Assembly: GCA_036399695.1 (NCBI GenBank)
Contig: DASWMP010000322.1
Location: 8,997-72,996 of the forward strand
Source of the DNA: Thermoanaerobaculia bacterium
GTDB taxonomy: Bacteria > Acidobacteriota > Thermoanaerobaculia > Gp7-AA8
Length of the DNA: 64,000 nucleotides
Direction of reading: 5' to 3'
Positions 1 through 64,000 of this stretch are shown one piece after another. The notes beneath the pieces are model-generated. The model saw nothing but the letters and a program-made list of their open reading frames with translations. It ran no database searches and had not been told where the DNA came from. Position 1 is the first letter of the stretch; each line of letters opens with the position of its first letter. The translations under genes were made by a program, and so were the position numbers.

Positions 1-1
1 G

Positions 2-1645
2 TCGACGCTTCGCAATCTGGCGCAGACGGCCGTCCCGGCACTCGCCGACTGGTGCACCGTCAACATGGCGACAAAGAGCGCGGACGGCACATACGAGAGG
101 CTCGCCATCGCTCATCTCGATGCCGAAAAGGCCGACCTCGCGTGGGAGATGTATCAAAAGTACACGCCCAACCGTCCTGTCGATCCGGTGGCACAGGCCA
201 TCCGCTCGGGCAAGTCGCAACTGGTGCGCGAGATCAACGACGACATGTTGCGAAACATGAGCGCTTCGGAGGATCACTACGCGGGCATGAAGCAGCTCGG
301 CCTCGTCTCATGGATGGTCGTGCCTCTCCCCGGCCGAAGGGGACCGCTCGGAGCCGTCACCTTCGCCTCTTCCGACTCGATGCGGCTGTTCACCGAGCTG
401 GACCTCTCATATGCCGAAGAGTTCGCGCGGCAGGCTGCCGTGGCGATCGAGAACGCGGTCTTGTACCGTGACGCCCAGGACGCCAACCGGGCCAAGGACG
501 ACTTCCTCGCCACTCTCTCGCACGAGCTTCGGACACCGATGACGGCCATTCTCGGCTGGTCGCGCGTCCTTGAAGAAGGAGGACTGGACGACGACACGTT
601 CGGCAGCGCCATCGAGTCGATCGTCCACAGCGCGCAGGCGCAGGCACTGCTCATCGAGGACGTGCTGGACATGTCGCGGATCATCGCCGGCAAGATGCAG
701 ATGGATCCGCAGCCGGTCGATCTCGCCGATGTCGTGCAGGCGGCCATCCGCACCGTGCAACCCGCTGCCGAGGCGAAGGGCGTGATCCTGGAGACGCAGC
801 GGCGTCCCGGCGCGTCGCTGGTGACCGGCGACCCGAACCGGCTCCAGCAGATCGTCTGGAACCTGCTGTCGAACGCGATCAAATTCACGCCGCGAGGCGG
901 TGAGGTGGTCGCACGGATCGAGCAATCAGGATCGTTCGTCCGGCTGACGGTGCGGGACAGCGGAAAGGGAATCAGGCCGGAGTTTCTGCCGCACGTTTTC
1001 GAGCCGTTCCGCCAGGCGGAAAACGTCACCACCCGCACCCATGGCGGCCTTGGGCTGGGGCTGGCCATCGCCCGCCAGCTCGTGGAACTGCATGGCGGCA
1101 ACATCTCCGCGCGAAGCGACGGCGAAGGGAAAGGGGCTGCGTTCGTCATCGAGCTTCCGATTCGCGCGGTGCGGACCATCGACCTCGCACAGCCGGCGTC
1201 CCTTGAACCATCGGCCAAACGGCGTCGCAACGCACAAACCGACGCGGCGTACCCTTCCCTCGCGGGCGTGCAGGTGCTGGTTGTGGACGATCAGGACGAT
1301 GCGCGCGTGCTGGTGAGGACGGTGCTGGCCCGTTGCGGCGCGGACGTCACGACAGCAGCGTCCGTCCGTGATGCGGTCGAACACCTCGAGGCTGGTGCGG
1401 CAGACATCATCGTCAGCGACATCGCCATGCCGGACGCCGATGGTTTCGAGCTGATCCGGCACATCCGCGAGTCGCGGATGCTGGCTACTCCGGTGATCGC
1501 GATGACCGCATTCGGTCATCCGAGCGATCAGGAGAAGATCCTGGCCGCGGGCTTCACCGGGTATCTCAAAAAACCGGTCGAGCCCGTCGACTTCGTGCGC
1601 GAACTGCATGCCGTGCTGCAGCGATCGCGCGGCGGGAGCACCTGA
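2..1645 (+). CDS. Hybrid sensor histidine kinase/response regulator (GAF, HisKA, HATPase_c, REC). The frame is open to the window edge, so the gene is probably 5'-truncated.
   Basis: ORF 65..1645 contains an H-box (LSHELRTPM), an ATP-lid region (GLGLAIARQLVELHGG) and a C-terminal receiver domain (VLVVDDQDD...DIAMPDADG). There is no stop codon between position 2 and 65. Confidence 0.85.
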   Translation, partial: STLRNLAQTAVPALADWCTVNMATKSADGTYERLAIAHLDAEKADLAWEMYQKYTPNRPVDPVAQAIRSGKSQLVREINDDMLRNMSASEDHYAGMKQLGLVSWMVVPLPGRRGPLGAVTFASSDSMRLFTELDLSYAEEFARQAAVAIENAVLYRDAQDANRAKDDFLATLSHELRTPMTAILGWSRVLEEGGLDDDTFGSAIESIVHSAQAQALLIEDVLDMSRIIAGKMQMDPQPVDLADVVQAAIRTVQPAAEAKGVILETQRRPGASLVTGDPNRLQQIVWNLLSNAIKFTPRGGEVVARIEQSGSFVRLTVRDSGKGIRPEFLPHVFEPFRQAENVTTRTHGGLGLGLAIARQLVELHGGNISARSDGEGKGAAFVIELPIRAVRTIDLAQPASLEPSAKRRRNAQTDAAYPSLAGVQVLVVDDQDDARVLVRTVLARCGADVTTAASVRDAVEHLEAGAADIIVSDIAMPDADGFELIRHIRESRMLATPVIAMTAFGHPSDQEKILAAGFTGYLKKPVEPVDFVRELHAVLQRSRGGST

Positions 1646-1812
1646 GCAGAACGGTAGCTTCGTTGCGGAAGGCAATCTCGGAGTGCGGTGGCGAGCTTCA
1701 TCCAGCCACCGCTCTGCTACAGGTGTAACAGAGCGGTGGCTACGGAGGCAAAATGCCGCCTCCTCCGGAGGGTGTCTCAAAACGGAGCGCACACACTCTG
1801 ATGGCCTAGAAA

Positions 1813-1946
1813 CCGGCGCCTGCGGGCGCAGACAGACAAGAGTGTCTGTCCCACATTGAATGCCAGTGTGCCCGCGGGTGCCCGATATTCGGCGGAATCT
1901 GAATGTGGGACAGACACTCCTGTCTGTCCGCGCCCGCAGGCGCCGG
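1813..1946. repeat. R1 REP-like element: two inverted 44-bp arms (core ATGTGGGACAGACACTCYTGTCTGTC) flanking a ~46-bp spacer.
   Basis: Arms at 1813-1856 and 1903-1946 are near-perfectly complementary. The same 26-bp core recurs at 18302, 26656/26730 and 40824. Confidence 0.85.
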
Positions 1947-2030
1947 TTCATCGGCGGCAGAACCAAGGGAGAGATCGAGGCGCACCGTTTTGAGACACCC
2001 TCCGTTCGCCACCGCACTCCGAGATTTAGC

Positions 2031-3020
2031 TCAGCTCACGCGCAGCACGATCTTGCCGAAATGCTCGCTGGTGGCCATCAGGCGATGGGCGTCGGCGGCT
2101 TGCTCCAGCGGGAGTACCGTGTGCACCACCGGGCGGATGCGCCCTGCTGCGAGGTCATCGCCGAACCTCGCGAGAAACGACCGCACAAGCGCCCCTTTCT
2201 CTACGGCTGGCCGCGCGCGCAGGACCGACCCGATGATCTGCACGCGTTTCATCAGCAGCTTGCCGACATTCACACTTGCTTCGCGCTCGCCGCCCATCGA
2301 GCCGATCAGGACGATCCTGCCGCCTACGGCCACGGCATCGAGATCGCGCGGCAGATACGTCGCGCCGAGGTGATCGAGGATTACGTCGACGCCGCGGGCG
2401 CGCTCGGCGAAATCCTCGGTGCGGTAGTTGATCGCTGCATCCGCGCCGTGCTCCACGCACCGGCGGCACTTTTCGTCGGACCGCGCGGTGACGAGCACGC
2501 GCATGCCGGCGCGCTTGCAGAGCGTCGTGGCAGCGGTGCCGACGCCGCTGCCGCCGCCGTGGATCAGCACCGACTCCCCTTCGCGCGCACGGGCCAGTTC
2601 GAAGATGTTGAGGAAGGCGGTGAGGAACACCTCAGGCATCGCCGCCGCTTCTTCGTCGGAGAGCGCATCGGGCACGTGCATCGCCGAGCCGGCGTGCACG
2701 ACGACATCCTCGGCGTAGCCGCCGCCCGGCAGCAGGGCCATGACGCGGTCGCCCGGCCGCCAGCCTTCGACGTTCGCGCCAGCTTTCAGCACCACGCCGG
2801 AGCACTCGAGCCCGAGGATGTCGGAGGCGCCCGGAGGGGGCGGATAGGAGCCTTCGCGCTGATAAAGATCGGCGCGGTTCACGGCCGTCGCGGCGACGCG
2901 GATGCGCAGGTCGTCGGGGCCCATCGACGGAGCGGTTGTGTCGCCGAGGTAAAGAACGTCTTCGTCGCCGAAGCCACGACAGAGGATTGCACGCATGGCC
3001 GCGATACTATGTCGCCTCAT
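2031..3020 (-). CDS. NADPH:quinone oxidoreductase (zinc-type alcohol dehydrogenase / MDR family). The start could instead be the second Met at 2996.
   Basis: 329-aa ORF with GroES-like and Rossmann motifs (GGGSGVGTAA) typical of Qor/MDR enzymes. GC3 is high. Confidence 0.85.
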   Translation of the reverse strand: MRRHSIAAMRAILCRGFGDEDVLYLGDTTAPSMGPDDLRIRVAATAVNRADLYQREGSYPPPPGASDILGLECSGVVLKAGANVEGWRPGDRVMALLPGGGYAEDVVVHAGSAMHVPDALSDEEAAAMPEVFLTAFLNIFELARAREGESVLIHGGGSGVGTAATTLCKRAGMRVLVTARSDEKCRRCVEHGADAAINYRTEDFAERARGVDVILDHLGATYLPRDLDAVAVGGRIVLIGSMGGEREASVNVGKLLMKRVQIIGSVLRARPAVEKGALVRSFLARFGDDLAAGRIRPVVHTVLPLEQAADAHRLMATSEHFGKIVLRVS

Positions 3021-3022
3021 TT

Positions 3023-3952
3023 ATGGAGTCGAACGGTACCGCCATCTACTGTCAGGGTTTGAAGAAGTACTACGCCGACGTCAAAGCCGTCGACGGGCTC
3101 GATCTGTACGTCGAGCGCGGTGAGTGCTTCGGTCTCCTCGGGCCGAACGGCGCGGGGAAAACGACGACGATCGAGATTCTCGAGGGGCTGAACGAGCCCG
3201 ATTCGGGCGACGTGCGCGTGCTCGGCCGCACCTGGAAGGACGACGAGCGCGAGCTGCGGGAGCGCATCGGCCTCTCGCTCCAGGAGACGCAGCTCAGCGA
3301 CAAGCTGTCGGTCTACGAGACGCTGCGTCTCTTCCGCTCGTTCTATCGCGAAGGACACGATCCGGACGCGATGCTGCGCGATCTGTCGCTCGACGAAAAG
3401 CGGAACGCGCGCGTCGGGAAGCTGTCGGGCGGGCAGAAGCAGCGGCTGGCCGTGGCCTGCGCGCTGGTCGGCGAGCCGGACCTGCTGTTCCTCGACGAGC
3501 CGACGACGGGGCTGGATCCGCAGAGCCGCCTGCAGTTGTGGGAGGTCGTGGCCCGCTTCCGCGAGAAGGGGGGGACGATCCTGCTGACGACGCATTACAT
3601 GGACGAAGCGGAGCGCCTCTGCGACCGCATCGCCATCGTCGATCACGGCCAGCTCATCGCCCTCGGCACGCCGAAGGAGCTGATCGCGAAGCTGGAGGCG
3701 CCGAACATCATCGAGTTCACGAGCGAGCCGACGCTGTCTCCCGACGCGTTCAACGCGATCTCCGGCTGCCACGGCGCGACGCAGCGCGGCAACGGCTGGC
3801 TGCTGCGCGTCGATTCGCTGGCCGAGGCGGTGCCGCAGGTGCTCGGGGTGATCGAGGCACGCGGCTCGAAGCTCGTGACGCTGTCGACGCACGCGGCGAC
3901 GCTGGAGGATCTGTTCGTCTCGCTGACCGGCAGGGAGTTGCGCGATGCCTAA
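3023..3952 (+). CDS. ABC transporter ATP-binding protein (DrrA-like).
   Basis: Walker A (GPNGAGKTT), ABC signature (LSGGQKQRL) and Walker B (LLFLDEPTTGLD) are present. The start was taken at the Met of MESNG; the stop overlaps the start of the next gene. Confidence 0.9.
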   Translation: MESNGTAIYCQGLKKYYADVKAVDGLDLYVERGECFGLLGPNGAGKTTTIEILEGLNEPDSGDVRVLGRTWKDDERELRERIGLSLQETQLSDKLSVYETLRLFRSFYREGHDPDAMLRDLSLDEKRNARVGKLSGGQKQRLAVACALVGEPDLLFLDEPTTGLDPQSRLQLWEVVARFREKGGTILLTTHYMDEAERLCDRIAIVDHGQLIALGTPKELIAKLEAPNIIEFTSEPTLSPDAFNAISGCHGATQRGNGWLLRVDSLAEAVPQVLGVIEARGSKLVTLSTHAATLEDLFVSLTGRELRDA

Positions 3953-4985
3953 ACCGATTCATGCTCCGCTCATCGAGCTGACGATCGTCCGTCTCAAGGA
4001 GTTCGTGCGGGAGACGGAGGCGCTGTTCTGGGTCTTCGGGTTCCCGCTGGTGCTGACGCTGGCCCTCGGTTTCGCCTTCCGGGAGAAGGCGCCCGATCGC
4101 ATTCCGATCGGCGTCGTCGCGGGCGCACAGGCGGAGTCGATGCGCGCGGCGCTGGCGAAGTCGCCCGCGCTGATGCCGCGCATCTATCCGGAGAACACGG
4201 GCCGCGAAGAGCTGCGCCGCGGGAAGATCTCGCTGCTGGTGGAAGCGGGGACGCCGCCGGTGTATCGCTTCGACGCGACGCGTCCGGACGCACGCACGGC
4301 GCGTGTGGAAGCAGACGACGCGCTGCAGGCCGCGGCCGGCCGTCGCGATGCGTTCGCCGCGCGCGAAGAGAAGGTGACGGAGCAGGGCTCGCGCTACATC
4401 GACTTCCTCGTCCCGGGCCTCCTCGGGATGAATCTGATGGGCACGGGCCTGTGGGGCATCGGCTTCTCGGTCGTGAACATGCGCCTCAAGAAGCTGCTCA
4501 AGCGCCTGGTGGCGACGCCGATGCGCAAGAGCCACTACCTGCTGGCGCAGTTCCTCTCGCGGCTGGTCTTTCTGGTGATCGAGGTGGCTGTGCTGGTGGT
4601 CTTCGCCTGGCTGGTCTTCGGCGTGGCCGTGCGCGGCCCGATCCTGGCGCTGTCGGTGGTCTGCCTGCTGGGCGGGATGGCCTTCGCCGGGCTGGGGCTG
4701 CTGATCGCATCACGCGCCCGGACGCTGGAAGGTGTCAGCGGTCTGATGAACTTCGTGATGATGCCGATGTGGCTCTGCTCCGGCGTGTTCTTCTCGTACG
4801 AGCGGTTCCCGGACGCGATCAAGCCGTTGATCCGGGCTCTGCCGCTGACCGCGCTGACCGACGCCCTGCGCGCGGTGATCAACGACGGCGCCGGCCTGAT
4901 GGCGGTGATGCCGCAGATGATCAACCTGCTGGTGTGGTCGGTGATCACGTACGTGGTGGGGTTGAAGATTTTCCGGTGGCAGTAG
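3945..4985 (+). CDS. ABC-2 family transporter permease.
   Basis: 346-aa protein with multiple hydrophobic helices. It is translationally coupled to the upstream ATPase. Confidence 0.85.
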   Translation: MPKPIHAPLIELTIVRLKEFVRETEALFWVFGFPLVLTLALGFAFREKAPDRIPIGVVAGAQAESMRAALAKSPALMPRIYPENTGREELRRGKISLLVEAGTPPVYRFDATRPDARTARVEADDALQAAAGRRDAFAAREEKVTEQGSRYIDFLVPGLLGMNLMGTGLWGIGFSVVNMRLKKLLKRLVATPMRKSHYLLAQFLSRLVFLVIEVAVLVVFAWLVFGVAVRGPILALSVVCLLGGMAFAGLGLLIASRARTLEGVSGLMNFVMMPMWLCSGVFFSYERFPDAIKPLIRALPLTALTDALRAVINDGAGLMAVMPQMINLLVWSVITYVVGLKIFRWQ

Positions 4986-5013
4986 CGGAGAACGATGGAA
5001 CCAAGGGGGGTTC

Positions 5014-5052
5014 TCATTGGTCCTATTGGTCCCATAGGTCCCATCTGTCCCG
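5014..5052. repeat. R6 tandem 9-mer repeat (GGGACCWAT units, reverse orientation).
   Basis: cattggtcctattggtcccataggtcccatctgtccc. The same 9-mer family occurs at 14605, 22283, 42896 and 56901. Confidence 0.8.
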
Positions 5053-5057
5053 CTTGT

Positions 5058-5534
5058 TTACCGCCGCCCGAACCCCGCGCCATTGGTGGCCTCATAGCGG
5101 GTCACGTGATCGGTAAACCAGATCCGGTAGCCATACTCGTTTTTGGAGTAGTGCAGGATCGTGCCGCGCATGGTGCAGCGGCAGGGCTCGTCCTCGACTG
5201 ACAGATCGCGCAGGTGGATGGGGTAGTGGCCGCGCGTTTTGCGGAAGTCGTTGAGGGCGGCGCGTACGACCTCGCCGCGCCGGAGGCAGTCGGCGAAGGC
5301 GCGGTGCCACGAGGCCTGGCCGGCGAGGAGGCCAAACAGGGCAGCGACGCCCGTGACGAGCATGGCCGCGCGGGAGCCGGACCACCACGCCAGCACAGCG
5401 GTGGCGAGAGGGATGGTCACCAGGAAGACGTACTGCACGTAGCCGAGCTCACCCCGCTCGCCGAGTGCCCAGCCAGAAAAAAACGCCGCGCCGGCGGCTG
5501 CCAGCGCGGCGCGTCGTACTCGAGGAAACGGCAT
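5058..5534 (-). CDS. Hypothetical membrane protein (two N-terminal transmembrane helices plus a soluble domain).
   Basis: 158-aa ORF with good GC3 bias and no recognisable family. Confidence 0.45.
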   Translation of the reverse strand: MPFPRVRRAALAAAGAAFFSGWALGERGELGYVQYVFLVTIPLATAVLAWWSGSRAAMLVTGVAALFGLLAGQASWHRAFADCLRRGEVVRAALNDFRKTRGHYPIHLRDLSVEDEPCRCTMRGTILHYSKNEYGYRIWFTDHVTRYEATNGAGFGRR

Positions 5535-6181
5535 CAGAAGGAGAATACGACGCCGAAGCTGGCCTCTCCCTGGAAAAAGTCGTCCGTCTCGTCGTCGCAG
5601 AAGACGCAGTCGTCGTCGCGGTTCTCGTCCGTCGCGGTGAAGTAGCCGCGTCCTTCGAAGCGGAAGCCGACGTTGCGGCTCACCGGGATCTTGACGCCGC
5701 CGCCAGCCGAGGCGGAGAAACGGGTTTCGTCCGTGAAGCCGGCGATCTGAGGATCGAGATTGGCGATCCCGGCGCTGACGACGAAGAACGGCTGGAAGTT
5801 CTGCGAGGTGCCGACGGGGATGCGCAGGCCGGCGTGGACGTACGTGACGTCGAAGTCGGCGATGCTGTCATCCGGATCGAAGAGACCGTCCTCTTCCTGC
5901 AGCTCGGACGCCTGGTGGTTCGCCAGCAACTCGATCTTGAAGCCGCTGTCGCCGACCGGGATCGAGAGGATGCCGCCGAAGGACGGGCTGCTCTCCACCT
6001 GAAGGTGCCCGAAGAAGGTGAAGTCGTCGATCGGCACGCTGCCGCCCCAGCGATAGCCGAGCATCGGCGTGATCTCGAACGAGTTGTCACGGCCGGCGTA
6101 GTAGCGGCTTCGGTCGCGGTTCTGAGCGAACAAGGTGGTTGGAAGAAGAATCAGGAGAATCAGAAAAAGGTACTTACGCAT
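5534..6181 (-). CDS. OmpW-like outer-membrane beta-barrel protein with an acidic loop insert.
   Basis: Signal peptide (LLILLPTTLFAQ), alternating amphipathic strands and a C-terminal Phe. GGAGG lies 7 nt before the ATG. It is a paralogue of the gene at 21622..22266. Confidence 0.65.
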   Translation of the reverse strand: MRKYLFLILLILLPTTLFAQNRDRSRYYAGRDNSFEITPMLGYRWGGSVPIDDFTFFGHLQVESSPSFGGILSIPVGDSGFKIELLANHQASELQEEDGLFDPDDSIADFDVTYVHAGLRIPVGTSQNFQPFFVVSAGIANLDPQIAGFTDETRFSASAGGGVKIPVSRNVGFRFEGRGYFTATDENRDDDCVFCDDETDDFFQGEASFGVVFSF

Positions 6182-6229
6182 TGAGGCCTCCGGTCAAAAG
6201 TTCGCTCTGGTCGTTACAATCCGCGGACC

Positions 6230-6970
6230 ATGAAAGTCGCCACCTGGAACGTGAACGGAATCCGCGCTCGGCACGAGCAATTCGTCGAGTGGGTCGGGCA
6301 GGAACAGCCGGACGTGATCTGCCTTCAGGAGCTCAAGGCGAAGCGCGAGCAAATCCCGCAAACCTGTTTCCTGGAAGGGTATACGTGCTACTGGCATGGC
6401 GCGTCCGGCTACTCGGGCGTCGGCCTGCACGTGCGCCGCGAATTCGCCTCGGATGCTCAATACAGCCACCCGGCCTTCGACGTGGAGACCCGGATCGTAC
6501 AGGCCCAAATTGGTGACACTGTGTTCACCAGTGTGTACGTTCCGAACGGTGGGAAGGACTTCGAGGCGAAGATCGCCTTCATCAATTCGCTCATCGGCTA
6601 CGCCGCTTCGGTGCATGAACGGGGTCTCAAGCTCGTCCTTTGCGGCGACATGAACATTGCCCGGACGGAGCAGGACGTCCACCCGAAAGAGCGCAAGCCC
6701 CGCGCAATCGGCCAGTTGCCGATGGAGCGCGAGCTGTTCGAGACGCTCCTGAACCAGGGGCTGGTGGACGTCGGCCGCATGCTCTACCCCGACGACGACA
6801 ACTACTTCTCCTGGTGGGCCCCCTGGCGCCAGATGCGCGACCGCAACATCGGCTGGCGCCTCGATTACGTCCTGGCCAGCGAGTCCCTGGCGAAGACGGC
6901 CGTCTCCTGCCCGAGTTACCGCGAGGTGGGGACGAGCGACCACGCGCCGGTGGTGGCCACGTTTGGTTAG
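6230..6970 (+). CDS. xth: Exodeoxyribonuclease III.
   Basis: MKVATWNVNGIRAR...SDHAPVVATF is the canonical ExoIII/APE1 fold and motif set. Confidence 0.92.
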   Translation: MKVATWNVNGIRARHEQFVEWVGQEQPDVICLQELKAKREQIPQTCFLEGYTCYWHGASGYSGVGLHVRREFASDAQYSHPAFDVETRIVQAQIGDTVFTSVYVPNGGKDFEAKIAFINSLIGYAASVHERGLKLVLCGDMNIARTEQDVHPKERKPRAIGQLPMERELFETLLNQGLVDVGRMLYPDDDNYFSWWAPWRQMRDRNIGWRLDYVLASESLAKTAVSCPSYREVGTSDHAPVVATFG

Positions 6971-6975
6971 GGGCT

Positions 6976-7082
6976 AGTTGTTGGTTGTTGGTTGTTGGTT
7001 TTTGGTGGGGCTGAGGACCTGCGCGGTTGTTGGTACCGCCCAGGGCGGCGGCACCAACAACCAAAAACCAACAACCAACAAC
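6976..7082. repeat. R3 MITE-like palindrome (TTGGTTGTTGG arms).
   Basis: gttgttggttgttggttgttggtttttggtgggg pairs with ccaccaacaaccaaaaaccaacaaccaacaac. Other copies sit at 36958 and 50921. Confidence 0.8.
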
Positions 7083-7090
7083 GGTTTTGC

Positions 7091-7705
7091 TTACTCCAAC
7101 ACCACCAACACCACCCGCCGGTTCACGGAGCGGCCGTCGCGGGTCTTGTTCGACTCGACCGGGAGGGTGTCGCCGTAGGAGATGGTGGACATGCGGGCGA
7201 GGGGGAGTTTGTGCTCGCGGGAGAGGTAGCGGCGGACGGAGTCGGCGCGGCGCTGGCCGAGCTCGTCGTTGTAGGGCGTGGGGCCGGTGTCGTCGGTGTG
7301 GCCCTGGATCTCGATGAAGTACTGCGACTCCGTTCCCTTCACCTTCGAGGCGAATTCGTCGAGGGCGGCGCGGGCCTGGTCATTCAGGTCGTACGAGTCG
7401 AGCTTGAACTTGACGCGGTCCTCGGAGAACGACTGCTCGAAAACGACGTTGCCTTTGGCCAGCACGCCGGCTTCCTGGGCGCGCTGCAGTGCTTCGCGGG
7501 CTTCGCGGCTCAGCTCAGCGAGACGGACGTCGGTCTGCTTCTGCTTTTCCTGCAGGTCTTCGACCTGCGAGGCGACGGACTCGATCTTCTCGTTCGACTG
7601 GGCCTGGGCGTCGGCGATCTTGCGATCGACGGACTTCGAGGTGGCGCATGCGCCGAGGAGCAGGGCGAGGGCTGTGACCGAGAGTGCGTTCGTTACCTTC
7701 TTCAT
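7091..7705 (-). CDS. OmpA-family lipoprotein (peptidoglycan-associated).
   Basis: Lipoprotein signal (LLLGAC), a coiled-coil region, and a C-terminal OmpA-like domain (IEIQGHTDDTGP...NRRVVLVV). Confidence 0.85.
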   Translation of the reverse strand: MKKVTNALSVTALALLLGACATSKSVDRKIADAQAQSNEKIESVASQVEDLQEKQKQTDVRLAELSREAREALQRAQEAGVLAKGNVVFEQSFSEDRVKFKLDSYDLNDQARAALDEFASKVKGTESQYFIEIQGHTDDTGPTPYNDELGQRRADSVRRYLSREHKLPLARMSTISYGDTLPVESNKTRDGRSVNRRVVLVVLE

Positions 7706-8709
7706 TACTTCCCTTCCTTTCGTTGCTGCGGTTTTTTCCGCGAAGCGGCGGCACTCATGACCGGCGGTTCGGTGCCTCGGTACCCGGCGCGCACCCTGAC
7801 GGATTGCACGCGCCCCGCAAGCTTCAGGGTGATGCGGCGGTACTTGACGGCGCCTTTTCCCGTCGGCGAAAAGCCGATGAGGTACTGCGCGCGGAGCTCT
7901 TGTTCGATGCCATCGAGGGCTTTGCCGAGCTGCGCCGGCCGGTTGCCGACGTAGAGCTTCCCTCCTGTGAGCGTCGCCAGATCGCCGAGCAGGGCAAGGT
8001 CCGACGACGACTCTGAAGTCTTCGTTTCTTTCGTGAATTCGCCCGGCTCACGGAGGCCGACGGCGTAGATCGGCACCGCCACGCCTTCGAGCAGTCGCGC
8101 GATCTGCGGGCGGGTGAGCTGCGAGTTGTTGTCGATGCCGTCGCTCAGCAGGACGATGGCACGCGTCGGATTCGTCCCGAGCTGGCTGCGCTCCGGGATG
8201 TCGGCCACGGCGTCGAAGAAGGCCGTCTTGCCGTATGGTTCGAGCTTGTCCATGGCCACCAGGATCGGGGCCGGGTCTGTGGTGAAGGGGACGATCTCGC
8301 GTGCCTGCCCTTCAGCGAAGACGTACAGGCTGAAGTCGTCCCCAGTCTTGCGGCGGGAGATGAGCGTCGTGACGGCCGCACGCGCGGCCTCGAGCTTGCC
8401 GGCGAGCCCCATCGAGCCGGAGCCGTCGACGAGGAGCGTCCAGGAGACGGGGGCGTTCATCGACTTCTCGAACATGTCGCTCGGGACGGGCCGGCCGTCG
8501 ATCATCAGCGACACTTCTTTGGCGTCGAGGTTGGTGATGGGAACGCCGCGGGAGCCGAGCACCGTGAAGGGGATCATCACGTAGCTGACGGACAGCTCCT
8601 CGGTCACCTGGGCGGTGACGCCGGCTGCGACGAGCAGGAGAAAGAGCGTAAACCTGGCTGCCCGTCTCATGCGCGATGTCAACAAATAACTTCGTCCGCG
8701 CGATTTCAC
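7705..8709 (-). CDS. von Willebrand factor A domain protein. An alternative start is Met 8670.
   Basis: MIDAS motif DGSGSM in a vWA fold, preceded by a signal peptide. The stop overlaps the start of the OmpA-like gene. Confidence 0.8.
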   Translation of the reverse strand: MKSRGRSYLLTSRMRRAARFTLFLLLVAAGVTAQVTEELSVSYVMIPFTVLGSRGVPITNLDAKEVSLMIDGRPVPSDMFEKSMNAPVSWTLLVDGSGSMGLAGKLEAARAAVTTLISRRKTGDDFSLYVFAEGQAREIVPFTTDPAPILVAMDKLEPYGKTAFFDAVADIPERSQLGTNPTRAIVLLSDGIDNNSQLTRPQIARLLEGVAVPIYAVGLREPGEFTKETKTSESSSDLALLGDLATLTGGKLYVGNRPAQLGKALDGIEQELRAQYLIGFSPTGKGAVKYRRITLKLAGRVQSVRVRAGYRGTEPPVMSAAASRKKPQQRKEGK

Positions 8710-8774
8710 TACCTGTTATTTGGGTCCTGAGCTGTCGCGCTGCCTAGGGACAATATTTGCGCGGCCCGCCGGCC

Positions 8775-9185
8775 TCAGCCGCGTTTGAGAGGGATAAACG
8801 TCTGATCTTCCTGGTGTCTACGCTCCCAGCGGAGGAAGTCGTAATAGCCGCAGGTGGGGCGGTCCGGGTACTCGTGGCAGACGCCGGGACGGGCCGTGTA
8901 GACCGAGCAGCGGCGTGTTTCGAGATCGATGAACATACAGATCGAGCCGTAGATCTCGTCCTTCTGATGCCGCAGGACCTGTTCGCCTTCGACGACTTTC
9001 GTGAAGCGCTTCGCGGCGACGTCGAGCTCGATGCCGAAGTGGCGCGCCAGCCGGCCGAGGTCGCGCTTCGTGACGATGATCCGGTCGTAGCTGCAGCAGT
9101 ACGCCGGGCACTTGAGGCAGTCGTAGAACTTGCGCGGGGCGATCGTCGGCATGTCGGACATGGATGCGTTCCAGTGTAATGGCAT
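8775..9185 (-). CDS. YkgJ-family cysteine-cluster protein (UPF0153).
   Basis: CLKCPAYCCSY...C...C pattern. The N-terminal 60 residues of the long ORF look spurious, so the start was taken at Met 9185 (alternatives 9162 or 9153). Confidence 0.65.
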   Translation of the reverse strand: MPLHWNASMSDMPTIAPRKFYDCLKCPAYCCSYDRIIVTKRDLGRLARHFGIELDVAAKRFTKVVEGEQVLRHQKDEIYGSICMFIDLETRRCSVYTARPGVCHEYPDRPTCGYYDFLRWERRHQEDQTFIPLKRG

Positions 9186-9209
9186 CGCCCTCGCTCCGCC
9201 ATCACCGTC

Positions 9210-9347
9210 ATGACCAAATACGACAAAGAGCTCGACACCCGGACGGACGAGTACGAAGAGGCGATGAAGCCGAAGCGCGATGAGGAAGAGGTGCAGCGCG
9301 AGTTGCGCGACGCGCAAAAGGACGAGGAAGCGAAGCAAGACGAATGA
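9210..9347 (+). CDS. Candidate 45-aa highly charged (K/E/D-rich) small protein, translationally coupled to the downstream hydrolase.
   Basis: ATG at 9210. The TGA stop (9345-9347) overlaps the ATG of the next gene (9344), giving an ATGA junction. The ORF is below the cutoff of the supplied ORF track. Confidence 0.35.
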   Translation: MTKYDKELDTRTDEYEEAMKPKRDEEEVQRELRDAQKDEEAKQDE

Positions 9348-10342
9348 TGGGACGCGCGATCGCACTGCTGGGAAGTCTGATCACGAGTGCCTGCTGTACG
9401 TCTTTGCCGAAGCAGGCGGTGAAGGGCGTGGCGTTCCCCGCGGCCGACGCGATGGGACAGATGCGACCCGTGGGACCTTTGGGAAGCGGGGGCGCGGACG
9501 CATCCCTTAGGTCCGATGAGTCCCATCTGTCCGCTTCGACTGTCACGGAAGAGAGCTACGTCTGGCGCGATGAAAAGCGCAGCCGCGACGTGCCGGTGAA
9601 GCTGTATGTCCCCACGGCCAGCGACAGGCATCCGGTGGTGGTCTTCTCGCACGGCATCGGGGAGAACCGCGACTCGTACGCCTACCTGGGGCAGGCGCTG
9701 GCGCGGGCGGGCTTTCTCGCCGTTCACGTCACGCACGCCGGGACCGACAAGGCGGTGCTCGCGCACGGCTACCGCGCGCTCTACCGGCAGGTGAAGCAGC
9801 CGAAGAACTGGATCGCCCGTCCGTTGGACGTCAGCTTCGTCCTCGACCAGCTCGCGCGGCGCAAGGACGCGGACATGGATCGCGTCGCCGTGGCCGGTCA
9901 CTCAGCCGGCGCGTTCACCGCCTTCGCCCTCGCCGGGATGCGCACCGTGAACGGCGGCAACTTCCGGGACGAGCGGGTCAAGGTGGTAGTGCCGATGTCG
10001 ATGCCGCGCCTGGATCACATCGTGCCGGAAGGAGGCTACGCGACCATCACGACCCCCGTGCTGAACGTGACGGGGACGTGTGACACGTCGATCATCTACC
10101 GCACCTTTCCCCGTCACCGCCGCATCCCGTTCGAGCGGAGCCGCGGGCAGTTCCTCGTCACGATCGAGAGGGTGAATCACGACAGCTTCGTGCTCGACGA
10201 TCCGCGCCATGAGCTCATCGCGGACCTCGTCATCGCCTTCCTGCGCGGCTATCTGCTCGGCGATCCGGGTGCACGGGCGTGGTTCGAGGAGCCGGGGAAT
10301 GCCGAGCTCGTCGGCGTAAATCTTGCGGTGGAGCGGCGTTAG
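9344..10342 (+). CDS. Secreted alpha/beta hydrolase (PAF-acetylhydrolase / dienelactone-hydrolase-like).
   Basis: Signal peptide, then a GHSAG nucleophile elbow and an alpha/beta-hydrolase layout. Confidence 0.75.
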   Translation: MMGRAIALLGSLITSACCTSLPKQAVKGVAFPAADAMGQMRPVGPLGSGGADASLRSDESHLSASTVTEESYVWRDEKRSRDVPVKLYVPTASDRHPVVVFSHGIGENRDSYAYLGQALARAGFLAVHVTHAGTDKAVLAHGYRALYRQVKQPKNWIARPLDVSFVLDQLARRKDADMDRVAVAGHSAGAFTAFALAGMRTVNGGNFRDERVKVVVPMSMPRLDHIVPEGGYATITTPVLNVTGTCDTSIIYRTFPRHRRIPFERSRGQFLVTIERVNHDSFVLDDPRHELIADLVIAFLRGYLLGDPGARAWFEEPGNAELVGVNLAVERR

Positions 10343-10359
10343 AGGAGTCTGGGGAACCT

Positions 10360-11088
10360 ATGGACCATGCCGTCGGTCTCGTGCAGGCCTATCTGCAGCT
10401 CAACGGTTACTTCACCTCGGCGGAATCGCCGATCTTCGCGGGCGCGGGCCGCAACGGCGTCCGTACCGTGACGGACATCGACATCCTGGCGTTCCGCTTC
10501 CCGACCGGCATGGAGGAAGTGCACGGCCGGCGGGAGCCACGCGCCCTCGACATGACGCAGCTCGACGCCGGTCTGGCCGTGCCGCCCGATACGGTGGACA
10601 TGATCATCGGCGAGGTGAAGGAAGGACGCGTCGGCATCAACTCCGCCGTGCGCGATCCGCTGGTGCTCAAGGCGATCATCAGCCGCTTCGGTGAAGGAGC
10701 CGACTACGACAAGGTCGTCGAGGAGTTGCTGAATACCGGCACCGCGCAGATCCCCCCGCATTACACGGTGCGCCTGATCGCGTTCGGCTCGTTCCCCCCC
10801 GGCTCGCAGGTCCCGCCGTGCCGGATCATCAGCCTCGGGCACGTGCTGAACTTCCTGCAGCAGTACGTGCGGAAGCACTGGGGTATGCTGCGTCATCTGC
10901 AGTTCAAGGACCCGGCTTTCGGTTTTCTGATGACGATCGAGAAGGCGAAGCGGGGCGGCGCCGGACGCCGCGGCGAGCAAGGCGTGGAAGTCGTGCCGGC
11001 CGTCGGCGAGGAACGCATCGCCCATCCCCGCCCGCAGGAGGCGTCGCGTCGTCACGGACCGCCCGGGCACCGGAGGAATGGGAAGTGA
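10360..11088 (+). CDS. Hypothetical protein, possibly a PD-(D/E)xK-like fold.
   Basis: Strong GC3 bias. AGGAG lies upstream of ATG 10360. The stop overlaps the GTG of the next gene. Motifs TDIDIL...GEVKEG are noted. Confidence 0.55.
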   Translation: MDHAVGLVQAYLQLNGYFTSAESPIFAGAGRNGVRTVTDIDILAFRFPTGMEEVHGRREPRALDMTQLDAGLAVPPDTVDMIIGEVKEGRVGINSAVRDPLVLKAIISRFGEGADYDKVVEELLNTGTAQIPPHYTVRLIAFGSFPPGSQVPPCRIISLGHVLNFLQQYVRKHWGMLRHLQFKDPAFGFLMTIEKAKRGGAGRRGEQGVEVVPAVGEERIAHPRPQEASRRHGPPGHRRNGK

Positions 11089-11492
11089 GCGAGAAACCGA
11101 TTTTCGACTCCCGGGATCCGATTTCCGGCGTGACGCGAAGGCGGTTCGCGCAGCTCGCGGCCGCTGCTGCCGCGGTGTTGCCGTCCGCGCTCCCTGCGAC
11201 ATTAGCGGCGCAGGAAGTGCCGGCGCAACCGCAGCAGTCGCAGCTCTCGGCGGCGGCGCAGGCGGAAGTGGATGCGCGCATCGCCTGGACCTTCGGCAAG
11301 TATGGGGCGCGGCTCGACGACGCGCAGAAGGCGGACATTCGCAGACTGATCACCGGCTCGTACGCCGGCTTCGAGCAGATGCGCGCGTATCCGCTGGACA
11401 ACAGCGTGGAGCCGTCGACGGTGTTCCGCGTCTGGCGCGCGGCGCCGCGGCGCGCCTTCGTCCCGAAAGTGGAGCGGAAGGAGAAGTCGTGA
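11085..11492 (+). CDS. Small twin-arginine (Tat) signal protein, 135 aa.
   Basis: GGAGG lies 7 nt before GTG 11085. The N-terminus (SGVTRRRFAQLAAAAAAVLP) is a Tat motif. The TGA stop overlaps the GTG of the amidase (GTGA). Confidence 0.6.
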   Translation: MSEKPIFDSRDPISGVTRRRFAQLAAAAAAVLPSALPATLAAQEVPAQPQQSQLSAAAQAEVDARIAWTFGKYGARLDDAQKADIRRLITGSYAGFEQMRAYPLDNSVEPSTVFRVWRAAPRRAFVPKVERKEKS

Positions 11493-12880
11493 TCGGCGAG
11501 GACGTCCTCTATCTCACGGTCACGGAGCTGGCGTCGCGCATCAAGTCGCGGGCGCTCTCGCCGGTCGAGCTGACGGAGGCGTACCTGCAGCGGAGCGAGT
11601 CGGTCGGCGCGCGTCTCAACGCGTACGCCACGATCACGCGTGAGCGGGCGCTGACGGAAGCGCGTGAAGCGGAACGGGAGATTGCCGCCGGCCGCTATCG
11701 CGGGCCGCTGCACGGCATCCCGTACGCGGCGAAGGATCTGCTGGCGGCGAAGGGCTATCCGACGTCGTGGGGTGCGCCGCCGTATGCGAATCAGCGCTTC
11801 GACTTCGACGCCACGGTCATCCGCAAGCTGAAGAACGCAGGTGCGGTGCTCGTCGGGAAGGCGGCCATGATCGAGCTGGCCGGCGGGATGGGTTACCGCT
11901 ACGGCACGGCGTCGATCACAGGCGGCACGAAGAACCCGTGGAACGAGAACTGTTGGACGTGCGGCTCGTCGAGCGGCTCCGGCGCGATCGTCGCGGCGGG
12001 GCTGGCGGCGTTCGCCATCGGCACCGAGACGTGGGGCTCGATCGTCTGCCCGTCGGCCTTCTGCGGCGTGTCGGGACTGCGCCCGACGTTCGGACGTGTC
12101 GGCCGCGGCGGGGCCATGGCGCTGTCGTACTCGATGGACAAGATCGGCCCGATGGCCCGCAGTGCCGACGACTGCGGCCTGATCCTGGCGGCCCTCTCCG
12201 GCCACGATCCGGACGACCGCCATTCACTGCCGGACGAGGAAGGGCTCTTCGCCTACGAGCGTGACGCACGGAAGCTGCGGGTCGGCCGCGTCACGAATGC
12301 CTGGGGCAGCATGCCGGAAGACATCGCCTCCGCGACGAACGCCGCGTTCGAAACGCTGCGCGCCGGCGGCGCCACGATCGTCGACGTGAAGCTGCCGGAC
12401 GGCCCGTGGGAAATGGCCGCCGCCGTGACGATCCAGGTGGAAGGGGCGTCGGCGTTCGAGTCGCTCATCGAGTCCGGCCGCGTCTCGGAGCTGCGCGATC
12501 CCGGCAGCCGCATCGGCGGCTACGTCAACATGACCATCCCCGGCCCCGACTACCTGCGGGCCCAGCGCATCCGCACGGTGCTGCAGCGGGAGATCGACAA
12601 GGTCTTCGAGCAGGTGGACGTGGTGGCCTCCGCCACGCTGCCGATCACCGCCACGCGCATGGAGACGAACCTCGAGAGCGACTTTGCCTTCTCCGATCCG
12701 ATGGGCGGCATCGGCAACTTCGCCGGGCTGCCGGCCATCAGCGTGCCCTCGGGGCTGAGCTCACGCCGGCTGCCGATGGGCGTGGTGTTCATGGGGCGGG
12801 CGCTGGATGACAACGCGGTGCTGGCGGCGGCGCGGCTGTTTCAGTCGAGGACGGACTTTCATCAACAGCGGCCGGTTTGA
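11489..12880 (+). CDS. Amidase-signature family amidase.
   Basis: GGSSGGS-type signature (CGSSSGSGAIVAAG) and a Ser-cisSer-Lys arrangement. GTG start at 11489. No signal peptide of its own. Confidence 0.88.
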   Translation: MIGEDVLYLTVTELASRIKSRALSPVELTEAYLQRSESVGARLNAYATITRERALTEAREAEREIAAGRYRGPLHGIPYAAKDLLAAKGYPTSWGAPPYANQRFDFDATVIRKLKNAGAVLVGKAAMIELAGGMGYRYGTASITGGTKNPWNENCWTCGSSSGSGAIVAAGLAAFAIGTETWGSIVCPSAFCGVSGLRPTFGRVGRGGAMALSYSMDKIGPMARSADDCGLILAALSGHDPDDRHSLPDEEGLFAYERDARKLRVGRVTNAWGSMPEDIASATNAAFETLRAGGATIVDVKLPDGPWEMAAAVTIQVEGASAFESLIESGRVSELRDPGSRIGGYVNMTIPGPDYLRAQRIRTVLQREIDKVFEQVDVVASATLPITATRMETNLESDFAFSDPMGGIGNFAGLPAISVPSGLSSRRLPMGVVFMGRALDDNAVLAAARLFQSRTDFHQQRPV

Positions 12881-12884
12881 AGCA

Positions 12885-12970
12885 AGTTGGCGGTTGGCAG
12901 TTGGCAGTGGAGTACCAAAATCGCGGAGCCATTTCCACTGCCAACCGCCAACTGCCAACCGCCAACTGTC
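12885..12970. repeat. R2 palindromic element (TTGGCGGTTGGCAGTTGGC arms).
   Basis: Inverted arms between two convergent genes. Other copies sit at 28401, 34731 and 43713. Confidence 0.85.
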
Positions 12971-12971
12971 T

Positions 12972-14579
12972 CTAGTGCACCACCACCCGGTTTCGCCCGC
13001 TGCGCTTGGCCTCATACAGCGCCACATCGGCACGGCGCACGAAGGCCTCGGTCAGGGCGCCGTGGCTGTCGCGCTCCGGGATCGTGGTGGCCAGGCCGGT
13101 GCTGATGGTGATGCGTTGCATTGGGGCGGCGGGGTGGGGGATGGCCAGCTCGGCGATCTTTTCGCGGAGTGCTTCGGCCAGCTTCAGCGCCTGCTCGGCG
13201 CCGGTATCGGAGAGCAGCACCACGAACTCTTCGCCGCCGTAGCGGGCGACCAGATCGCCGGCGCGTTGCAGTGAGTCGCGCAGCGTCTTGGCCACCCGGC
13301 GCAGGCAATCGTCGCCGGCCTGGTGGCCGCAGGCGTCGTTGTAGGCTTTGAAGAAATCGATGTCGATCAGCATCAGCGACAGTGGTCCGTGCGTGCGGGC
13401 GCCGCGCCGCCATTCGCTGGCGAGCATCTCGTCGAAGTGCCGGCGGTTGGAGACGCCGGTGAGGCCGTCCTGGGTCGAGATCTCGTGCAGCGTCTCGATG
13501 GCGTGGGCGAGATGGGCGTTCGCTTCTTCGAGGGCGAGCTGTTTCTGCTCGAGATCCGCGCGCGCCTGGAAGAGACTGATCGCGCCCGCGACCTGATCGG
13601 CGAAGGCTTCGAAGGCCAGCACGTTCGCGGGGGTGAAGACGTCGGACGTGCGGCTTTCGAGGTTCAGCACGCCGAGCACTTCGTCGCGGAACCGGATCGG
13701 GACGGCGAGCTCCGACACGACGCTCGGGTTCACGTCCACGTACTCCGGGTCCTGGGTGACGTCGAGCACGAACTGCGTCTGCGCCATACGGATGCAGCGG
13801 CCGACGATCCCGCGCGAGACAGGCCAGCGCTGGCCGGCGAACTCCATCGAGCCGGAGACGGCCCGCTCGACGTGCTCCCCCTGCTCCCTGTTGTGGATCA
13901 GGATCGTCACGATCTCGACAGGGAAGCGGTCGTGGATGTAGTTGACGACGCGATTGAGCAGGTCGTCGAGCGTCTCGGCGTCGAGCGCGGTGCGCGACAC
14001 CTCGCTCATCATCTGCATCAGGCCGGCGCGCTGTTTCAGCTCGTCGTACATCCGCGCGTTGGCGATGGCGCCGGCGATCTGGTCCGCGACCGTCGTGAGC
14101 AGCGGGAGCTGTCCATGAAATGCGGCGAGGCGCGTGCTCTCGAGGTTCAGCACCGCGACGAGCTCCCCCTTGTGGCGCACCGGGACGCAGAGCTCCGACC
14201 GTGCGTCCGGCATCGTCTCGACATAGCCGGCGACACCGCGGACGTCGTCGAGGAGGATCGGCTCGCCGGTGAGCGCGACCTGACCGACGATGCCGCTGCC
14301 GATGGGGCGGGCGTAGCCGGGGTGAATGTGCGTCTCAACGGCGCTCGTCACCGCTTCGCAGGTGAAGACGTTGCGCTCCTGTTCGACGAGCACAAGCGCG
14401 ACGAACTGCCAGTCGAACTTGTTCGCCAGCGCGTCGGTGATGCGCTGCATCATCGGGCGCAGCTCGAGATCCGAGGTGGCGATGCGGCCGATTTCGTTGA
14501 GGATCTCGAGCTGCTGCGCGCGCGGGTCGGGCGGAGGGTGATGAAAGCCGAGACCCGTACGTCGCTCCACGAAACTCAT
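12972..14579 (-). CDS. GAF-GAF-GGDEF diguanylate cyclase.
   Basis: Two GAF domains and a GGDEF domain (RYGGEEF, LIDIDFFKAYND). The start was taken at MSFVERR (14579). Confidence 0.9.
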   Translation of the reverse strand: MSFVERRTGLGFHHPPPDPRAQQLEILNEIGRIATSDLELRPMMQRITDALANKFDWQFVALVLVEQERNVFTCEAVTSAVETHIHPGYARPIGSGIVGQVALTGEPILLDDVRGVAGYVETMPDARSELCVPVRHKGELVAVLNLESTRLAAFHGQLPLLTTVADQIAGAIANARMYDELKQRAGLMQMMSEVSRTALDAETLDDLLNRVVNYIHDRFPVEIVTILIHNREQGEHVERAVSGSMEFAGQRWPVSRGIVGRCIRMAQTQFVLDVTQDPEYVDVNPSVVSELAVPIRFRDEVLGVLNLESRTSDVFTPANVLAFEAFADQVAGAISLFQARADLEQKQLALEEANAHLAHAIETLHEISTQDGLTGVSNRRHFDEMLASEWRRGARTHGPLSLMLIDIDFFKAYNDACGHQAGDDCLRRVAKTLRDSLQRAGDLVARYGGEEFVVLLSDTGAEQALKLAEALREKIAELAIPHPAAPMQRITISTGLATTIPERDSHGALTEAFVRRADVALYEAKRSGRNRVVVH

Positions 14580-14604
14580 CGCTTCCGTTATGCCCCGAGC
14601 AGAC

Positions 14605-14650
14605 GATGGGACCAATGGGACCTATAGGACGCATGGGACCTATAGGACGG
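14605..14650. repeat. R6 tandem 9-mer repeat.
   Basis: atgggaccaatgggacctataggacgcatgggacctataggacgg. Confidence 0.8.
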
Positions 14651-14757
14651 ACGCGGGCTGGATGGGCGCCAGTTCACCCCCCGAGGATACGACGATTCCG
14701 ATCTCCGAGTGCCGATTTACCGGAAACCGGATCTCGGAGACCGGAAATCGTCCTCCC

Positions 14758-15624
14758 TCACCGGATCCGCACTTCCACCCGCTGCCCCAGCTTGAGCGGC
14801 GTCTTCTCGTCGAAGGCGATCTTCACGAGCAGCACGCGCGCGTCGATCGGCTTGGCCGGATCCTGCGGCTTGAGGCGGCGGTTCACGACGGCGTCGGGGA
14901 TCTCTTCGATCGTGCCCTGCCAGGGCTGGTCGTAGCCTTCGGCGAGGATCGTTGCTTCACCGCCGAGGCGGACGCGCGAGGCGTCGTACTCATCGACTTC
15001 CGCTTCGACGCGTGTCTTGTCGAGGTTCGCAACCGTCACGAGCTGCGCGCCGCTTTCGACCGACTCGCCGGCGTGCACGTGACGGGCGATGACGACGCCG
15101 TCGATCGGCGCGGTGATGACGGTCTTGGCCAGCACCGCTTCGAGGCGTCGCAGCTCGGCGACGGTCGAGGCGCGGCGCGCACGGGCGGCGTCGAGATCGC
15201 GCTCCGCCTTGTCCCACGCCTGGCGCGAGCCGACGTCTTCCTGGAAGAGGCTCTTCGCACGCGCGCTCTCCGACTCGTACAGCCGGATGTCCGCTTCGGC
15301 TTCACCGACGCGTGCCCGCGCCTCGGCGATGGCGGCGCGGGTGTCGTCCGCCTTGATCGTGGCGATCGTCTGTCCTTTGCGCACGTGGTCTTTCTCGTCG
15401 ACCGTGAGCGTGGCGATGGTGCCGGCGACGTCGGTGCCGATCGTCACCTCGGCGCCCGGATACGCGACGAGGCGTCCTTCGGCGACGACTTTCGCCGCGT
15501 CGGGCTTCACCACGGCGCGCTGCTTCGGCGGCACGCTGCCGCGCGCGCTGCGCATTGCTTTCACCTGCGCAACCGTGACGATGATCAGCAGAAGGGCCAG
15601 TGTGGGGTAGAGGTACTTTCTCAT
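14758..15624 (-). CDS. HlyD-family membrane-fusion (periplasmic adaptor) protein.
   Basis: N-terminal anchor, coiled-coil hairpin and beta-barrel lipoyl-like motifs typical of MacA/DevB. Confidence 0.85.
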   Translation of the reverse strand: MRKYLYPTLALLLIIVTVAQVKAMRSARGSVPPKQRAVVKPDAAKVVAEGRLVAYPGAEVTIGTDVAGTIATLTVDEKDHVRKGQTIATIKADDTRAAIAEARARVGEAEADIRLYESESARAKSLFQEDVGSRQAWDKAERDLDAARARRASTVAELRRLEAVLAKTVITAPIDGVVIARHVHAGESVESGAQLVTVANLDKTRVEAEVDEYDASRVRLGGEATILAEGYDQPWQGTIEEIPDAVVNRRLKPQDPAKPIDARVLLVKIAFDEKTPLKLGQRVEVRIR

Positions 15625-15636
15625 TGACGTTGCTCC

Positions 15637-16296
15637 TCAGGCCGCGAGGCGGCCATCGTGAATCTTGACGACGCGATCGGCGATGCTGCGCACCTTCGGA
15701 TCGTGCGTGACGATCACCAGCGCGCGGTTTTCCTGCTTGGCGAGGTTGCGGAACATTTCGAGGACCTGCGTGCCGACGACGGAGTCGAGGTTCGCCGTCG
15801 GCTCGTCGGCCAGGAGGATCGGCGCATTGCCGGCCAGCGCACGGGCGATGGCCACGCGCTGCTTCTGCCCGCCCGACAGGTCGCGCGGCAGAAAGTGCGA
15901 GCGGTCCGACAGACCGACCGCATCGATGACGCGCTTCGCTTCCGTCTGCGCGGCGGTGCCCTTCACGCCCTTCACGTTGAGCGCGTACTCGACGTTCTCG
16001 GCGGCGGTGAGTGAAGGAAAGAGGTTGAACTGCTGGAAGACGAAGCCGAGCGAACGTTTGCGGATCTCCGCGAGCCGCCGCTCGGTGACCTGCTGCCCTT
16101 CGATGAAGACCTCGCCTTCCGACGGCGTGAGGATGCAGCCGAGGATCGAGAGGAAGGTCGTCTTTCCCGAGCCGGAGGGCCCTTCGAGCGAGACGATCTC
16201 GCCACGCTCGACACTGAAGTCGATCCCCTTCAGCACGGGGATCGTCTCGCGTCCCTCGGTGAAGGTTTTTACGACGTTATGCGTCTCGAGGATCAT
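15637..16296 (-). CDS. ABC transporter ATP-binding protein (DevA/MacB-ATPase-like).
   Basis: Walker A GPSGSGKTT, signature LSGGQKQRVAIARAL and Walker B ILLADEPT. The start was taken at MILETHN (16296). The long Arg-rich extension of the ORF was ignored. Confidence 0.9.
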   Translation of the reverse strand: MILETHNVVKTFTEGRETIPVLKGIDFSVERGEIVSLEGPSGSGKTTFLSILGCILTPSEGEVFIEGQQVTERRLAEIRKRSLGFVFQQFNLFPSLTAAENVEYALNVKGVKGTAAQTEAKRVIDAVGLSDRSHFLPRDLSGGQKQRVAIARALAGNAPILLADEPTANLDSVVGTQVLEMFRNLAKQENRALVIVTHDPKVRSIADRVVKIHDGRLAA

Positions 16297-16355
16297 GTGA
16301 GCTCCGATTTTCGATTCACGATTTCCGATTTCCTGGCGGCGCTGGTTTCGCGCCG

Positions 16356-17486
16356 CTATGCGCGAAACACCAGCGCCGGATCGATCGACGCCACTTTCCG
16401 GAACGAGATCACCGCGGCCGTGAGGCAGAGGAGGATCGAGCCGGCGAAGACGGCGATGAAGAGCGAGTTGGGGATGATGAGCTTGAGGTCGATCTTCGAC
16501 ATGACCGGGCGCAGGGCGAACGCCTGCAGCGCGCCGACGGCGAAGCCGGCGACGGCGGCGATCGTGGCCTGCTTGCCGAGGATCTTGTAGATCTCGCCGT
16601 TGCCTCCGCCGATCGCTTTGACGGTGCCGAACTCCTTGATGTGCTCCATCGTGGAGGTGTAGAGCGTCTGCGCGACGACCACGATCCCGACGAGGCAGCC
16701 GAGGAAGACCGTGATGTACATGTTCAGTCCGAGGCCTGTCGAATCGATCCAGTAGCTGCGTGAGCGCCTGGCCCATTCGTCGCGGAGATAGACGTCGTTG
16801 AACGGCAGGCGGCGCTGGATCTCGGCGCGTACCGCTTCGGCGTCGGTGCCCGGTGCGAGCTTCACGAGGATGTACGTCGTATTGCCGCGCAGCGTGTCTT
16901 CGGCGAGGGCCTGGGCCATGCGGAAGTCGAGGAAGGTGAGCGGCGTCGTCGTGAACGACTTCGCGTCGACCGTGCGGCCGATGATCTTCAACCGGCGGCC
17001 GAGGACTTCGCGGTATTCGCCGACCTCGAACGCGCCCCAGCGCTTCTTCGCCGAATCGTCGAGGACCATGTAAGGGCCGCGGCGGAGATCGTCGAGATTG
17101 CCATCGGTCACGTTGGCCGGAAAGCTCCAGGCGGCGAAGTTTTCGAGCGCGTAGACCTCCGTCCCCTCGACGGCGCCGGTCGGCAGGTTCACGTTCATGA
17201 ACCAGACGATCAGGTTGTCCGCGCGCTCCACCCCTTCGATCGACCGGACGCGCTTGATGTACGTCTCCGGGAAGGTGTGGGCAAAGTCGACGTTCGGCGT
17301 GTTGCGTGACGTCACCCAGAGGTCGGCGTCGATCTGGTCGATCGTGAGCGAGGCGTTGTCCATCAGGCCGAGGAAGAGGCCGACCTGGACGAAGACCAGC
17401 GTCACGGCGAAGGCGACGCCGGAGACGGTGATGAAGAAGCGCAGCTTGTCGTGGAGAAGACTGCGGACTGCGAGATCGACGGACAT
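16356..17486 (-). CDS. ABC transporter permease, FtsX/DevC-like.
   Basis: 376 aa with an N-terminal TM helix, a large periplasmic domain and three C-terminal TM helices (FtsX fold). Confidence 0.85.
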   Translation of the reverse strand: MSVDLAVRSLLHDKLRFFITVSGVAFAVTLVFVQVGLFLGLMDNASLTIDQIDADLWVTSRNTPNVDFAHTFPETYIKRVRSIEGVERADNLIVWFMNVNLPTGAVEGTEVYALENFAAWSFPANVTDGNLDDLRRGPYMVLDDSAKKRWGAFEVGEYREVLGRRLKIIGRTVDAKSFTTTPLTFLDFRMAQALAEDTLRGNTTYILVKLAPGTDAEAVRAEIQRRLPFNDVYLRDEWARRSRSYWIDSTGLGLNMYITVFLGCLVGIVVVAQTLYTSTMEHIKEFGTVKAIGGGNGEIYKILGKQATIAAVAGFAVGALQAFALRPVMSKIDLKLIIPNSLFIAVFAGSILLCLTAAVISFRKVASIDPALVFRA

Positions 17487-17493
17487 GGCTCTC

Positions 17494-17530
17494 CTGGGGC
17501 TCGGGGCTCAGGGCCCGCGGCTCGGTGGGG
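17494..17530. repeat. R9 G-tract element (GGGGCTCGGGGCTCAGGGCCC).
   Basis: Similar G-run elements occur at 55958-56015 and 59806-59850. Confidence 0.6.
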
Positions 17531-17565
17531 TTTCAGGTACAAGCGGGGTTACGACGGCGGGTCCG

Positions 17566-18195
17566 TTACGGTGGGGATTCGGCGCGGATCCCCTCGATCA
17601 GCGTCGCGGTCATGAACTCGGCGCGCTCCATCAGCGGGCGCCAGTCGACCCAGTCGTCATTGCACTTGGCGATGTCCAGGGAGATGACGCCGTGGACGCC
17701 GGCCCACATCGTCTGGGCGACGAGGTCGACGTCCGTCAGCTCCGGCCGGAGCTTTCCCTGGGCGATGCACTGCGTGACGATCTCTTTGAGGAAGGCGTAG
17801 GCGTCCTCTTCGGGGTTGCCTTTCCGGAGCTCGGTGTCGGCGATCGGCGGATGGGGGGTCATGAACATCAGCCGGTAATGATTCGGCGACTGCAGGCCGA
17901 ACTGGACGTAGGCCAGGCCGGTGACGCGGAGCTTCTCGAGCGGGTCGGGCAGCGCGTCCATGGCCGTGAACTGGTGGGCGAGCTGGGCAAAGTCGTGCTC
18001 GCACAGTTCTTTGAGCAGCGCTTCCTTGTCTTTGAAGTGAAAGTAGATCGCGGTGGCCGAGTACTCGATGCGGTCGGCGATCCGGCGCATGGTCACGGCC
18101 TCGTAGCCTTCGGAGGCGAACAACTCCCGGGCGGCATCCAGGATCTTGCCCCGGATCTCTTCACGCTCTCGCTCTCGACGTTCCTTTGGTCCCAA
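17566..18195 (-). CDS. TetR/AcrR-family transcriptional regulator.
   Basis: N-terminal HTH (AARELFASEGYEAVTMRRIADRIEYSATAIYFHF). Confidence 0.9.
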   Translation of the reverse strand: MGPKERREREREEIRGKILDAARELFASEGYEAVTMRRIADRIEYSATAIYFHFKDKEALLKELCEHDFAQLAHQFTAMDALPDPLEKLRVTGLAYVQFGLQSPNHYRLMFMTPHPPIADTELRKGNPEEDAYAFLKEIVTQCIAQGKLRPELTDVDLVAQTMWAGVHGVISLDIAKCNDDWVDWRPLMERAEFMTATLIEGIRAESPP

Positions 18196-18301
18196 ACCGC
18201 GCCTCCGATACTTAACAGCGTTAAGTTAGGTTGCGACGTTCTGATTGTCAAGGGGAACGATCGATCAATGAGACAGATCGCTCTTCGGTGAAGGGGGCCC
18301 A

Positions 18302-18327
18302 ATGTGGGACAGACACTCTTGTCTGTC
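18302..18327. repeat. R1 solo 26-bp palindromic unit.
   Basis: atgtgggacagacactcttgtctgtc. Confidence 0.8.
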
Positions 18328-18424
18328 TCTTTCCCGCTTCGAAAGAGCAGGGAGAAAGTGACGGGGATTCGGTGCGGCGCCTTCAGGCGCCCGCGACTCG
18401 TGGGGGGGCGGCAGCGGCCGCGGC

Positions 18425-18649
18425 CTAGTCGGCCAGCTTCTTCATCAGCTCGTTCACGCGATCGTAGACGTGGCGGACTGATGCTTCGACTTCCTGCGTG
18501 GTCGAGTCTGGCAGCACTTCATCCATGTGGATCATGTCCAGGATCTCGTCCGTGGCGAACAGGATGTCGGCAAGCCGGTCGAGGACGCGCTCCGACAGTG
18601 GGAGCTGAATGGCAGTCATCGGGTCGAACTGGAGGATTGTTTTGTGCAC
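18425..18649 (-). CDS. Hypothetical small acidic protein, 74 aa. GTG start, possibly shorter from an internal Met.
   Basis: GC3 bias is present but the RBS is weak. Confidence 0.3.
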   Translation of the reverse strand: MHKTILQFDPMTAIQLPLSERVLDRLADILFATDEILDMIHMDEVLPDSTTQEVEASVRHVYDRVNELMKKLAD

Positions 18650-18772
18650 TCTTCCTAGGAGTGATTTATCTCCCTATATCCCTACCCTCCATTTCATCTT
18701 TGTGCCCTGATAATTTTTTGTAACAGTGTTTGCCGGTTGTTCACGGTGAGGGCACGCCTCGTGCGAGCGAGA

Positions 18773-20530
18773 ATGCGCGACATGCGTTTTCCGCGACTTT
18801 CCCTCCTCGCACTGCTGCTCACCGTATCGTCCGCTACGCTCGCCGCCGCTCCGCCGGAAGCCGTTCAGCGCTCCCTGAATGCGATCAGCGGCAATGCCGT
18901 GAAGGCGCACGTGAAGTTCCTGGCCAGCGACCTCCTCGAAGGACGCGGTCCCGGTACCCGCGGCGACGCCCTGGCGACGCAGTACATCGCCTCCCAGTTC
19001 GAGGAGATGGGGCTGCTGCCGGCCGGGGACGGCGGCTCCTACTTCCAGAAGGTCTCGCTCCTCGGCGTGACGACCATCCCGGCGAAAACCTCCGTCTCCT
19101 TCGTCAAGCAGGACGGGCCGACGCTCGGCCCCCTAAAGTTCCTCGATGAATTCGTCGGCGCCGACCTCTCGCAGACCGAGACCAACACCTTCGATTCCGA
19201 GATCGTCTTCGTCGGCCACGGCGTCGTCGCCCCGGAAGAGAACTGGGACGATTACAAAGGTCTCGACACCCGCGGCAAGACGCTGGTCATGCTCGTCAAC
19301 GACCCGCCGGCCACGGCCGCGGAGCCGAATCTCTTCAAAGGACGGGCGCGCACCTACTACGGCCGCTGGACCTACAAGCTGGAGATCGGCGCGGCGAAGC
19401 AGGCGAAGAGCGTCATCCTGATCCACACGAACGACGCCGCCGGCTACGGCTGGAACGTCGTCCGGAACTCATGGAGCGGCGAGCAGGGGGCCGTGAAGAA
19501 CGAGCCCGGCAAGCATGCGCTGACGTTCGCCGGCTGGATGACGGAGTCGGTGGCCAAGCGCCTGTTCGCCGCCGCCGGCTATGACCTCGACACGCTGACG
19601 AAGGCCGCCGGCTCGCGCGACTTCAAGCCGGTCCCGCTCGGCGGCTACCGGATGCAGGGGAACGTCGCCAGCACGATCCGGCCGTTCGTCACGAACAACG
19701 TCGTGGCGCGCCTCGAGGGCACCGACCCGCAACTGAAGAACCAGGCGGTCCTCTACTCCGCGCATCACGATCACCTCGGCGTCGGCACGCCGAACGAGGC
19801 CGGCGACCGCATCTACAACGGCGCCATCGACAACGCTTCCGGTTGCGGGCTGCTGCTCGAACTGGCCCGCGTCTGGTCCGAAGCGGCCACCCGTCCGAAG
19901 CGCAGCCTCATCTTCGCCGCCGTCGCCGCGGAAGAGCAGGGCCTCCTCGGCTCGGAGTTCTTCGGCCGGAATCCCGTCATCCCGGCGGGCAACATCGCCC
20001 TCGGCATCAACATGGACGCGATCTACCTCTTCGGCAAAGTCAGCGGCGTGACGATGCTCGGCGCCGAGCGGATGTCGTTCGAGCCGGCGACGCGCCGCAT
20101 CGCCGAAGGCCTCGGCCTGACGATCGTCCCCGATCCGGCGCCGGAGCAGGGCTCGTACTACCGCTCCGACCACTTCAGCCTCGCCAAGGCCGGCGTCCCG
20201 GCCTTCTCCATCAAGCAGGGTAATGAGATCGTCGGCAAGGACGCCGAGTACGGCAAGCAGCGCTCCAACGAGTACCGCACGAAGCACTACCACCAGCCGA
20301 GCGACGAGGTCGATCCGACATGGGACTGGTCGTCGGCCGAGCAGGTGGGGCAGCTCGCGTTCTGGCTCGGCTACGAGGCGGCCAACGCGGCGGAGATGCC
20401 GAACTGGAACGCGGGCGACGAGTTCCGCGCCATTCGCGACCGCAGCCAGGGCATGACGTCGAGCAGCGGCGCGGGCGCTAGCGGAGCAACCAGCCCCCAG
20501 CCGCGGCCCAGACAAGAAAAAGAACGTTGA
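18773..20530 (+). CDS. Secreted M28-family aminopeptidase with a PA domain.
   Basis: Signal peptide, then the M28 zinc-ligand context (HHDHLGVG, NGAIDNASG, EEQGLLGS). Confidence 0.85.
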   Translation: MRDMRFPRLSLLALLLTVSSATLAAAPPEAVQRSLNAISGNAVKAHVKFLASDLLEGRGPGTRGDALATQYIASQFEEMGLLPAGDGGSYFQKVSLLGVTTIPAKTSVSFVKQDGPTLGPLKFLDEFVGADLSQTETNTFDSEIVFVGHGVVAPEENWDDYKGLDTRGKTLVMLVNDPPATAAEPNLFKGRARTYYGRWTYKLEIGAAKQAKSVILIHTNDAAGYGWNVVRNSWSGEQGAVKNEPGKHALTFAGWMTESVAKRLFAAAGYDLDTLTKAAGSRDFKPVPLGGYRMQGNVASTIRPFVTNNVVARLEGTDPQLKNQAVLYSAHHDHLGVGTPNEAGDRIYNGAIDNASGCGLLLELARVWSEAATRPKRSLIFAAVAAEEQGLLGSEFFGRNPVIPAGNIALGINMDAIYLFGKVSGVTMLGAERMSFEPATRRIAEGLGLTIVPDPAPEQGSYYRSDHFSLAKAGVPAFSIKQGNEIVGKDAEYGKQRSNEYRTKHYHQPSDEVDPTWDWSSAEQVGQLAFWLGYEAANAAEMPNWNAGDEFRAIRDRSQGMTSSSGAGASGATSPQPRPRQEKER

Positions 20531-21530
20531 TCGCGGTGAGGCGCCAGAAGAAGCGGCGGTCGCGGCCCGACTCACGCACGTAAATCCGCCAGCCGAGGAG
20601 GTTGGCGAGCGAGGCGATGATCGTGCCGCAGCCGCCGGCGTTCGCGCCGTAGAGCAGCTCACGCCAGTCGTTCGCGAAGGGCGCGAGCAGCACCGTCGCC
20701 GGAACGTTCGAGATCACCTGCGAGAGCGCGATGGCCGACCAGTAGGTATCGGCCGGAAAGCGCCAGTCGAACCCGCGCAGCCCTTCGACGACGATGAAGG
20801 CGAAGAAGAAGAGCGGCACGATCGAAAAGTCGATCTGCAGCAGGCGCCGCCGGAGGAAGAAGGCGCCGGCGAGGAGCGCGGCGATGGCGGCGGGCCAGGC
20901 GTTCACGACGCGGGCGATCTCGAGCAGCACGAGTGCGAAGCAGGCGAGGCCCGCGAGCGCGAGGTGATTCCGTCGCGGCGGCAGCTCGATCGTGGTCTTC
21001 GTCAGCACGCGCGAGCGGCCGAGGAGGAACGTGGCGAAGAGCAGGCCGGCGGCGCACCAGGCGACGAACGGGGCCATCGTCGCCACGAACGTCGCCGCGC
21101 TCATCCCCGACTTGTGAAAGACGAAGAGGTTCTGCGGATTGCCCAGCGGCGTGAGACAGCCGAGGAGATTCGCGGCGATCACTTCGAGCACAACGGCGTC
21201 CTCGACGTCGAAGTCGGAGAGCCTGCTGGCGATGACCGTGAACGGGATGACGACGAAGAGGGCTACGTCGTTCGTCACGAGCGCCGACAGCGCGCCGGTG
21301 AAGACGATCAGGGCGATCGCGAACGGCCGCGTGGTGCGGAAGCGGGCCACGGTCGCGGCGACGGCGCGATCGAGCCAGCCTGAAGCGCGGAGGATCTCCA
21401 CGGTGACGAGCAACGCGAAAAGCACGAGCAGCAGATCGAGGTCGATCGTGGAAAAAGCGGCTTGCGGTGTTACGCGCCGTGTAATGAGGAAGATCGCGGC
21501 GAGCACGGCCGCGATGAGGGCAGCGATCAT
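20478..21530 (-). CDS. ArsB/NhaD (CitMHS-like) anion permease.
   Basis: 350 aa with about 10 TM helices, resembling the arsenite/citrate transporter superfamily. Confidence 0.75.
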   Translation of the reverse strand: MIAALIAAVLAAIFLITRRVTPQAAFSTIDLDLLLVLFALLVTVEILRASGWLDRAVAATVARFRTTRPFAIALIVFTGALSALVTNDVALFVVIPFTVIASRLSDFDVEDAVVLEVIAANLLGCLTPLGNPQNLFVFHKSGMSAATFVATMAPFVAWCAAGLLFATFLLGRSRVLTKTTIELPPRRNHLALAGLACFALVLLEIARVVNAWPAAIAALLAGAFFLRRRLLQIDFSIVPLFFFAFIVVEGLRGFDWRFPADTYWSAIALSQVISNVPATVLLAPFANDWRELLYGANAGGCGTIIASLANLLGWRIYVRESGRDRRFFWRLTAINVLFLVWAAAGGWLLR

Positions 21531-21621
21531 CGGCGCGCAGTATTACACCGGCGGGCCGTCTGGTATCGGTGCTGCTAAGTGCTGCTCCATGACCCCGTTT
21601 TTCCGGTCTCTGGAGGATCTG

Positions 21622-22266
21622 ATGAAGTTGGCAATCCCGGTAGTTCTTCTCTCTCTTCTCGCGGTCGCGCCCGCGTTCGGACAGAGCCGCGCGTTCGATC
21701 TGACGGGCAACGTCGTGTGGGTCGACCCCAGCAGCGAAGGGACGTTCGACGATTTCGACGGTGACGCCGCCGACATCGAGTTCGACGGCACGATGGGCTA
21801 CGGCCTCGCGGCGAACATTTTCTGGGGCGATCGCATCTCGACCGAGCTCGCAATCTCGCGCGTCGACACCGAAGCCACGGTGCGGCGCCGCGCTGTCGGC
21901 AATGCCGGCGCTGATCTCGAGATGATGCCCATCACGGCCGTGCTGCAGTTCCATTTCATCCCGAACGGGAGGATCGATCCGTATGTCGGCGTCGGCGCCG
22001 CGTACGTGCTGTTCGACGACCTCGAGGATCCGGACGATCTCGACGACATCGACTTCGAGCGCATCGAGCTGCAGGACGATGTCGGCCTGGCGCTGAACGC
22101 CGGCCTGGGCATCCGCATCACGCCGCGCCTCGGCATCACGCTCGACGCCAAGTACGTGCCGCTGGAGTCCTCGGCCCGCGCCGTGTTCGTGACCGGCCCG
22201 GACACCGAGACCACGGTGGACATCAACCCCGTGATCTTCTCGGCAGGACTCACGCTGCGGTTCTAG
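21622..22266 (+). CDS. OmpW-like outer-membrane beta-barrel protein with an acidic loop insert.
   Basis: GGAGG lies 5 nt before ATG 21622. Signal peptide AVAPAFGQ and a C-terminal Phe. It is a paralogue of the gene at 5534..6181. Confidence 0.7.
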   Translation: MKLAIPVVLLSLLAVAPAFGQSRAFDLTGNVVWVDPSSEGTFDDFDGDAADIEFDGTMGYGLAANIFWGDRISTELAISRVDTEATVRRRAVGNAGADLEMMPITAVLQFHFIPNGRIDPYVGVGAAYVLFDDLEDPDDLDDIDFERIELQDDVGLALNAGLGIRITPRLGITLDAKYVPLESSARAVFVTGPDTETTVDINPVIFSAGLTLRF

Positions 22267-22282
22267 TTTTTGCGGAGAACGA

Positions 22283-22368
22283 CGGGACCTATGGGACAGA
22301 TGGGACCAATGGGACAGATGAGAGTCTCATTGGTCCTCTCGGTCCCATAGGTCTCATCTGTCCCGACA
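22283..22368. repeat. R6 9-mer element in a palindromic (hairpin) arrangement.
   Basis: Direct 9-mers (gggacctatgggacagatgggaccaatgggacagatg) are followed by their reverse complement. Confidence 0.8.
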
Positions 22369-22935
22369 GACGTGCCAGACTTCAGTCTGAGGCCGTCACA
22401 CCTAAGTTCGAGGTCGCGGAACTTCTGTTTGAGGCCGCCGCATCTCTGTTTGAGGCCGCCGCATCTCAGTTTTGAGGTCGCCGCATCTCAGTTTTGAGGC
22501 CGCCGCATCTCAGTTTGAGGCCGCCGCATCTCAGTTTGAGACCGCCGCACCTCAGTTTTGAGGACGCCGCATCTCAGTTTGAGGCCGCCGCACCTCAGTT
22601 TTGAGGACGCCGCACCTCAGTTCGAGGCCGCCGCACCTCAGTTTTGAGGCCGCCGCATCTCAGTTTGAGGCCGCCGCACCTCAGCTTCGAGGTCGCCGCA
22701 CCTCAATTTGACGCCACCGAACTTCAGTTTCGAGGCCGCCGCACCCCAGTTTTGAGGTCGCCGCGCCGCAATTTAAGGCCGCCCCAGCTCAGTTTGAGGC
22801 CGCCTCATCTCGATTTGAGGCCGCCGCACCTCAGCTTCGAGATCGCCGCGCCTCAGTTTCGAGGGCGCCGCGCCTCAATTTCAGGTCGCCGCACCTCAAT
22901 TCGAGGTCGTCGCACCTTGTTTTGACATCGCTGAA
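22363..22935. repeat. Tandem array of about 27 contiguous 21/22-bp units (GAGGCCGCCGCATCTCAGTTT[T]). It is not a CRISPR.
   Basis: Units abut with no spacers and degenerate toward the right end. Each unit contains the short palindrome TGAG...CTCA. Confidence 0.9.
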
Positions 22936-23117
22936 CTCAGCTTGGCCGCAGACGGTCCGGTGCCCACGGAGGCGTTGCCGCCGCTCGCGAACGAGCGAAG
23001 TGATGCGGCGCCGTGTAGCGGGGTCATCGGGGCGGGCCGCCCGAAAGATGTTCCACCGCACCTTGACACCCGGCGGTCGGCGACCTATCTTTGTCGCCAG
23101 GAGGCTGAGACGGTTAA

Positions 23118-23792
23118 ATGACGAACGACGAGCGGGCGCCCAAGAGCGCCACGACAGCATGCCGGGAACGGCGCCACCCGCAGAGCGGGCAGGCGGCCGG
23201 TCCGGCATGGGTGCGTCCGCTTCGCCGGGCGCAGCGTGCGCTCGACCGGTCGGCTCGTCTGATGGCTTCCGGTGTGACGGTGGCCGCGCGCTCGGAGCGT
23301 GCGGCCCAGTGGCGGCCGATCCGCAGCTCGCAGAACCTCGAGCATGCCGAGACCCGTCTGTCGATGGCCGCTTCCCGTCTGGGCCAGGTGGCCAAGGAAC
23401 TGGCCGAGATCACGGCCTGCCTCGAGCGCGAGCCCGAAACCGGCGCAGGTGCGCCGGAGCAGTTCATGGCCATCATGCAGCGCTGGATGGTCATGAGCCT
23501 CTCGCTCGGTCAGGTCTCGTCGACCGTCTTCGCGCTGCATGAAAACATGCTCGCCGGGCTGGCCTCGGGCGAGCTGGTGGCCGAGCGCGTCCCGGGCAGC
23601 CCGCTCCGGATCCTCCTGACGCCGCGTCCCGCTCCCATTCGTGTCTCGCTCTCGGTCCGGCTGAGCCGGGCCGCCGACCGCATTTCCATCGCGCTCAAAC
23701 GACGGCGAAGGGCGAACCGCCCGGCAGCCGTCAGCGTTCCACGTCGCGCCTCTCAGGGGCGCGCGCCTCCGCTTTCGCTCTGCCTGCTCTGA
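23118..23792 (+). CDS. Hypothetical protein (orphan).
   Basis: High GC3 in this frame and no recognisable domain. The start is uncertain. Confidence 0.4.
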   Translation: MTNDERAPKSATTACRERRHPQSGQAAGPAWVRPLRRAQRALDRSARLMASGVTVAARSERAAQWRPIRSSQNLEHAETRLSMAASRLGQVAKELAEITACLEREPETGAGAPEQFMAIMQRWMVMSLSLGQVSSTVFALHENMLAGLASGELVAERVPGSPLRILLTPRPAPIRVSLSVRLSRAADRISIALKRRRRANRPAAVSVPRRASQGRAPPLSLCLL

Positions 23793-23831
23793 TCCATCCA
23801 TTGCAGTCTGCGAAAAATTAGGAGGCTCTCA

Positions 23832-24395
23832 ATGAGCGCTAACAATAAAGCTGTGTCCGCGGTTGAGCTCGACCCGGTTGCCATCAACTACAGACAAGAG
23901 GCGCAGGTGCGCATGCAGGAAATTCGTCTCTTCCGCGACTCGCTTCCCCACTTCACCATCCCGGAGACCCGCGAATCCAAGAGACGTCTGAGCCCGGCCG
24001 CCTCGATCCCGTCGGAGTTCGTCGAATTGGTCACGGTGGCGCTGGCTAATCAGAAAGGCCTGGCGCGCGTCGATGGCGCGAGCCCGGCCGAGGTCTTTGA
24101 CCTGGTCAGCTATGCGGACGCTTTCGCGCCGTTGGCGGACGAACTGGAGGCACTGGCGCAGTTCGTCCGTTACAGCGTCACGGTGGCGCGGAACAAGGCG
24201 GGAAGCGAGTCGCTGACGACCTACGCGGTCGCGCAGCGTCTGGCGAAACGGCCGGAGAACGGCCATCTGGTGCCGTACGTCGACGACATGCGCCGTGCCC
24301 TTGGCCGGGTGCGGAAGGCTTCGGCGGAGAAGGTCGAGCCCAAGCCGGCGCCGAAGGCCACGAGCGAACCGCCGGCATCGCAGCAGCAGCCGTAA
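23832..24395 (+). CDS. Hypothetical protein (orphan), 187 aa.
   Basis: AGGAGG lies 6 nt upstream of the ATG. The C-terminus is Pro/Ala/Lys-rich. A hairpin plus T-tract terminator lies downstream. Confidence 0.55.
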   Translation: MSANNKAVSAVELDPVAINYRQEAQVRMQEIRLFRDSLPHFTIPETRESKRRLSPAASIPSEFVELVTVALANQKGLARVDGASPAEVFDLVSYADAFAPLADELEALAQFVRYSVTVARNKAGSESLTTYAVAQRLAKRPENGHLVPYVDDMRRALGRVRKASAEKVEPKPAPKATSEPPASQQQP

Positions 24396-24417
24396 CGACT
24401 GAAGTGCAGTAGATGAA

Positions 24418-24452
24418 GGCGGGCGCGTCCGCAAGGGCGCGCCCGCCTTTTG
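24418..24452 (+). terminator. Intrinsic terminator (GC hairpin followed by TTTTG).
   Basis: ggcgggcgcg...cgcgcccgcc followed by ttttg. Confidence 0.5.
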
Positions 24453-24506
24453 CCGGTGCTTGCCGGTACTCCGTCGCGGCTCGTTCCATGAAGGCGCCGA
24501 CGACGC

Positions 24507-25436
24507 TCACGTCGGCGTGTCTGCCGCCGGAAGACCTTCTCCGCGCAAGCGGCTGATGTCTCTCGTCGGCGCGCTTCCGAAGAAGCGGCTGTACTCGCGG
24601 CTGAACTGTGCCGCGCTCATGTAGCCGACGCGGCGGCCTGCAGCTCCCACGTCCGTCGTTGCCGTCAGCATCAGCCGCCTGGCCTCCTGCAGCCGAAGCG
24701 TTTTCTGGTATTGCAGAGGGCTCATGCCGGTGACGGCCTTGAATTGCCGATGAAACGACGTGACGCTCATGTTCACCAGCTTCGCCAGCTCGCCGATGTC
24801 CGCGGGCTGGTCGAAATTCGTCCGCAGCCATGACACCGCGTTGGCGATGCGTTGCATGCTCGATCCGGCTTGCCCGATCTGCGCAACGCGACTCCCCATC
24901 GGACTGCGAAGCAGCCGGATCAGAATCTCATCCAGCACGAGCGGCGCGAGGAGCTCGGCGTCGACCGGCTGCTCGATCAGCTCGACCAATCGCGCTGCCG
25001 CATCGATGATGTGCGCATCGGCGTCGCCGACGTAGAGCGCGCGGGTCTCTCGCGGTTTCGGCACGCCCTCCGGAAACACTTTCGGCACGAGCCCGGCGAT
25101 CTTCTCCGCATCGAGATCGATCATCAGCACCAGGTACGGCTCGGCGTAACTCGCGCGCGTGACGCGGCCGGCGATCGGAACGTCGACCGAGTACAGCGCC
25201 ATCTGCCCGGCCTCGTAACTGTAGGTGTCTCCGCCGATCATCGCGATCTTCGCGCCCTGCGCGGCGACGCACAACGACGATTGCTGTACGTAGTGCACCG
25301 GCTCCCGATTCGGCCGCGACACTCTGGCTGCATGGACACCGGGCATCGGAAGGTCGACCGTTGCGTCGTTGGGGACGATCGCGCCGATCGACTTGGCCAG
25401 CGCCGCGATGCCAGTAATTTCTCTTGCGCGCATCAT
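24507..25436 (-). CDS. AraC-family transcriptional regulator.
   Basis: C-terminal double HTH (SFHRQFKAVTGMSPLQYQ...AAQFSREYSRFFG). Start taken at the MM codons at 25436. Confidence 0.85.
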   Translation of the reverse strand: MMRAREITGIAALAKSIGAIVPNDATVDLPMPGVHAARVSRPNREPVHYVQQSSLCVAAQGAKIAMIGGDTYSYEAGQMALYSVDVPIAGRVTRASYAEPYLVLMIDLDAEKIAGLVPKVFPEGVPKPRETRALYVGDADAHIIDAAARLVELIEQPVDAELLAPLVLDEILIRLLRSPMGSRVAQIGQAGSSMQRIANAVSWLRTNFDQPADIGELAKLVNMSVTSFHRQFKAVTGMSPLQYQKTLRLQEARRLMLTATTDVGAAGRRVGYMSAAQFSREYSRFFGSAPTRDISRLRGEGLPAADTPT

Positions 25437-25483
25437 TTCTCCACCCAAGACCCTCGCGAGGGGCATCAGCTACGGGGCGTGAG

Positions 25484-26341
25484 TCAGCGGACCTCCGCCG
25501 GATCATCGACCGCGAGCGAGGACGACAACTCCCGGTACGCGTTCGCCTGCTGTTGAAGCGTGGCGATCTTCTGCTCCGCGGTGGCGATCGCGTCGGCGCC
25601 GGCGATGAAGCGCTGCGGCGGAGTTTCCTCTTCGGCGATGGTGATCAGAGCGCGTGCGAGCTTCGCCGGATCGCCGGACTGTTTGCCGTTCATCGCTTTC
25701 CACGACTCGATGAGCGGCGCTCGGCGCTCGTCATAGTCGGCGATCGACGGCTCCGCGTAATTTGTCGATTGATCCGTGAGCAGTTCCGTGCGGAAGAACC
25801 CTGGATTCACGATCGTGGTGGCGATGCCGAACGGCGCAACCTCGGCGCCGAGGGACTCCATCCAGCCCTCGAGGCCGAACTTGGACGCCGCGTAGGCGCT
25901 CACGAAATCGTAGCCAGCGCCGAGACCGGCGGACGAGGAGATCGTGATGACGTGCCCGGAGCGCTGCTTGCGCATCACCGGCAGGACGGCGCGGGTGACG
26001 TTCATCGGGCCGAAAAGGCTCGTGGCCAACTGCCGCTCGATCTGGTCGGGCGTCAGCTCCTCGAAGTAGCCGGCGTAAAAGCTCGCGGCGTTGTTGACCA
26101 GGACGTCGATGCGCCCGAACCGGGTGACCGCTGCCTGCACAGCCGCCTCAGCATCGGCTCGGCTGGTGACGTCGAGCTTCACCGCCAGCACGTTCTCCGA
26201 CTCTCCCACGGCCCTGGAAACGCGCTCGGCGTCCCGGCCGGTGGCGACGACGGCGTGACCCGCCGCCAGGACGGCTCGCGCGAAATCGAGGCCCATGCCG
26301 CGGCCGGCGCCCGTGATGAACCAGATCTTCTTCTTCTTCAT
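25484..26341 (-). CDS. SDR-family oxidoreductase.
   Basis: TGAGRGMG cofactor motif and a YxxxK active site (YAASK). A GGAGGA RBS precedes the start. Confidence 0.9.
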   Translation of the reverse strand: MKKKKIWFITGAGRGMGLDFARAVLAAGHAVVATGRDAERVSRAVGESENVLAVKLDVTSRADAEAAVQAAVTRFGRIDVLVNNAASFYAGYFEELTPDQIERQLATSLFGPMNVTRAVLPVMRKQRSGHVITISSSAGLGAGYDFVSAYAASKFGLEGWMESLGAEVAPFGIATTIVNPGFFRTELLTDQSTNYAEPSIADYDERRAPLIESWKAMNGKQSGDPAKLARALITIAEEETPPQRFIAGADAIATAEQKIATLQQQANAYRELSSSLAVDDPAEVR

Positions 26342-26655
26342 GACTTTTCCTCCATGCTCGACCACCGATTCGTTCTGAGCGGCCCACGGACTGCAACGGT
26401 CGAGCACTTGCCGTCCTGGACTGTTTTGACGCGCGGATGCGTGTTCATTCCTTCCCCGAGTCCCGTTCGTACGATCTCGAAGAGCTCCGCAACCGTCGCC
26501 ACACCCAACGTAACGTCGCTGAGGAGTGCAATCGTTGACCTATCCTTCCAGGGTTTTGCACGATCCTTCCAAATGCAGCCTTCAGCCCGCTCCGCGGGCG
26601 GCAGCTTCGTAGCCCCGGGCGAAAGCCCCGATGGCGTTGACCTAGAGGTTGCCTC

Positions 26656-26755
26656 ATGTGGGACAGACACTCCTGTCTGTCCGGCCCACCCCCGAGGTCC
26701 TCCAGACAAGCGGCCGTTCGGGTGCACCGGACAGACAAGAGTGTCTGTCCCACAT
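26656..26755. repeat. R1 element: two inverted 26-bp units around a 48-bp spacer.
   Basis: atgtgggacagacactcctgtctgtc ... gacagacaagagtgtctgtcccacat. Confidence 0.85.
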
Positions 26756-26838
26756 CTAAGTCAACGGCATTAGCGGCTTTCGCCCGGGGCTACGACGTTG
26801 GCGCGCGCCGGAGGCGGGCTGAAATCGCAGCAGCGCCT

Positions 26839-27786
26839 CTACACCCTCGCCCGATCGGGCCGTGGCTGCCGGGCGGCGCGCATGGCCAGCATGGCGGCGC
26901 CCTCGGTGGGGGAGTGCTGCGGCGGGATCAGCGTGACTCCCGGCGCGTCGCGCAGGATGCGCAGGCGCATCGGATCGAGCAGCAGTTCTCCGGCGTGGAA
27001 CGCGCCGCCGACATGCGCCACCGGGAACTCCTGATCGGTCATGTGCAGGCGCCGCGCAACCGCGAGCACGCACTCCGCGAGCTCGATGCCGCCTCTCGCC
27101 AGGATGTCGCGCGCGACCGGATCCCCTTCCATCGCCGCGGCGATGACGAGCTTGCCGTAGCGGGCGATGTCGTCGGCGTGCGTCGTCGTCGCATAGACGA
27201 ACTTCGGCAGGTCCTCCGGGCGGCACATGTCGTAGTCGCTGCAGAGGAGGTCCGTCATCTTCGTGGCCAGGCCGCGGCCGTCGTGGGCGCGCACGATCGC
27301 GGAGAGCCCTTCGTTGGCGATCCAGTAGCCGCTGCCTTCGTCGCCGAGCGTCGGGCCCCAGCCGCCGGAGCGCGCCTCCTCGCCATCGACGTTGCGGCCG
27401 AAGGCGACCGAGCCGGTGCCGGCGATGATGACGATGCCGGGGCCGAAGCCGACGGCGCCGGTCAGCGCGACGCGGGCGTCGGTGTCGACGATGAAGTTGC
27501 CCTGCGGGAAGAAGATGCGCAGGGCGTCGACGACCCTCTGGTGATGGGCCGGATGATCGGCGCCGGCGACGCCGCAGTAGGCGTACTCGACGTTGCGGAT
27601 GGCGATGCCGGCTTCGACGAGGGCGATGTTGACGGCTCGTTCGATGTTGCGGGTGGCCTCTTCGAGGCCGACGCGAAGGTGGTTCGAGCCGCCGGCGAGA
27701 CCGCGGCCGAGGGGCTGCCCATCTTCATCGACGACGAGCGCGGCGGTTTTGGAGGCCCCACCGTCGAGGCCGATGAAATAACGCAT
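26839..27786 (-). CDS. BadF/BadG/BcrA/BcrD-type ATPase (N-acetylglucosamine kinase-like).
   Basis: FIGLDGGASKT and IIAGTGS motifs of the ASKHA sugar-kinase fold. Confidence 0.85.
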   Translation of the reverse strand: MRYFIGLDGGASKTAALVVDEDGQPLGRGLAGGSNHLRVGLEEATRNIERAVNIALVEAGIAIRNVEYAYCGVAGADHPAHHQRVVDALRIFFPQGNFIVDTDARVALTGAVGFGPGIVIIAGTGSVAFGRNVDGEEARSGGWGPTLGDEGSGYWIANEGLSAIVRAHDGRGLATKMTDLLCSDYDMCRPEDLPKFVYATTTHADDIARYGKLVIAAAMEGDPVARDILARGGIELAECVLAVARRLHMTDQEFPVAHVGGAFHAGELLLDPMRLRILRDAPGVTLIPPQHSPTEGAAMLAMRAARQPRPDRARV

Positions 27787-27907
27787 GCGCCCGGTGCTGG
27801 AGCAACGTCGGTGCCGGAGGCTGTCGTCAATACCGGTCCGAGCCTTGCAAATAACCCATGCTGCCGCGGCATATGCAGCCGCGAATGAACACTAACAGAA
27901 GGAGTGA

Positions 27908-28396
27908 ATGCGTATGAAACGCAATCGGAATCTCACGATCGTGATGCTTGCCATCATGGCAGTCGGTCTTCTCGCAATGAGCGCCTGTAAGTCGAGCGGT
28001 ATGGCCGTGACGAGTCGCGGTCAGTTCCTCAAGCTGAGCATCGAGCACCCCAACGAACTCCCGGAAGCGGGTGAAGACAACCTCGACATCGTCGTCGCCA
28101 ATCGCGGCGTCAACAACATCCAGGACATCATGCTCGACGTCGAGCTGCCGCCGCAGCTCGTGGTCCTCGACCAGACCAACCCCCGTGGCATCAACGTGAC
28201 GCATGACCCGGGCACCAACGTGTACCACTTCACGTTCGGCAACGTGCAGCCGGCCGAAACCGCGACCATCCGCTTCCGCGTCCGTACCGCCTTCGGTACC
28301 TATCGCGAGAGCGGCAGCGTCCGCGCCACGGCCTGGCAGTCCGGCCTCCCCGGCGACAAGCTCGTTGAGACGGCCGTGATCAGGCTGCGCCAGTAA
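27908..28396 (+). CDS. Lipoprotein with a DUF11/CARDB-like beta-sandwich domain.
   Basis: AAGGAG RBS, signal peptide with a Cys (LLAMSAC), and repeat-domain-like motifs. Confidence 0.6.
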   Translation: MRMKRNRNLTIVMLAIMAVGLLAMSACKSSGMAVTSRGQFLKLSIEHPNELPEAGEDNLDIVVANRGVNNIQDIMLDVELPPQLVVLDQTNPRGINVTHDPGTNVYHFTFGNVQPAETATIRFRVRTAFGTYRESGSVRATAWQSGLPGDKLVETAVIRLRQ

Positions 28397-28400
28397 CGTA

Positions 28401-28500
28401 GTTGGCGGTTGGCAGTTGGCGGTTGGCAGTAAAGATTGGCGGTAGGTATGTGGCGCCGGCGGGTTCTCCTGCCTACCGCCAACTGCCTGCCGCCAACTGC
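28401..28500. repeat. R2 palindromic element.
   Basis: gttggcggttggcagttggcggttggcag ... ctaccgccaactgcctgccgccaactgc. Confidence 0.85.
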
Positions 28501-28548
28501 TTTCCGGCATCTCCATTGCAATTAATAACTGTATTGAAAGGAGATCTG

Positions 28549-28704
28549 ATGCGCATTCAGGAAACGAATGAAATTCTGAAAGAGTCGCGTTACACGCGTC
28601 ACGGTTCCACCATGCAGGAAGAGCACGAGGGCATGATGACGCGCGCCTGGAGGATGATCTCCGGCCTCCCGACGAAACTGACTGGGATGTTCCACAAACG
28701 ATAA
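28549..28704 (+). CDS. Candidate 51-aa small protein.
   Basis: AAGGAG (28538-28543) lies 5 nt before ATG 28549. A strong intrinsic terminator follows. Local GC is lower than in the flanking genes. Confidence 0.4.
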   Translation: MRIQETNEILKESRYTRHGSTMQEEHEGMMTRAWRMISGLPTKLTGMFHKR

Positions 28705-28742
28705 TCCACCGATCGCTGCCGGCGTATCCGGCGACGACAAAC

Positions 28743-28774
28743 AAAAGAGGCGCCGCGAGGCGCCTCTTTTGTTT
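28743..28774. terminator. Bidirectional intrinsic terminator.
   Basis: aaaagaggcgcc-gcga-ggcgcctctttt: a perfect 8-bp GC stem with a 4-nt loop, flanked by an A-tract and a T-tract, between convergent genes. Confidence 0.75.
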
Positions 28775-28810
28775 AACAACCAACAACCAATCAACCGCGC
28801 AGCGCCGCGG

Positions 28811-30130
28811 CTACTCGCCCTCTTCGTCGATCTCGGTGGGCGGCATCTTCGTCGTCGCCAGCACCCAGCGCACGCGGAAACGCTCCGCTTCCAGGACCGA
28901 GAGAGACAGCTCACCCATCTCCACGCGGTCGCCGGGGCTCACTTCTCGGCCCAGACGCGCGGCCACGTAGCCGCCGACCGTCTCTTCATCCGGCTCGCCG
29001 AGGTCGATCTTCAGCCGGTCGGCGAGATCCTCGATGAGATAGTCGCCGCGGACACGGTACCGGCCGTTGCCGAGAGGCTCGATCTCCGGACGTTCGCGGT
29101 CGAACTCGTCCTGAATCTGGCCGAACAGCTCCTCGGTGATGTTCTCGAGCGACACGATGCCGGACGCGCCGCCGTACTCGTCGAGCACGACCGCCATGTG
29201 CGTCTTGCTCTCGATGAACTGCTGGAGCAGCGTCTCGACGGTGCTGTTCTCGGGGATGAAGAGCAGGTCGCGCTTGAGGTCCTCCAGACGGCGGCCGGGT
29301 CCTTTGAGCTGCGCGAGCATCAGGTCCTTCACATGGATCAGGCCGACGGTCTGGTCGAGCGTGCCGTCGCAGAGGGGATAGCGGGTGTGGCGTGTCGTGC
29401 GGATCGTCTCCAGGTTCTCCTCGATCGACTTCGTCGTCGAGAGGATGACCACGTCCGTGCGCGGCACCATGATCTGCCGCGCCGTGCGCTTGGAGAACTG
29501 GAAGACGCCTTCGATGATCTCGCGGTTTTCTTCCGAGAGGATGCCGGCCTTCTCGGAGCTCGCCAGGATCATGCGCAGCTCTTCGGGCGAGTGCGCCATC
29601 TCCACGTCATGCGCCGGCTGGATGCCGATGGCGCGCAGGATCATCCGCGAAACACCGTTGAGCAGCCAGATCGCCGGGAAGGCGATGACGTAGAACGCGC
29701 GCAGCAGGTGCGCGACCCAGAGCGAGGTCTCGACCGGCTTCTGGATGGCGATCGATTTCGGGGCCAGCTCGCCGAGGACGATGTGCAGCACCGAGATGAT
29801 GGTGAAGGCGACCGTTGTGGAGATCGTGTGCGCGAGTGGTGTCGCGAAACCGCCGAAACGCTCGAGCAGCGGCACGAGGATGTCGGCGAAAGCAGGCTCG
29901 CCGATCCAGCCGAGGGCCAGCGAGGCCAGGGTGATGCCGAGCTGCGTGGCCGAAAGATAGGCGTCGAGATTCTTCGTCAGCCTGCGCGCCATGCGCGCGC
30001 GGATGCTGCCCTGATCCGCCAGCTCCGCGAGCTGCGTCGCACGGACCTTGACGATCGCGAACTCGGCCGCGACGAAAAAGCCGTTCGCCAGCACGAAGAT
30101 GAATGCAAGAAGGAGAAGCCAGAAGCCCAT
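28811..30130 (-). CDS. HlyC/CorC-family transporter (DUF21, CBS pair, CorC_HlyC; CNNM-type).
   Basis: N-terminal DUF21 TM domain, tandem CBS domains and a C-terminal CorC domain. Confidence 0.9.
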   Translation of the reverse strand: MGFWLLLLAFIFVLANGFFVAAEFAIVKVRATQLAELADQGSIRARMARRLTKNLDAYLSATQLGITLASLALGWIGEPAFADILVPLLERFGGFATPLAHTISTTVAFTIISVLHIVLGELAPKSIAIQKPVETSLWVAHLLRAFYVIAFPAIWLLNGVSRMILRAIGIQPAHDVEMAHSPEELRMILASSEKAGILSEENREIIEGVFQFSKRTARQIMVPRTDVVILSTTKSIEENLETIRTTRHTRYPLCDGTLDQTVGLIHVKDLMLAQLKGPGRRLEDLKRDLLFIPENSTVETLLQQFIESKTHMAVVLDEYGGASGIVSLENITEELFGQIQDEFDRERPEIEPLGNGRYRVRGDYLIEDLADRLKIDLGEPDEETVGGYVAARLGREVSPGDRVEMGELSLSVLEAERFRVRWVLATTKMPPTEIDEEGE

Positions 30131-30146
30131 ATGGCGCGCGCGAAGT

Positions 30147-31406
30147 TTACGCGATCACCTCGTCGAGCGTCCGCCAGAAGCGTGGATACGACTTGGTGAC
30201 GACGCGTTCCTCACCGATCGTGACGCCGCCGCGCGCGAGCCCGGCGATGGCGAAGGCCATGGCGATGCGATGGTCGTTGTGCGTCTCGATGACGGCCGGC
30301 TCGCTACTCCAGCCGGGCTGGATGAGGAGCGAGCCGGGGCGCTCGTCGACGGTCGCGCCGAGGCGGCGCAGCTCCGAGGTGACGGTGGCGAGGCGGTCCG
30401 ACTCCTTCACCCGCAGGTTGGCCACGTTGACGATCTCCACCGGCGAATCGGCGAGCGGCGCGATGGCGGCGAGGGTCGGGACGATGTCCGGCGTAGCGTT
30501 GCAGTCGAACGTACCGCCGTGCAGTTTCTCCGGACCGTGGACCGTGATCTCCTCCTCCGACACTTCCACGCGGCAACCCATGGCTTTGAGGATGTCCAGG
30601 AAGGCGGCATCGCCCTGCGCCGACTCGGTGGCCAGGTTGCGCACGCGCATCGTGCCGCCCGTGGCGGCCGCCGCGGCGAACCAGTAGGAGGCGGAGGAGT
30701 AGTCCCCTTCGACGCGGTATGTCTCGCGCTGCAGCTTCCCGGCGCGGACGTGAATGGAGTTATCCGCCCGCTCCACCCGCGCGCCGAATGTGCGCAGGAT
30801 GTCGGCGGTGATGTCGATGTAGGGACCGGAAGCCATCTTGGAGATGTGCAGCGTGAGTCCGTATGGCAGCGTGGCGCCGCCGAGCATGAGCGCGGAGACG
30901 AACTGGCTCGAGGTCTCGGCGGAGATCGTGACGTCGAAGCCGCCGCGCATCTTCTTGCCGCGGATGCGCAGCGGCGGGAAGCCTTCCTGCGCCACGTACT
31001 CCACTTCGGCGCCGATGGCGAGCAGCACGTCGACGAGATCGCCGATGGGACGCTGGTGCATCCGCTCTTCGCCACGCAGCTCGAACCGGCCGGGCGTGAA
31101 CGCCAGCCACCCGGTGAAGAAGCGCATGGCGGTGCCGGCGTTGCCGATGAAGATCGGCACCTCGTTCGACGACATGCTCAGCCGCTCGCCAATGGTGACG
31201 TCCCGGGCGATGGTCCCCCGCACGTCGTAGCCGATGGTGCGCAATGCTTCGAGCGCGTAGCGCGTGTCGTCGGCATCGAGGCAGTTCGTGACGGTGGTCG
31301 AGCCCTCGGACATGGCCGCGAGCAGGAGCGCGCGCACGGAGTAGGACTTGGACGGCGGGGCGGTGGCGGTGCCGTCGAGATGGGTGAGCTTGGGGATGGC
31401 TTTCAT
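30147..31406 (-). CDS. aroA: 3-phosphoshikimate 1-carboxyvinyltransferase (EPSP synthase).
   Basis: LDGTATAPPSKSYSVRALLLAAM and the overall EPSPS two-domain layout. Confidence 0.95.
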   Translation of the reverse strand: MKAIPKLTHLDGTATAPPSKSYSVRALLLAAMSEGSTTVTNCLDADDTRYALEALRTIGYDVRGTIARDVTIGERLSMSSNEVPIFIGNAGTAMRFFTGWLAFTPGRFELRGEERMHQRPIGDLVDVLLAIGAEVEYVAQEGFPPLRIRGKKMRGGFDVTISAETSSQFVSALMLGGATLPYGLTLHISKMASGPYIDITADILRTFGARVERADNSIHVRAGKLQRETYRVEGDYSSASYWFAAAAATGGTMRVRNLATESAQGDAAFLDILKAMGCRVEVSEEEITVHGPEKLHGGTFDCNATPDIVPTLAAIAPLADSPVEIVNVANLRVKESDRLATVTSELRRLGATVDERPGSLLIQPGWSSEPAVIETHNDHRIAMAFAIAGLARGGVTIGEERVVTKSYPRFWRTLDEVIA

Positions 31407-31412
31407 GGTGAT

Positions 31413-31515
31413 GAAGTCAGAACGCAGAACGCAGAACGCAGAACGTTGAATGAGGAGCTGAGCCGTCGTTAGAGTTCTGCATTCTGCGTTCTGCGTTCCG
31501 CGTTCTGACTTCGGG
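31413..31515. repeat. R5 palindromic element (CAGAACGCAGAACGCAGAAC arms).
   Basis: A second copy sits at 62637-62721. Confidence 0.8.
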
Positions 31516-31529
31516 TTTCTGTGCTCCCA

Positions 31530-32297
31530 TCACCCCACCTCCAGCACGAGTCCGTCGTACGCGAGCTTCACCCCTTCGGGCAGCGTCGCCTCCACCGTCT
31601 CATGATCCACCTCGTGCGCCAGATGGATCAGATACGTCTCACGGGCGCCGATCTCGGCCGCGCAGGTGACGGCCTGCTCGATGGTGAAGTGCGTGGAATG
31701 CCGCGGCGAAGGACGCAGGCCATCGAGCGCCAGCACCTCGATGCCGCGCAGCAGCTCGATGGACGACGCCGGCACGCCGTTGGTGTCGGTGATGTAGGCG
31801 AAGTTGCCGATGCGGTAGCCGAGGATTGTCCAGTCGCCGTGGGAAACGGGGATGGGGATGATCTCGACCTCTTCGTGCATGAACGCCGATTCGACCTCGT
31901 GCAGCTCGAGCTGCGGCTTGCCGCCGCCGATCTGCGTGCTCTCGTCCCAGATGTAGCTGAACGCGCGGCGGATGGCTTTGGCGGTGAACGGATTGGCGTA
32001 CGCATGCACCGGCTCGCGCTGCCGGAAGTTGAAGGGACGGATGTCGTCCAGTCCCATCAAATGGTCGGAGTGCGAGTGGGTGAAGAGGACGAAGTCGAGG
32101 CGCGGAATCGGAAACCGCAGCAACTGCAATCGCAGGTCAGGCGTGGTGTCGATGAGGAAGTGCTTCCCTTTGGCCTCGATCTTCACCGACTGCCGTAAGC
32201 GCTGGTTCTTGGGGCTGGCGGAGGTGCAGACCGCGCAATGGCACCCCACCACCGGCACGCCGGTGGAAGTCCCGGTCCCCAGAAACGTGACTTTCAT
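31530..32297 (-). CDS. MBL-fold metallo-hydrolase (PhnP-like).
   Basis: HSHSDH metal-binding motif in a beta-lactamase fold. Confidence 0.85.
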   Translation of the reverse strand: MKVTFLGTGTSTGVPVVGCHCAVCTSASPKNQRLRQSVKIEAKGKHFLIDTTPDLRLQLLRFPIPRLDFVLFTHSHSDHLMGLDDIRPFNFRQREPVHAYANPFTAKAIRRAFSYIWDESTQIGGGKPQLELHEVESAFMHEEVEIIPIPVSHGDWTILGYRIGNFAYITDTNGVPASSIELLRGIEVLALDGLRPSPRHSTHFTIEQAVTCAAEIGARETYLIHLAHEVDHETVEATLPEGVKLAYDGLVLEVG

Positions 32298-32314
32298 CCG
32301 GCGCCGATTCTATA

Positions 32315-32531
32315 CGCTGCTGTGTAGGTATCCCGAAGAGAGACCGGACGGGGGCGCCTCCGGCGGGCGGCCACGGGCCGCAGCGCTGGTTGGCGAAGCC
32401 GCCGTCGACCCTACTTGCTAACGTGTTAACTGCGATGCCGTGCGCCGAGCCTGAGGCAACAAGCGCTGCGGCCCGTGGCCGCCCGCCGGAGGCGCCCCCG
32501 TGGTTTCTCTTCGGATACCTACACAGCAGCG
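32315..32531. mobile_element. R7 MITE-like element, about 217 bp, with long terminal inverted repeats.
   Basis: Inner TIR GGCGCCTCCGGCGGGCGGCCACGGGCCGCAGCGCTGGTTGGC, plus outer self-complementary ends gctgctgtgtaggtatcccgaagagaga ... tctcttcggatacctacacagcagc. Other copies sit at 47831 and 53787. Confidence 0.8.
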
Positions 32532-33241
32532 AATTCGAACTCGCCCGTTAGGGGGTCGATCACCATGGCCTCGCCTGACTCGTACCAGGGGGGCAGAATC
32601 TCGATCGTGGCGCCGGCTGTCGGGAGCACCAGCTTCTGGTGAAAGTGGCCGAAGACCACATCCGTAAAGCCTTCCGTGCCGCGCTTCTGGCCGTACGCTT
32701 CCATCAACTCCACCGGCAGCCGCGACTTGTGCTTGAAGTTCGACTTCGACAGGCGTGCCTCCACGTCATTCACGAACTTGCGGGCCATCTTGCCCGGGAT
32801 CAGCGAGACGCCCAGCTTCGTCAGCGGATTCTTCGAGGCGCGGCGCCAGAAGCGATACGGCCAGTCGCTGTCGTTGATCATATCGCCGTGCACGATCAGG
32901 TACTTCCGCTTGCCTGCGGTGATTGCGTACTCCATCCCCACGCTCGTCACCGCCTCTTCCACAAAGGAGCCCTTGAGGAAGAAATCGCGGTTCCCTTCCA
33001 CGTAGTGGATCGGGATGCCGGCATCCCGCACCTCGCGGAACTTGCGGAACACCTCGCCGACCGAGTGCGTGAAGAACTTCTTGTGCGCGATCAGGTAGTG
33101 GAAGAGATCGCCGTTCAGGTAGAGCGAGTGGGGACGCAGCGCCTTCAGGCGTTCCAGCCAGCCGTTGACCGGTTGCTCGCTGCCATCGGAGAGCCCTATG
33201 TGCGAATCGCCGATGACGAAGATCCGCCCGGGAGGGATCAC
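32519..33241 (-). CDS. Calcineurin-like metallophosphoesterase (LpxH-like UDP-2,3-diacylglucosamine diphosphatase).
   Basis: GDSHIG, GDLFH and GNRD motifs. The stop codon lies inside the R7 terminal inverted repeat. Confidence 0.7.
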   Translation of the reverse strand: MIPPGRIFVIGDSHIGLSDGSEQPVNGWLERLKALRPHSLYLNGDLFHYLIAHKKFFTHSVGEVFRKFREVRDAGIPIHYVEGNRDFFLKGSFVEEAVTSVGMEYAITAGKRKYLIVHGDMINDSDWPYRFWRRASKNPLTKLGVSLIPGKMARKFVNDVEARLSKSNFKHKSRLPVELMEAYGQKRGTEGFTDVVFGHFHQKLVLPTAGATIEILPPWYESGEAMVIDPLTGEFEFAAV

Positions 33242-33729
33242 GTCTCCAGCTCCTTGAGCGCCCGGTCGAAGGCGTCGAACGGCTCCTTGCCGAACAGGCA
33301 GAAGACGGCGCGCTGCAGCGAGCGGGCGCGGCGGCGGAAGTCGATCGTCGCGCCGAGCATCACGTGAGCGGCGCGGTCGAGATCGAAGCCGTACGAGCCC
33401 GTGCCCATCGCCGGCAGCCCCACCGATTCGACCGCCAGCTCCTCGGCACGTTCGAGCGCCGACCAGGTCGCGGCGCGGAGCTTCGCGTCCTCGTCTCCGT
33501 CACCGACGCGAGGGATCGACGCGTGGATGACGAACTTCGCCAGCAGATTGCCGCCCGACGTCACCGCGGCGGTCCCGACCGGCAGGCCCACCTCTTCGAC
33601 GTCGGCCTTGCGGGCGGACATCGCCAGCCGCCCCGCGCCACCCGCCTGCTGAACCTGCGGATTCGTCGGATTCACGATCGCATCGACCTTGATCGAAGAG
33701 ATGTCCGCGCGGATGAGTTGGATCTTCAT
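33238..33729 (-). CDS. Macro-domain protein (ADP-ribose / O-acetyl-ADP-ribose processing).
   Basis: IVNPTN...GGAG and GTGSYG macro-domain motifs. Confidence 0.85.
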   Translation of the reverse strand: MKIQLIRADISSIKVDAIVNPTNPQVQQAGGAGRLAMSARKADVEEVGLPVGTAAVTSGGNLLAKFVIHASIPRVGDGDEDAKLRAATWSALERAEELAVESVGLPAMGTGSYGFDLDRAAHVMLGATIDFRRRARSLQRAVFCLFGKEPFDAFDRALKELET

Positions 33730-33755
33730 GAACGGTCGGCCGGTACCCGGCAGTT

Positions 33756-34703
33756 TTATAACGCACTCTTGAGGTTCGCGCGCGGATTCTCCGGGTACGC
33801 GGCCTCGATTTGTTCCACCGCTTCCGGTGGCGGATCGGGTGGGATGACGATCTGAATCCGGCAGTAGTGATCGCCGGCTCCGCCCTCCTTCTTTGCCACT
33901 CCCTTGCCTGAAATGCGGAGTTTGCGGCCGGACTGCGTTCCGGCGGGGATGCGCACGCGGATCGGTCCGTGAATCGTCGGAGCCTCGAGCTCCACGCCGC
34001 GCACCGCTTCGCCGACCGTGATCGGCAGGTCCGTGTAGATGTCGTCGCCGTCGCGCTGGAAGAACGGATGGGGACGGACGTGCACGATGAGATTCAGGTC
34101 ACCGGCCGGTGCGCCGCCGCCGCCCGGCGAGCCTTTGCCGCGGAGACGGAGCGTGCCGCCATCGCGCATGCCCGGCGGGATCTTCACCTTCATCCGTTCG
34201 CCGTTGACCCGGAAGTCGAGCGTCGTGCCGAGGACGGCGTCGCGGAAATCGATGGTCGTTTCGGCCTGGGCGTCCGCGCCGCGCGAGGGCGCCTGCTGGA
34301 AGCCGCCGAAGCCACCCGTGCCGCCGCCCGGAGCACCACCGCCCCCGAACAGGTCTCCGAAAATGTCGGTGAAGTCGACCGTCTGCCGCCGTCCGCCGCC
34401 ACGCTTGCCGCGTGGGCCGGCGGCGCCGCCGAAGACGTCCGAGAAGTCGAAGCCGGCGAAGGGATTCTGTCCGCCCGGACCGAATGCTTCGCGCCCGAGA
34501 CGGTCGTACTGAGCGCGCTTGTCCTTGTCGCTCAGCACCGCGTAGGCCTCGGAGATCTCCTTGAACTTGCTCTCGGCGTCCTTGTTCCCCTTGTTTTTGT
34601 CGGGGTGGAACTTCTTTGCCAGGTTCCGGTACGCCTTCTTGATCTCGTCCTCGGAGGCGGTTTTCTTTACACCCAGGAGCTCGTAGTAGTCCTTTTCGGC
34701 CAT
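33756..34703 (-). CDS. J-domain protein with a DnaJ C-terminal domain but no zinc finger (CbpA-like).
   Basis: DYYELLGV...HPDKN J-domain, a G/F-rich linker and a DnaJ_C region. No CxxCxGxG repeats. Start taken at Met 34703. Confidence 0.85.
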
Positions 34704-34730
34704 CCCGCGCCGAAGTGTACCAGCGGAGGC

Positions 34731-34830
34731 AGTTGGCGGTTGGCAGTTGGCGGTTGGCAGTGGACAAAGCAAGGAACCGGTGCTCGGCCGGTGCCGGCGC
34801 CTCATCCACAGCCAACCGCCAACTGCCAAC
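34731..34830. repeat. R2 palindromic element in a divergent intergenic region.
   Basis: agttggcggttggcagttggcggttggcag ... cagccaaccgccaactgccaac. Confidence 0.85.
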
Positions 34831-34912
34831 AGGCCCCGGGAGGGGCGGCGATGGAGAAGGAATTGCTTTCGAGTCCACGGATCGTGTTGAATCAACGAAC
34901 GATGGACGGTGC

Positions 34913-36175
34913 ATGTACGGATTACTCGCGCGTCGCAATGTATTGACGATGATCCTGGCGGGCGGTATGGGTGAGCGGTTGTTTCCGCTCACGCGGGACC
35001 GTGCGAAGCCGGCGGTGCCGTTTGGCGGCCGCTATCGGATCATCGACTTCGCGATCAACAACTTCATCAACTCCGGCTTCTTCAAGATCAAGGTGCTGAC
35101 GCAGTTCAAATCGAACTCGCTGATCGAGCACATCACGCGCACCTGGCGGCTCGTGCCGGAGATCGGGCAGTACGTGGACGTCGTGCCGGCGCAGATGCGC
35201 AAGGGGCCATTCTGGTTCCGTGGCACCGCGGACGCCGTCTTCCAGAACCTCGAGCTGATCTTCGACGAGAAGCCCGAATACGTCTGCGTCTTCGGCGGCG
35301 ATCACATCTACAAAATGGATGTGAACCAGATGCTGCAGGAGCACATCAACAACGACGCCGACCTCACGATCGCCACCGTGCCGGTGCCGGTCGAGGAGTC
35401 GGTGCACTTCGGCGTCGTGGAGATCGATTCCGACTACCGCGTCACCGGGTTCGTGGAGAAGCCAAAGGAGGGGGCCAAGACCATCCCCGACCGGCCGAAC
35501 ATGATCCTGGCGTCGATGGGCAACTACATCTTCAAGGCCAGCGTGATGATCGACGTGCTGCAGCGGAACGCGCTGCGCAACTCGGCGCACGACTTCGGCA
35601 AGGAGATCATCCCGGCGATGTACCCGCGGATGAAGGTGTTCGCGTACGACTTCGGCGCGAACCGCATCCCGGGCGAAGAGGCGCACAACCAGGGCTACTG
35701 GCGCGACGTCGGGACCATCGATTCGTATTTCGCGGCGGCGCTCGACCTCGTCTCGGTCACGCCGGCGTTCAACCTGTACAACCCGAGCTGGCCGATCATC
35801 TCCGCGCCGCTGCACCTGCCGCCCGGCAAGTTCGTCTTCGCCGATTCGGCCTCGCAGCGCATCGGCATCGCCACCGATTCGCTCGTCTCCGACGGGTCGA
35901 TCATCTCGGGCGGCACGATCAACCGCTGCGTGCTGCATCCGCGCGTGCGCGTCAATTCGTACGCCGACATCGACGAGTCGATCCTCATGGACGGCGTCGA
36001 GGTCGGCCGCCATTCGAAGATCCGCCGCACGATCGTCGACAAGGGCGTGAAGATCCCGCCGCACACCACCATCGGCTACGACCTGGAAGCCGACCGCCAG
36101 CGCTTCACCGTCACCGAGTCCGGGATCGTGGTCGTCCCGAAAGGCTCGCTGATCGAGGAACGAGTCAACGCATGA
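34913..36175 (+). CDS. glgC: Glucose-1-phosphate adenylyltransferase.
   Basis: [14 protein letters not shown]...KPAVPFGG and a left-handed beta-helix C-terminus. The start could instead be 34949. Confidence 0.9.
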
Positions 36176-36951
36176 GTAAGCCCCGCCCGGACGGACGCGC
36201 AGCCGACGAGCTGCGTCCCGTCGTGTTCCGTACGAACTTCACCAAGCACGCCGAAGGGTCGGTGCTGATCGAGATGGGGGACACGAAGGTCCTCTGCACC
36301 GCCTCCGTGCAGGAGAAGGTGCCGCCGTTCCTCTACCGCAGCGGCAAGGGCTGGGTCACGGCCGAATACGGCATGCTCCCGCGCGCCACGACGGACCGCG
36401 TCGAGCGCGAAGCCGCGCGCGGCAAGCAGGGCGGCCGCACGATGGAGATCCAGCGCCTCATCGGCCGCTCCCTCCGAACCGCCGTCAACCCGGAGATGCT
36501 CGGCGAACGGACGATCTGGCTCGACTGCGACGTCATCCAGGCCGACGGCGGCACCCGCACCGCGTCGATCACCGGCGCCTATGTGGCGCTCGTGACCGCG
36601 CTCGGGCGGCTGTACGTCGACGGCAACCTGCAGAGCTGGCCGGTCGTGGACTTCGTGGCCGCGATCTCGGTCGGGATCGTCGGCGGCGTGCCGTCGCTCG
36701 ATCTGAACTACGCCGAGGATTCGAAAGCCGGCGTCGACATGAACGTCGTGGCCACCGGCAAGGGGCGCTTCGTCGAGCTCCAGGGCACCGCCGAAGGAGC
36801 CACCTTCAGCGACGAGGAAATGACGTCGATGGTCACCCTGGCCAAAGGCGGCATCGCCCAGCTCGTGGAGAAGCAGAAGGAAGTGCTGGCGCCGATTCTG
36901 ACGCGCGTGGATCAGTTGGCGCGCGAACGGTTGAATCGGAAGTTTCGGTAG
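36172..36951 (+). CDS. rph: Ribonuclease PH.
   Basis: [13 protein letters not shown]...[18 protein letters not shown] and the RNase PH fold throughout. Confidence 0.95.
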
Positions 36952-36957
36952 GGGCAG

Positions 36958-37062
36958 TTGTCGGTTTTTGGTTGTTGGTTTTTGGTGGGCTCCGCTGTTC
37001 GGTGGGATCCGCCGGTTTCCGCCGCGGGTCACACCAAAAACCGAAAACCAAACCCCAAAAAC
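36958..37062. repeat. R3 MITE-like palindrome.
   Basis: ggtttttggttgttggtttttggtggg ... cacaccaaaaaccgaaaaccaaaccccaaaaacc. Confidence 0.8.
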
Positions 37063-37073
37063 CGCCCCGCGCG

Positions 37074-39515
37074 CTATCGTTTCCTCGCGGCAATCCGCGG
37101 CGCCACGATCAACCCCACCACCGTCAGCACGAACACCCCCACCCCCACCCGCCACGACCAGGGCGCGTAGCGCACGCGCACTTCCGTCGTCCCGGGCGGC
37201 ACGGCGTAGCCGAGAAACGCGCCGTTCACGCGGATCATCGGGGCGGACTCGCCGTTGCGCGTGACCTGCCAGCCGGGCCACCAGGGGATCGAGCTCACGA
37301 TGAGCGTCCAGCGTGGTGCGTTCACGCGCATCGTGTAATCGGCCGTGGAGAAACGCGTGAGCGCGAGGGTGGCGTTCGGGGACCCGGGCGGGCGAGGGAC
37401 GAAAAAGTCGGTGCGGATGGCGTCGTCCTCGACTTTCAGCTCGTCGACGAGCGCGGTCACGGCGTAATCGGTGTGCTTCGTCAGCTTCTCGATGAACTCC
37501 GCGTCGCGGAACTCCGGCACCACGTTCTGCGCCACGTAAAAGCGCGGCAGCACGTCGTGGTTCTGATAGATGCGGCCATCGCGGCCGTCGTAAACGAGGC
37601 GATAGCGATCGCGGTCGCTCGGCTCGTACTGCGGCGGCGTGATGACGTACTTCACGCCGAGGTAATCGAGCAGCCGCGTGTCGAGATTCGTCCACTTCGC
37701 GAAGTAGTCGGACGTGTCGTAGCCCGTCGCTACCCGCAGCACGCCGAGGTAACGGCCGTTGGCCATCGGATCGTGCGCGCGGACGTCTTCGAGGCCGTAG
37801 ATCGCCGAGACGTTCGGGAAGAAGATCGGACCGGTGCCGACGATGCGGAACGGCGCCCGCTCCTGTGCCTTCAGCTCGAGCAGCTTCGCGATCAGCGGCG
37901 TCTTCGGATACATCATCCGCTCTGGCAGCACCGGGTTCCACGAGCGCCCCACGGCCCACAACTCCGCGATCACGGCCACGAGCACGAACAGCACGGCGAA
38001 ATCGCGGGAGCGGCCGCGCAGCAGCGGCGCGAGTGCGGCCAGCGCCAGCACGACGATCGTCGGCAGCAGCGCCGCGACCGTCCCCTGCATCCAGGCCACC
38101 TTCTCGTAATCGACGTAGAAGAACATCCACGCTACCGAGATCGCGGCGCCGAGGATGCCGAGCAGGTAGGCGCGCGTATGGCCGCGCTGCAGCAGGTCGA
38201 TGAGCGCCGCGGCCATCACCGCCACCATCAGCGCGAACAGCCCGCGCATGCGCATGTTCGCGGCGAGCCGGAAGAAGAAATGGAACACGTCGCTGATGAC
38301 CGGCCAGACCATGATGATGCCGACCGAAATCAGCGTGATGAGCACGAACAGGGTCTCGCGCGAGCGCCAGCGCCGTGTGGCGACGATGTGCGCCACGAGC
38401 GCGAAGAAGCCGGCGATGCCGAGGTAGCCGGCGAAGCCGCTGATGGCCTCGGCGTGCGACGGTCCCCACGCCTGCTCGAACGGCACTTCCCCGAAAAAGT
38501 GCGGCTGCACCGTGGCGATGAACGACGGCCAGTCGGAGAACGGCGTCATGATCCCGGGCGGGTTCGCCTTCAGCTCGTGGTAGCGCTTCGACTTCGTCAC
38601 CGACTCGGCGAAGGGGATGAGAAACGGCGCCGCCAGCAGCGCCGCCACCGTCATGGCCCCGCCGAGCACCAGGACGTAGCGCAGCCCGTCGCGCCACGCC
38701 GGAAACGGCCGCTCCACGAACAGCAGCCAGAGCAGGAACATCATCGCCAGGAAGAAGGTGTGCGAGACCGTCTCCGGATGCCCCCCGAACAGCATCGCCG
38801 CCCACAACGCCGCCGCGCCGGCGAACCGCGCGTACGTGACCCTCTCCGCCAGCAGATCCATGAGCCAGAGGACCCCGGGGATGAACGCCGCCACGGTCGC
38901 CAGCGGAAAGTGCAGCCAGACGACCAGGAATGTGCAGAATCCGTAACACATCCCGCCGATGACGCTGGCGATCTCCGAGTACCGCCTCCGGCAGAAGAGA
39001 AACGTAAGCGTCATGCCGATCAACAGCTTCCACGCGGCCTCGGCCGTCATGGCGTGCCCTAGATCGAGGGGGAGTGCGAGGATACGTAACGGCGACAAAG
39101 CGGAGCTCTGACCCGCTGCCAGGAGCGGATATCCTGCACCAGAAGCGGCGTTCCAGAGCGGCGCGGAGCCCGAAGACCAGCTCTCCCGAACCTGATGCGC
39201 CCACGGCACGAGCTGCAGCGCCAGGTCATTGAGCTGCGAGTTCTGCGTTTCCGGCGCATGCCGCGCCAGGTACGCCCAGGGCGGCAGCGTCTGCACGAAA
39301 TCGACCGGCAGATTGACCGCGTCCGTGACCATCGGCCGGAAGAGAAACAGCAGCACGAGCAGATAGAAAAAAGACGCAACCCGGCGCCGCAACTCCACGC
39401 CCCCGCGCCGCAGCAACCAGACGGCCGCTGCATAGACGAGCCCGACGTAGATCCAGGTGGGGTTCAACACAGGGGGCGCATGATACCCGGCAGCGTGGCG
39501 CAGCCGAACTGGCAT
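37074..39515 (-). CDS. YfhO-family polytopic membrane protein (glycosyltransferase-like), paralogue 1.
   Basis: 813 aa with many TM helices and a C-terminal periplasmic domain. Colinear with the gene at 40059..42308. Confidence 0.75.
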   Translation of the reverse strand: MPVRLRHAAGYHAPPVLNPTWIYVGLVYAAAVWLLRRGGVELRRRVASFFYLLVLLFLFRPMVTDAVNLPVDFVQTLPPWAYLARHAPETQNSQLNDLALQLVPWAHQVRESWSSGSAPLWNAASGAGYPLLAAGQSSALSPLRILALPLDLGHAMTAEAAWKLLIGMTLTFLFCRRRYSEIASVIGGMCYGFCTFLVVWLHFPLATVAAFIPGVLWLMDLLAERVTYARFAGAAALWAAMLFGGHPETVSHTFFLAMMFLLWLLFVERPFPAWRDGLRYVLVLGGAMTVAALLAAPFLIPFAESVTKSKRYHELKANPPGIMTPFSDWPSFIATVQPHFFGEVPFEQAWGPSHAEAISGFAGYLGIAGFFALVAHIVATRRWRSRETLFVLITLISVGIIMVWPVISDVFHFFFRLAANMRMRGLFALMVAVMAAALIDLLQRGHTRAYLLGILGAAISVAWMFFYVDYEKVAWMQGTVAALLPTIVVLALAALAPLLRGRSRDFAVLFVLVAVIAELWAVGRSWNPVLPERMMYPKTPLIAKLLELKAQERAPFRIVGTGPIFFPNVSAIYGLEDVRAHDPMANGRYLGVLRVATGYDTSDYFAKWTNLDTRLLDYLGVKYVITPPQYEPSDRDRYRLVYDGRDGRIYQNHDVLPRFYVAQNVVPEFRDAEFIEKLTKHTDYAVTALVDELKVEDDAIRTDFFVPRPPGSPNATLALTRFSTADYTMRVNAPRWTLIVSSIPWWPGWQVTRNGESAPMIRVNGAFLGYAVPPGTTEVRVRYAPWSWRVGVGVFVLTVVGLIVAPRIAARKR

Positions 39516-39547
39516 CGCGGCCGAAAAGCAACGATACTTTCAACAGG

Positions 39548-39760
39548 ATGAAAAGCCGCGTCGTCACCTCTTCGCCCGATGTCATGGGCGGGACCCCCGT
39601 CTTTGCCGGGACACGTGTACCAGTAGAGACCCTGCTCGATTACCTCGAGGGCGGCGATTCGATCGACGAGTTCCTTGAAGGCTTCCCCTCGGTCACGCGC
39701 GAGCAGGTGATCGCCTTTCTGGAGGAGACGAAAGCGCGCGTGCTCGCTGAAGTCGGATGA
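39548..39760 (+). CDS. DUF433 protein (putative antitoxin).
   Basis: MGGTPVFAGTRVPVETLLDYLEGGDSIDEFLEGFPSVTREQV matches the DUF433 core. The stop overlaps the ATG of the next gene (ATGA). Confidence 0.8.
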   Translation: MKSRVVTSSPDVMGGTPVFAGTRVPVETLLDYLEGGDSIDEFLEGFPSVTREQVIAFLEETKARVLAEVG

Positions 39761-40089
39761 GAATTCTGCTCGACGAGTGCGTCGACTGGCGGCTGCTCCG
39801 TGATCTAGCTGGCCATGAAGTGAGAACCGTTCGGCAGATGGGGTGGCTCTCATCGATGGATGGGGACCTGCTGCGCTCGGCCGAAGCCGAATTCGAAGCG
39901 CTGATCACGACCGACAAGAATCTGTCGTTTCAACAGAACGTCCTGAGCTTTGGTCTCGCCGTCGTCGTGCTGCAAGGCCGGACGTCGCGTCTCCAGCACC
40001 TTCGCGAGCTGGTTCCGCGGCTTCTCCAGGAACTGCCGAACGTACAAGCCGGAATGCTTCATACCGTCTCCTGGCGCGCCCTGAGTTGA
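39757..40089 (+). CDS. DUF5615 PIN-like protein (putative toxin).
   Basis: MRILLDECVDWRL... matches the DUF5615 N-terminus. It is coupled to the DUF433 gene. Confidence 0.75.
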   Translation: MRILLDECVDWRLLRDLAGHEVRTVRQMGWLSSMDGDLLRSAEAEFEALITTDKNLSFQQNVLSFGLAVVVLQGRTSRLQHLRELVPRLLQELPNVQAGMLHTVSWRALS

Positions 40090-42308
40090 GCGGCGACGGC
40101 GACAGCCGTTAGAAAGCCGATCAACACGCCGACCCGGAAGCTCCAGGGCGCGTAATCCACCACCACCTCCCGGCTCCCGGCCGGCACGTCGAAGCCCACG
40201 AACGCGCCGTCCACTTTCACCACGTCAAAGCCCTTCGCGCGCCAGCCGGGGTAGAAGGGGATGCTGCTGACGATACGCGCCGGTTTCGAGGCGTCGATGC
40301 GGAGGCGGTAGCGGGTGCCGCGCTTGGCGATGATGCGCACGTTCGCGTCATCGGAGAAGAACCGCGGTTTGGCGGTGGCGTTTTCGTAGATGCGGCCGTC
40401 GGGGCCGTCGTAGAGGAGGCGGTGTTTCGGCAGGTCGCGGGCCGGTTCGGTGAGGATCCAGCGGACGTTGAGGCGGTCGAGCGCGGGCGAATCGGGCTCA
40501 TTCCACTTGGCGAAGTACTCCTTCGTTTCGTACGACGAATGGGCGCGCAGCCAGGCGATGGCGGCGGCGCTGGCCATCGGGTCGTGCTGGCGGAGGTCGT
40601 CGACGCCGAAGAGGACGTGCGCGTTCGGGAACAGCACCGGCCCGAGGCCGACGACGCGATACGGGCCGGGAGCCTCGTCCACGAGCTTCTGCAGCGCGCC
40701 CGTCATGAGCGTGCCGGGATAAGCCTCGGACGCCGGGACGACGGGGTTCCAGTCGCGCATGGCGAACCAGAGCTCGAAGAGCATGGCCGCGATGAGAAAC
40801 ACCGGGAAGACGGTCTGCTTCTGATGTGGGACAGACACTCTTGTCTGTCCGCCGATCAAAGCCACGAGCAGCACGACGCCGCTCGGCACCAGCACGCGCA
40901 CATCCATCGGCGGCACCTGCAGCACGACGAACGCCCCGACCGCCGCCGCGAACAGCACACCGACGCCGCTGCCCAAGCGGCTCCGGTAATGCAGCAGGGC
41001 GGCGATCTGCATCGCCCCGAAGAAGCAGAACAGCAGCCGCAGGCGCGGGTTCATGATGGCGCCGACGATGCCGGCATACGGCGGCTCTCCCGGCGCCGAG
41101 CCGTTGAGAAACGCGAACGTGACGGCCATGGCCACGACGAAGAACAGCTCCACGGAACGCCAGGCCCGGCGGCGGATGACGTCCACGAGCACCCCGGCCC
41201 AGGCGGCGATGGCCAGCACGCCGGCGAAGCCGCCGAGCGTCTCCGCCGGCATCCCCAGCCCTCGCCCGAAGTAGCGCGGATGAAGCATCGGCGCGAGCGA
41301 GCGGAGATCGGAGTACGGCATGCCGAGGTACGCGTGCCCCTGCAACTCGGCGAAGCGATGCGAGCGTGTGGCGGCTTCGTAGAAAGGGAGCAGCAGCGGC
41401 GCCGCGAGCAGCGCCGCGCCGATCATTGCGAGGAGGATCGACGCAACGAACCGCCCGCGCTGAAGATCAGGAACCGTGATGATCAGCCACAGCGCGTACG
41501 CGCCCGCGCCGAGTGCGATGAGCGTGAGGCTTTCCGGGTGACCGCCAAAGGCGATCAGCGCGCCGAGGATGGCGCTCAGGGCGATGGCCTTGCGGCGGGA
41601 GCCGCCCCCCGCCACCGAATCGACTGCCAGCAGCACCACCGGCAGCCAGCACACCGTGCTGGCAATGGCGAAGTGCAGCCACACGACCACGAACGAGCAG
41701 AACCCGAACGCCACCGCGCCGGCCACGCTCGGCAGCTCCCCGTACCCGCGGCGACGGCAGAACAGATACATCCCCGTCAACGCCACGAGCAGCTTCATCG
41801 CGGCTTCGGCGGCGATGGACGGCCCGAGGGGCAGCGGCAGCGCGAGCAGCCGGAACGGCGAGAGCGCGGCACTCTGCGCGTTCGCCAACAGCGGATACCC
41901 GAGCCCGGCGCGCTCGTTCCAGAGCGGCACGTCCAGCGCGCGCCACGACTCCCGCACCTGATGCGCCCACGGCACCGTCTGCATCGGCAGATCGTGGATC
42001 TCGAAGTTCGAAACCCCGAACTTATCCAGCGCCCCATACGCCGACCAGGGCGGCAGCAGCCGGATCACGTCCACCGGATAGTTGACGACGTTCGCCACCA
42101 GCGGACGCCAGAGGAACGCCAGCACCAGCAGGTAGAAGAGGGCGGCGATGCGCCAGGGAACGAGAGGACGTTGTTCGTTGTCCGTTGTCCGTTGTCCGTG
42201 CTCCGCTGCACGATGGTCACGGCGGAGCGCAGCGCGGACAACGGAAAACGAACAACGGGCAACGACGATCCCGTACACCACGAGCACCAGCAGCCACGCG
42301 AGGTTCAT
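40059..42308 (-). CDS. YfhO-family polytopic membrane protein, paralogue 2, carrying two in-frame repeat insertions.
   Basis: Colinear with the gene at 37074..39515. Start taken at MNLAW (42308), which overlaps the tyrA stop (ATGA). The Arg-rich upstream part of the long ORF was ignored. Confidence 0.75.
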   Translation of the reverse strand: MNLAWLLVLVVYGIVVARCSFSVVRAALRRDHRAAEHGQRTTDNEQRPLVPWRIAALFYLLVLAFLWRPLVANVVNYPVDVIRLLPPWSAYGALDKFGVSNFEIHDLPMQTVPWAHQVRESWRALDVPLWNERAGLGYPLLANAQSAALSPFRLLALPLPLGPSIAAEAAMKLLVALTGMYLFCRRRGYGELPSVAGAVAFGFCSFVVVWLHFAIASTVCWLPVVLLAVDSVAGGGSRRKAIALSAILGALIAFGGHPESLTLIALGAGAYALWLIITVPDLQRGRFVASILLAMIGAALLAAPLLLPFYEAATRSHRFAELQGHAYLGMPYSDLRSLAPMLHPRYFGRGLGMPAETLGGFAGVLAIAAWAGVLVDVIRRRAWRSVELFFVVAMAVTFAFLNGSAPGEPPYAGIVGAIMNPRLRLLFCFFGAMQIAALLHYRSRLGSGVGVLFAAAVGAFVVLQVPPMDVRVLVPSGVVLLVALIGGQTRVSVPHQKQTVFPVFLIAAMLFELWFAMRDWNPVVPASEAYPGTLMTGALQKLVDEAPGPYRVVGLGPVLFPNAHVLFGVDDLRQHDPMASAAAIAWLRAHSSYETKEYFAKWNEPDSPALDRLNVRWILTEPARDLPKHRLLYDGPDGRIYENATAKPRFFSDDANVRIIAKRGTRYRLRIDASKPARIVSSIPFYPGWRAKGFDVVKVDGAFVGFDVPAGSREVVVDYAPWSFRVGVLIGFLTAVAVAAQLRARQETV
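40824..40849. repeat. R1 26-bp unit inside the YfhO paralogue 2 coding sequence, in-frame.
   Basis: atgtgggacagacactcttgtctgtc is translated as GQTRVSVPH, a segment absent from paralogue 1. Confidence 0.8.
42165..42262. repeat. R4 palindromic element (CGTTGTCCGTTG arms) inside the N-terminal coding region of YfhO paralogue 2.
   Basis: cgttgttcgttgtccgttgtccgttgtccg ... cggacaacggaaaacgaacaacgggcaacg. The same motif forms the outer arms of the R3 copy at 50921. Confidence 0.75.
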
Positions 42309-43141
42309 AGGGCGTCGTAGAGTTTGCGGGCCTGGTCGTAGGCGGCGACGTCGCCGTCGATGATGGCGCGGACGAGCTTGGCCAGTTCTTCCGCGTGCCG
42401 CGCGAGTTGCTCGCGGTTCGCGGCGACGATCGGGGCCCAGACGCTGCCGTCGCTGCCGGCCAGGCGGAGGAACGTGCGCAGGCCGCTGCCGGCGAACCGG
42501 AGCTGGTCCTCGTCGAGGTAAGCGGCGAGGGCGGTGGAGAGGATCTGCGGCAGATGGCTCGTCAGGGCGACGCCGGCGTCGTGCTCGCGCGCGTCGACGC
42601 GGTCGCGGATCGCGCCGCACGCGTCGATCATCGAGTCGACGAGCGGGTCGTCGGCGTCGACGAACCAGCGGTGGTTCTCGAACAGATCTGCGCGCGCCGC
42701 CGCGAGGCCGCGCTCCTGCGAGCCGGCCATCGGGTGACCGGCGATGAAGCGTGTGGTGGCGGCGTCGCGCAGCGGGGCCATGACGCTGCACACGGAGGTC
42801 ACGGTGGCGGGGGTGCGCAGGGTGCGCAGGATGCGCACCGCGATATCCACCGGGGTGGCCAGGATGATCAGATCCGGTGGGGGACCGGGGGAGACGATGG
42901 GACCAATGGGACCAATAGGACCGATGGGACTAATGCCTTCGGGTGGGCTCCCATTGGTCCCATCTGTCCCATAGGTCCCATCGTCCCTTGTGGACCACCG
43001 CTCATCCGCCGCCTCCGCCCCCCGCGCGGCCTCCGGGCTCACCTGCGGGTCCACGAACGCCACCCGCCAGCCGCTTGCGCGGAGGCGGATGCCGATCGAG
43101 CCGCCGATCAGGCCGAGGCCGGCGATGAGGACGCGGGGCAT
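42305..43141 (-). CDS. tyrA: Prephenate/arogenate dehydrogenase with an in-frame repeat-encoded insert.
   Basis: Rossmann start VLIAGLGLIGGS, the TyrA core, and a 33-aa GT/GPIGPIGPI insert encoded by the R6 repeat. Confidence 0.85.
   Translation of the reverse strand: MPRVLIAGLGLIGGSIGIRLRASGWRVAFVDPQVSPEAARGAEAADERWSTRDDGTYGTDGTNGSPPEGISPIGPIGPIGPIVSPGPPPDLIILATPVDIAVRILRTLRTPATVTSVCSVMAPLRDAATTRFIAGHPMAGSQERGLAAARADLFENHRWFVDADDPLVDSMIDACGAIRDRVDAREHDAGVALTSHLPQILSTALAAYLDEDQLRFAGSGLRTFLRLAGSDGSVWAPIVAANREQLARHAEELAKLVRAIIDGDVAAYDQARKLYDAL
42896..42988. repeat. R6 9-mer palindromic element lying in-frame inside tyrA.
   Basis: gatgggaccaatgggaccaataggaccgatgggac...cccattggtcccatctgtcccataggtccc. 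Confidence 0.8.
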
Positions 43142-43145
43142 GGCA

Positions 43146-43685
43146 TCAGCGCGTCATCAGCACGAGCGTGCGATCCACCACCTGGGACGTCGTCACGTCA
43201 AAATACGGACGCTGGATCGTCACGCGGGGGCGGTTCGGGCGTGGGGTGATGTCGGCGGCGCGGTAGCTGCCGACGGCTTTCGTCACGTCCGTATTCAGGC
43301 CGAGCTGCTTTGTGATCGGCTCGATGGCCTTCACGTCGCCGGCGAGGTCGCCCGTGCGGTAGTAGGCCGGCGGCTTCGCGGCGCTCAGGTTGTTCGTGGC
43401 GTCCGGGGCCACGCCGCTGTACCCATAGGATTTGGCGTAGAACTGCGCCACTTCCTCGACCGAGGCTTCAGTGTCGTAGATGGCGGTCGGAGGCGGCTCC
43501 TGGTTCGGGGCCATCGTCTTATGTGCGTTCTTCGTCGCCTCGGTCAACTGGCCGAGGTAGCGCGCGCCGGGGTAGACCACGAAGCTGAAGGCTTCGGGCT
43601 CCGCGTACTCCTCTTCCTTGTTGCAGGCAGCCAGCGCGGCGAGCACGAGCAGCGCGGCCAGAATGACTCTCAATTTCGTACGCAT
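43146..43685 (-). CDS. Hypothetical lipoprotein.
   Basis: Signal peptide plus lipobox (LAALAAC). Start taken at MRTKLRV (43685). Confidence 0.6.
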   Translation of the reverse strand: MRTKLRVILAALLVLAALAACNKEEEYAEPEAFSFVVYPGARYLGQLTEATKNAHKTMAPNQEPPPTAIYDTEASVEEVAQFYAKSYGYSGVAPDATNNLSAAKPPAYYRTGDLAGDVKAIEPITKQLGLNTDVTKAVGSYRAADITPRPNRPRVTIQRPYFDVTTSQVVDRTLVLMTR

Positions 43686-43712
43686 GAATGGGTTTCTCTC
43701 TATGGGCAGTTC

Positions 43713-43788
43713 AGTTGGCGGTTGGCAGTTGGCGGTGGCCTTGACGATGGTTGACTCCCGCCAACTGCCAACCGCCAACTGCCAACAG
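43713..43788. repeat. R2 palindromic element.
   Basis: cagttggcggttggcagttggcgg ... ccgccaactgccaaccgccaactgccaac. Confidence 0.85.
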
Positions 43789-43803
43789 CCTTTGCGGCGC
43801 GGA

Positions 43804-44136
43804 TTATACGGAGCGGGGGCCATTCCCGTTGATGTAGTCGACGACGCTGCTGCCCGTGACCTCGGAAAAACGCTCCGTATACGACCGGATAGCCCCGGCC
43901 GCCTCGTCGAGGAAAATCCGCTCGACCCTGAACAGCGGCACGAACATCGTCACGAGATCGATGCTCGGCTCGTCTCCCCGCGCAATCTGCCGCAGCCAGT
44001 CATCGAACGAATCGAGATTGATGGCCCGCATCGTCACCCCCGCCGGCGAAAGTGAGCTCAGCAACCCGAAGAACTTCTCCTTCGGATTGACGAGGTTGAC
44101 GATGACGGGAGCGTTTTTCTCGAAGCCTTCGATCAT
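43804..44136 (-). CDS. Hypothetical protein, 110 aa.
   Basis: GC3 bias and no recognisable domain. Confidence 0.45.
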   Translation of the reverse strand: MIEGFEKNAPVIVNLVNPKEKFFGLLSSLSPAGVTMRAINLDSFDDWLRQIARGDEPSIDLVTMFVPLFRVERIFLDEAAGAIRSYTERFSEVTGSSVVDYINGNGPRSV

Positions 44137-44148
44137 TTGCGTGGGTGC

Positions 44149-44272
44149 AGTTAACCCTGAGCGAAGCGAAGGGTCAATGGAGCCTCAGCGACGGCGCAGA
44201 CCATCGACGCATTGCGTGGCAGAGGCCGTCGCTGAGGCTCCATTGATCCTTCGCTTCGCTCAGGATTAAACC
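44149..44272. repeat. R8 palindromic element (CCTGAGCGAAGCGAAGGGTCAATGGAGCCTCAGCGAC arms).
   Basis: Its right end, caggattaaac, supplies the TAA stop codon of the epimerase gene. Confidence 0.85.
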
Positions 44273-44664
44273 TTTTCGCTCAATTCAATCAGCACGCCGT
44301 TCCCCGCCGCGGGGTGCAGGAACGCGACGCGGCAGCCGTGGGCCCCGGGGACGGGGGTCTCGTTGATGAGGCGGTAGCCCTCGGCTTTCAGGCGCGCGAG
44401 ATGGGCTTCGATGTCATCGACGCGGAAGCAGAGGTGGTGGATGCCTTCGCCCCGCTTCTCGATGTACTTCGCGATCGGGGAATCGGGGCTGGTGGGCTCG
44501 AGGAGCTCGAGGTTGGAGTCGCCGACGGAGAGAAAGGCCGTCTTCACGCCCTGCGTCTCCACGGTCTCGACGTGCTCGATCTCCAGGCCGAGGGACTGGT
44601 AGATCTTCGCCACGTCGAGGGAGCGGACGGCGATGCCGATGTGGTCGAGGGTGGGTTTCTGCAT
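44266..44664 (-). CDS. Methylmalonyl-CoA epimerase (VOC/glyoxalase family).
   Basis: LDHIGIAV...GEGIHHLCF...GCRVAFLHP. The gene is flanked on both sides by R8 elements. Start taken at MQKPTLDH. Confidence 0.85.
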   Translation of the reverse strand: MQKPTLDHIGIAVRSLDVAKIYQSLGLEIEHVETVETQGVKTAFLSVGDSNLELLEPTSPDSPIAKYIEKRGEGIHHLCFRVDDIEAHLARLKAEGYRLINETPVPGAHGCRVAFLHPAAGNGVLIELSEKV

Positions 44665-44670
44665 GATTTT

Positions 44671-44797
44671 CAACCCTGAGCGAAGCGAAGGGTCAATGGA
44701 GCCTCAGCGAGGTGGTCAACCACCGGCGCATTGCATGGCGAGGGTCGTAGCTGAGGCTCCATTGATCCTTCGTCGCTTCGCTCCTCAGGATTAACTC
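44671..44797. repeat. R8 palindromic element.
   Basis: Its right end supplies the TAA stop of deoA. Confidence 0.85.
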
Positions 44798-46104
44798 AAA
44801 TGCTCATGAATCAGCGGCTTCGCCGGCGGCTGGTCGTCGCCGATCTCCACGAATTCGAGGTAGCGGGCGCGGAGCTCGGCGGCGTCGCGGCCGGCGCGGC
44901 CTAACTGGATGCGGGCGATGGTCTCGCCGGCTTTGACTTCGTCGCCGGTGCGGCGGTCGAACATGACGCCGGCGGCGTAGTCGATCTCGTCGTCCGCTTT
45001 CTTGCGGCCGGCGCCGAGGTCCACCGTGAACATGCCAGCTTTGTAGGTATCCATCTTCGTGATGAAGCCGCTGCGGGGAGCTTTGACTTCGATCGTTTCG
45101 GTTGGCTGCGCGAGGAGGGAGTAATCGTCGATGACGTTCGCGTCGCCGCCCTGCGCGGTGATCCACTTGCGGGTCTGCTCGAGGGCGCGGCCGGAGGTGA
45201 GGGCGTCGTCCAGCTCCTTGCGGGCGCTGGCCGTGTCGAAGCGGCCCGACATCACCAGGATGCGCTCGGCCTGGGCTCGCGTGACCTCGAGGACGTCCTC
45301 CGGGCCTTTGCCTTTCAGCACTTCGATCGTCTCGACGATCTCGTTGGCGTTGCCGGCGGCAATACCGAGAGGCCGGTCCATGTCCGTGATGATCGCCTCG
45401 ACCTTCGTCCCCGAGCCGGCGGCCGCGGCGATGAGGCTCTGCGCGAGGGCTTTCGAATCCTGGTAGAGGCGCATGAAAGCGCCGCTGCCCGTCTTCACGT
45501 CGAGGATCAGGGCGGAGGCTCCCATGGCCAGCTTCTTCGACATGATCGAGGCGGTGATCAGCGGGAGCGATTCGACCGTGCCGGTGACGTCGCGCAGCGC
45601 GTAGATCTTCCGGTCGGCGGGGGCGATGCCTTCGGTCGACGTGGAGATCACGCAACCGGCGTCGGCGACGCTTTTCTCGAACTCGGCGCGTGAGAGGCGG
45701 GCGTTGAAGCGTGGGATGGCTTCGAGCTTGTCGAGCGTCCCGCCTGTGTGGCCAAGGCCGCGGCCCGAGAGCATGCCGATGCGGATGCCGCAGGCGGCCA
45801 CCCAGGGGGAGAGGATCAGCGAAACCTTGTCGCCGACGCCGCCGGTGGAGTGCTTGTCGGCGATGAACTCGTACGTGTTGCGCAGGTGCCACTGCTCGCC
45901 GGAGCGGAGCATGGCCTGCGTCAGGGTGGCCATCTCCTCCGAGGTCATGCCGTTGATGGCGATGGCCATCAGGAGGGCGCTCATCTGGTAGTCGGGGATG
46001 TCGCCGCGGGTGTAGCCCTCGACGAAGAACTCCAGCTCGCGGCTCTCGAGCGGCGCGCCGCGACGCTTGCGGTTGAGAAGCTCATAAACGCTGTACGCAG
46101 CCAT
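44791..46104 (-). CDS. deoA: Thymidine (pyrimidine-nucleoside) phosphorylase.
   Basis: DKHSTGGVGDK, TGGTLDKLE and the two-domain glycosyltransferase fold. Confidence 0.9.
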   Translation of the reverse strand: MAAYSVYELLNRKRRGAPLESRELEFFVEGYTRGDIPDYQMSALLMAIAINGMTSEEMATLTQAMLRSGEQWHLRNTYEFIADKHSTGGVGDKVSLILSPWVAACGIRIGMLSGRGLGHTGGTLDKLEAIPRFNARLSRAEFEKSVADAGCVISTSTEGIAPADRKIYALRDVTGTVESLPLITASIMSKKLAMGASALILDVKTGSGAFMRLYQDSKALAQSLIAAAAGSGTKVEAIITDMDRPLGIAAGNANEIVETIEVLKGKGPEDVLEVTRAQAERILVMSGRFDTASARKELDDALTSGRALEQTRKWITAQGGDANVIDDYSLLAQPTETIEVKAPRSGFITKMDTYKAGMFTVDLGAGRKKADDEIDYAAGVMFDRRTGDEVKAGETIARIQLGRAGRDAAELRARYLEFVEIGDDQPPAKPLIHEHLS

Positions 46105-46189
46105 AGGCGCGTGATTCTACGGTGGATGGGGCCGGAATGGTGGCTGGTGGTCAGTGGCGGTGCCTGACGTCCGGCCATCGATCGGCCGA

Positions 46190-46495
46190 AATCGCTCGAC
46201 GAGCACCCGCGATCGGTGGCCCGTCACCAGGAATCAGTCATCGATCACCGGGAATCGGTGGCCGATCGCCGAAAATCGGGCATCGATGACTGATTTCCCA
46301 CGGATCGTGACCGGAATTCAGTCGCGCGTCACCGAAATTCAGTCACGCGTGACCGAAATTCGGTGGCCGGCGTCGGGAAATCGGTCGCTGGCCCCCGAAA
46401 ATCACTCGTCGATCACGGAAAATCAGTCATCGATCACGGAAAATCAGTGATCGATCACCGAAAATCACTCACCACCGGCCACGACCTACCCCAGC
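46190..46495. repeat. Tandem array of about 12 degenerate 21-bp units (consensus CACCGAAAATCAGTCATCGAT) upstream of queC.
   Basis: Units occur head-to-tail in both orientations. The last three are near-identical. Confidence 0.85.
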
Positions 46496-46510
46496 TAAAC
46501 TCCCGCCGCC

Positions 46511-47200
46511 ATGAAAGCCGTCATCCTCCTGTCGGGCGGACTCGACTCCGCGACCGTGCTCGCCATCGCCAGAAATCAGGAGCGTGAGTGCCACGCCATG
46601 TCCATCGTCTACGGACAGCGTCACGACGTCGAACTGCACGCCGCGCGTCGCGTTGCCGAGGCCATCGGCGTCTCCTCGCACGTCGTCTTCCCCCTCGACC
46701 TGCGCGTCTTCGGCGCCAGCGCTCTCACGAGTGACCTGGAGGTGCCGAAAGATGCCGTCGGTGCCCCCGGCATCCCCATCACCTACGTCCCGGCTCGCAA
46801 CACGATCTTTCTCTCGCTGGCGCTGGGGTTCGCCGAAGCGCTCGAAGCGCAGGAGATCTGGCTCGGCGTCAACGCCGTCGACTTCAGCGGCTACCCCGAC
46901 TGCCGCCCCGACTTCATCGACGCCTTCCAGCAGGTGATCTTCGAAGGCACCCGCAGCGGCGTCGAGAAGCAGGAGCCCCGCATCGTCGCCCCGCTGCTGT
47001 CGATGACGAAGGCGGACATCATCCGCCGCGGCGTCGAGCTGGGCGTCGATTACGGCCTCACGCACTCCTGCTACGACCCCGGCCCGCACGGCCACGCCTG
47101 CGGCCACTGCGACTCCTGCCTCCTGCGCCGGAAGGGTTTCGAGGAGGCAGGCGTTCCTGACCCGACGGTCTACGGACTGAACAGCCATGCGAATCACTGA
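46511..47200 (+). CDS. queC: 7-cyano-7-deazaguanine synthase.
   Basis: [10 protein letters not shown]-loop and a C-terminal Zn-binding CGHCDSC motif. Confidence 0.95.
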
Positions 47201-47819
47201 GATCTTCCACTCGATTCAGGGGGAGTCGTCCCACGCCGGCCGCCCCTGCACCTTCGTCCGTCTGACGGGCTGCAATCTCCGCTGCCGCTGGTGCGACTCG
47301 GAATACACGTTCACCGGCGGCGAACGGCTGACGCTCGACGAGGTGATCGCGAAGGTGGACGCCTACGGCTGCAACCTGGTCGAGATCACGGGCGGCGAGC
47401 CGCTGGCCCAGGCCGAAGCCTTCCCGCTGATCGCCCGGCTCTGCGACGCCGGCTACGAGGTGCTGATCGAAACCTCCGGCTCGATCGACATCACCCCCGT
47501 CGACCCGCGCGCGAAGCTGATCCTGGACCTCAAATGCCCCGGCTCGGGTGAGGTGTCGAAGAACCGCTGGTCGAACCTCGACCACCTCCGCCCCCACGAC
47601 GAACTGAAGTTCGTGATCGCCGACCGCACGGATTACGAATGGGCCCGCACCCTGATCGCCGACCGCCATCTCTCCCGCTGGACGCTGCTCATCTCCCCGG
47701 TCTGGGGCGAGATGGAGATGAAGCCGCTGGTGGAGTGGATGCTCCAGGACCGCCTACCCGCAAGATTCCAGACCCAGCTCCACAAACACATCTGGGGCGC
47801 CGACGTCCACGGTGTGTGA
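47187..47819 (+). CDS. queE: 7-carboxy-7-deazaguanine synthase (radical SAM).
   Basis: IFHSIQGES and CNLRCRWCD radical-SAM cluster motif. It overlaps queC by 14 nt. Confidence 0.95.
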
Positions 47820-47830
47820 CTCGGTGCACC

Positions 47831-48004
47831 GGGAGGAGACGACCGGGGCGCCTCCGGCGGGCGGGCACGGCCCGCGGCGTTTGTTGCCTCAGGCTCGGCG
47901 TACCGCGTCGCGATCAACACGTTCGTAAGTAGGGTCGACTGCGGCTTGGCCAACCAGCGCCGCGGGCCGTGCCCGCCCGCCGGAGGCGCTCTCGTCGGCT
48001 CCCC
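47831..48004. mobile_element. R7 MITE-like element, opposite orientation to the copy at 32315.
   Basis: TIRs ggggcgcctccggcgggcgggcacggcccgc ... gcgggccgtgcccgcccgccggaggcgc. Confidence 0.8.
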
Positions 48005-48027
48005 GTTGAACCCGTTACACTTCCTGC

Positions 48028-49194
48028 ATGAAGAATCGTGCGATTGTCATCGTCTGTGACTCCCTCGGAGTCGGGGAGTTGCCGGACGCGAAAGACTTTG
48101 GGGATGAGGGGGCGAATACCCTTGGGCATGTGCTCGACTCGCAGCGGCCGTCCTTGCCGACCTTGAGCAAACTCGGGCTCCTGCACACCTTGCCGACGCC
48201 CGCTACCGACGTCACCCCCATGGCGGCATTCGGGCGGATGAATGAAATCAGCGCCGGGAAAGACACCACCACCGGGCACTGGGAAATGATGGGGCTCATC
48301 GTCCAGGACCCGTTCCGCACCTACCCCGATGGCTTCCCGCCGGAAATCATCGACGAATACGAGAAGCGCATCGGGCGGAAGACGTTGGGCAACAAGCCGG
48401 CGTCCGGGACCGTGATCCTCGACGAGCTGGGCGAAGAGCACATGCGCGGCGGGGCGCCCATCGTCTACACCTCGGGCGACTCCGTGTTCCAGGTCGCCGC
48501 GCATGAAGACGTCATCCCGCCGGACGAGCTGTGGCGCATCTGCGCCGTCGCGCGGGAGCTCATGCGCGGCGAGCACAACATCGGGCGCATCATCGCGCGC
48601 CCATTCGTCGGATCGGGCAAGGGGCACTTCAAGCGCACGGCGAACCGGAAGGACTTTTCCGTCCGGCCGACCGGCGAGACCGTCGTCGAGCGGGCCCACA
48701 AAGCCGGCCGCGAAGTCCTCGGGCTCGGCAAGATCGCGGACATCTTCGACCGTGTCGGCATCGGTACCGAGATCCGCACCGAGTCCAACTCCGACGGCAT
48801 GCGCAAGACGCTCGACCTCGTCCGCGAATCGAATGCGGACCTGATCTACACGAACCTCGTCGACTTCGACTCCAAGTACGGCCACCGCAACGATCCGGTC
48901 GGTTATGCGAAGGCGCTGGAGACGTTCGACAGCGAACTGGCCGGGCTGCTCGAAGCGCTGCGGCCGAACGATCTCGTCTTCATCACCGCCGATCACGGCT
49001 GCGATCCCTGCGACGTCTCCACCGATCACACGCGGGAGTACGTCCCGCTCGTCATCGCCGGCCCGTCGATCAGCGGCGGCCGTCCCCTCGGTACCCGGGA
49101 CACGTTCGCCGACCTCGGCGCCACGGTCTCTGAATTCCTCGAGCTTTCCCGCGAAGGTCTGCCGGGCACGAGTGCCCTGCCGGAGTTACGTTGA
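48028..49194 (+). CDS. deoB: Phosphopentomutase.
   Basis: IVIVCDSLGVGE...TADHGCDP alkaline-phosphatase-superfamily motifs. Confidence 0.95.
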   Translation: MKNRAIVIVCDSLGVGELPDAKDFGDEGANTLGHVLDSQRPSLPTLSKLGLLHTLPTPATDVTPMAAFGRMNEISAGKDTTTGHWEMMGLIVQDPFRTYPDGFPPEIIDEYEKRIGRKTLGNKPASGTVILDELGEEHMRGGAPIVYTSGDSVFQVAAHEDVIPPDELWRICAVARELMRGEHNIGRIIARPFVGSGKGHFKRTANRKDFSVRPTGETVVERAHKAGREVLGLGKIADIFDRVGIGTEIRTESNSDGMRKTLDLVRESNADLIYTNLVDFDSKYGHRNDPVGYAKALETFDSELAGLLEALRPNDLVFITADHGCDPCDVSTDHTREYVPLVIAGPSISGGRPLGTRDTFADLGATVSEFLELSREGLPGTSALPELR

Positions 49195-50168
49195 TGCTTT
49201 TGAAGGTGTTGTCGGTTGTCCGTTTTCCGTCGTTCGTGGTGTGTGCGGTGCTGATCGCCGGGAGTGCGTTGGCGCAGGTGGATGCGACGCGCGTGGCGAA
49301 TGACGCCATGGTCGTCGACCGGGTGGCCGAGGCGAGTAAGCGCGATCTGCCGGTGGACTTGTTGAAGCGCATCGTCAATGAGGACATCGAGCTGCTGCGC
49401 GGGCGGAGCGCGAACGGGCTGTATCAGTATGCCCGGTACGAGCGCATCGAGGGCGGACGCGTGTCGCGCGCAAGCTCGGTGCAGCCGCCGGACAAGAAGA
49501 GCGAGACGCGCGTGCTCGAAGTGTCGGCGCCGCTCGCTTACCGGCTCATCCTCGACTCGCCGTCGCGGCGGATGCTCGTCACGCGAAACCGTCCGGTGTT
49601 CATCGAGCGGGTCGAAGTGGAGTACGTCCCGCAGGGCGCGTCGGCGACGAAGCGGGAGACGATCAGCATCGAGGCGAACCTGAATCCCGGCGAGGTGCGG
49701 GCGGTCGATCTGCCGGACATCGCACGGCAGGCGACGGTACGGATCTTCGCCCGCGCGGACGAGGAGCAGGGTTACGCGAACCTGACGGCGACGCTGATCC
49801 AGGCGCGCGTGGTCGACAATCCGGAGAGCCCGTACGCGGATGCGGTGGCGAGTGCGAAGTCGCTGGTGAAGTCGCTCGACAATAACGATGTCGGCTCGGT
49901 GCGATCGCTGGCGTCGCGCATCCGGCAGCAACTCCGTGCGCCGGGGGCGCAGGATGGTGCACCGTCCACGCAGGCCGCCTCGCAGCTCCAGGCGCAGCCC
50001 GCTACGCGCACGATCGAAGTGACGGCGTCGCGTGATGACGCGCAGCCGCCGATCGAAACTTATACGGAGTTGCAGCTCATCGAGGATCTGCTGACGGGAA
50101 ATGCTGACGAAAAAAGGGAAGGGCTCGACAGGCTGCACCAACTGCTACGGAAACTGCGCCCTCGCTGA
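49194..50168 (+). CDS. Hypothetical secreted protein, 324 aa, coupled to deoB by a TGATG junction.
   Basis: Signal peptide (VCAVLIAGSALAQ) and no recognisable domain. Confidence 0.55.
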   Translation: MLLKVLSVVRFPSFVVCAVLIAGSALAQVDATRVANDAMVVDRVAEASKRDLPVDLLKRIVNEDIELLRGRSANGLYQYARYERIEGGRVSRASSVQPPDKKSETRVLEVSAPLAYRLILDSPSRRMLVTRNRPVFIERVEVEYVPQGASATKRETISIEANLNPGEVRAVDLPDIARQATVRIFARADEEQGYANLTATLIQARVVDNPESPYADAVASAKSLVKSLDNNDVGSVRSLASRIRQQLRAPGAQDGAPSTQAASQLQAQPATRTIEVTASRDDAQPPIETYTELQLIEDLLTGNADEKREGLDRLHQLLRKLRPR

Positions 50169-50259
50169 ACGGTGCGCGCCCGAAACTTGCAGTGCCTCGG
50201 CGCGCGCGATTTTGCCCATTTGTTGCGTCCGTCGCGCGCAGGTTTCGTCTTTTGATGGT

Positions 50260-50288
50260 TTGACCGGACCGGGTGTGTGACGTAGAAT
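50260..50288 (+). promoter_or_regulatory. Near-consensus sigma-70-type promoter for carD/cdnL (TTGACC, 17-nt spacer, TAGAAT).
   Basis: TTGACC at 50260-50265 and TAGAAT at 50283-50288, about 50 nt upstream of the start codon. Confidence 0.6.
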
Positions 50289-50337
50289 GCCGGTCCCTTC
50301 GCGTAGTTCTTCAAGCGCTTTCCGAAAGGAGCCTCAC

Positions 50338-50850
50338 TTGTCGTCAGTCAAACTTAGTTTCAAGGTCGGGGATAAGCTCGTTTACCCGAACCACGGAGTA
50401 ACCGTGGTTGAGCACATCGGCGAGTCGCCGATCATGCCGACCGGAGACAGCTATTACCACCTCAGGCTGCTCGCGACCAATTCGCGCCTGATGGTGCCGA
50501 TCACAAATACGGACCGCGTCGGTCTGCGCCGTCTTTACCAGCAGAAAGAGATCAAAGGCCTCATGGGCCTGCTCGAAGAAAAGCCGGTGAAGACGCACTC
50601 CGACTGGAAGGGCCGATACCGCGACAACCTCGAGCGGATGAAGACGGGCCGCCTCGAAGACGTCGCCGAAGTCCTCAAGAACCTCCACGAGGTTCAGAAA
50701 AAGAAGAGCCTCTCGTTCCGCGAGAAGAAAATGTACGACCGCGCCAAGTACCTGATTGTGTCCGAGGTGGCGATCGTCAAGAACATGCCGGAGCCCGAGG
50801 CGGAGAAAGTGATCATCAAGAGCCTGGAAAAGGCTCTCGGCGGACACTAG
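50338..50850 (+). CDS. carD: CarD/CdnL-family RNA-polymerase-binding transcription factor.
   Basis: AAGGAG lies 6 nt before TTG 50338. The N-terminus (LSFKVGDKLVYPNHGV) is a CarD RNAP-interaction domain. Confidence 0.9.
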   Translation: MSSVKLSFKVGDKLVYPNHGVTVVEHIGESPIMPTGDSYYHLRLLATNSRLMVPITNTDRVGLRRLYQQKEIKGLMGLLEEKPVKTHSDWKGRYRDNLERMKTGRLEDVAEVLKNLHEVQKKKSLSFREKKMYDRAKYLIVSEVAIVKNMPEPEAEKVIIKSLEKALGGH

Positions 50851-50920
50851 TTCCCGCGATCAAAATTTGTGGTTTGCATGGAGTGCCGCTCTGAAGGGGG
50901 CGGCACTTTTGTTTGTGGCG

Positions 50921-51087
50921 CGTTGTTCGTTGCCCGTTGCCCGTTGCCCGTGTTTCAGGTTGTTGGTTTTCGGTTGTTGGTTGTTGGTGCTCCGCTCGGT
51001 TTTACCAACAACCAACAACCAACAACCAAAAACCGGCCCCAACGGACAACGGACAACGTGCAACGTGCAACGTGCAACGGACAACGC
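50921..51087. repeat. Composite R3 element with outer R4-type arms (CGTTGCCCGTTG / CAACGGACAACG).
   Basis: cgttgcccgttgcccgtg...ggttgttggttgttgg...ccaacaaccaacaacc...caacggacaacggacaacgtgcaacg. Confidence 0.8.
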
Positions 51088-51107
51088 CTTCCCATAAGAT
51101 TCACCCC

Positions 51108-52016
51108 ATGACTGCCCCCCGCCTCCCCGAGTGGATCCGCGAAAAGAAACTCAATCTCTCGCAGCTTCGGGACATCAAGACGATGTTCCGGGAGCGCGAT
51201 CTGCACTCGGTGTGTGAGTCGCTGGCCTGCCCGAACCGCTCCGAATGTTTCTCCCGCGGCACCGCGACGTTCATGATCCTCGGCGATGTCTGTACGCGCG
51301 CCTGCGGCTTCTGCAACGTGACCACGGGGCTGCCGTACGCGCCGCCGTCGCCGGGCGAGCCGCGCGCGGTCGCGGAGACGGCGCAACGCATGGGGCTGCG
51401 GCATGTGGTCGTGACCTCGGTGACGCGCGACGATCTGCCGGACGGCGGCGCGCAGCAGTTCGCCGAAACGATCCGCGAGCTGCGCAAGTTGCTGCCCCAC
51501 GTCGCCGTCGAGGTGCTGACCCCCGACTTCCGCGGCAATCTCGAAGCGGTCCGCACCGTCGCCGCCGCCCGTCCCGATTACTACAACCACAACGTCGAGA
51601 CGGTCCCTCGCCTGTATCGTCACGTCCGTCCCGGTTCCCGCTTCGAACGCTCCCTGGAAGTGTTGCGCGAGGCGAAGAAGACCGCCGGCACGGTCACAAA
51701 GTCCGGCCTCATGCTCGGCCTCGGCGAAACACGCGAGGAGGTCGTCGAGGTGCTGCACCGGCTCAAGGAGTCGGAGGTGGCGATCGTCACGATCGGCCAG
51801 TACCTGCAGCCGAAACGGCACAAGCTCGACGTCGTGGAGTACGTGCATCCGACGGTCTTCGAGGAGTACCGGGAGATCGGTGAGTCGCTCGGTTTCCGGG
51901 CGGTGTTCTCCGGGCCGTTCGTCCGCAGCTCGTACATGGCGGACGTGGTTGCCGCGCACTCCAATCCTGAGGAGCGAAGCGATCGAAGGATCAATGGAGC
52001 CTCAGCGACGATCTGA
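51108..52016 (+). CDS. lipA: Lipoyl synthase. The C-terminal 17 or so residues are encoded by an R8 repeat.
   Basis: CPNRSEC and CTRACGFC cluster motifs and a radical-SAM core. Confidence 0.95.
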   Translation: MTAPRLPEWIREKKLNLSQLRDIKTMFRERDLHSVCESLACPNRSECFSRGTATFMILGDVCTRACGFCNVTTGLPYAPPSPGEPRAVAETAQRMGLRHVVVTSVTRDDLPDGGAQQFAETIRELRKLLPHVAVEVLTPDFRGNLEAVRTVAAARPDYYNHNVETVPRLYRHVRPGSRFERSLEVLREAKKTAGTVTKSGLMLGLGETREEVVEVLHRLKESEVAIVTIGQYLQPKRHKLDVVEYVHPTVFEEYREIGESLGFRAVFSGPFVRSSYMADVVAAHSNPEERSDRRINGASATI

Positions 52017-52062
52017 GCTTCATAGCTGAGGCTCCATAGACCCTTCGCGGCGCTCAGGGTTC
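51964..52062. repeat. R8 palindromic element overlapping the 3' end of lipA.
   Basis: cctgaggagcgaagcgatcgaaggatcaatggagcctcagcgac ... gctgaggctccatagacccttcgcggcgctcagg. Confidence 0.8.
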
Positions 52063-52076
52063 ACTGCCACTGCCGA

Positions 52077-53009
52077 ATGAAAAAGCCCAGATCCATCGAC
52101 CCCGAAAAGAAGGACACCGGCCCGTACTTTGTCACCTACCTGCCGATCTTTCTCGATTACCTCGCCGTGGAAAAAGGGCTGGCCCGCAACTCCCTCAGCG
52201 CCTACCAGACCGACCTGCGCCACTTCGGCCACTGGCTGAAGGATCAGGGGCTGGAGCTCGAGCGCGTCGAGCGGATCGATATCGTCAAATACTTTCAGGC
52301 GCTCCGCACGGCCGGCATCTCGGCCCGCTCGGTGGCCCGCGCCCTGGCGGCGATCCGCGGCATGTTCCGCTTCCTCGTCATCGAGCGCCACCTGAAGCGC
52401 GACCCTACGGAAAACCTGGAGAATCCGAAGCTCTGGACCAACCTTCCGAAGTCGCTCCAGCCACACGAGGTCGAAGCGCTCCTCGGCGCTCCAGACCGCT
52501 CCACCCCCGACGGCCTCCGCGACGCGGCGATGCTCGAGCTGCTCTACGCGACGGGTCTGCGGGTGAGCGAACTGATCAAGGTACGCATCGATGAGCTGGT
52601 GATGGACGCCGGTTTCCTGCGCACGATCGGCAAGGGCTCGAAGGAGCGCATCGTCCCATTCGGCGATACGGCCCGGGACGTGATGGTGCAGTTCATCGAG
52701 ACTGGGCGCCGCGAGCTGGACAAGCACGGCGATCCGCACATCTTCCTCTCACGCCTCGGCCGTCCGATGACCCGCCAGTCGTTCTGGATGAAGATCGTCC
52801 GCTACGCCCGGGAGGCCGGAATCGCCACGCACATCTCGCCTCACGTGCTCCGTCACTCTTTTGCCACACACCTGCTGGAGAACGGTGCGGACCTCAGATC
52901 CGTCCAAATGATGCTTGGCCACTCCGACATCTCCACGACTCAGATTTACACGCACGTCTCGCGGGCACGGCTGCAGAAGATGTATGAGACCTATCACCCT
53001 CGGGCATAA
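52077..53009 (+). CDS. xerD: Tyrosine site-specific recombinase XerC/XerD.
   Basis: N-terminal SAM-like domain and a C-terminal R...K...HxxR...Y catalytic set (LRHSFATHLL, HSDISTTQIYTH). Confidence 0.9.
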   Translation: MKKPRSIDPEKKDTGPYFVTYLPIFLDYLAVEKGLARNSLSAYQTDLRHFGHWLKDQGLELERVERIDIVKYFQALRTAGISARSVARALAAIRGMFRFLVIERHLKRDPTENLENPKLWTNLPKSLQPHEVEALLGAPDRSTPDGLRDAAMLELLYATGLRVSELIKVRIDELVMDAGFLRTIGKGSKERIVPFGDTARDVMVQFIETGRRELDKHGDPHIFLSRLGRPMTRQSFWMKIVRYAREAGIATHISPHVLRHSFATHLLENGADLRSVQMMLGHSDISTTQIYTHVSRARLQKMYETYHPRA

Positions 53010-53034
53010 TCAGGTGCTGCCAGTGGGTTTTAAC

Positions 53035-53763
53035 GTGTCCGTGTCCAAATCGATCGTTCTTCTTGCCGCCGTGCTCATGCTTGCCACGTCTGCCGTGGCG
53101 AACGCGAGCATTGCCGTCTTCACGGACGGCCGGAACATGAAGATCACGAGCTATGAGGTCACTGACGACACGGTTCACCTGATCTTCGGCGGCGGCCGTA
53201 TGACGCTGCCGATCAACCGGATCGAGCGGATCGTGGACGATGAGTACGTCGCCCCCGAGGTCGTGGCCGAGGTGAAGAAGATCGTGGAGGAAGGGGGCGT
53301 GTTCCCCGCCCGCTCCTGGCGCTTCACGCAAGAGAGCCAGCCGCTCTTCAAGTCGCAGTTCAACGAGATCATCGTCGCCGCGGCAATGAAGTACGACGTG
53401 GACGCCGCCCTGGTGTCAGCGGTGATCAAGGCGGAGTCGGACTACAACCCGCAAACGGTGTCGCATAAAGGCGCCCGCGGCCTGATGCAGCTCATGCCGG
53501 CAACGGCGAAGCGCTTCGGTGTGACGAACTCGTTCGACCCGACGGAAAATATCTACGCGGGCACGCGCTATCTCCGCTGGCTCCTGGATAAGTTCGAAGG
53601 CAACGCGGACCATGCGGTCGCGGCCTACAACGCGGGCGAAGGCAACGTCTGGAAGTACAAAGGCGTCCCCCCGTTCCGCGAGACCGTCACCTACATCAAC
53701 CGCATCGCCAAACACATCCGCAAAGCCCTCGAAACCCGCCAGATCGCCTCCGCCGCGCGCTGA
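53035..53763 (+). CDS. Lytic transglycosylase (Slt domain) with a signal peptide.
   Basis: ESDYNP...GARGLMQLMPATA...AYNAG. GTG start. Confidence 0.85.
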   Translation: MSVSKSIVLLAAVLMLATSAVANASIAVFTDGRNMKITSYEVTDDTVHLIFGGGRMTLPINRIERIVDDEYVAPEVVAEVKKIVEEGGVFPARSWRFTQESQPLFKSQFNEIIVAAAMKYDVDAALVSAVIKAESDYNPQTVSHKGARGLMQLMPATAKRFGVTNSFDPTENIYAGTRYLRWLLDKFEGNADHAVAAYNAGEGNVWKYKGVPPFRETVTYINRIAKHIRKALETRQIASAAR

Positions 53764-53786
53764 CTGTCGTCGCGTAGGCGTTTTAC

Positions 53787-53963
53787 GGGGAGAGGACCGA
53801 CCAGGGGCCTCCGGCGGGCGGCCACGGGCCGCAGCGCTGGTTGGCCGAGCCGCAGTCGACCCTACTTACTAAGGTGTTGACCGCGACAACCACCGCGCAG
53901 CCTATGGCAACAAGCGCTGCGGCCCGTGGCCGCCCGCCGGAGGCCCCTCGGTCGTCTTCCCCC
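53787..53963. mobile_element. R7 MITE-like element.
   Basis: ggggagaggaccgaccaggggcctccggcgggcggccacgggccgcagcgctggttggc ... gccgcccgccggaggcccctcggtcgtcttcccc. Confidence 0.8.
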
Positions 53964-53970
53964 GCCAAAC

Positions 53971-55941
53971 CTACGAGACGAGAGCCGGCACGTCGGCGGG
54001 GGGGAGCTCGGCGGGTTGCGACGACTTGAGGTTGTCGAAGCGGAGGACCATGACCGTGCGGTCGTCGTCGGCGACGCGGCCGCCCGAGTGGCGGGCGATG
54101 GCGCGGAGGATCTCGTCGCGGATGTTCGAGGGGGCTCTGTCCGTCTGTGTGGCCAGCAGGGCTTCGAGCTGTTCGAAGCCGAACGGGTCGCCGGCGACGT
54201 CCTGCGCTTCGATGATGCCGTCCGACAGATAGACGATCGCGTCCCCTTCCTGCAGGTCCATCTCCACCGTGTGCGTCACCAGCTCGTGGCGGACGCCGAG
54301 GGGGAGGGAGGGGGATTCGATCGAGATCGGGTGTGGGGCGTCCTTGCGTAGGAGGTAGGGGAAGAGATGGCCCGCGTTCGTATGGCGGATCGTGCCGCGC
54401 TCCAGGTCGAAGATCGTGAAGGCCAGCGTCATGAAGGCGCGGCGTTCCGTCGAGCGGAACACCAGCTCGTTCAGGCGGCGGAAGAGCGAGGACTCTTCGG
54501 CCCCTTCCTCCACGAGCGTCGTGATCGCGGCTTTCACCATCGCCATCACCAGGCCCGTCGAGAGGCCGTGGCCCGAGACGTCGCCGATGGCGACGGCCAG
54601 GCGTGTCTTGTCGATGTTGAAGACGTCGTAGTAATCGCCGCCGATCGCGGCGGTCGGCTCGAAATGGGCGGAGAACGAGACTCCGCGGAACTGCGGGCCG
54701 TCTTTCGGCAGGAGATTGCGCTGGATCGAGGCGGCGATCTCGATCTCGCTCTGCATGCGCTCCTTTTCCGCGACCGTCGTGAGGAGCGAGGCGATCGATT
54801 CCGTCATCCGGTCGAACGACTGCGCCATCTCGCCGAGCTGGTTGTGCGGCTTCATCCGGATGCGGTAGGAGAAGTCCCCCCGCTCGACCGCTTTCGTGCC
54901 CTTGGCGATGCGGTTCACCGCGCGGGAGATCGAGAAGATCAGCACCACCGCGAAGGCCGTGGCCACGAAGTAGATCAGCATCAGCAGCGTCGCCAGGCCG
55001 GCGATGGCGGTGAAGACCGCGCGCATGATGCTCGAGCTGGTGGCGCCGCCGAAGTAGAACTGCAGCAGGTTCGACGTCGGGTTCGAGATGGCCGTCAGCA
55101 GGCGTTTTCCGGGGCGAGGAGCGCCGGAGGTCCAGTCGATCAGGCCTCCTTCTTCCGTGATCTCGAACCAGAGGACGCGTCCCCAGGCGAACGCGCGGGC
55201 GCTGAAGTCGTCGCCTCCTTCGCTGCCGGCGGTGAAGCTGTCCCGTTCGCGCGAGGCGATCTGCGGCCAGACCACCATGCCGCTGCGCTCTTCGAGCTCG
55301 GCCGCCCACTTTTTATCGATCGGCCGTGCCAGGACCACCGTGCGCGGCTCGCCGTCTTCCGACGGGTACTGCCGGGCCACGACGAAGAGCGGGTCCTGCG
55401 CGCCGCGAAGAGCCATGCCGCTGAAGTTCGTGTCGTGCAGCCACTTCGGGATCTGACCGCCGCTCGGCTCTTCGCTGTCGTAGATCTCGACCGAGTCGAT
55501 GCGCGGCCGGCGGCGCTGCAGCGCGTACTCCGAGTTGAGTGACTCGAGCTGCCCGATCGCGGCCTGGCGCTCCGCGCGGAAGTTGGCCTGCGTGGCCACG
55601 CCGGCCACGACGTAAAGGATCGCGGCCAGGAGGACGGCGAAGAGGAAGAAAGGGAAGACCCCGATCATGACGTAGCTCAGGAGGAGCCTTCGTCCGACCG
55701 TCCAGAAGAGCGCGCGCAGCAGCCAGCGGATCGCCAGCGCCACGCCGTACAGCGTCAGCCCGATGACGATGAGCCAGAGGAGGAAGGAGAAGAAGTCGAG
55801 GAACGGGAGGCTGAGGTCGAAGCGCTGGAAGAGCCGGTCCAGATAGCTGAGGATGATGATGCCGACGATCCCGGCCGCCCAGACGACGGGGGCCGCTGCA
55901 ATGCGCCGGGGACGCTTCTCCTGCTCCATCGTTCCGCTCAT
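53971..55941 (-). CDS. Membrane-anchored SpoIIE/PP2C-family serine phosphatase with a HAMP domain.
   Basis: N-terminal TM helices, HAMP, then a PPM fold (GDVSGHGLSTG...DGI). Confidence 0.85.
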   Translation of the reverse strand: MSGTMEQEKRPRRIAAAPVVWAAGIVGIIILSYLDRLFQRFDLSLPFLDFFSFLLWLIVIGLTLYGVALAIRWLLRALFWTVGRRLLLSYVMIGVFPFFLFAVLLAAILYVVAGVATQANFRAERQAAIGQLESLNSEYALQRRRPRIDSVEIYDSEEPSGGQIPKWLHDTNFSGMALRGAQDPLFVVARQYPSEDGEPRTVVLARPIDKKWAAELEERSGMVVWPQIASRERDSFTAGSEGGDDFSARAFAWGRVLWFEITEEGGLIDWTSGAPRPGKRLLTAISNPTSNLLQFYFGGATSSSIMRAVFTAIAGLATLLMLIYFVATAFAVVLIFSISRAVNRIAKGTKAVERGDFSYRIRMKPHNQLGEMAQSFDRMTESIASLLTTVAEKERMQSEIEIAASIQRNLLPKDGPQFRGVSFSAHFEPTAAIGGDYYDVFNIDKTRLAVAIGDVSGHGLSTGLVMAMVKAAITTLVEEGAEESSLFRRLNELVFRSTERRAFMTLAFTIFDLERGTIRHTNAGHLFPYLLRKDAPHPISIESPSLPLGVRHELVTHTVEMDLQEGDAIVYLSDGIIEAQDVAGDPFGFEQLEALLATQTDRAPSNIRDEILRAIARHSGGRVADDDRTVMVLRFDNLKSSQPAELPPADVPALVS

Positions 55942-55957
55942 GATGACATAGGCTCGA

Positions 55958-56015
55958 GGCTTGGGGATCGGGGCTTGGGGCTCAGGGCCCGGATGGGGGC
56001 CGGGGCCCGGGTCCC
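55958..56015. repeat. R9 G-tract element with at least five G3-5 runs on the + strand.
   Basis: ggggatcggggcttggggctcagggcccggatgggggccggggcccggg. Confidence 0.6.
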
Positions 56016-56121
56016 CGGGAACCTGACCGCTGGCCCTGCGCCCCGGGCGCCGATCCCCGGGCCCTCCTGTGAACTACGTCACAGAACGGTCCCGGGTTGC
56101 GGGCGGCGTAAGATCGCGTCG

Positions 56122-56904
56122 ATGCTCGAGTACCGTCCGCGTCCGTCGTACGTCCGTCTGGCGCTCGTCAGTTTCTCGCAATTCGTGATCGCCACCTGGC
56201 TCGTGGCGCTGGTCATCGGGACGATCGACTCGATCCTGGTGCGCGCGTACGACGGCGGGACAGTGCTGTACGCCGCGCCGTGGGACACGCTGCATCGGGA
56301 GGACGCCGGCATCGCCGCCTGGGTGGCGTACGCCTTCTGCGCGTTTGCGCTCGTGCTGCTCTTATTGTGGTCGAGCGGCCGCACGCTCCGCGGACGCCAC
56401 TTCCATTTCGTGCTGGCACACAGCGTGGCCGTCTTCGGCGCGATCCGCTTCGGCCTCCGCGGCGATCTCGGCGACGACCTCCCGCTCCTCGGCGCGCTCG
56501 GCCTGGCGGTAATCGTGGTGATCCTCGCCGAGTCCCGCTCCCTGGCCCTGCTCGGTAACGTCTACGACCTCGGCTTCGGCGGACGCCTGGCCCTCTGGGC
56601 CGTGCGGATGCTCCCGGTAGGCGCCCTCTTCGCCTGGTTCCACCCCGTGCTCATGGCCGTGCTCCTGGGTGTCACCCTGCTCATGGACCTCCTCCCGGCG
56701 CGCACCCGCTTCGAGCAGGTCACGGAGCCGGAGATGCCGGGGAACACGACGATTTTCGTCGCCGCGGCTCTCATCCTGACGCTTTCAGTGGCGGCATTCG
56801 GCTTCATGGAGGCCCAGGCCGTGGTGGTGCAGGACGGTAAGGCATCACGAGTCCCGGTGGATTTTCTGCGGGAGCGGTTCATCCAGGGAGCGGGGCGCCG
56901 ATAG
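56122..56904 (+). CDS. Hypothetical polytopic membrane protein.
   Basis: 260 aa with 6-7 hydrophobic helices and GC3 bias. Confidence 0.5.
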   Translation: MLEYRPRPSYVRLALVSFSQFVIATWLVALVIGTIDSILVRAYDGGTVLYAAPWDTLHREDAGIAAWVAYAFCAFALVLLLLWSSGRTLRGRHFHFVLAHSVAVFGAIRFGLRGDLGDDLPLLGALGLAVIVVILAESRSLALLGNVYDLGFGGRLALWAVRMLPVGALFAWFHPVLMAVLLGVTLLMDLLPARTRFEQVTEPEMPGNTTIFVAAALILTLSVAAFGFMEAQAVVVQDGKASRVPVDFLRERFIQGAGRR

Positions 56905-56945
56905 GACCCATGGGACGAATGGGACCTATGGGACCTATGGGACTA
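56901..56945. repeat. R6 tandem 9-mer repeat.
   Basis: gataggacccatgggacgaatgggacctatgggacctatgggac. Confidence 0.8.
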
Positions 56946-56967
56946 CGCGGCGCCGGTGAGTTGGGCG

Positions 56968-57702
56968 TCAGCGTTTCTTCTTCTTGCGCTGAGGATCGCG
57001 GGATGCTTCCGCTGCCCTCTCTTCGAGAGCCTCGGCTTCGGTGAGGCGGCCCGGCGTGTTCCGGATGAGGGTTGCGGTGGTTGACAGTACCCACCCGAGC
57101 GTCTCGCACGGCCGTCTGTCGCCACACGCCTTGGCCGCAATCGCGGCTGCCTCGCGGTAGCGTTTTTCAGCTAACGCGTCGCTGCCGACAGCTTGGTCGA
57201 CGCTGCCGAGATAGAACACTCCGATGGCTGCCTCCTCGGAGAACTCCCCGTAGGATCTTCTGCGAATGGTAAGACCGCGCTCGAACATGGCGCGTCCCTC
57301 CGCGCGAGTCTCGCCGTGAGCAGCGTATTCGCTGGCCAGGTGGTCGAGTAATTGGAGAATGGCTGGGCTGTCCAGACCTTCTGAGCGCTCGAGCCTTTCG
57401 AGACCTTCCCGGAGGATCGTTGCACGATTCTCCCGACGGTCGTGCGGTTGATCGTTCGCCCAGAGGATATAGCTGCGCGATACCAGCTCTGCCGGAACAC
57501 CATCGCCGCGGCAGACTTCGAACGCGGAACGGATGTTCTGCTTCAACTCGGGAGCTCTCGTCGAATCATCCTGGACGAGGATGAGCAGCTTCTTCCCTTC
57601 ATCGATCAGCCGGGAGCACTTCTTTGCGGCCGGCTCCTCAGCATGCAGCGTCATGAGCGGTGCCGCTACGAGAATGACGGCGAGGATGAATGTGGGTCTC
57701 AT
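56968..57702 (-). CDS. Hypothetical secreted protein (TPR-like helical repeats).
   Basis: Signal peptide (LVAAPLMTLHA). It lies downstream of, and is co-oriented with, the HExxH gene. Confidence 0.55.
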   Translation of the reverse strand: MRPTFILAVILVAAPLMTLHAEEPAAKKCSRLIDEGKKLLILVQDDSTRAPELKQNIRSAFEVCRGDGVPAELVSRSYILWANDQPHDRRENRATILREGLERLERSEGLDSPAILQLLDHLASEYAAHGETRAEGRAMFERGLTIRRRSYGEFSEEAAIGVFYLGSVDQAVGSDALAEKRYREAAAIAAKACGDRRPCETLGWVLSTTATLIRNTPGRLTEAEALEERAAEASRDPQRKKKKR

Positions 57703-57711
57703 GCGCGTCTC

Positions 57712-58416
57712 CTAGTATCCATTCAAACCGCAGGCTCGGTTGACTACGTTCGTGATATTGGCGGAGCTGGGTGGGTCTCCCGCCCCCACGGTCGTGTTCG
57801 TGTCTTCCTTCTGCCCCGCCACGTGCATGGCTTCATGGATGAGCGTCGCGGTTTGCTGCTCGCTCGTGAGGTTCGTGAACTGTGGACAGATGAAGACATA
57901 CGGCGAGTGGCTGCAGCACCGCGTCCACGCCGCGACATTACCTGCGCAGGGTATGTTCTGAGCGGCATCGCGCACTCCGTCTCCTGACCGGAACACGATG
58001 TAGGACGTGAGCAGTCCGTGGCCTGATTTGCCGAGCTTCGAGCCGTCGAAGAGGTTCGTACACTCATTGTCTGTGTAGCGATGCAGTTCCGTGTCGTACT
58101 CGCCGAGCAGCAAGTTCTTGGCCGCGGTGGTCGCGCGACCGACGGCTGCGCCATTCGCCACGTCCAGTGCATTGCCGGGCGCCGGACTCGTGGGTCCCAT
58201 CTGCGGCGTACCCGTCCCGCCCCACGTCGGCGGCATCGTGCCGGTCGTCGGGGTGCCGGAGGGAGCCTGACCGGTAGGGCAGCGTATTTCCACCGTGGCG
58301 CTCGCGCCTGAGATCCAGGTGATGCAGGTGCATTGGTTCGAGTCGCCGCAGAGGGTGATCGATGCGGCGCCTGCCGGGGACGCGATGAGGAGCATGAGGA
58401 GGACGAATCGTTTCAC
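57712..58416 (-). CDS. Secreted cysteine-rich protein with an HExxH zinc-metalloprotease motif.
   Basis: Signal peptide, HEAMH motif, at least 12 Cys residues, and a G/T/P-rich linker. Confidence 0.6.
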   Translation of the reverse strand: MKRFVLLMLLIASPAGAASITLCGDSNQCTCITWISGASATVEIRCPTGQAPSGTPTTGTMPPTWGGTGTPQMGPTSPAPGNALDVANGAAVGRATTAAKNLLLGEYDTELHRYTDNECTNLFDGSKLGKSGHGLLTSYIVFRSGDGVRDAAQNIPCAGNVAAWTRCCSHSPYVFICPQFTNLTSEQQTATLIHEAMHVAGQKEDTNTTVGAGDPPSSANITNVVNRACGLNGY

Positions 58417-58609
58417 CGTTCCCTCCGGATTCTTTACGGATGAAAGACTCTATTGGTGCGATGTGGCTCGCGTCAACGGCGGCCGCCAGAATATTTTCGT
58501 AGGGGAATGCCTTTCCGTGACGCCTGCCGTTCTCGTCCACGGCGGGCGTGACAGCGCTGGTCTACGCGTTCATAATGGAGACAGAATTCGTCCTCCCAGG
58601 GTCCCGATC

Positions 58610-59023
58610 ATGAAAAGTCGTTTGGTTTTGTCGTCCGCGGTTTCTCTTGCTGTGCTTGCGCTCTCGGCCGTTCCGGCGGACGCGGCGGTTTGTGTGAACA
58701 AGTTCCTGCGCCGGGCTGAAGGGACGCGTCAGGTCGTGACGTTGCTCTCCGGGAAGCTGACGTTTCAGGAAGCGACCGCGTTGAGCCAGCAGATCTCGGC
58801 CCGTACGGCGCCGCCCATCGAATGGGTGGACGACAAGGGGAAGACCATCGCCCGTCAGTTCGGCGAGCTGAAGGTCGTGCGGCCGATGCCGGTCGGATGC
58901 GACGGGAAGACGTCGGGCGTGGTGGCCACGGTGGTGTTTGCCACCGGTGCGACGCCGTCGAAGAAGATGCACATCAAGCTCGACGCGAACACGACCGTCG
59001 TCTTCGACGAGCAGACCGACTAG
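58610..59023 (+). CDS. Hypothetical secreted protein, 137 aa.
   Basis: Signal peptide (AVLALSAVPADA). Confidence 0.5.
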   Translation: MKSRLVLSSAVSLAVLALSAVPADAAVCVNKFLRRAEGTRQVVTLLSGKLTFQEATALSQQISARTAPPIEWVDDKGKTIARQFGELKVVRPMPVGCDGKTSGVVATVVFATGATPSKKMHIKLDANTTVVFDEQTD

Positions 59024-59032
59024 CTGTCGTCT

Positions 59033-59791
59033 TCACCGCCCCTGCCACTCGGGCTTCCGTTTCTCGATGAACGCGTTCAATCCCTCGGACGCGTCGCTGG
59101 TCTGCATCAACTCCTCGAGGTAGAGCCGCTCGACGTCGGCGAGCCGTTGCTCGAAGTCCGCGCTCTGCGCGATGCGGAACGCCTTCTTCGCGAAGCGGAT
59201 CGTGGAGGCGCTCTGCTTCGTGATGCGCTGGAGCCATTCGGCGGCTCGTGCGTCGAACTCGGCCGCGGGGAAGACGGCGTTGACGAGGCCGAGACGCTCG
59301 GCGGTGGCGGCGTCGATGGGCTCGCCGGTGAGCAGGAGCTCGAGACCGCGTCGCGGCGCGAGCTGCCGTGAGAGCTGGTAGGCGGCGACGGGCGGGAAGA
59401 CGCCGAGGTTGATCTCCGGCTGGCCGAAGCGGGCGCGGTCGGAGGCGAGGATGAAATCGCAGGCGAGCGCCAGCTCGCAGCCGCCGCCGAGGGCTGCGCC
59501 GCGCACGAGAGCGACGGTCACGAGATCGAGCTTCGCGAGCGCGCGGAAGCAGTCGTGGAAGACGGAGAGCATCGTCACGACGCGGTCCCCGAGGTGATCC
59601 TGCACGCTCGCGCCGGCGGAGAAGGCCTTTTCGCCGGAGGCGTCGATGATCAGGAGGTGACGGTCGTTCTCGATCGTGGCGATGGCGTCGCGCAGCTCGG
59701 TGAGCATCTGGAGATCCAGGATGTGCAGCGGCGGATCGCTGAGGGTGAGGCGGTACGCGTGCGGCTCGGTCCTGAGGTCGATCTTGGGCAT
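59033..59791 (-). CDS. Enoyl-CoA hydratase/isomerase (crotonase) family protein.
   Basis: Crotonase fold with an oxyanion-hole region (FSAGASV...GGGCELALACD). Confidence 0.9.
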   Translation of the reverse strand: MPKIDLRTEPHAYRLTLSDPPLHILDLQMLTELRDAIATIENDRHLLIIDASGEKAFSAGASVQDHLGDRVVTMLSVFHDCFRALAKLDLVTVALVRGAALGGGCELALACDFILASDRARFGQPEINLGVFPPVAAYQLSRQLAPRRGLELLLTGEPIDAATAERLGLVNAVFPAAEFDARAAEWLQRITKQSASTIRFAKKAFRIAQSADFEQRLADVERLYLEELMQTSDASEGLNAFIEKRKPEWQGR

Positions 59792-59805
59792 GACGGCGGA
59801 TTGTA

Positions 59806-59850
59806 TGGCGTTCGGGGCTCGGGGCCCTGAGCCCGGAGCCCGGAGGGGGT
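59806..59850. repeat. R9 G-tract element.
   Basis: ggggctcggggccctgagcccggagcccggaggggg. Confidence 0.55.
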
Positions 59851-59885
59851 CAGGTGCTGGGTCCGATGGGCTTCGTTCCCTGTGC

Positions 59886-62594
59886 CTACCGTGTCGTGCG
59901 CCTCCGCGCGGGCGGCTGTGCCGCGGTGCTGGCCCAGATCTCCAGCGAGTGGTCCGTCAGCACGAGCACCCGGCCCGGTTGCACCACCATCGCGCGCACG
60001 GCGGCCGGCACTTCGAGCTCGGAGCGGTTGCTCCATTCGGGGAGTGACGGCGTGTAGGTGGCGGGGTTGAAGCCGCGGCCGGTGATGATGGCGCAGTCAC
60101 CGTCGAGACGGACCCGCTGGGTGGGGTCGGGGGTCGGGATCGCGGTGAACATCGAGCCGACGGGTTGGAGCTGTTCGTTGAAGACGGCGAGCTCCTGCCC
60201 GAGGATGTAGACGGTGCCGTTGCGGAAGGCGATGGAGTTGGCCGTCGTCGGGCGCGTGGCGGTCGCGGCTGGATGCAGCGGGTCGGCGATGTTGAGCACG
60301 CGTGCTTCGGCCGGCTGGTCGAAGAGGGCGTAGGCGCGGCTACCGCTGGTCACGACGTCGATCACGCCGCCGGTGAGCGTAGCGGTCGTGGCGAGGGTGC
60401 GGGGATCGAGGACCAACGTCTTCTTCTCGCAGCCGGCGGAGAGGCAACCGCGGGAGATCGAGACCCAGACGGCGTTGCCGGCGGTGTGGATGGCGAGGGG
60501 CTGGGTGTCGGGGCCATCGTTGATCGTCGTCTCGCCCAGGGCGTAGCCGTCGCGGGAGTAGGCCACGACGCGGCCGTTGCCCGAGAGGGTGAAGAGCCGG
60601 TCGCTGCCGGCGGCCAGATCGACGAACCCGGTGGCGCTGCGAATGGAGTTGATGAGCTGCGGCGTGTCCAGCGTCAGGTCGAAGACGTCGATGCCGCGAT
60701 TGTCGAAGAGATAGGCGCGATTCCCGTTCGCCGCGAGCTTCCGATAGTACGCGTTGCCGTTGATCGAGGCGGTGACGGTCGGCGGCTGCGTCGCCGAATC
60801 GAGCAGCGCGGAGGTCACGCCTTCGGTCGTCCCGATTACCGCGAGCTTGTTGTCAGGTGTCGCGGCGACGAAGCTCCCCTCGGCCACCGGCAGCTCGCGG
60901 ACGACGCGCTGCGTGGCCACGTCCCAGATCAGCAGCGAGCGGTCCGTGACTTCGAGCACGCGCCGCCCGGCGATAGCCAGCTTGCGTGCGAGGACGGCAT
61001 TCGACTGCGGAAAGACCGTCACGGTGTTGGCCGCGAAATCGACGAAGTTGATGCCGCGGAAGGTGAAGACGGCGGCGGTGCCATCGCCCGCGGCGATGCC
61101 GTTCGTCGGCACGCCGTCGATGGTCAGCTCGCCGGTCGGTCTCGTGAACTCCGCCACACCACCGAACTCGCGCAGGATCGTTTTTCCGTCCGGCGTCTCT
61201 TCGGCGAGCGTGATGAGCGTGCCGAAGCGCGCCATCTCGTCCGCCGGCGGCACGTTGATCTTCACGGGGGCCGGGGCTTGCGCGGAAAGGCTCGCGGACC
61301 AGAGCGTGCGGTCGGCGAGGAGCGCGTACGCGGTCGTCCCGACGATCGCCGCTGCCTGGATGGCATCGGGGAAGGTGGCGCTCCAGATGGCCGTGGGGGT
61401 CGTGGAGACGAGTGTCCAGTGGGTGAGCGTGTTGCCGGACGACGTGAGCAGGAAGCCGGTGATGGTGTCGCGGACGGTGTGCGTGCCGTTCGGCGTCCAG
61501 TCGCGGGTGAAGCCGAGCGCGCCGCTGGAGTTGATCGAGAGCTCGGTGATGGTGCCGGAGGAGCTCGTGACGTAGGTGTGCGTCTGCAGCGTGACGACGC
61601 TGCCTGCGCTGCCGATTGCGTAACCGTGCAGCGGGTAAGGCTGCGTGAAGCGGCTGACGTCGTAGGTGAGCAGGCCCGCATCGCCGGCGGCGACGTAGAG
61701 GCGGCCGGCGGCGAGCTGCATCGCCAGGACGCGGTTCAGCGTGCCGCCGCTCGGAATCAGCTCCGCTTCGAACAGCTCCACCGGGTTGCCGGGGAGCGTG
61801 AGGTCGACGGCCTGAAAGCGGCGGTCGGTGCCGGCGACGAAGTGCACGTCCCCGCCGAGGGAGGCGAAGGCGGTGGAGCCGAGAGGGACGGTGCCGGCTT
61901 TGGTGGAGGCGTTGAAGAAGATGTCGGTGGACTGGCCGTCGGAGACGTAGAGGCGGCCGTTGGCGGCGGCGACGGCGCTCGGGCGCGCCAGCGAGGCGAT
62001 GGTGCCGGTCTTCTGCGGGAGCGCGGGGCTGCTGACGTTGAAGACCTCGACCGAGGCGTCGCCGTCAGCGGTGTAGAGGGTGATGCCGTCGAGGGCGAAG
62101 GCGGTGACGTCGGCGCGGCTGGTGGCGAGCGTGACGTTCGTTCGCGTGGCGCTCACCGGCGAGAAGATGGCGAAGTGGGCGATGCCGTTCGACGTGGCGG
62201 CGAAGAGGTAGTTGTCGAGGATGAGCAGGTCGTTGACGGTGCCGCCGGCGTCGAAGCCGCCGAGCCGCTCCAGGGCCCGGCCGTTGTAGCGGACGATGCT
62301 GATCGTCGAGCCGCTCCCGATGTAGGCGATGCCCCCGCGGACGCGGATCACGCGGGTGGAGCCGGGGATGGCGATGCTGTCGATGAGGGCCGGCGGGTCG
62401 ACGGTGCGGTCGTAGAGATTGACGCCGTAGTTGGTCGCCGTCCAGAGGTCTGCCTCGACCAGAAGGTCGTAGACGGTGGAGCGGAACTGGACAGACGCCT
62501 TCGGGGACCAGGTGCAGGCCGCCTTGGCCGTCGAGACGAGAGAGAGGAGAAGGAGAAGGGAGACCGCTGTCACACGCCCGCGCATGGGGAGCAT
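59886..62594 (-). CDS. Large secreted beta-propeller repeat protein (LVIVD-like repeats).
   Basis: Signal peptide, then many repeats of the GRLYVxD / AYALxD type. Start taken at 62594. Confidence 0.7.
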   Translation of the reverse strand: MLPMRGRVTAVSLLLLLSLVSTAKAACTWSPKASVQFRSTVYDLLVEADLWTATNYGVNLYDRTVDPPALIDSIAIPGSTRVIRVRGGIAYIGSGSTISIVRYNGRALERLGGFDAGGTVNDLLILDNYLFAATSNGIAHFAIFSPVSATRTNVTLATSRADVTAFALDGITLYTADGDASVEVFNVSSPALPQKTGTIASLARPSAVAAANGRLYVSDGQSTDIFFNASTKAGTVPLGSTAFASLGGDVHFVAGTDRRFQAVDLTLPGNPVELFEAELIPSGGTLNRVLAMQLAAGRLYVAAGDAGLLTYDVSRFTQPYPLHGYAIGSAGSVVTLQTHTYVTSSSGTITELSINSSGALGFTRDWTPNGTHTVRDTITGFLLTSSGNTLTHWTLVSTTPTAIWSATFPDAIQAAAIVGTTAYALLADRTLWSASLSAQAPAPVKINVPPADEMARFGTLITLAEETPDGKTILREFGGVAEFTRPTGELTIDGVPTNGIAAGDGTAAVFTFRGINFVDFAANTVTVFPQSNAVLARKLAIAGRRVLEVTDRSLLIWDVATQRVVRELPVAEGSFVAATPDNKLAVIGTTEGVTSALLDSATQPPTVTASINGNAYYRKLAANGNRAYLFDNRGIDVFDLTLDTPQLINSIRSATGFVDLAAGSDRLFTLSGNGRVVAYSRDGYALGETTINDGPDTQPLAIHTAGNAVWVSISRGCLSAGCEKKTLVLDPRTLATTATLTGGVIDVVTSGSRAYALFDQPAEARVLNIADPLHPAATATRPTTANSIAFRNGTVYILGQELAVFNEQLQPVGSMFTAIPTPDPTQRVRLDGDCAIITGRGFNPATYTPSLPEWSNRSELEVPAAVRAMVVQPGRVLVLTDHSLEIWASTAAQPPARRRTTR

Positions 62595-62636
62595 TTTAGA
62601 TGATGAGGGAAGGGGCGGTGGCGTAGGGGTGATCAG

Positions 62637-62721
62637 ACCCGAATGCAGAACGCAGAACGCAGAACGACGAATGAATGACCGGTCTCCTTTCTCCATTTTG
62701 CGTTCTGCGTTGTGCATTCGG
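62637..62721. repeat. R5 palindromic element.
   Basis: cccgaatgcagaacgcagaacgcagaacg ... cgttctgcgttgtgcattcggg. Confidence 0.8.
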
Positions 62722-62744
62722 GTACGAGGTGCCGGGTAGATCGT

Positions 62745-63776
62745 TCACTCTCTAACGACACTCATTAACACTGCCAGCGCCTTCCTCACGTAACTCGGAT
62801 GCGGCACATCTCCGAGCCGCGCCACATCCACCCACGCGTACTCGCCATCTCCATCGCGAATGACTTTAGCAATGGTGGCCGCGTAGACCTCGAACTCGAT
62901 CTTCCGCGTGGTCACGGCGTGCTTGAACGTGCCGAGGAGCTCCTTCGAGAGCACGCGCAACGGGCGGCCGGAGAGCAGGGACGTATCGCCGTGGGGCAGG
63001 TGGAACATCGACGTCATCAGCGGGCCGGATTCGCGGCGGAGCAGCACGCGGCCGGTGGCGTCGCGGATGACGTAGAGGGGGATGCGCAGGCTGCGCGTCT
63101 CCTGCTTTTCTTTTTTCACGGGGAGCTCGTCGATGCGGCGGGTGGCGCGGGCGACGCAGACGTCGTTCACGGGGCACATGGGGCAGAGGGGATTGCGCGG
63201 CTTGCAGATCAGCGCGCCGGTTTCCATCAGCCCCTGGTTGAAGTTGCGCGGTTCGTTGGAGGCCTGCACGAGGGCGTCGGCGTGCGTCCAGAACCGCGGC
63301 GAGCCGACGGGGGCGTCGACGCCGAAGAGGCGGGCCACGATGCGCGTGACGTTGCCGTCGACGATCGGCGCTTTGGTCCCATAGGCGATGGAGGCGACGG
63401 CGCCGGCGGTGTAGCGGCCGATGCCGGGTATGGTCAGCAGCTCCTCGACGGTCGAGGGAACGCGTCCGCCGAAGCGTTGCTGGACGTCGATCGCTCCCTC
63501 GCGGAGCATGCGTGCGCGGCGGTAGTAGCCGAGGCCGGACCAGGCGGAGGTGACGTCGTCTTCGGAAGCGGCGGCGAGGGCGGTGAGAGTGGGGAAGCGC
63601 TCGATGAAGCGCCCGAAGTAGCCGAGCACGACCTCGAGCCTGGTCTGCTGGGCCATGACCTCGGAGACCCAGACGTGGTACGGATCGTACGTGTTGCGCC
63701 AGGGGAGGGAACGCTGGTGGCGAGCGAACCACGATTCGATGTTGCGGGCAATGGAACTGAGGTCGGGAGCTGGCAA
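62745..63776 (-). CDS. mutY: A/G-specific adenine DNA glycosylase.
   Basis: HhH-GPD domain, a 4Fe-4S motif (C-x6-C-x2-C-x5-C: CKPRNPLCPMCPVNDVC) and a NUDIX-like C-terminal domain. The TTG start is approximate. Confidence 0.88.
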   Translation of the reverse strand: MPAPDLSSIARNIESWFARHQRSLPWRNTYDPYHVWVSEVMAQQTRLEVVLGYFGRFIERFPTLTALAAASEDDVTSAWSGLGYYRRARMLREGAIDVQQRFGGRVPSTVEELLTIPGIGRYTAGAVASIAYGTKAPIVDGNVTRIVARLFGVDAPVGSPRFWTHADALVQASNEPRNFNQGLMETGALICKPRNPLCPMCPVNDVCVARATRRIDELPVKKEKQETRSLRIPLYVIRDATGRVLLRRESGPLMTSMFHLPHGDTSLLSGRPLRVLSKELLGTFKHAVTTRKIEFEVYAATIAKVIRDGDGEYAWVDVARLGDVPHPSYVRKALAVLMSVVRE

Positions 63777-63818
63777 CCAGCTTGTATTGTATGCTTTCGG
63801 GTCAGTCGAGGAGCCGAT

Positions 63819-64000
63819 GTGAGCGAACAGGTCCAATCCACCCACTCGGATGCAGAGCAGGGCAAGTACGTGTACTGCATCATCAAGACGGAACAGCCGA
63901 AGGACTTCGGCTCGGTCGGCATCGGCGGCCGCGGCGACCGCGTCTATACCGTCCATTACAAAGAATTTGGCGCGGTCGTATCGAACTGCCCGCTGATCGT
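63819..64000 (+). CDS. gvpF: Gas vesicle protein GvpF/GvpL N-terminus, truncated by the window end.
   Basis: GAGGAG lies 6 nt before GTG 63819. KYVYCIIK...GSVGIGG...RVYTVHYKEFGAVVS matches the conserved GvpF/L N-terminal signature (LYxYGII...VYTVxYxxLxAVVS). Confidence 0.7.
   Translation, partial: MSEQVQSTHSDAEQGKYVYCIIKTEQPKDFGSVGIGGRGDRVYTVHYKEFGAVVSNCPLI

Follow-up and report, generated by a model that had tools for sequence, protein, structure and literature searches.

Two unrelated palindromic repeat families probably inserted in frame into a YfhO-type gene of an uncultured Acidobacteriota lineage

Our analysis indicates that members of two unrelated families of dispersed palindromic repeats, here called R1 and R4, have probably entered the coding region of a YfhO-type gene that is still functional, in the MAG of an uncultured soil-dwelling member of the Thermoanaerobaculia. 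Both elements are read in frame within an intact gene, as a sequence-only reading of the 64-kb stretch of DNA analysed here (the window) had proposed, with slight corrections to their coordinates. The phenomenon itself is already documented, in the RPEs of Rickettsia and in intragenic REPs (PMC3733652; PMC10969869), and is met here in a new phylum.

Results

The host gene and its start codon

The host gene (40059..42308, minus strand) is an intact open reading frame of 749 aa. Its product, identical to the NCBI protein VGF69_20500 of a Thermoanaerobaculia MAG, matches the Pfam family YfhO (PF09586; E 9e-16, 57.8 bits against a cut-off of 28.5), and at least 120 of its homologues bear a YfhO annotation. 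The AF2 model of the protein (mean pLDDT 89.7, pTM 0.93) adopts the GT-C glycosyltransferase fold, with ArnT (5f15, E 8.5e-6) and PglB as the best Foldseek matches, and combines a multi-helix membrane domain with an extracytoplasmic C-terminal domain like that of solved GT-C enzymes. The first outer loop carries a conserved acidic residue, D106 being invariant and D80 nearly so in the homologue alignment. We compared the gene with an 88% identical orthologue on a different metagenome contig (L001) and a 70% identical, syntenic orthologue (L002). Between the window and L001, dN/dS is 0.16 at a dS of 0.34; judged by its frame and substitution pattern, the gene is intact and evolves under purifying selection, and it does not hide the frame disruption of a pseudogene. 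The neighbouring paralogue (37074..39515, minus strand; 813 aa, Pfam YfhO at 8e-24) is free of repeats and provides an uninserted comparison; the two products are colinear, as had been noted, at 42% identity.

The yfhO gene is translationally coupled to the prephenate dehydrogenase gene that lies upstream of it (42305..43141, minus strand; 278 aa, Pfam PDH_N and PDH_C, the PDH_N match being gapped). The dehydrogenase stop and the yfhO start share an ATGA overlap (42305..42308, minus strand), read directly from the sequence, which fixes the yfhO start codon upstream of R4. This overlap is kept in all three genomes, where CTATGAAC is also unchanged. The N-terminal helix before R4 (MN.aW...; MNLAWLLV..Y here) is kept in 54/54 aligned homologues, and no in-frame start codon lies between R4 and the conserved second helix.

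The R1 element

R1 (ATGTGGGACAGACACTCTTGTCTGTCC; 40824..40850, plus strand) is an exact match to its repeat family and consists of a 27-nt REP-like hairpin unit, with a GTGG-tagged tail (ATGTGG), a 9-bp stem and a 4-nt loop; the unit had been recognised correctly but measured as 26 bp (40824-40849). The predicted hairpin energy is -19 kcal/mol (z -4.6). The strand with the tag runs antisense to yfhO, and the gene strand reads as exactly nine codons, GQTRVSVPH, at residues 487-495; all six frames of the element are open. The 22-nt core occurs six times in the window against 0.00 expected. Five of these six units are intergenic, comprising a REPIN-like inverted doublet at 1804..1955 (54-nt arms, 91% complementary), a single unit at 18302..18328 (plus strand) and a second inverted doublet at 26656..26755. 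ATGTGG is found 5' of the stem in every copy. Beyond the window, the identical 23-base core is present in at least seven phylum-level groups; a further doublet lies within an NRPS gene (L018:5813-5920). The genome of the 70% orthologue holds R1 elsewhere, within an NRPS gene.

A tblastn search with 10 published RAYT/TIRYT sequences found no such gene in the 64-kb window or in 13 R1-bearing loci. The sole match, at L036:122-586, has unrelated terminal repeats of its own on either side and lies 5 kb from a heptamer array; it was set aside. Literature searches with the R1 core returned unrelated primers only, and searches of viral contigs gave no match. We also rejected R1 as a cis-regulatory site, since its copies lie at assorted gene ends and have no evident neighbour gene in common across phyla.

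The R4 element and its relatives

R4 (42169..42264) is a 96-nt palindrome, displaced slightly from the 98-bp extent (42165-42262) first assigned to it. In each arm, four heptamers in tandem (CGTTGTC and its variants) precede GTGCTCCGC; the arms (42169-42207 and 42226-42264) are 39 nt each and 85% complementary around an 18-nt spacer, and TRF reports a period of 7 with 4.4 copies of CGTTGTC at 42169-42199. In its mRNA form the element has a folding energy of -61 kcal/mol (z = -7.8). Its coding product is roughly residues 16-47 of YfhO (VARCSFSVVRAALRRDHRAAEHGQRTTDNEQ), a basic peptide with 7 Arg and a net charge of about +3; five of its six frames are open, and the peptides differ between frames.

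An intergenic sister copy lies at 50921..51085, one arm of which (50921-50952) is 91% identical to an R4 arm and the loop of which holds a nested second heptamer palindrome built of GGTTGTT units. The R4 architecture is common to at least nine other heptamer palindromes in the window, TRF finds at least 10 other period-7 or period-14 arrays there, and an R4-type array is also present in 18 metagenome contigs; the units seen include CGTTGTC, GTTGGCR, GTTGTTG and CAGAACG. A half-array at 49207-49238 was discarded as a relative, as it lies in a signal-peptide coding region without an inverted partner and is probably due to chance. No Rfam family reached its gathering score anywhere in the window, where the only matches, below threshold, were generic miRNA-precursor-like hairpins.

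A third palindrome in the coupled gene

The dehydrogenase is 28 aa longer than its orthologue in L002 and contains, in frame, a palindrome of 9-mers (42885..42998; tandem units of ATGGGACCN and its complement) encoding about RDDGTYGTDGTNGSPPEGISPIGPIGPIGPIVSPG. Its arms (42893-42929 and 42949-42985) are 86% complementary, TRF assigns it a period of 9, and it folds at -76 kcal/mol (z -8.3). It is found in L001 with other unit numbers and is missing from L002. Between the window and L001, pN is 0.165 in the insert against 0.04 in the remainder of the gene.

Lineage-specific presence and change since insertion

R1 and R4 are both present at the DNA level in L001 and both absent from L002, from the paralogue and from 51 more distant homologues, which bears out the suggestion that they are lineage-specific insertions. 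The excess of peptide expected at both sites is clear at R4: the TM1-TM2 loop spans 36 residues here, whereas the 51 distant homologues have a median of 12 (range 6-19). The net gain at this site is 24 aa relative to most homologues and 13 aa relative to L002. Both values fall short of the 32 codons that R4 occupies, so part of the ancestral loop sequence must have given way to it. The longer loop of L002 (22 against about 11 residues) might be a decayed R4, although its local alignment to R4 is no better than shuffles (p 0.07-0.13) and it shows no fold (z +1.4). At the R1 site this protein exceeds the paralogue by just 4 aa, in a loop that spans 13-42 residues across the family. Because this excess is small and the loop is length-variable, the case for an R1 insertion rests on its perfect identity, as DNA, to the other units of the family together with its absence from the 70% orthologue.

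Directly after R1 on the gene strand lie 21 nt (40803..40823, minus strand) encoding QKQTVFP, which DNA and protein alignment of the three orthologues suggests are probably what is left of the original basic loop (RRVQV is the counterpart to compare in L002). These 21 nt are deleted in L001, so that the R1 peptide now forms the loop there, and L001 has gained a further 24-nt heptamer array, a fourth repeat insert. The idea of repeat-driven loop evolution is thus seen in miniature. Constraint on the R4 peptide is relaxed: 8/35 residues of the R4 region differ between the two orthologues against 12% over the whole gene, and omega in R4 is about 1.3 between the window and L001. On these substitution counts, the peptide appears to be without protein-level constraint. 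Peptides that span the insert junctions would include TTDNEQRPLVPWR and VSVPHQK.

Coding compatibility and loop location

Of 31 repeat loci examined, 28 are intergenic, and the three intragenic elements all sit in the one translationally coupled operon. R1 and R4 are both multiples of three in length and nearly stop-free, and therefore keep the frame without a special filter; taken together, the elements have 97 open frames where 60.5 would be expected. Any insertion of R1 or R4 thus leaves an open frame, and selection acts only on where the added peptide is tolerated. This refines the proposal that insertions were filtered for frame preservation. The prediction that the inserts face loops or the N-terminal region held: R4 lies between helices 4-19 and 52-65 and R1 between helices 470-488 and 501-517. 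In an otherwise confident model, pLDDT falls to 58, 49 and 60 in the blocks of residues 21-50 and to 59 in block 491-500, and both inserts are predicted to be disordered loops between transmembrane helices.

Discussion

A model for the insertions

We propose that R1 and R4 entered the gene in the ancestor shared by the window organism and its 88% relative, once the 70% relative had split off, and added about 9 and about 24 residues, respectively. The inserts probably survived through landing in short basic inter-helix loops (TM1-TM2 for R4; for R1, between the last two helices before the C-terminal domain) where extra disordered peptide would be tolerated. Both loops are predicted to be cytoplasmic. 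The encoded peptides have since drifted under slight or absent constraint at the protein level, the inserts being presumably neutral, and the arrays alter by gain or loss of whole repeat units or of frame-preserving blocks. R1 was probably mobilised by a single-strand HUH/RAYT-type transposase.

Alternatives to drifting insertions

The palindromes might instead be kept for a nucleic-acid-level role in the operon, with the peptide as a passenger, for example if the R4 hairpin throttled coupled translation or served as an RNase III or stability element. R4 lies 47-142 nt into the yfhO message, and the hairpin is kept in both lineages (-59 and -68 kcal/mol over 96 nt), with one compensatory G-C to T-A double change at R4 positions 11 and 84. 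The pS of R4 is 0.078 against 0.276 in the rest of the gene (Fisher p 0.02), and its GC3 is still 0.50, the lowest of any 32-codon window of the gene (0.90 for yfhO as a whole), even though the insertion is older than a dS of 0.34. Together, the low pS and unadjusted GC3 hint at a nucleotide-level constraint that pure neutrality would not predict, and the high omega of the R4 peptide and the presence of three intragenic elements in a single coupled operon point the same way. However, the counts are small (2 synonymous and 7 non-synonymous differences), and plain decay of a better ancestral palindrome fits as well, the arms having 5 mismatches in the window and 3 in L001. A simulation of hairpin preservation gave p 0.07 in the conservative direction; the p of 0.0005 in the other direction was not taken as strong support, as it shows only that L001 is the better palindrome. 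Moreover, the dehydrogenase palindrome has no synonymous depression (pS 0.31 against 0.19), and intergenic copies occur in all kinds of context. We therefore consider this explanation unlikely.

It is also very unlikely, in our view, that the inserted peptides were co-opted for a new property of the enzyme (for instance a site that binds a partner, or changed topology signals) and kept by protein-level selection. The basic R4 peptide does supply an RR pair where homologues carry an RRAR loop, and the R1 peptide has taken the place of ancestral loop residues in L001, but the R4 region has changed faster than the gene around it, both inserts are predicted to be disordered, and other genes read the identical repeats in other frames as unrelated peptides. 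An artefact of annotation or assembly, with a start downstream of R4, a pseudogene or misassembled palindromes, deserved consideration since Di Nocera et al. warn that many REPs apparently in N-termini are really extragenic (PMC3733652), and two ORFs of the window (34715..36175 and 43146..43823) are such cases, their real starts lying downstream of repeats. For yfhO itself we give this next to no weight: the helix upstream of R4, the conserved ATGA overlap and the want of any in-frame start before the second helix place the element inside the gene, dN/dS speaks against a pseudogene, and the identical protein sequence is on record from three assemblies (NCBI, ENA and JGI), with a diverged copy in a fourth. 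Insertion of mobile repeats into tolerant loops, followed by drift, remains the reading that we prefer.

Relation to known repeat systems

Known repeats resemble R1 and R4 in different respects. The RPEs, as described by Ogata et al. (2000, Science 290:347; 2002, Genome Res 12:808) and relayed in PMC10969869 and PMC3733652, are likewise dispersed palindromes lying in frame in functional unrelated genes, encoding apparently fold-compatible peptides and forming several families per genome. In these accounts they differ in being about 100-150 bp long, in having a conserved peptide per family, in their AT-rich, obligate intracellular alphaproteobacterial hosts and in the intragenic position of nearly half of their copies, whereas R1 and R4 are 27 and 96 nt, GC-rich, intragenic at 3/31 loci, hosted by a free-living Acidobacteriota MAG and apparently unrelated to RPEs in sequence. 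The short length of R1, and the heptamer array of R4 with no fixed peptide, set them apart from RPEs as these are described in the literature.

R1 resembles the GTAG/CGTC-tagged REPs and REPINs (Di Nocera et al., 2013, PMC3733652; Bertels and Rainey, 2011, PMC3116915), being an imperfect palindrome of 27 nt with a 9-bp stem and an asymmetric 5' tail. The tail contains GTGG, which Di Nocera et al. list among the forms of the GTAG tag, for GTAG-20 of Opitutus terrae (PMC3733652), and which may play the corresponding role here. Like REPs, R1 is a short, dispersed, mostly extragenic palindrome (six copies in 64 kb), found both singly and in inverted doublets whose spacers measure 28-44 nt, often at gene ends. 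Intragenic REPs are also known; single copies contribute 7-9 aa and dimers 20-30 aa, and some ORFs are struck twice (PMC3733652). Unlike REPIN-RAYT systems, which by published accounts are inherited mainly vertically, R1 has a core spread over at least seven phylum-level groups and no accompanying RAYT in the 64 kb of this genome and the 13 R1 loci searched.

R4 and its relatives recall a class of cyanobacterial arrays. The name given to these, STRR (short tandemly repeated repetitive), is said to go back to Mazel et al. in 1990. In Nostoc PCC 7120, STRR heptamer arrays such as ttgtcagttgtcagttgtca occur, with 44 copies (PMC2408588, Table 3). The R4-type arrays share with these 3-5 tandem heptamers, many dispersed and mostly intergenic copies, several variants per genome and some nearly identical units (GTTGTCC against GTTGTCA). 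They differ in having two inverted arms around a spacer, giving hairpins of 75-165 nt, one of which is in frame in a gene, and in their hosts, which are Acidobacteriota and diverse metagenome contigs; R4 is thus a dispersed 7-nt tandem array in Thermoanaerobaculia, outside the cyanobacterial hosts and canonical units of STRR. Finally, MITEs such as ERIC, BOX and Nezha, which are small and non-autonomous, can be translated within a host ORF through in-frame fusion (reviewed in PMC10969869), as R1 and R4 are, but MITEs have IS-derived terminal inverted repeats and a target-site duplication. No such duplication is visible at R1 or R4, and R4 is a single palindrome throughout; we found no direct repeats flanking R1 (ctgcttctg|R1|gccgat) or R4 (gagagga|R4|acgatcc), which is weak evidence as the nearest empty site is only a distant one.

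Implications

A more speculative extension, to which we give limited credence, is that the 7-mer and 9-mer array hairpins, of which the window holds about 15 besides R4 and the dehydrogenase element, represent a class of structured repeat not described before, widely distributed among soil bacteria other than cyanobacteria and compatible with coding through its unit length and stop-free composition. The hairpin may even be actively kept at the nucleotide level within coding sequence, which, if true, would point to a function or to an active mechanism of upkeep. In addition, the 27-nt R1 hairpin is exactly common to at least seven phylum-level groups, and such sharing would be unusual for a REP.

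The preferred reading, of mobile repeats inserted into tolerant loops, adds an uncultured lineage of Acidobacteriota to Rickettsia and the handful of cultured genera with known protein-coding palindromes. It offers a simple cause of frame retention, in units that are multiples of three with nearly all frames open. For annotation, repeat-rich MAGs hold genuine genes with repeat-encoded loops as well as false N-terminal extensions through intergenic repeats. The three orthologues also provide a natural series for the passage from selfish repeats to protein loops, with the site empty in L002, inserted in the window, and inserted and remodelled in L001, where the repeat peptide has taken over from the deleted ancestral loop and a new array of heptamers has appeared.

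Results

Our analysis showed that the two in-frame palindromes reported by the sequence-only reading in the yfhO gene at 40059..42308 (minus strand) are real, with coordinates right to within a few bases. The 749-residue YfhO protein has the same sequence as one annotated as hypothetical in a Thermoanaerobaculia (Acidobacteriota) MAG, is on record from NCBI, ENA and JGI assemblies, and scores 57.8 bits for the Pfam YfhO family (cut-off 28.5). Its AlphaFold2 model, built with 54 homologues as input, is confident (pLDDT 89.7, pTM 0.93), and in structural comparison it matches the GT-C enzymes ArnT and PglB best. The upstream prephenate dehydrogenase gene ends, and yfhO starts, in a shared ATGA (42305-42308), a junction unchanged in two orthologous loci, and omega is 0.16 (dN 0.056, dS 0.34) against the orthologue on the metagenome contig L001; judged from its sequence, the gene appears to work.

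R1 (40824-40850) is a 27-nt unit, ATGTGGGACAGACACTCTTGTCTGTCC, which on the yfhO strand makes exactly nine codons (GQTRVSVPH). The window has six copies of its 22-nt core, where 0.00 would be expected, with intergenic inverted doublets at 1804-1955 and 26656-26755 and an intergenic single unit at 18302-18328. R4 (42169-42264) is 96 nt long, with two 39-nt arms that are 85% complementary around an 18-nt spacer. Each arm is made up of four heptamers in tandem (CGTTGTC and variants) and then GTGCTCCGC; TRF gives period 7 with 4.4 copies. On the mRNA strand it folds with -61 kcal/mol (z -7.8). Since the N-terminal helix 5' of R4 is kept in all aligned homologues and no alternative start lies ahead of the conserved second helix, R4 is truly intragenic.

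A search of 5.8 billion proteins gave only two close orthologues, P0002 (88%, 749 residues) on the JGI contig L001 and P0003 (70%, 717 residues) on L002, a contig with full synteny from another Thermoanaerobaculia MAG; the remaining homologues have at most about 47% identity. At the DNA level, R4 and R1 are both present in L001 and both absent from L002. The paralogue at 37074..39515 is colinear with YfhO, as had been noted, at 42% identity, and the extra peptide relative to it is borne out at R4: measured between conserved anchors, the TM1-TM2 loop is 36 residues long in both the window and P0002 and 23 in P0003, with a median of 12 (range 6-19) in 51 other homologues. The net gain relative to most homologues is 24 rather than 32 residues, with no close empty site from which to reconstruct the event, and R4 therefore now also replaces about 8-10 residues of the ancestral loop. 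At R1, loop length varies from 13 to 42 residues across the family, so the four additional residues relative to the paralogue are by themselves weak evidence of insertion; what argues for an R1 insertion is the exact repeat match together with its absence from L002.

The loop location proposed for the inserts agrees with the model, which places the R4 peptide between helices 4-19 and 52-65 (10-residue pLDDT blocks of 58, 49 and 60) and the R1 peptide between helices 470-488 and 501-517 (block of 59), so that both are predicted to lie in poorly ordered loops. Homologues have short, basic loops at both places (RRARID; RIRM), and by the positive-inside rule and GT-C topology both loops would face the cytoplasm.

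Both sites have changed since insertion. Window and P0002 disagree at 8 of 35 residues of the R4 peptide, compared with 12% over the whole gene, and the 32 codons of R4 have a dN of 0.107, a dS of 0.083 and an omega of about 1.3. Its GC3 is 0.50, while that of any other 32-codon window of yfhO is at least 0.72. The 21 nt that come after R1 in the window gene (QKQTVFP) resemble what would be the ancestral loop, RRVQV in L002; they are lost in L001, where the R1 peptide would thus constitute the loop. A third YfhO loop has gained 24 nt in frame in L001 (2098-2130; GGAAATC repeated about four times, peptide TRKSEIGNRKS); this array is in neither the window yfhO nor L002, and a GGAAATC array is also found between genes of the window, at 16312-16333.

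The upstream dehydrogenase gene (42305..43141, minus strand) also carries a palindrome in its reading frame, at 42885-42998, built from tandem 9-mers (-76 kcal/mol, z -8.3). It lengthens the protein by 28 residues compared with L002, and L001 has it too, with different 9-mer unit counts. Compared with the rest of the gene, the insert has a fourfold pN and a GC3 of 0.53 rather than 0.93.

The window, with a G+C of 66%, is rich in other repeats. The nearest relative of R4 in it is the outer palindrome at 50921-51085 (arm identity 91%), a CGTTGYC-unit hairpin whose loop contains a nested GGTTGTT-unit hairpin, which suggests that the loops of such elements are themselves insertion targets. At least nine other hairpins share the R4 architecture with different heptamers (GTTGGCR, GTTGTTG, CAGAACG). 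No Rfam family matches. At 22388-22917, directly behind a 9-mer palindrome (22281-22365), a 43-nt period is repeated about 12 times in tandem over 530 nt; each 43-mer consists of two copies of a unit of about 21 nt, TGAGGCCGCCGCACCTCAGTT, in itself a small hairpin. Clustered arrays with a 21-nt period (GAAAATCACTCATCGATCACG and variants) occupy 46188-46487, upstream of a gene starting near 46499. Three intergenic copies of a GC-rich palindrome family of about 170 nt (32339-32510, 47835-48002, 53788-53963) have arms of 52-56 nt that are 88-91% complementary and a 64-nt spacer. Another palindromic family, GAGCGAAGCGAAGGGTCAATGGAGCCTCAGC..., at 44151-44269 (45-nt arms, 96% complementary), 44672-44786 and 51984-52061, flanks a glyoxalase-like gene. 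Between the two yfhO paralogues lies a DUF433/DUF5615 gene pair (39548-40089, plus strand) of toxin-antitoxin-like organisation. The pair and yfhO converge, their 3' ends overlapping by 31 nt (40059-40089), and the pair is missing from the syntenic L002 locus.

Discussion

The interpretation of the inserts in the sequence-only reading, as frame-keeping insertions or repeat-driven evolution of loops, was essentially correct, and the elements themselves suggest why the frame is kept. All six frames of the 27-nt R1 are open in all six copies, as are five of six for the 96-nt R4; over 22 elements, 97 of 132 frames are open compared with 60.5 expected from shuffles. Given these unit lengths and open frames, insertion cannot shift the frame and rarely introduces stops. 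Selection would then need only to purge copies landing where the added peptide does harm, and such selection is visible in the intergenic position of 28 of the 31 repeat loci examined in the window. All three intragenic repeats lie within 2.2 kb, in one translationally coupled operon. The long ORFs at 34715..36175 and 43146..43823 run through intergenic GTTGGCR heptamer palindromes, and we rejected these repeats as intragenic: orthologues and gene calls start 66 and 46 codons downstream, respectively, the N-terminal extensions being spurious.

Evidence that the R4 hairpin is itself selected is suggestive only. The long hairpin is kept in both orthologues, with 33 Watson-Crick pairs and five mismatches among the 39 arm pairs in the window and 35 and three in L001, the nine differences include one compensatory double change (G-C to T-A), and synonymous change is low (pS 0.078 versus 0.276, Fisher p 0.02). 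A similar pattern would also be expected if a more perfect ancestral palindrome had decayed; given nine random changes, the L001 sequence folds with -49.7 +/- 6.1 kcal/mol against the observed -59.3 (p 0.07). The dehydrogenase palindrome shows no synonymous depression.

In the L002 organism, whose yfhO has no R1, an inverted R1 doublet lies in frame in an NRPS adenylation domain (L018:5813-5920), its inserted peptide, DRQECLSHTSDGDTRIAAAGLMLDSGSMWDRHSCLS, standing immediately before the LYRTGDL motif; R1 has therefore been active in the wider lineage, and its presence in yfhO is specific to the branch of the window and L001. Among the matches listed, the exact pattern ATGTGGGACAGACA-N4-TGTCTGTCC was found in Thermoanaerobaculia, Terriglobia, Pyrinomonadaceae, Binatia, Planctomycetaceae, Verrucomicrobia, Kiritimatiellia and two cultured Cryobacterium species. 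Partner copies carry compensatory stem variants, GGACAGGCA...GCCTGTCC. The core is shared exactly by at least seven phylum-level groups, a breadth unusual for a REP-type element. R1 resembles the GTAG-type REPs of Di Nocera et al.: it has doublets like those of REPINs and, as a putative variant of the tag, GTGG; no RAYT gene was found within the 64 kb of the genome searched. CGTTGTC arrays followed by GTGCT recur on 18 diverse metagenome contigs (G+C 40-69%), several being full array palindromes with other heptamers (GGTCAGY, GTTGTCA), so this architecture occurs widely among environmental bacteria. The heptamer arrays of cyanobacteria are known as STRR, and R4 and its relatives resemble them, except that they are arranged as hairpins. 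In Nostoc 7120, the ttgtcag x 3 array is present in 44 copies (PMC2408588).

In-frame palindromic repeats within functional genes are the hallmark of the Rickettsia RPEs (PMC10969869). Di Nocera et al. catalogued REPs inside ORFs of several bacteria, with single units giving 7-9 residues, dimers 20-30 and some ORFs hit twice, and had already argued for a linker or loop location of such inserts (PMC3733652). The yfhO inserts add a new example of this documented phenomenon, extending it to a further phylum and to new families of repeats. There was less reason to expect that tandem arrays would be built into palindromes, that R4 would give a weak sign of conservation at the nucleotide level, or that the R1 core would be identical in at least seven phylum-level groups.

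Follow-up and report, generated by a model that had tools for sequence, protein, structure and literature searches.

Palindromic repeats at gene ends in a soil Thermoanaerobaculia genome and their probable affiliation with the repeats of Ssn-type nucleases

Introduction

Three palindromes of roughly 100–120 bp, copies of a repeat here called R8, lie at gene ends in a 64-kb stretch of DNA (the window, by which the whole analyzed stretch is meant) from an uncultured soil Thermoanaerobaculia (Acidobacteriota), and these three are the copies in which R8 has been examined in this organism. The locus raises the question of what kind of element R8 is and why its ends coincide with the ends of genes. 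Several known repeats offer terms of comparison. Neisseria Correia elements are bacterial MITEs that overlap or extend the 3′ ends of genes. QMITE1 and QMITE2 of Coxiella have been reported to overlap functional genes by 1–50 bp, the protein EnhC gaining 33 residues from QMITE2 (PMC5896051), and the enterobacterial RU/ERIC elements form ORF fusions (PMC2759123). Another example is the REPIN/RAYT system, in which REP doublets occur together with an IS200/IS605-like tyrosine transposase encoded by a single-copy gene (Bertels and Rainey, 2011, PMC3116915; Nunvar et al., 2010, PMC2817692). Finally, there are the Ssn proteins, nucleases of about 94 aa with GIY-YIG as their only domain, which cleave ssDNA beside hairpin repeats (called NTS in Neisseria and SRM in general); the ssn gene has such repeats on its flanks, and further copies are scattered around other genes (Chenal et al., 2025, Nat Commun 16:2388, PMC11893778). 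The description of the Ssn/SRM system dates back no further than 2025; its authors noted a likeness to insertion sequences and to REP/RAYT, and left both the mobility of SRMs by Ssn and the view of Ssn as a domesticated transposase-like enzyme as hypotheses (PMC11893778). In the literature that followed that paper, no paper on Ssn-mediated mobility was found.

R8 Copies in the Window

The best-preserved repeat, copy 1, occupies positions 44151–44269 and has TTAA at both outer ends; its 45-nt arms (44151–44195 and 44225–44269) are 96% complementary and are separated by a 29-nt spacer. Copy 2 (about 44672–44794) has the same orientation as copy 1, to which it is 86% identical across 101 nt; it carries small indels in its arms, has inner arms of 23 nt (96% complementary) and ends in TTAA and TCAA. 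Copy 3 (51964–52062), the most decayed of the three, lies in the opposite orientation between lipA and a xerD-like gene. An earlier note on this DNA had placed all three copies within a few bases of these coordinates, and its observation that two of them flank a methylmalonyl-CoA epimerase (MCE) gene is confirmed, since copies 1 and 2 bracket that gene.

The repeat stands well above chance. Its 16-mer core TCAATGGAGCCTCAGC has six matches in the 64-kb window at one mismatch or fewer, against 0.57 expected, and none of 100 shuffles contained six. A one-arm covariance model run with filters off recovered exactly six R8 arms (E from 1e-10 to 2e-17), and no credible arm beyond the six was found in the 64 kb. 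Folding as RNA gave −94.6/−95.6 kcal/mol for copy 1, −75.7/−71.4 kcal/mol for copy 2 and −52.3/−57.1 kcal/mol for copy 3, with z-scores of −4.6 to −16.9 for the three copies; copy 1 folded as ssDNA gave −58.6 kcal/mol. At gathering thresholds, Rfam holds no family for R8. The element has the features of a MITE, being short and non-coding, with terminal inverted repeats and several copies. A second assembly, from a different sample, contains the same sequence with all three copies at 99.986% identity and, because two independent assemblies agree, R8 is not an assembly artefact. When a genome collection was scanned with the 16-mer core, the 109 loci obtained were chance single matches, none of them with R8 flanks, this pattern being too short. 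An R8 22-mer had no match among viral contigs, so that there is no sign of a phage origin.

Empty Sites in Relatives

The insertion of R8 is polymorphic among relatives of the source organism. In the genome L115 (GCA_036380735.1), a syntenic relative with a LipA 91% identical to that of the window and the same gene order, none of the three orthologous sites contains R8. The comparable sites at lipA and MCE are also empty in L127 and L130, in both of which deoA has moved; the L128 sequence covers just the site at lipA, where an element of a sister family is found. Since the orthologous sites are empty in the nearest sampled relative, R8 appears to have been inserted after the split from it. Filled sites here, and empty ones in a relative with a LipA 91% identical, provide evidence for the recent insertion of repeats with arms of the type described below around an Ssn-type gene.

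Junctions with deoA, MCE, and lipA

The genes deoA, MCE, and p110 (a conserved gene of 110 aa) are arranged head to tail on the minus strand. The deoA-like gene for a pyrimidine-nucleoside phosphorylase (437 aa, 44791–46104) has a stop codon that abuts or overlaps the outer end of copy 2, and this copy fills the spacer between deoA and MCE entirely, lying 7 nt from the MCE start codon (ATG, 44662–44664). The MCE gene (epimerase-like, 132 aa, Glyoxalase_4, 44266–44664) has its stop in the outer end of copy 1, which is followed by 14 nt up to the ATG of p110 (43804–44136), a gene whose start overlaps the MCE stop in relatives. Both stops are TAA codons inside ...CAGGATTAA, namely the reverse complements of 44266–44268 for MCE and of 44791–44793 for deoA.

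In the window, the MCE protein ends in ELSEKV-TAA at the edge of R8, with a tail 1–6 residues shorter than those of relatives (ELSQKMEPEHP*, ELSETMNEEG*, and ELSEKAE*), whose stop is TGA in every case. In two of these relatives the stop overlaps the next start, as ELSQKMEPEHP-TGA (GTGA) and ELSEKAE-TGA (ATGA). The old tail can still be recognized past R8, where the remnant CTGCACCCA matches GAGCACCCG of L115. Indeed, the ancestral 3′ coding remnant CTGCACCCACGCAA (44137–44150, minus strand) is now the spacer between copy 1 and the start of p110, and CTGCACCCACGCAA-ATG beyond copy 1 corresponds to GAGCACCCG-TG(A) of L115. With 118 nt of R8 taken out, MCE reads on to a TGA overlapping the ATG of the next gene, the arrangement read from the sequences of L130 and L115. 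Copy 1 fits an insertion of 118 nt without duplication (ATGA overlap) or one of 114 nt with duplication of TTAA. The favored reading of these alignments is that copy 1 was inserted into the last MCE codons, making a new stop and breaking the overlap with p110; the alternative that the TTAA target was already present appears somewhat less probable. The overlap between MCE and p110 seen in relatives has been lost in the window, where copy 1 parts the two genes.

The situation of deoA is different. In L115 this gene ends in ...LIHEHLS-TAA, with residues, stop codon, and position as in the window, and in L127 and L130 it ends in HELLT-TGA and HEHLA-TGA, respectively. Comparison of these ends indicates that the TAA stop of deoA is probably ancestral, with R8 lying on it or just after it, and copy 2 may have overwritten the last few bases of the gene. 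The earlier note had proposed that R8 gives both genes their TAA stops; this is supported for MCE, whose TAA is probably new, and fails for deoA because the R8-less L115 has the same C-terminal residues (HEHLS-TAA) and stop position. Two minor observations can be added. The last serine of deoA is encoded by AGT in the window but by TCG in L115, and the other end of copy 1 likewise reads AGTTAA; the copy 2 spacer is too diverged from L115 for the pre-insertion sequence to be rebuilt.

On the plus strand, lipA (51108–52016, 302 aa as called) takes its last 17 codons (51964–52013) and its TGA (52014–52016) from copy 3. Reading into the repeat as AAT CCT GAG ... ATC TGA (51964–52016), it encodes NPEERSDRRINGASATI and stops in the loop of copy 3; the ATG of the xerD-like recombinase gene (52077–53009, plus strand) follows 15 nt after the copy. 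The C-terminus common to 119 LipA orthologues (the query itself left out) is ...RSSYMADxVA followed by 2–15 variable residues, and the tail of the window protein consists of AHS plus the 17 R8-encoded residues. The claim that copy 3 replaces the normal C-terminus of lipA is therefore correct as regards the 17 residues and the TGA, but the tail that was lost is a non-conserved one. Peptide tails of this kind encoded by R8 were sought in called proteins as well: a representative library gave one marginal match (E 7e-4), and a word-indexed protein search gave no candidate. Taking copy 3 out leaves lipA without a stop, so that the sequence before this insertion is not rebuildable.

Arms Around a GIY-YIG Nuclease Gene

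A metagenome scan with the R8 22-mer gave three loci, including L113, where arms of 53 nt (87% complementary) are placed on either side of an ORF of 105 aa. These arms have the 22-mer in common with the three gene-less copies of the window. The ORF contains the Pfam domain GIY-YIG (PF01541, E 1.6e-16) and no other domain; it has 327 protein homologues, of which those listed are nearly all 100–111 aa long, and those with a named source come from Thermoanaerobaculia. A GIY-YIG gene between R8-type arms, in the same inverted arrangement, has also been found in L117, L120, and L123, that is, at every locus examined. Because like arms flank a GIY-YIG gene in relatives, R8 is probably tied to the population of repeats of an Ssn-type nuclease. 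In several genomes the gene is found at one conserved locus, with FTCD on one side and an aminotransferase gene on the other, which suggests vertical inheritance rather than mobility of the gene itself. In L120 there is a second, gene-less copy beside the gene-bearing one, and positions 11789–12027 of this locus form a deletion derivative that has retained, besides its arms, the nuclease gene's start region CGCGAAAAGTGAGC and a remnant of that gene's 3′ coding part (CCGGATGT).

The protein of L113 is 42% identical over 91 residues to a 94-aa ORF of N. gonorrhoeae (BLASTP pairwise E 2e-21; tblastn E 3e-12). Within 3.3 kb, nine exact NTS repeats surround this ORF, which has been taken as ssnA from its length and its NTS context; SsnA is classed in CDD family cd10448. 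The PDB holds no solved Ssn structure, the nearest entries being UPF0213 BH0048 (E 0.056) and SLX1, both weak, and in NCBIfam the only match of the GIY-YIG protein was a sub-threshold one to a group I intron endonuclease. The 64-kb window itself contains no GIY-YIG gene. Remnants of the gene were also considered in the loops of copies 1 and 2, where the alignments were unconvincing, clear remnants being confined to the L120 derivative.

Arm Structure

The arms follow the sequence (GTY)AA-YCCT-GAGCGAAGCGA-AGGRT-CAATGGAGCCTCAGC, in which each arm has its own 5-bp stem, formed by A[C/T]CCT with AGG[G/A]T, and a loop containing a GCGAAGC mini-hairpin. Over 19 arms, 98.9% of the cells of this intra-arm stem pair, and compensatory changes have occurred in three of the five pairs, giving the variants ACCCT/AGGGT, ATCCT/AGGAT, ACTCT/AGAGT, and ATCCC/GGGAT. 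The covariation score observed was reached by none of 500 shuffles, and shifted registers gave 28–60% pairing, the weight of the test being limited by the fact that the 19 arms are related sequences. Within a single arm, the hairpins have little thermodynamic stability (−3 to −4 kcal/mol, no better than shuffles), and their support thus comes from covariation among related sequences. Different compensated variants are frequently seen in the two arms, left and right, of a single element, and this reduces pairing between arms. The intra-arm covariation identifies each arm as a unit, and therefore R8 as an inverted doublet. Arm identity is 83–95% inside one element and 60–82% between elements of different genomes, except for a value of 0.88 between window copy 3 and L114, and where an element has lineage-specific inserts, both of its arms have them. 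Judging from these identities and inserts, the two arms of an element co-evolve.

Probable Relationship to Ssn/SRM and Parallel with REPIN/RAYT

Considered together, these data make it likely that R8 is a non-coding, MITE-like inverted doublet belonging to the repeats tied to an Ssn-type nuclease. The likeness to the Ssn/SRM system has several components. The nuclease linked to R8 is a small, single-domain GIY-YIG protein (about 94–105 aa), 42% identical to the presumed Neisseria SsnA homologue, and inverted hairpin repeats lie on both sides of its gene. Repeat copies are dispersed at gene boundaries and rarely within genes, and, like R8 around MCE, they can be placed on both sides of a gene (NTS-gene-NTS). 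On the other hand, the stem of the R8 arm measures 5 bp and its loop, which includes GCGAAGC, 11 nt, with a long extension (CAATGGAGCCTCAGC) on the 3′ side, and the R8 unit is an inverted doublet of 100–120 bp with long inter-arm pairing, whereas an SRM consists of one hairpin, about 28 nt long. R8 also has a different host, a soil Acidobacteriota lineage. The published SRM pattern HGTCWYN(0-2)YYVSBRHN(0-5)WNVSBRGN(0-2)RNCYNB matches no R8 copy and no gene-flanking arm. In the window it has one unrelated match, at 32764, against 0.57 expected, and in a positive control with the Neisseria locus it recovered the nine repeats. The published pattern therefore misses the R8 family in the Acidobacteriota genomes examined, and R8 is regarded here as an Ssn-associated hairpin repeat with a variant consensus and a doublet form, and not as a new kind of element.

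The parallel with REPIN/RAYT concerns architecture. The dispersed unit of R8 is an inverted doublet of short hairpins, an enzyme gene flanked by the same hairpins sits in a conserved, apparently vertically inherited locus, and the copies are intergenic and within operons; the difference is that the gene between R8 arms encodes a GIY-YIG nuclease and not an HUH tyrosine transposase. The doublet architecture, together with the intra-arm covariation, adds this parallel to the Ssn/SRM picture. R8 would thus be a miniature, REPIN-like relative of the Ssn/SRM system, whose arms the Ssn nuclease would recognize as ssDNA, taking part in this way in the spread of the repeat.

A stronger version of this proposal holds that R8 doublets are actively mobilized by the Ssn-type GIY-YIG nuclease via an ssDNA route, with cutting and insertion at an AT-rich GTTAA/TAA-like site. 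We consider this doubtful; we know of no strand-transfer chemistry for Ssn. If true, it would constitute a second REPIN/RAYT-like system, mechanistically independent of the first. It would also mean that, in a genome of 66% GC, the target is found almost only at stop codons, leading to a systematic remodeling of 3′ ends and to the uncoupling of overlapping genes.

Element Ends and Alternative Origins

The outer end of the element reads xAA-YCC-TGA in one frame, in which a gene stops at TAA if x is T and otherwise at the TGA two codons on; the other two frames stay open for about 17–39 codons. The stop-bearing frame is used at MCE and deoA (TAA TCC TGA), at FTCD in L113 (CAA TCC TGA) and L117 (CAA CCC TGA), and also at the second end within an ORF of 289 aa in L112. 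In L128, the sister family (GTCATCCTGAGCG...GCGAAGGACCCCC) terminates lipA with TCA TCC TGA. The read-through frame, AAY-CCT-GAG, is that of lipA in the window, of FTCD in L123 (NSERSEESS), and of the first end in L112 (NPERS...). The proposal that this family repeatedly fuses to the 3′ ends of genes is consequently extended from the window to FTCD of L113, L117, and L123, to the 289-aa ORF of L112 and, by way of the sister family, to lipA of L128.

These ends also bear on another origin, according to which R8 is an ordinary IS-derived MITE moved in trans by a DDE transposase, with a TTAA or TAA target that becomes duplicated, and its link with GIY-YIG is secondary (for example, the nuclease gene landed inside one copy). 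Terminal inverted repeats without an ORF are the typical structure of a MITE. TTAA is found at both ends of copy 1, and TTAA and TCAA at those of copy 2 (TCAA/TTAA); moreover, TTAA is very rare, the 64-kb window containing it 12 times, and three of these sites are at R8 ends. A preference of R8 for a target site containing TAA is thus possible. TTAA is itself palindromic, however, and a palindromic TTAA is indistinguishable from an extension of the inverted repeat, and neither TTAA nor a duplication was found at about 12 ends in other genomes or at copy 3. In addition, no transposase lies between ends of this type, the place being taken by the GIY-YIG gene in four genomes and by its deletion derivative in one, and the intra-arm covariation corresponds to two hairpin units and not to plain terminal inverted repeats. 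An IS-derived MITE is for these reasons judged an unlikely origin, and the affiliation with Ssn-associated repeats is preferred.

Slightly less likely still is the view that R8 is chiefly a selected RNA-level operon element acting at 3′ ends as an mRNA stabilizer, an RNase III site, or a terminator. Its hairpins are very stable and are co-transcribed with deoA–MCE–p110 and lipA–xerD. E. coli REP sequences are reported to be 3′UTR terminators and stabilizers in a preprint (bioRxiv 10.64898/2026.03.23.713779), and in Coxiella a MITE stem has been proposed to be processed by RNase III (PMC5896051). Against it, R8 is missing at comparable orthologous sites in four related genomes, and because of this absence it is not a conserved operon regulator. 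No T-run follows the hairpins; terminator and promoter scans at the three copies gave nothing, no terminator being predicted at R8, and the search of Rfam points in the same direction. Any effects on RNA are likely to follow from insertion, and the origin and spread of the repeat are left unexplained by them. As for a mere coincidence (or an assembly artefact) of R8 ends with stop codons, to which the small number of window copies and the frequency of TAA stops (4 of 19 genes in this part of the window, and about 15–25% of genes in these genomes) might lend some credit, it is most improbable given the agreement of two independent assemblies, the same junction frame at independent sites in other genomes, and a repeat far above chance expectation.

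Why R8 Is Found at Gene Ends

For an Ssn-associated doublet, the position at gene ends can be accounted for by the packing of these genomes. Spacers in R8-less relatives measure 0–15 nt, or the genes overlap, and because spacers are so short any tolerated insertion sits at a gene boundary; insertions would survive mostly there. Insertions into the last codons are tolerated because the element end cuts reading frames short, leaving either a trimmed tail, as in MCE, or a repeat-encoded one, as in lipA, and purifying selection on the stop-bearing element end would then give the pattern of 3′ fusions. Once transcribed, the hairpins may alter the mRNA processing, mRNA stability, or translation termination of deoA, MCE, and lipA, by analogy with REP and with the Coxiella elements.

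The donation of stop codons is accordingly viewed as a side effect of where a palindromic repeat survives in a tightly packed genome, as is known in other MITEs. Like the MITEs found at 3′ ends in other bacteria, R8 is palindromic, non-coding, and co-transcribed with its neighbors, and it can supply C-terminal residues and a stop. It differs from them in that they belong to other sequence families, with other presumed mobilizing enzymes, and in that an R8 end contributes, in one of its frames, a TGA of its own and often also a TAA. Gene callers will report C-terminal tails encoded by such repeats, that of lipA in the window being an example, and annotators should recognize them.

Palindromic elements between lipA and xerD

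In the window, a copy of the palindromic repeat R8 lies between lipA and an xerD-like gene, and the same spacer in other Thermoanaerobaculia is also occupied by palindromic elements, in this case of a sister family. Sequences of that family, which carries TGTCATCCTGAGCG... at its ends and GCGAAGGACCCCC inside, lie in L128 (10862–10986), L127 (from about 10883) and L117 (13078–13106). In L128, the lipA stop (TCA TCC TGA) is provided by the sister-family element itself. Palindromic elements of the R8 and sister-family sort seem to have a hot spot in the lipA–xerD spacer. In the syntenic relative L115, which has no R8 here, this spacer (10866–10910) is filled by a GGGACC/TAGGAC repeat resembling the 9-nt repeats found at 42897–42987 of the window.

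The arms of R8-type elements can evidently duplicate locally, since in L120 an additional solo left arm (11700–11790) stands in tandem immediately before the gene-less R8-like element and the outer end is doubled in L112 (1040–1065).

Surroundings of the epimerase gene in relatives

In two relatives, the stop codon of the methylmalonyl-CoA epimerase-like gene (MCE) and the start codon of the conserved 110-aa gene share bases (GTGA/ATGA; L115, 3710–3713; L130, 3467–3470). This arrangement suggests that both genes are translationally coupled there, a coupling that the R8 insertion would have broken in the window. In L127, the spacers on either side of MCE carry another short repeat, GAACGTTCATCGTTCATCCTTCACCGTTCC and a related sequence (3141–3190 and about 2681–2729), and MCE is therefore bracketed there by repeats of another family.

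Other repeats and comparison sequences

Heptamer tandem repeats (units CGTTGTC, GCCAACT, CGTTGCC, ACCAACA, and CAACGGA) occupy several intergenic regions of the window (42169–42205, 43758–43790, and 50909–51086), and are a class apart, unrelated to R8. The 9-nt tandem repeats ATGGGACCA/TCCCATAGG (42897–42987) are located within the prephenate dehydrogenase ORF (42305–43141, minus strand), where they encode a PIGPIGPIGPI insert. Four adjacent 21-nt tandem arrays follow downstream of the deoA start region (46212–46471). As for the putative Neisseria ssnA nuclease locus with its NTS hairpin repeats, it was taken from two N. gonorrhoeae chromosomes of 2.17 Mb each (L126, NZ_CP119140.1; and NZ_CP119142.1), which are catalogued as plasmids in the plasmid collection.
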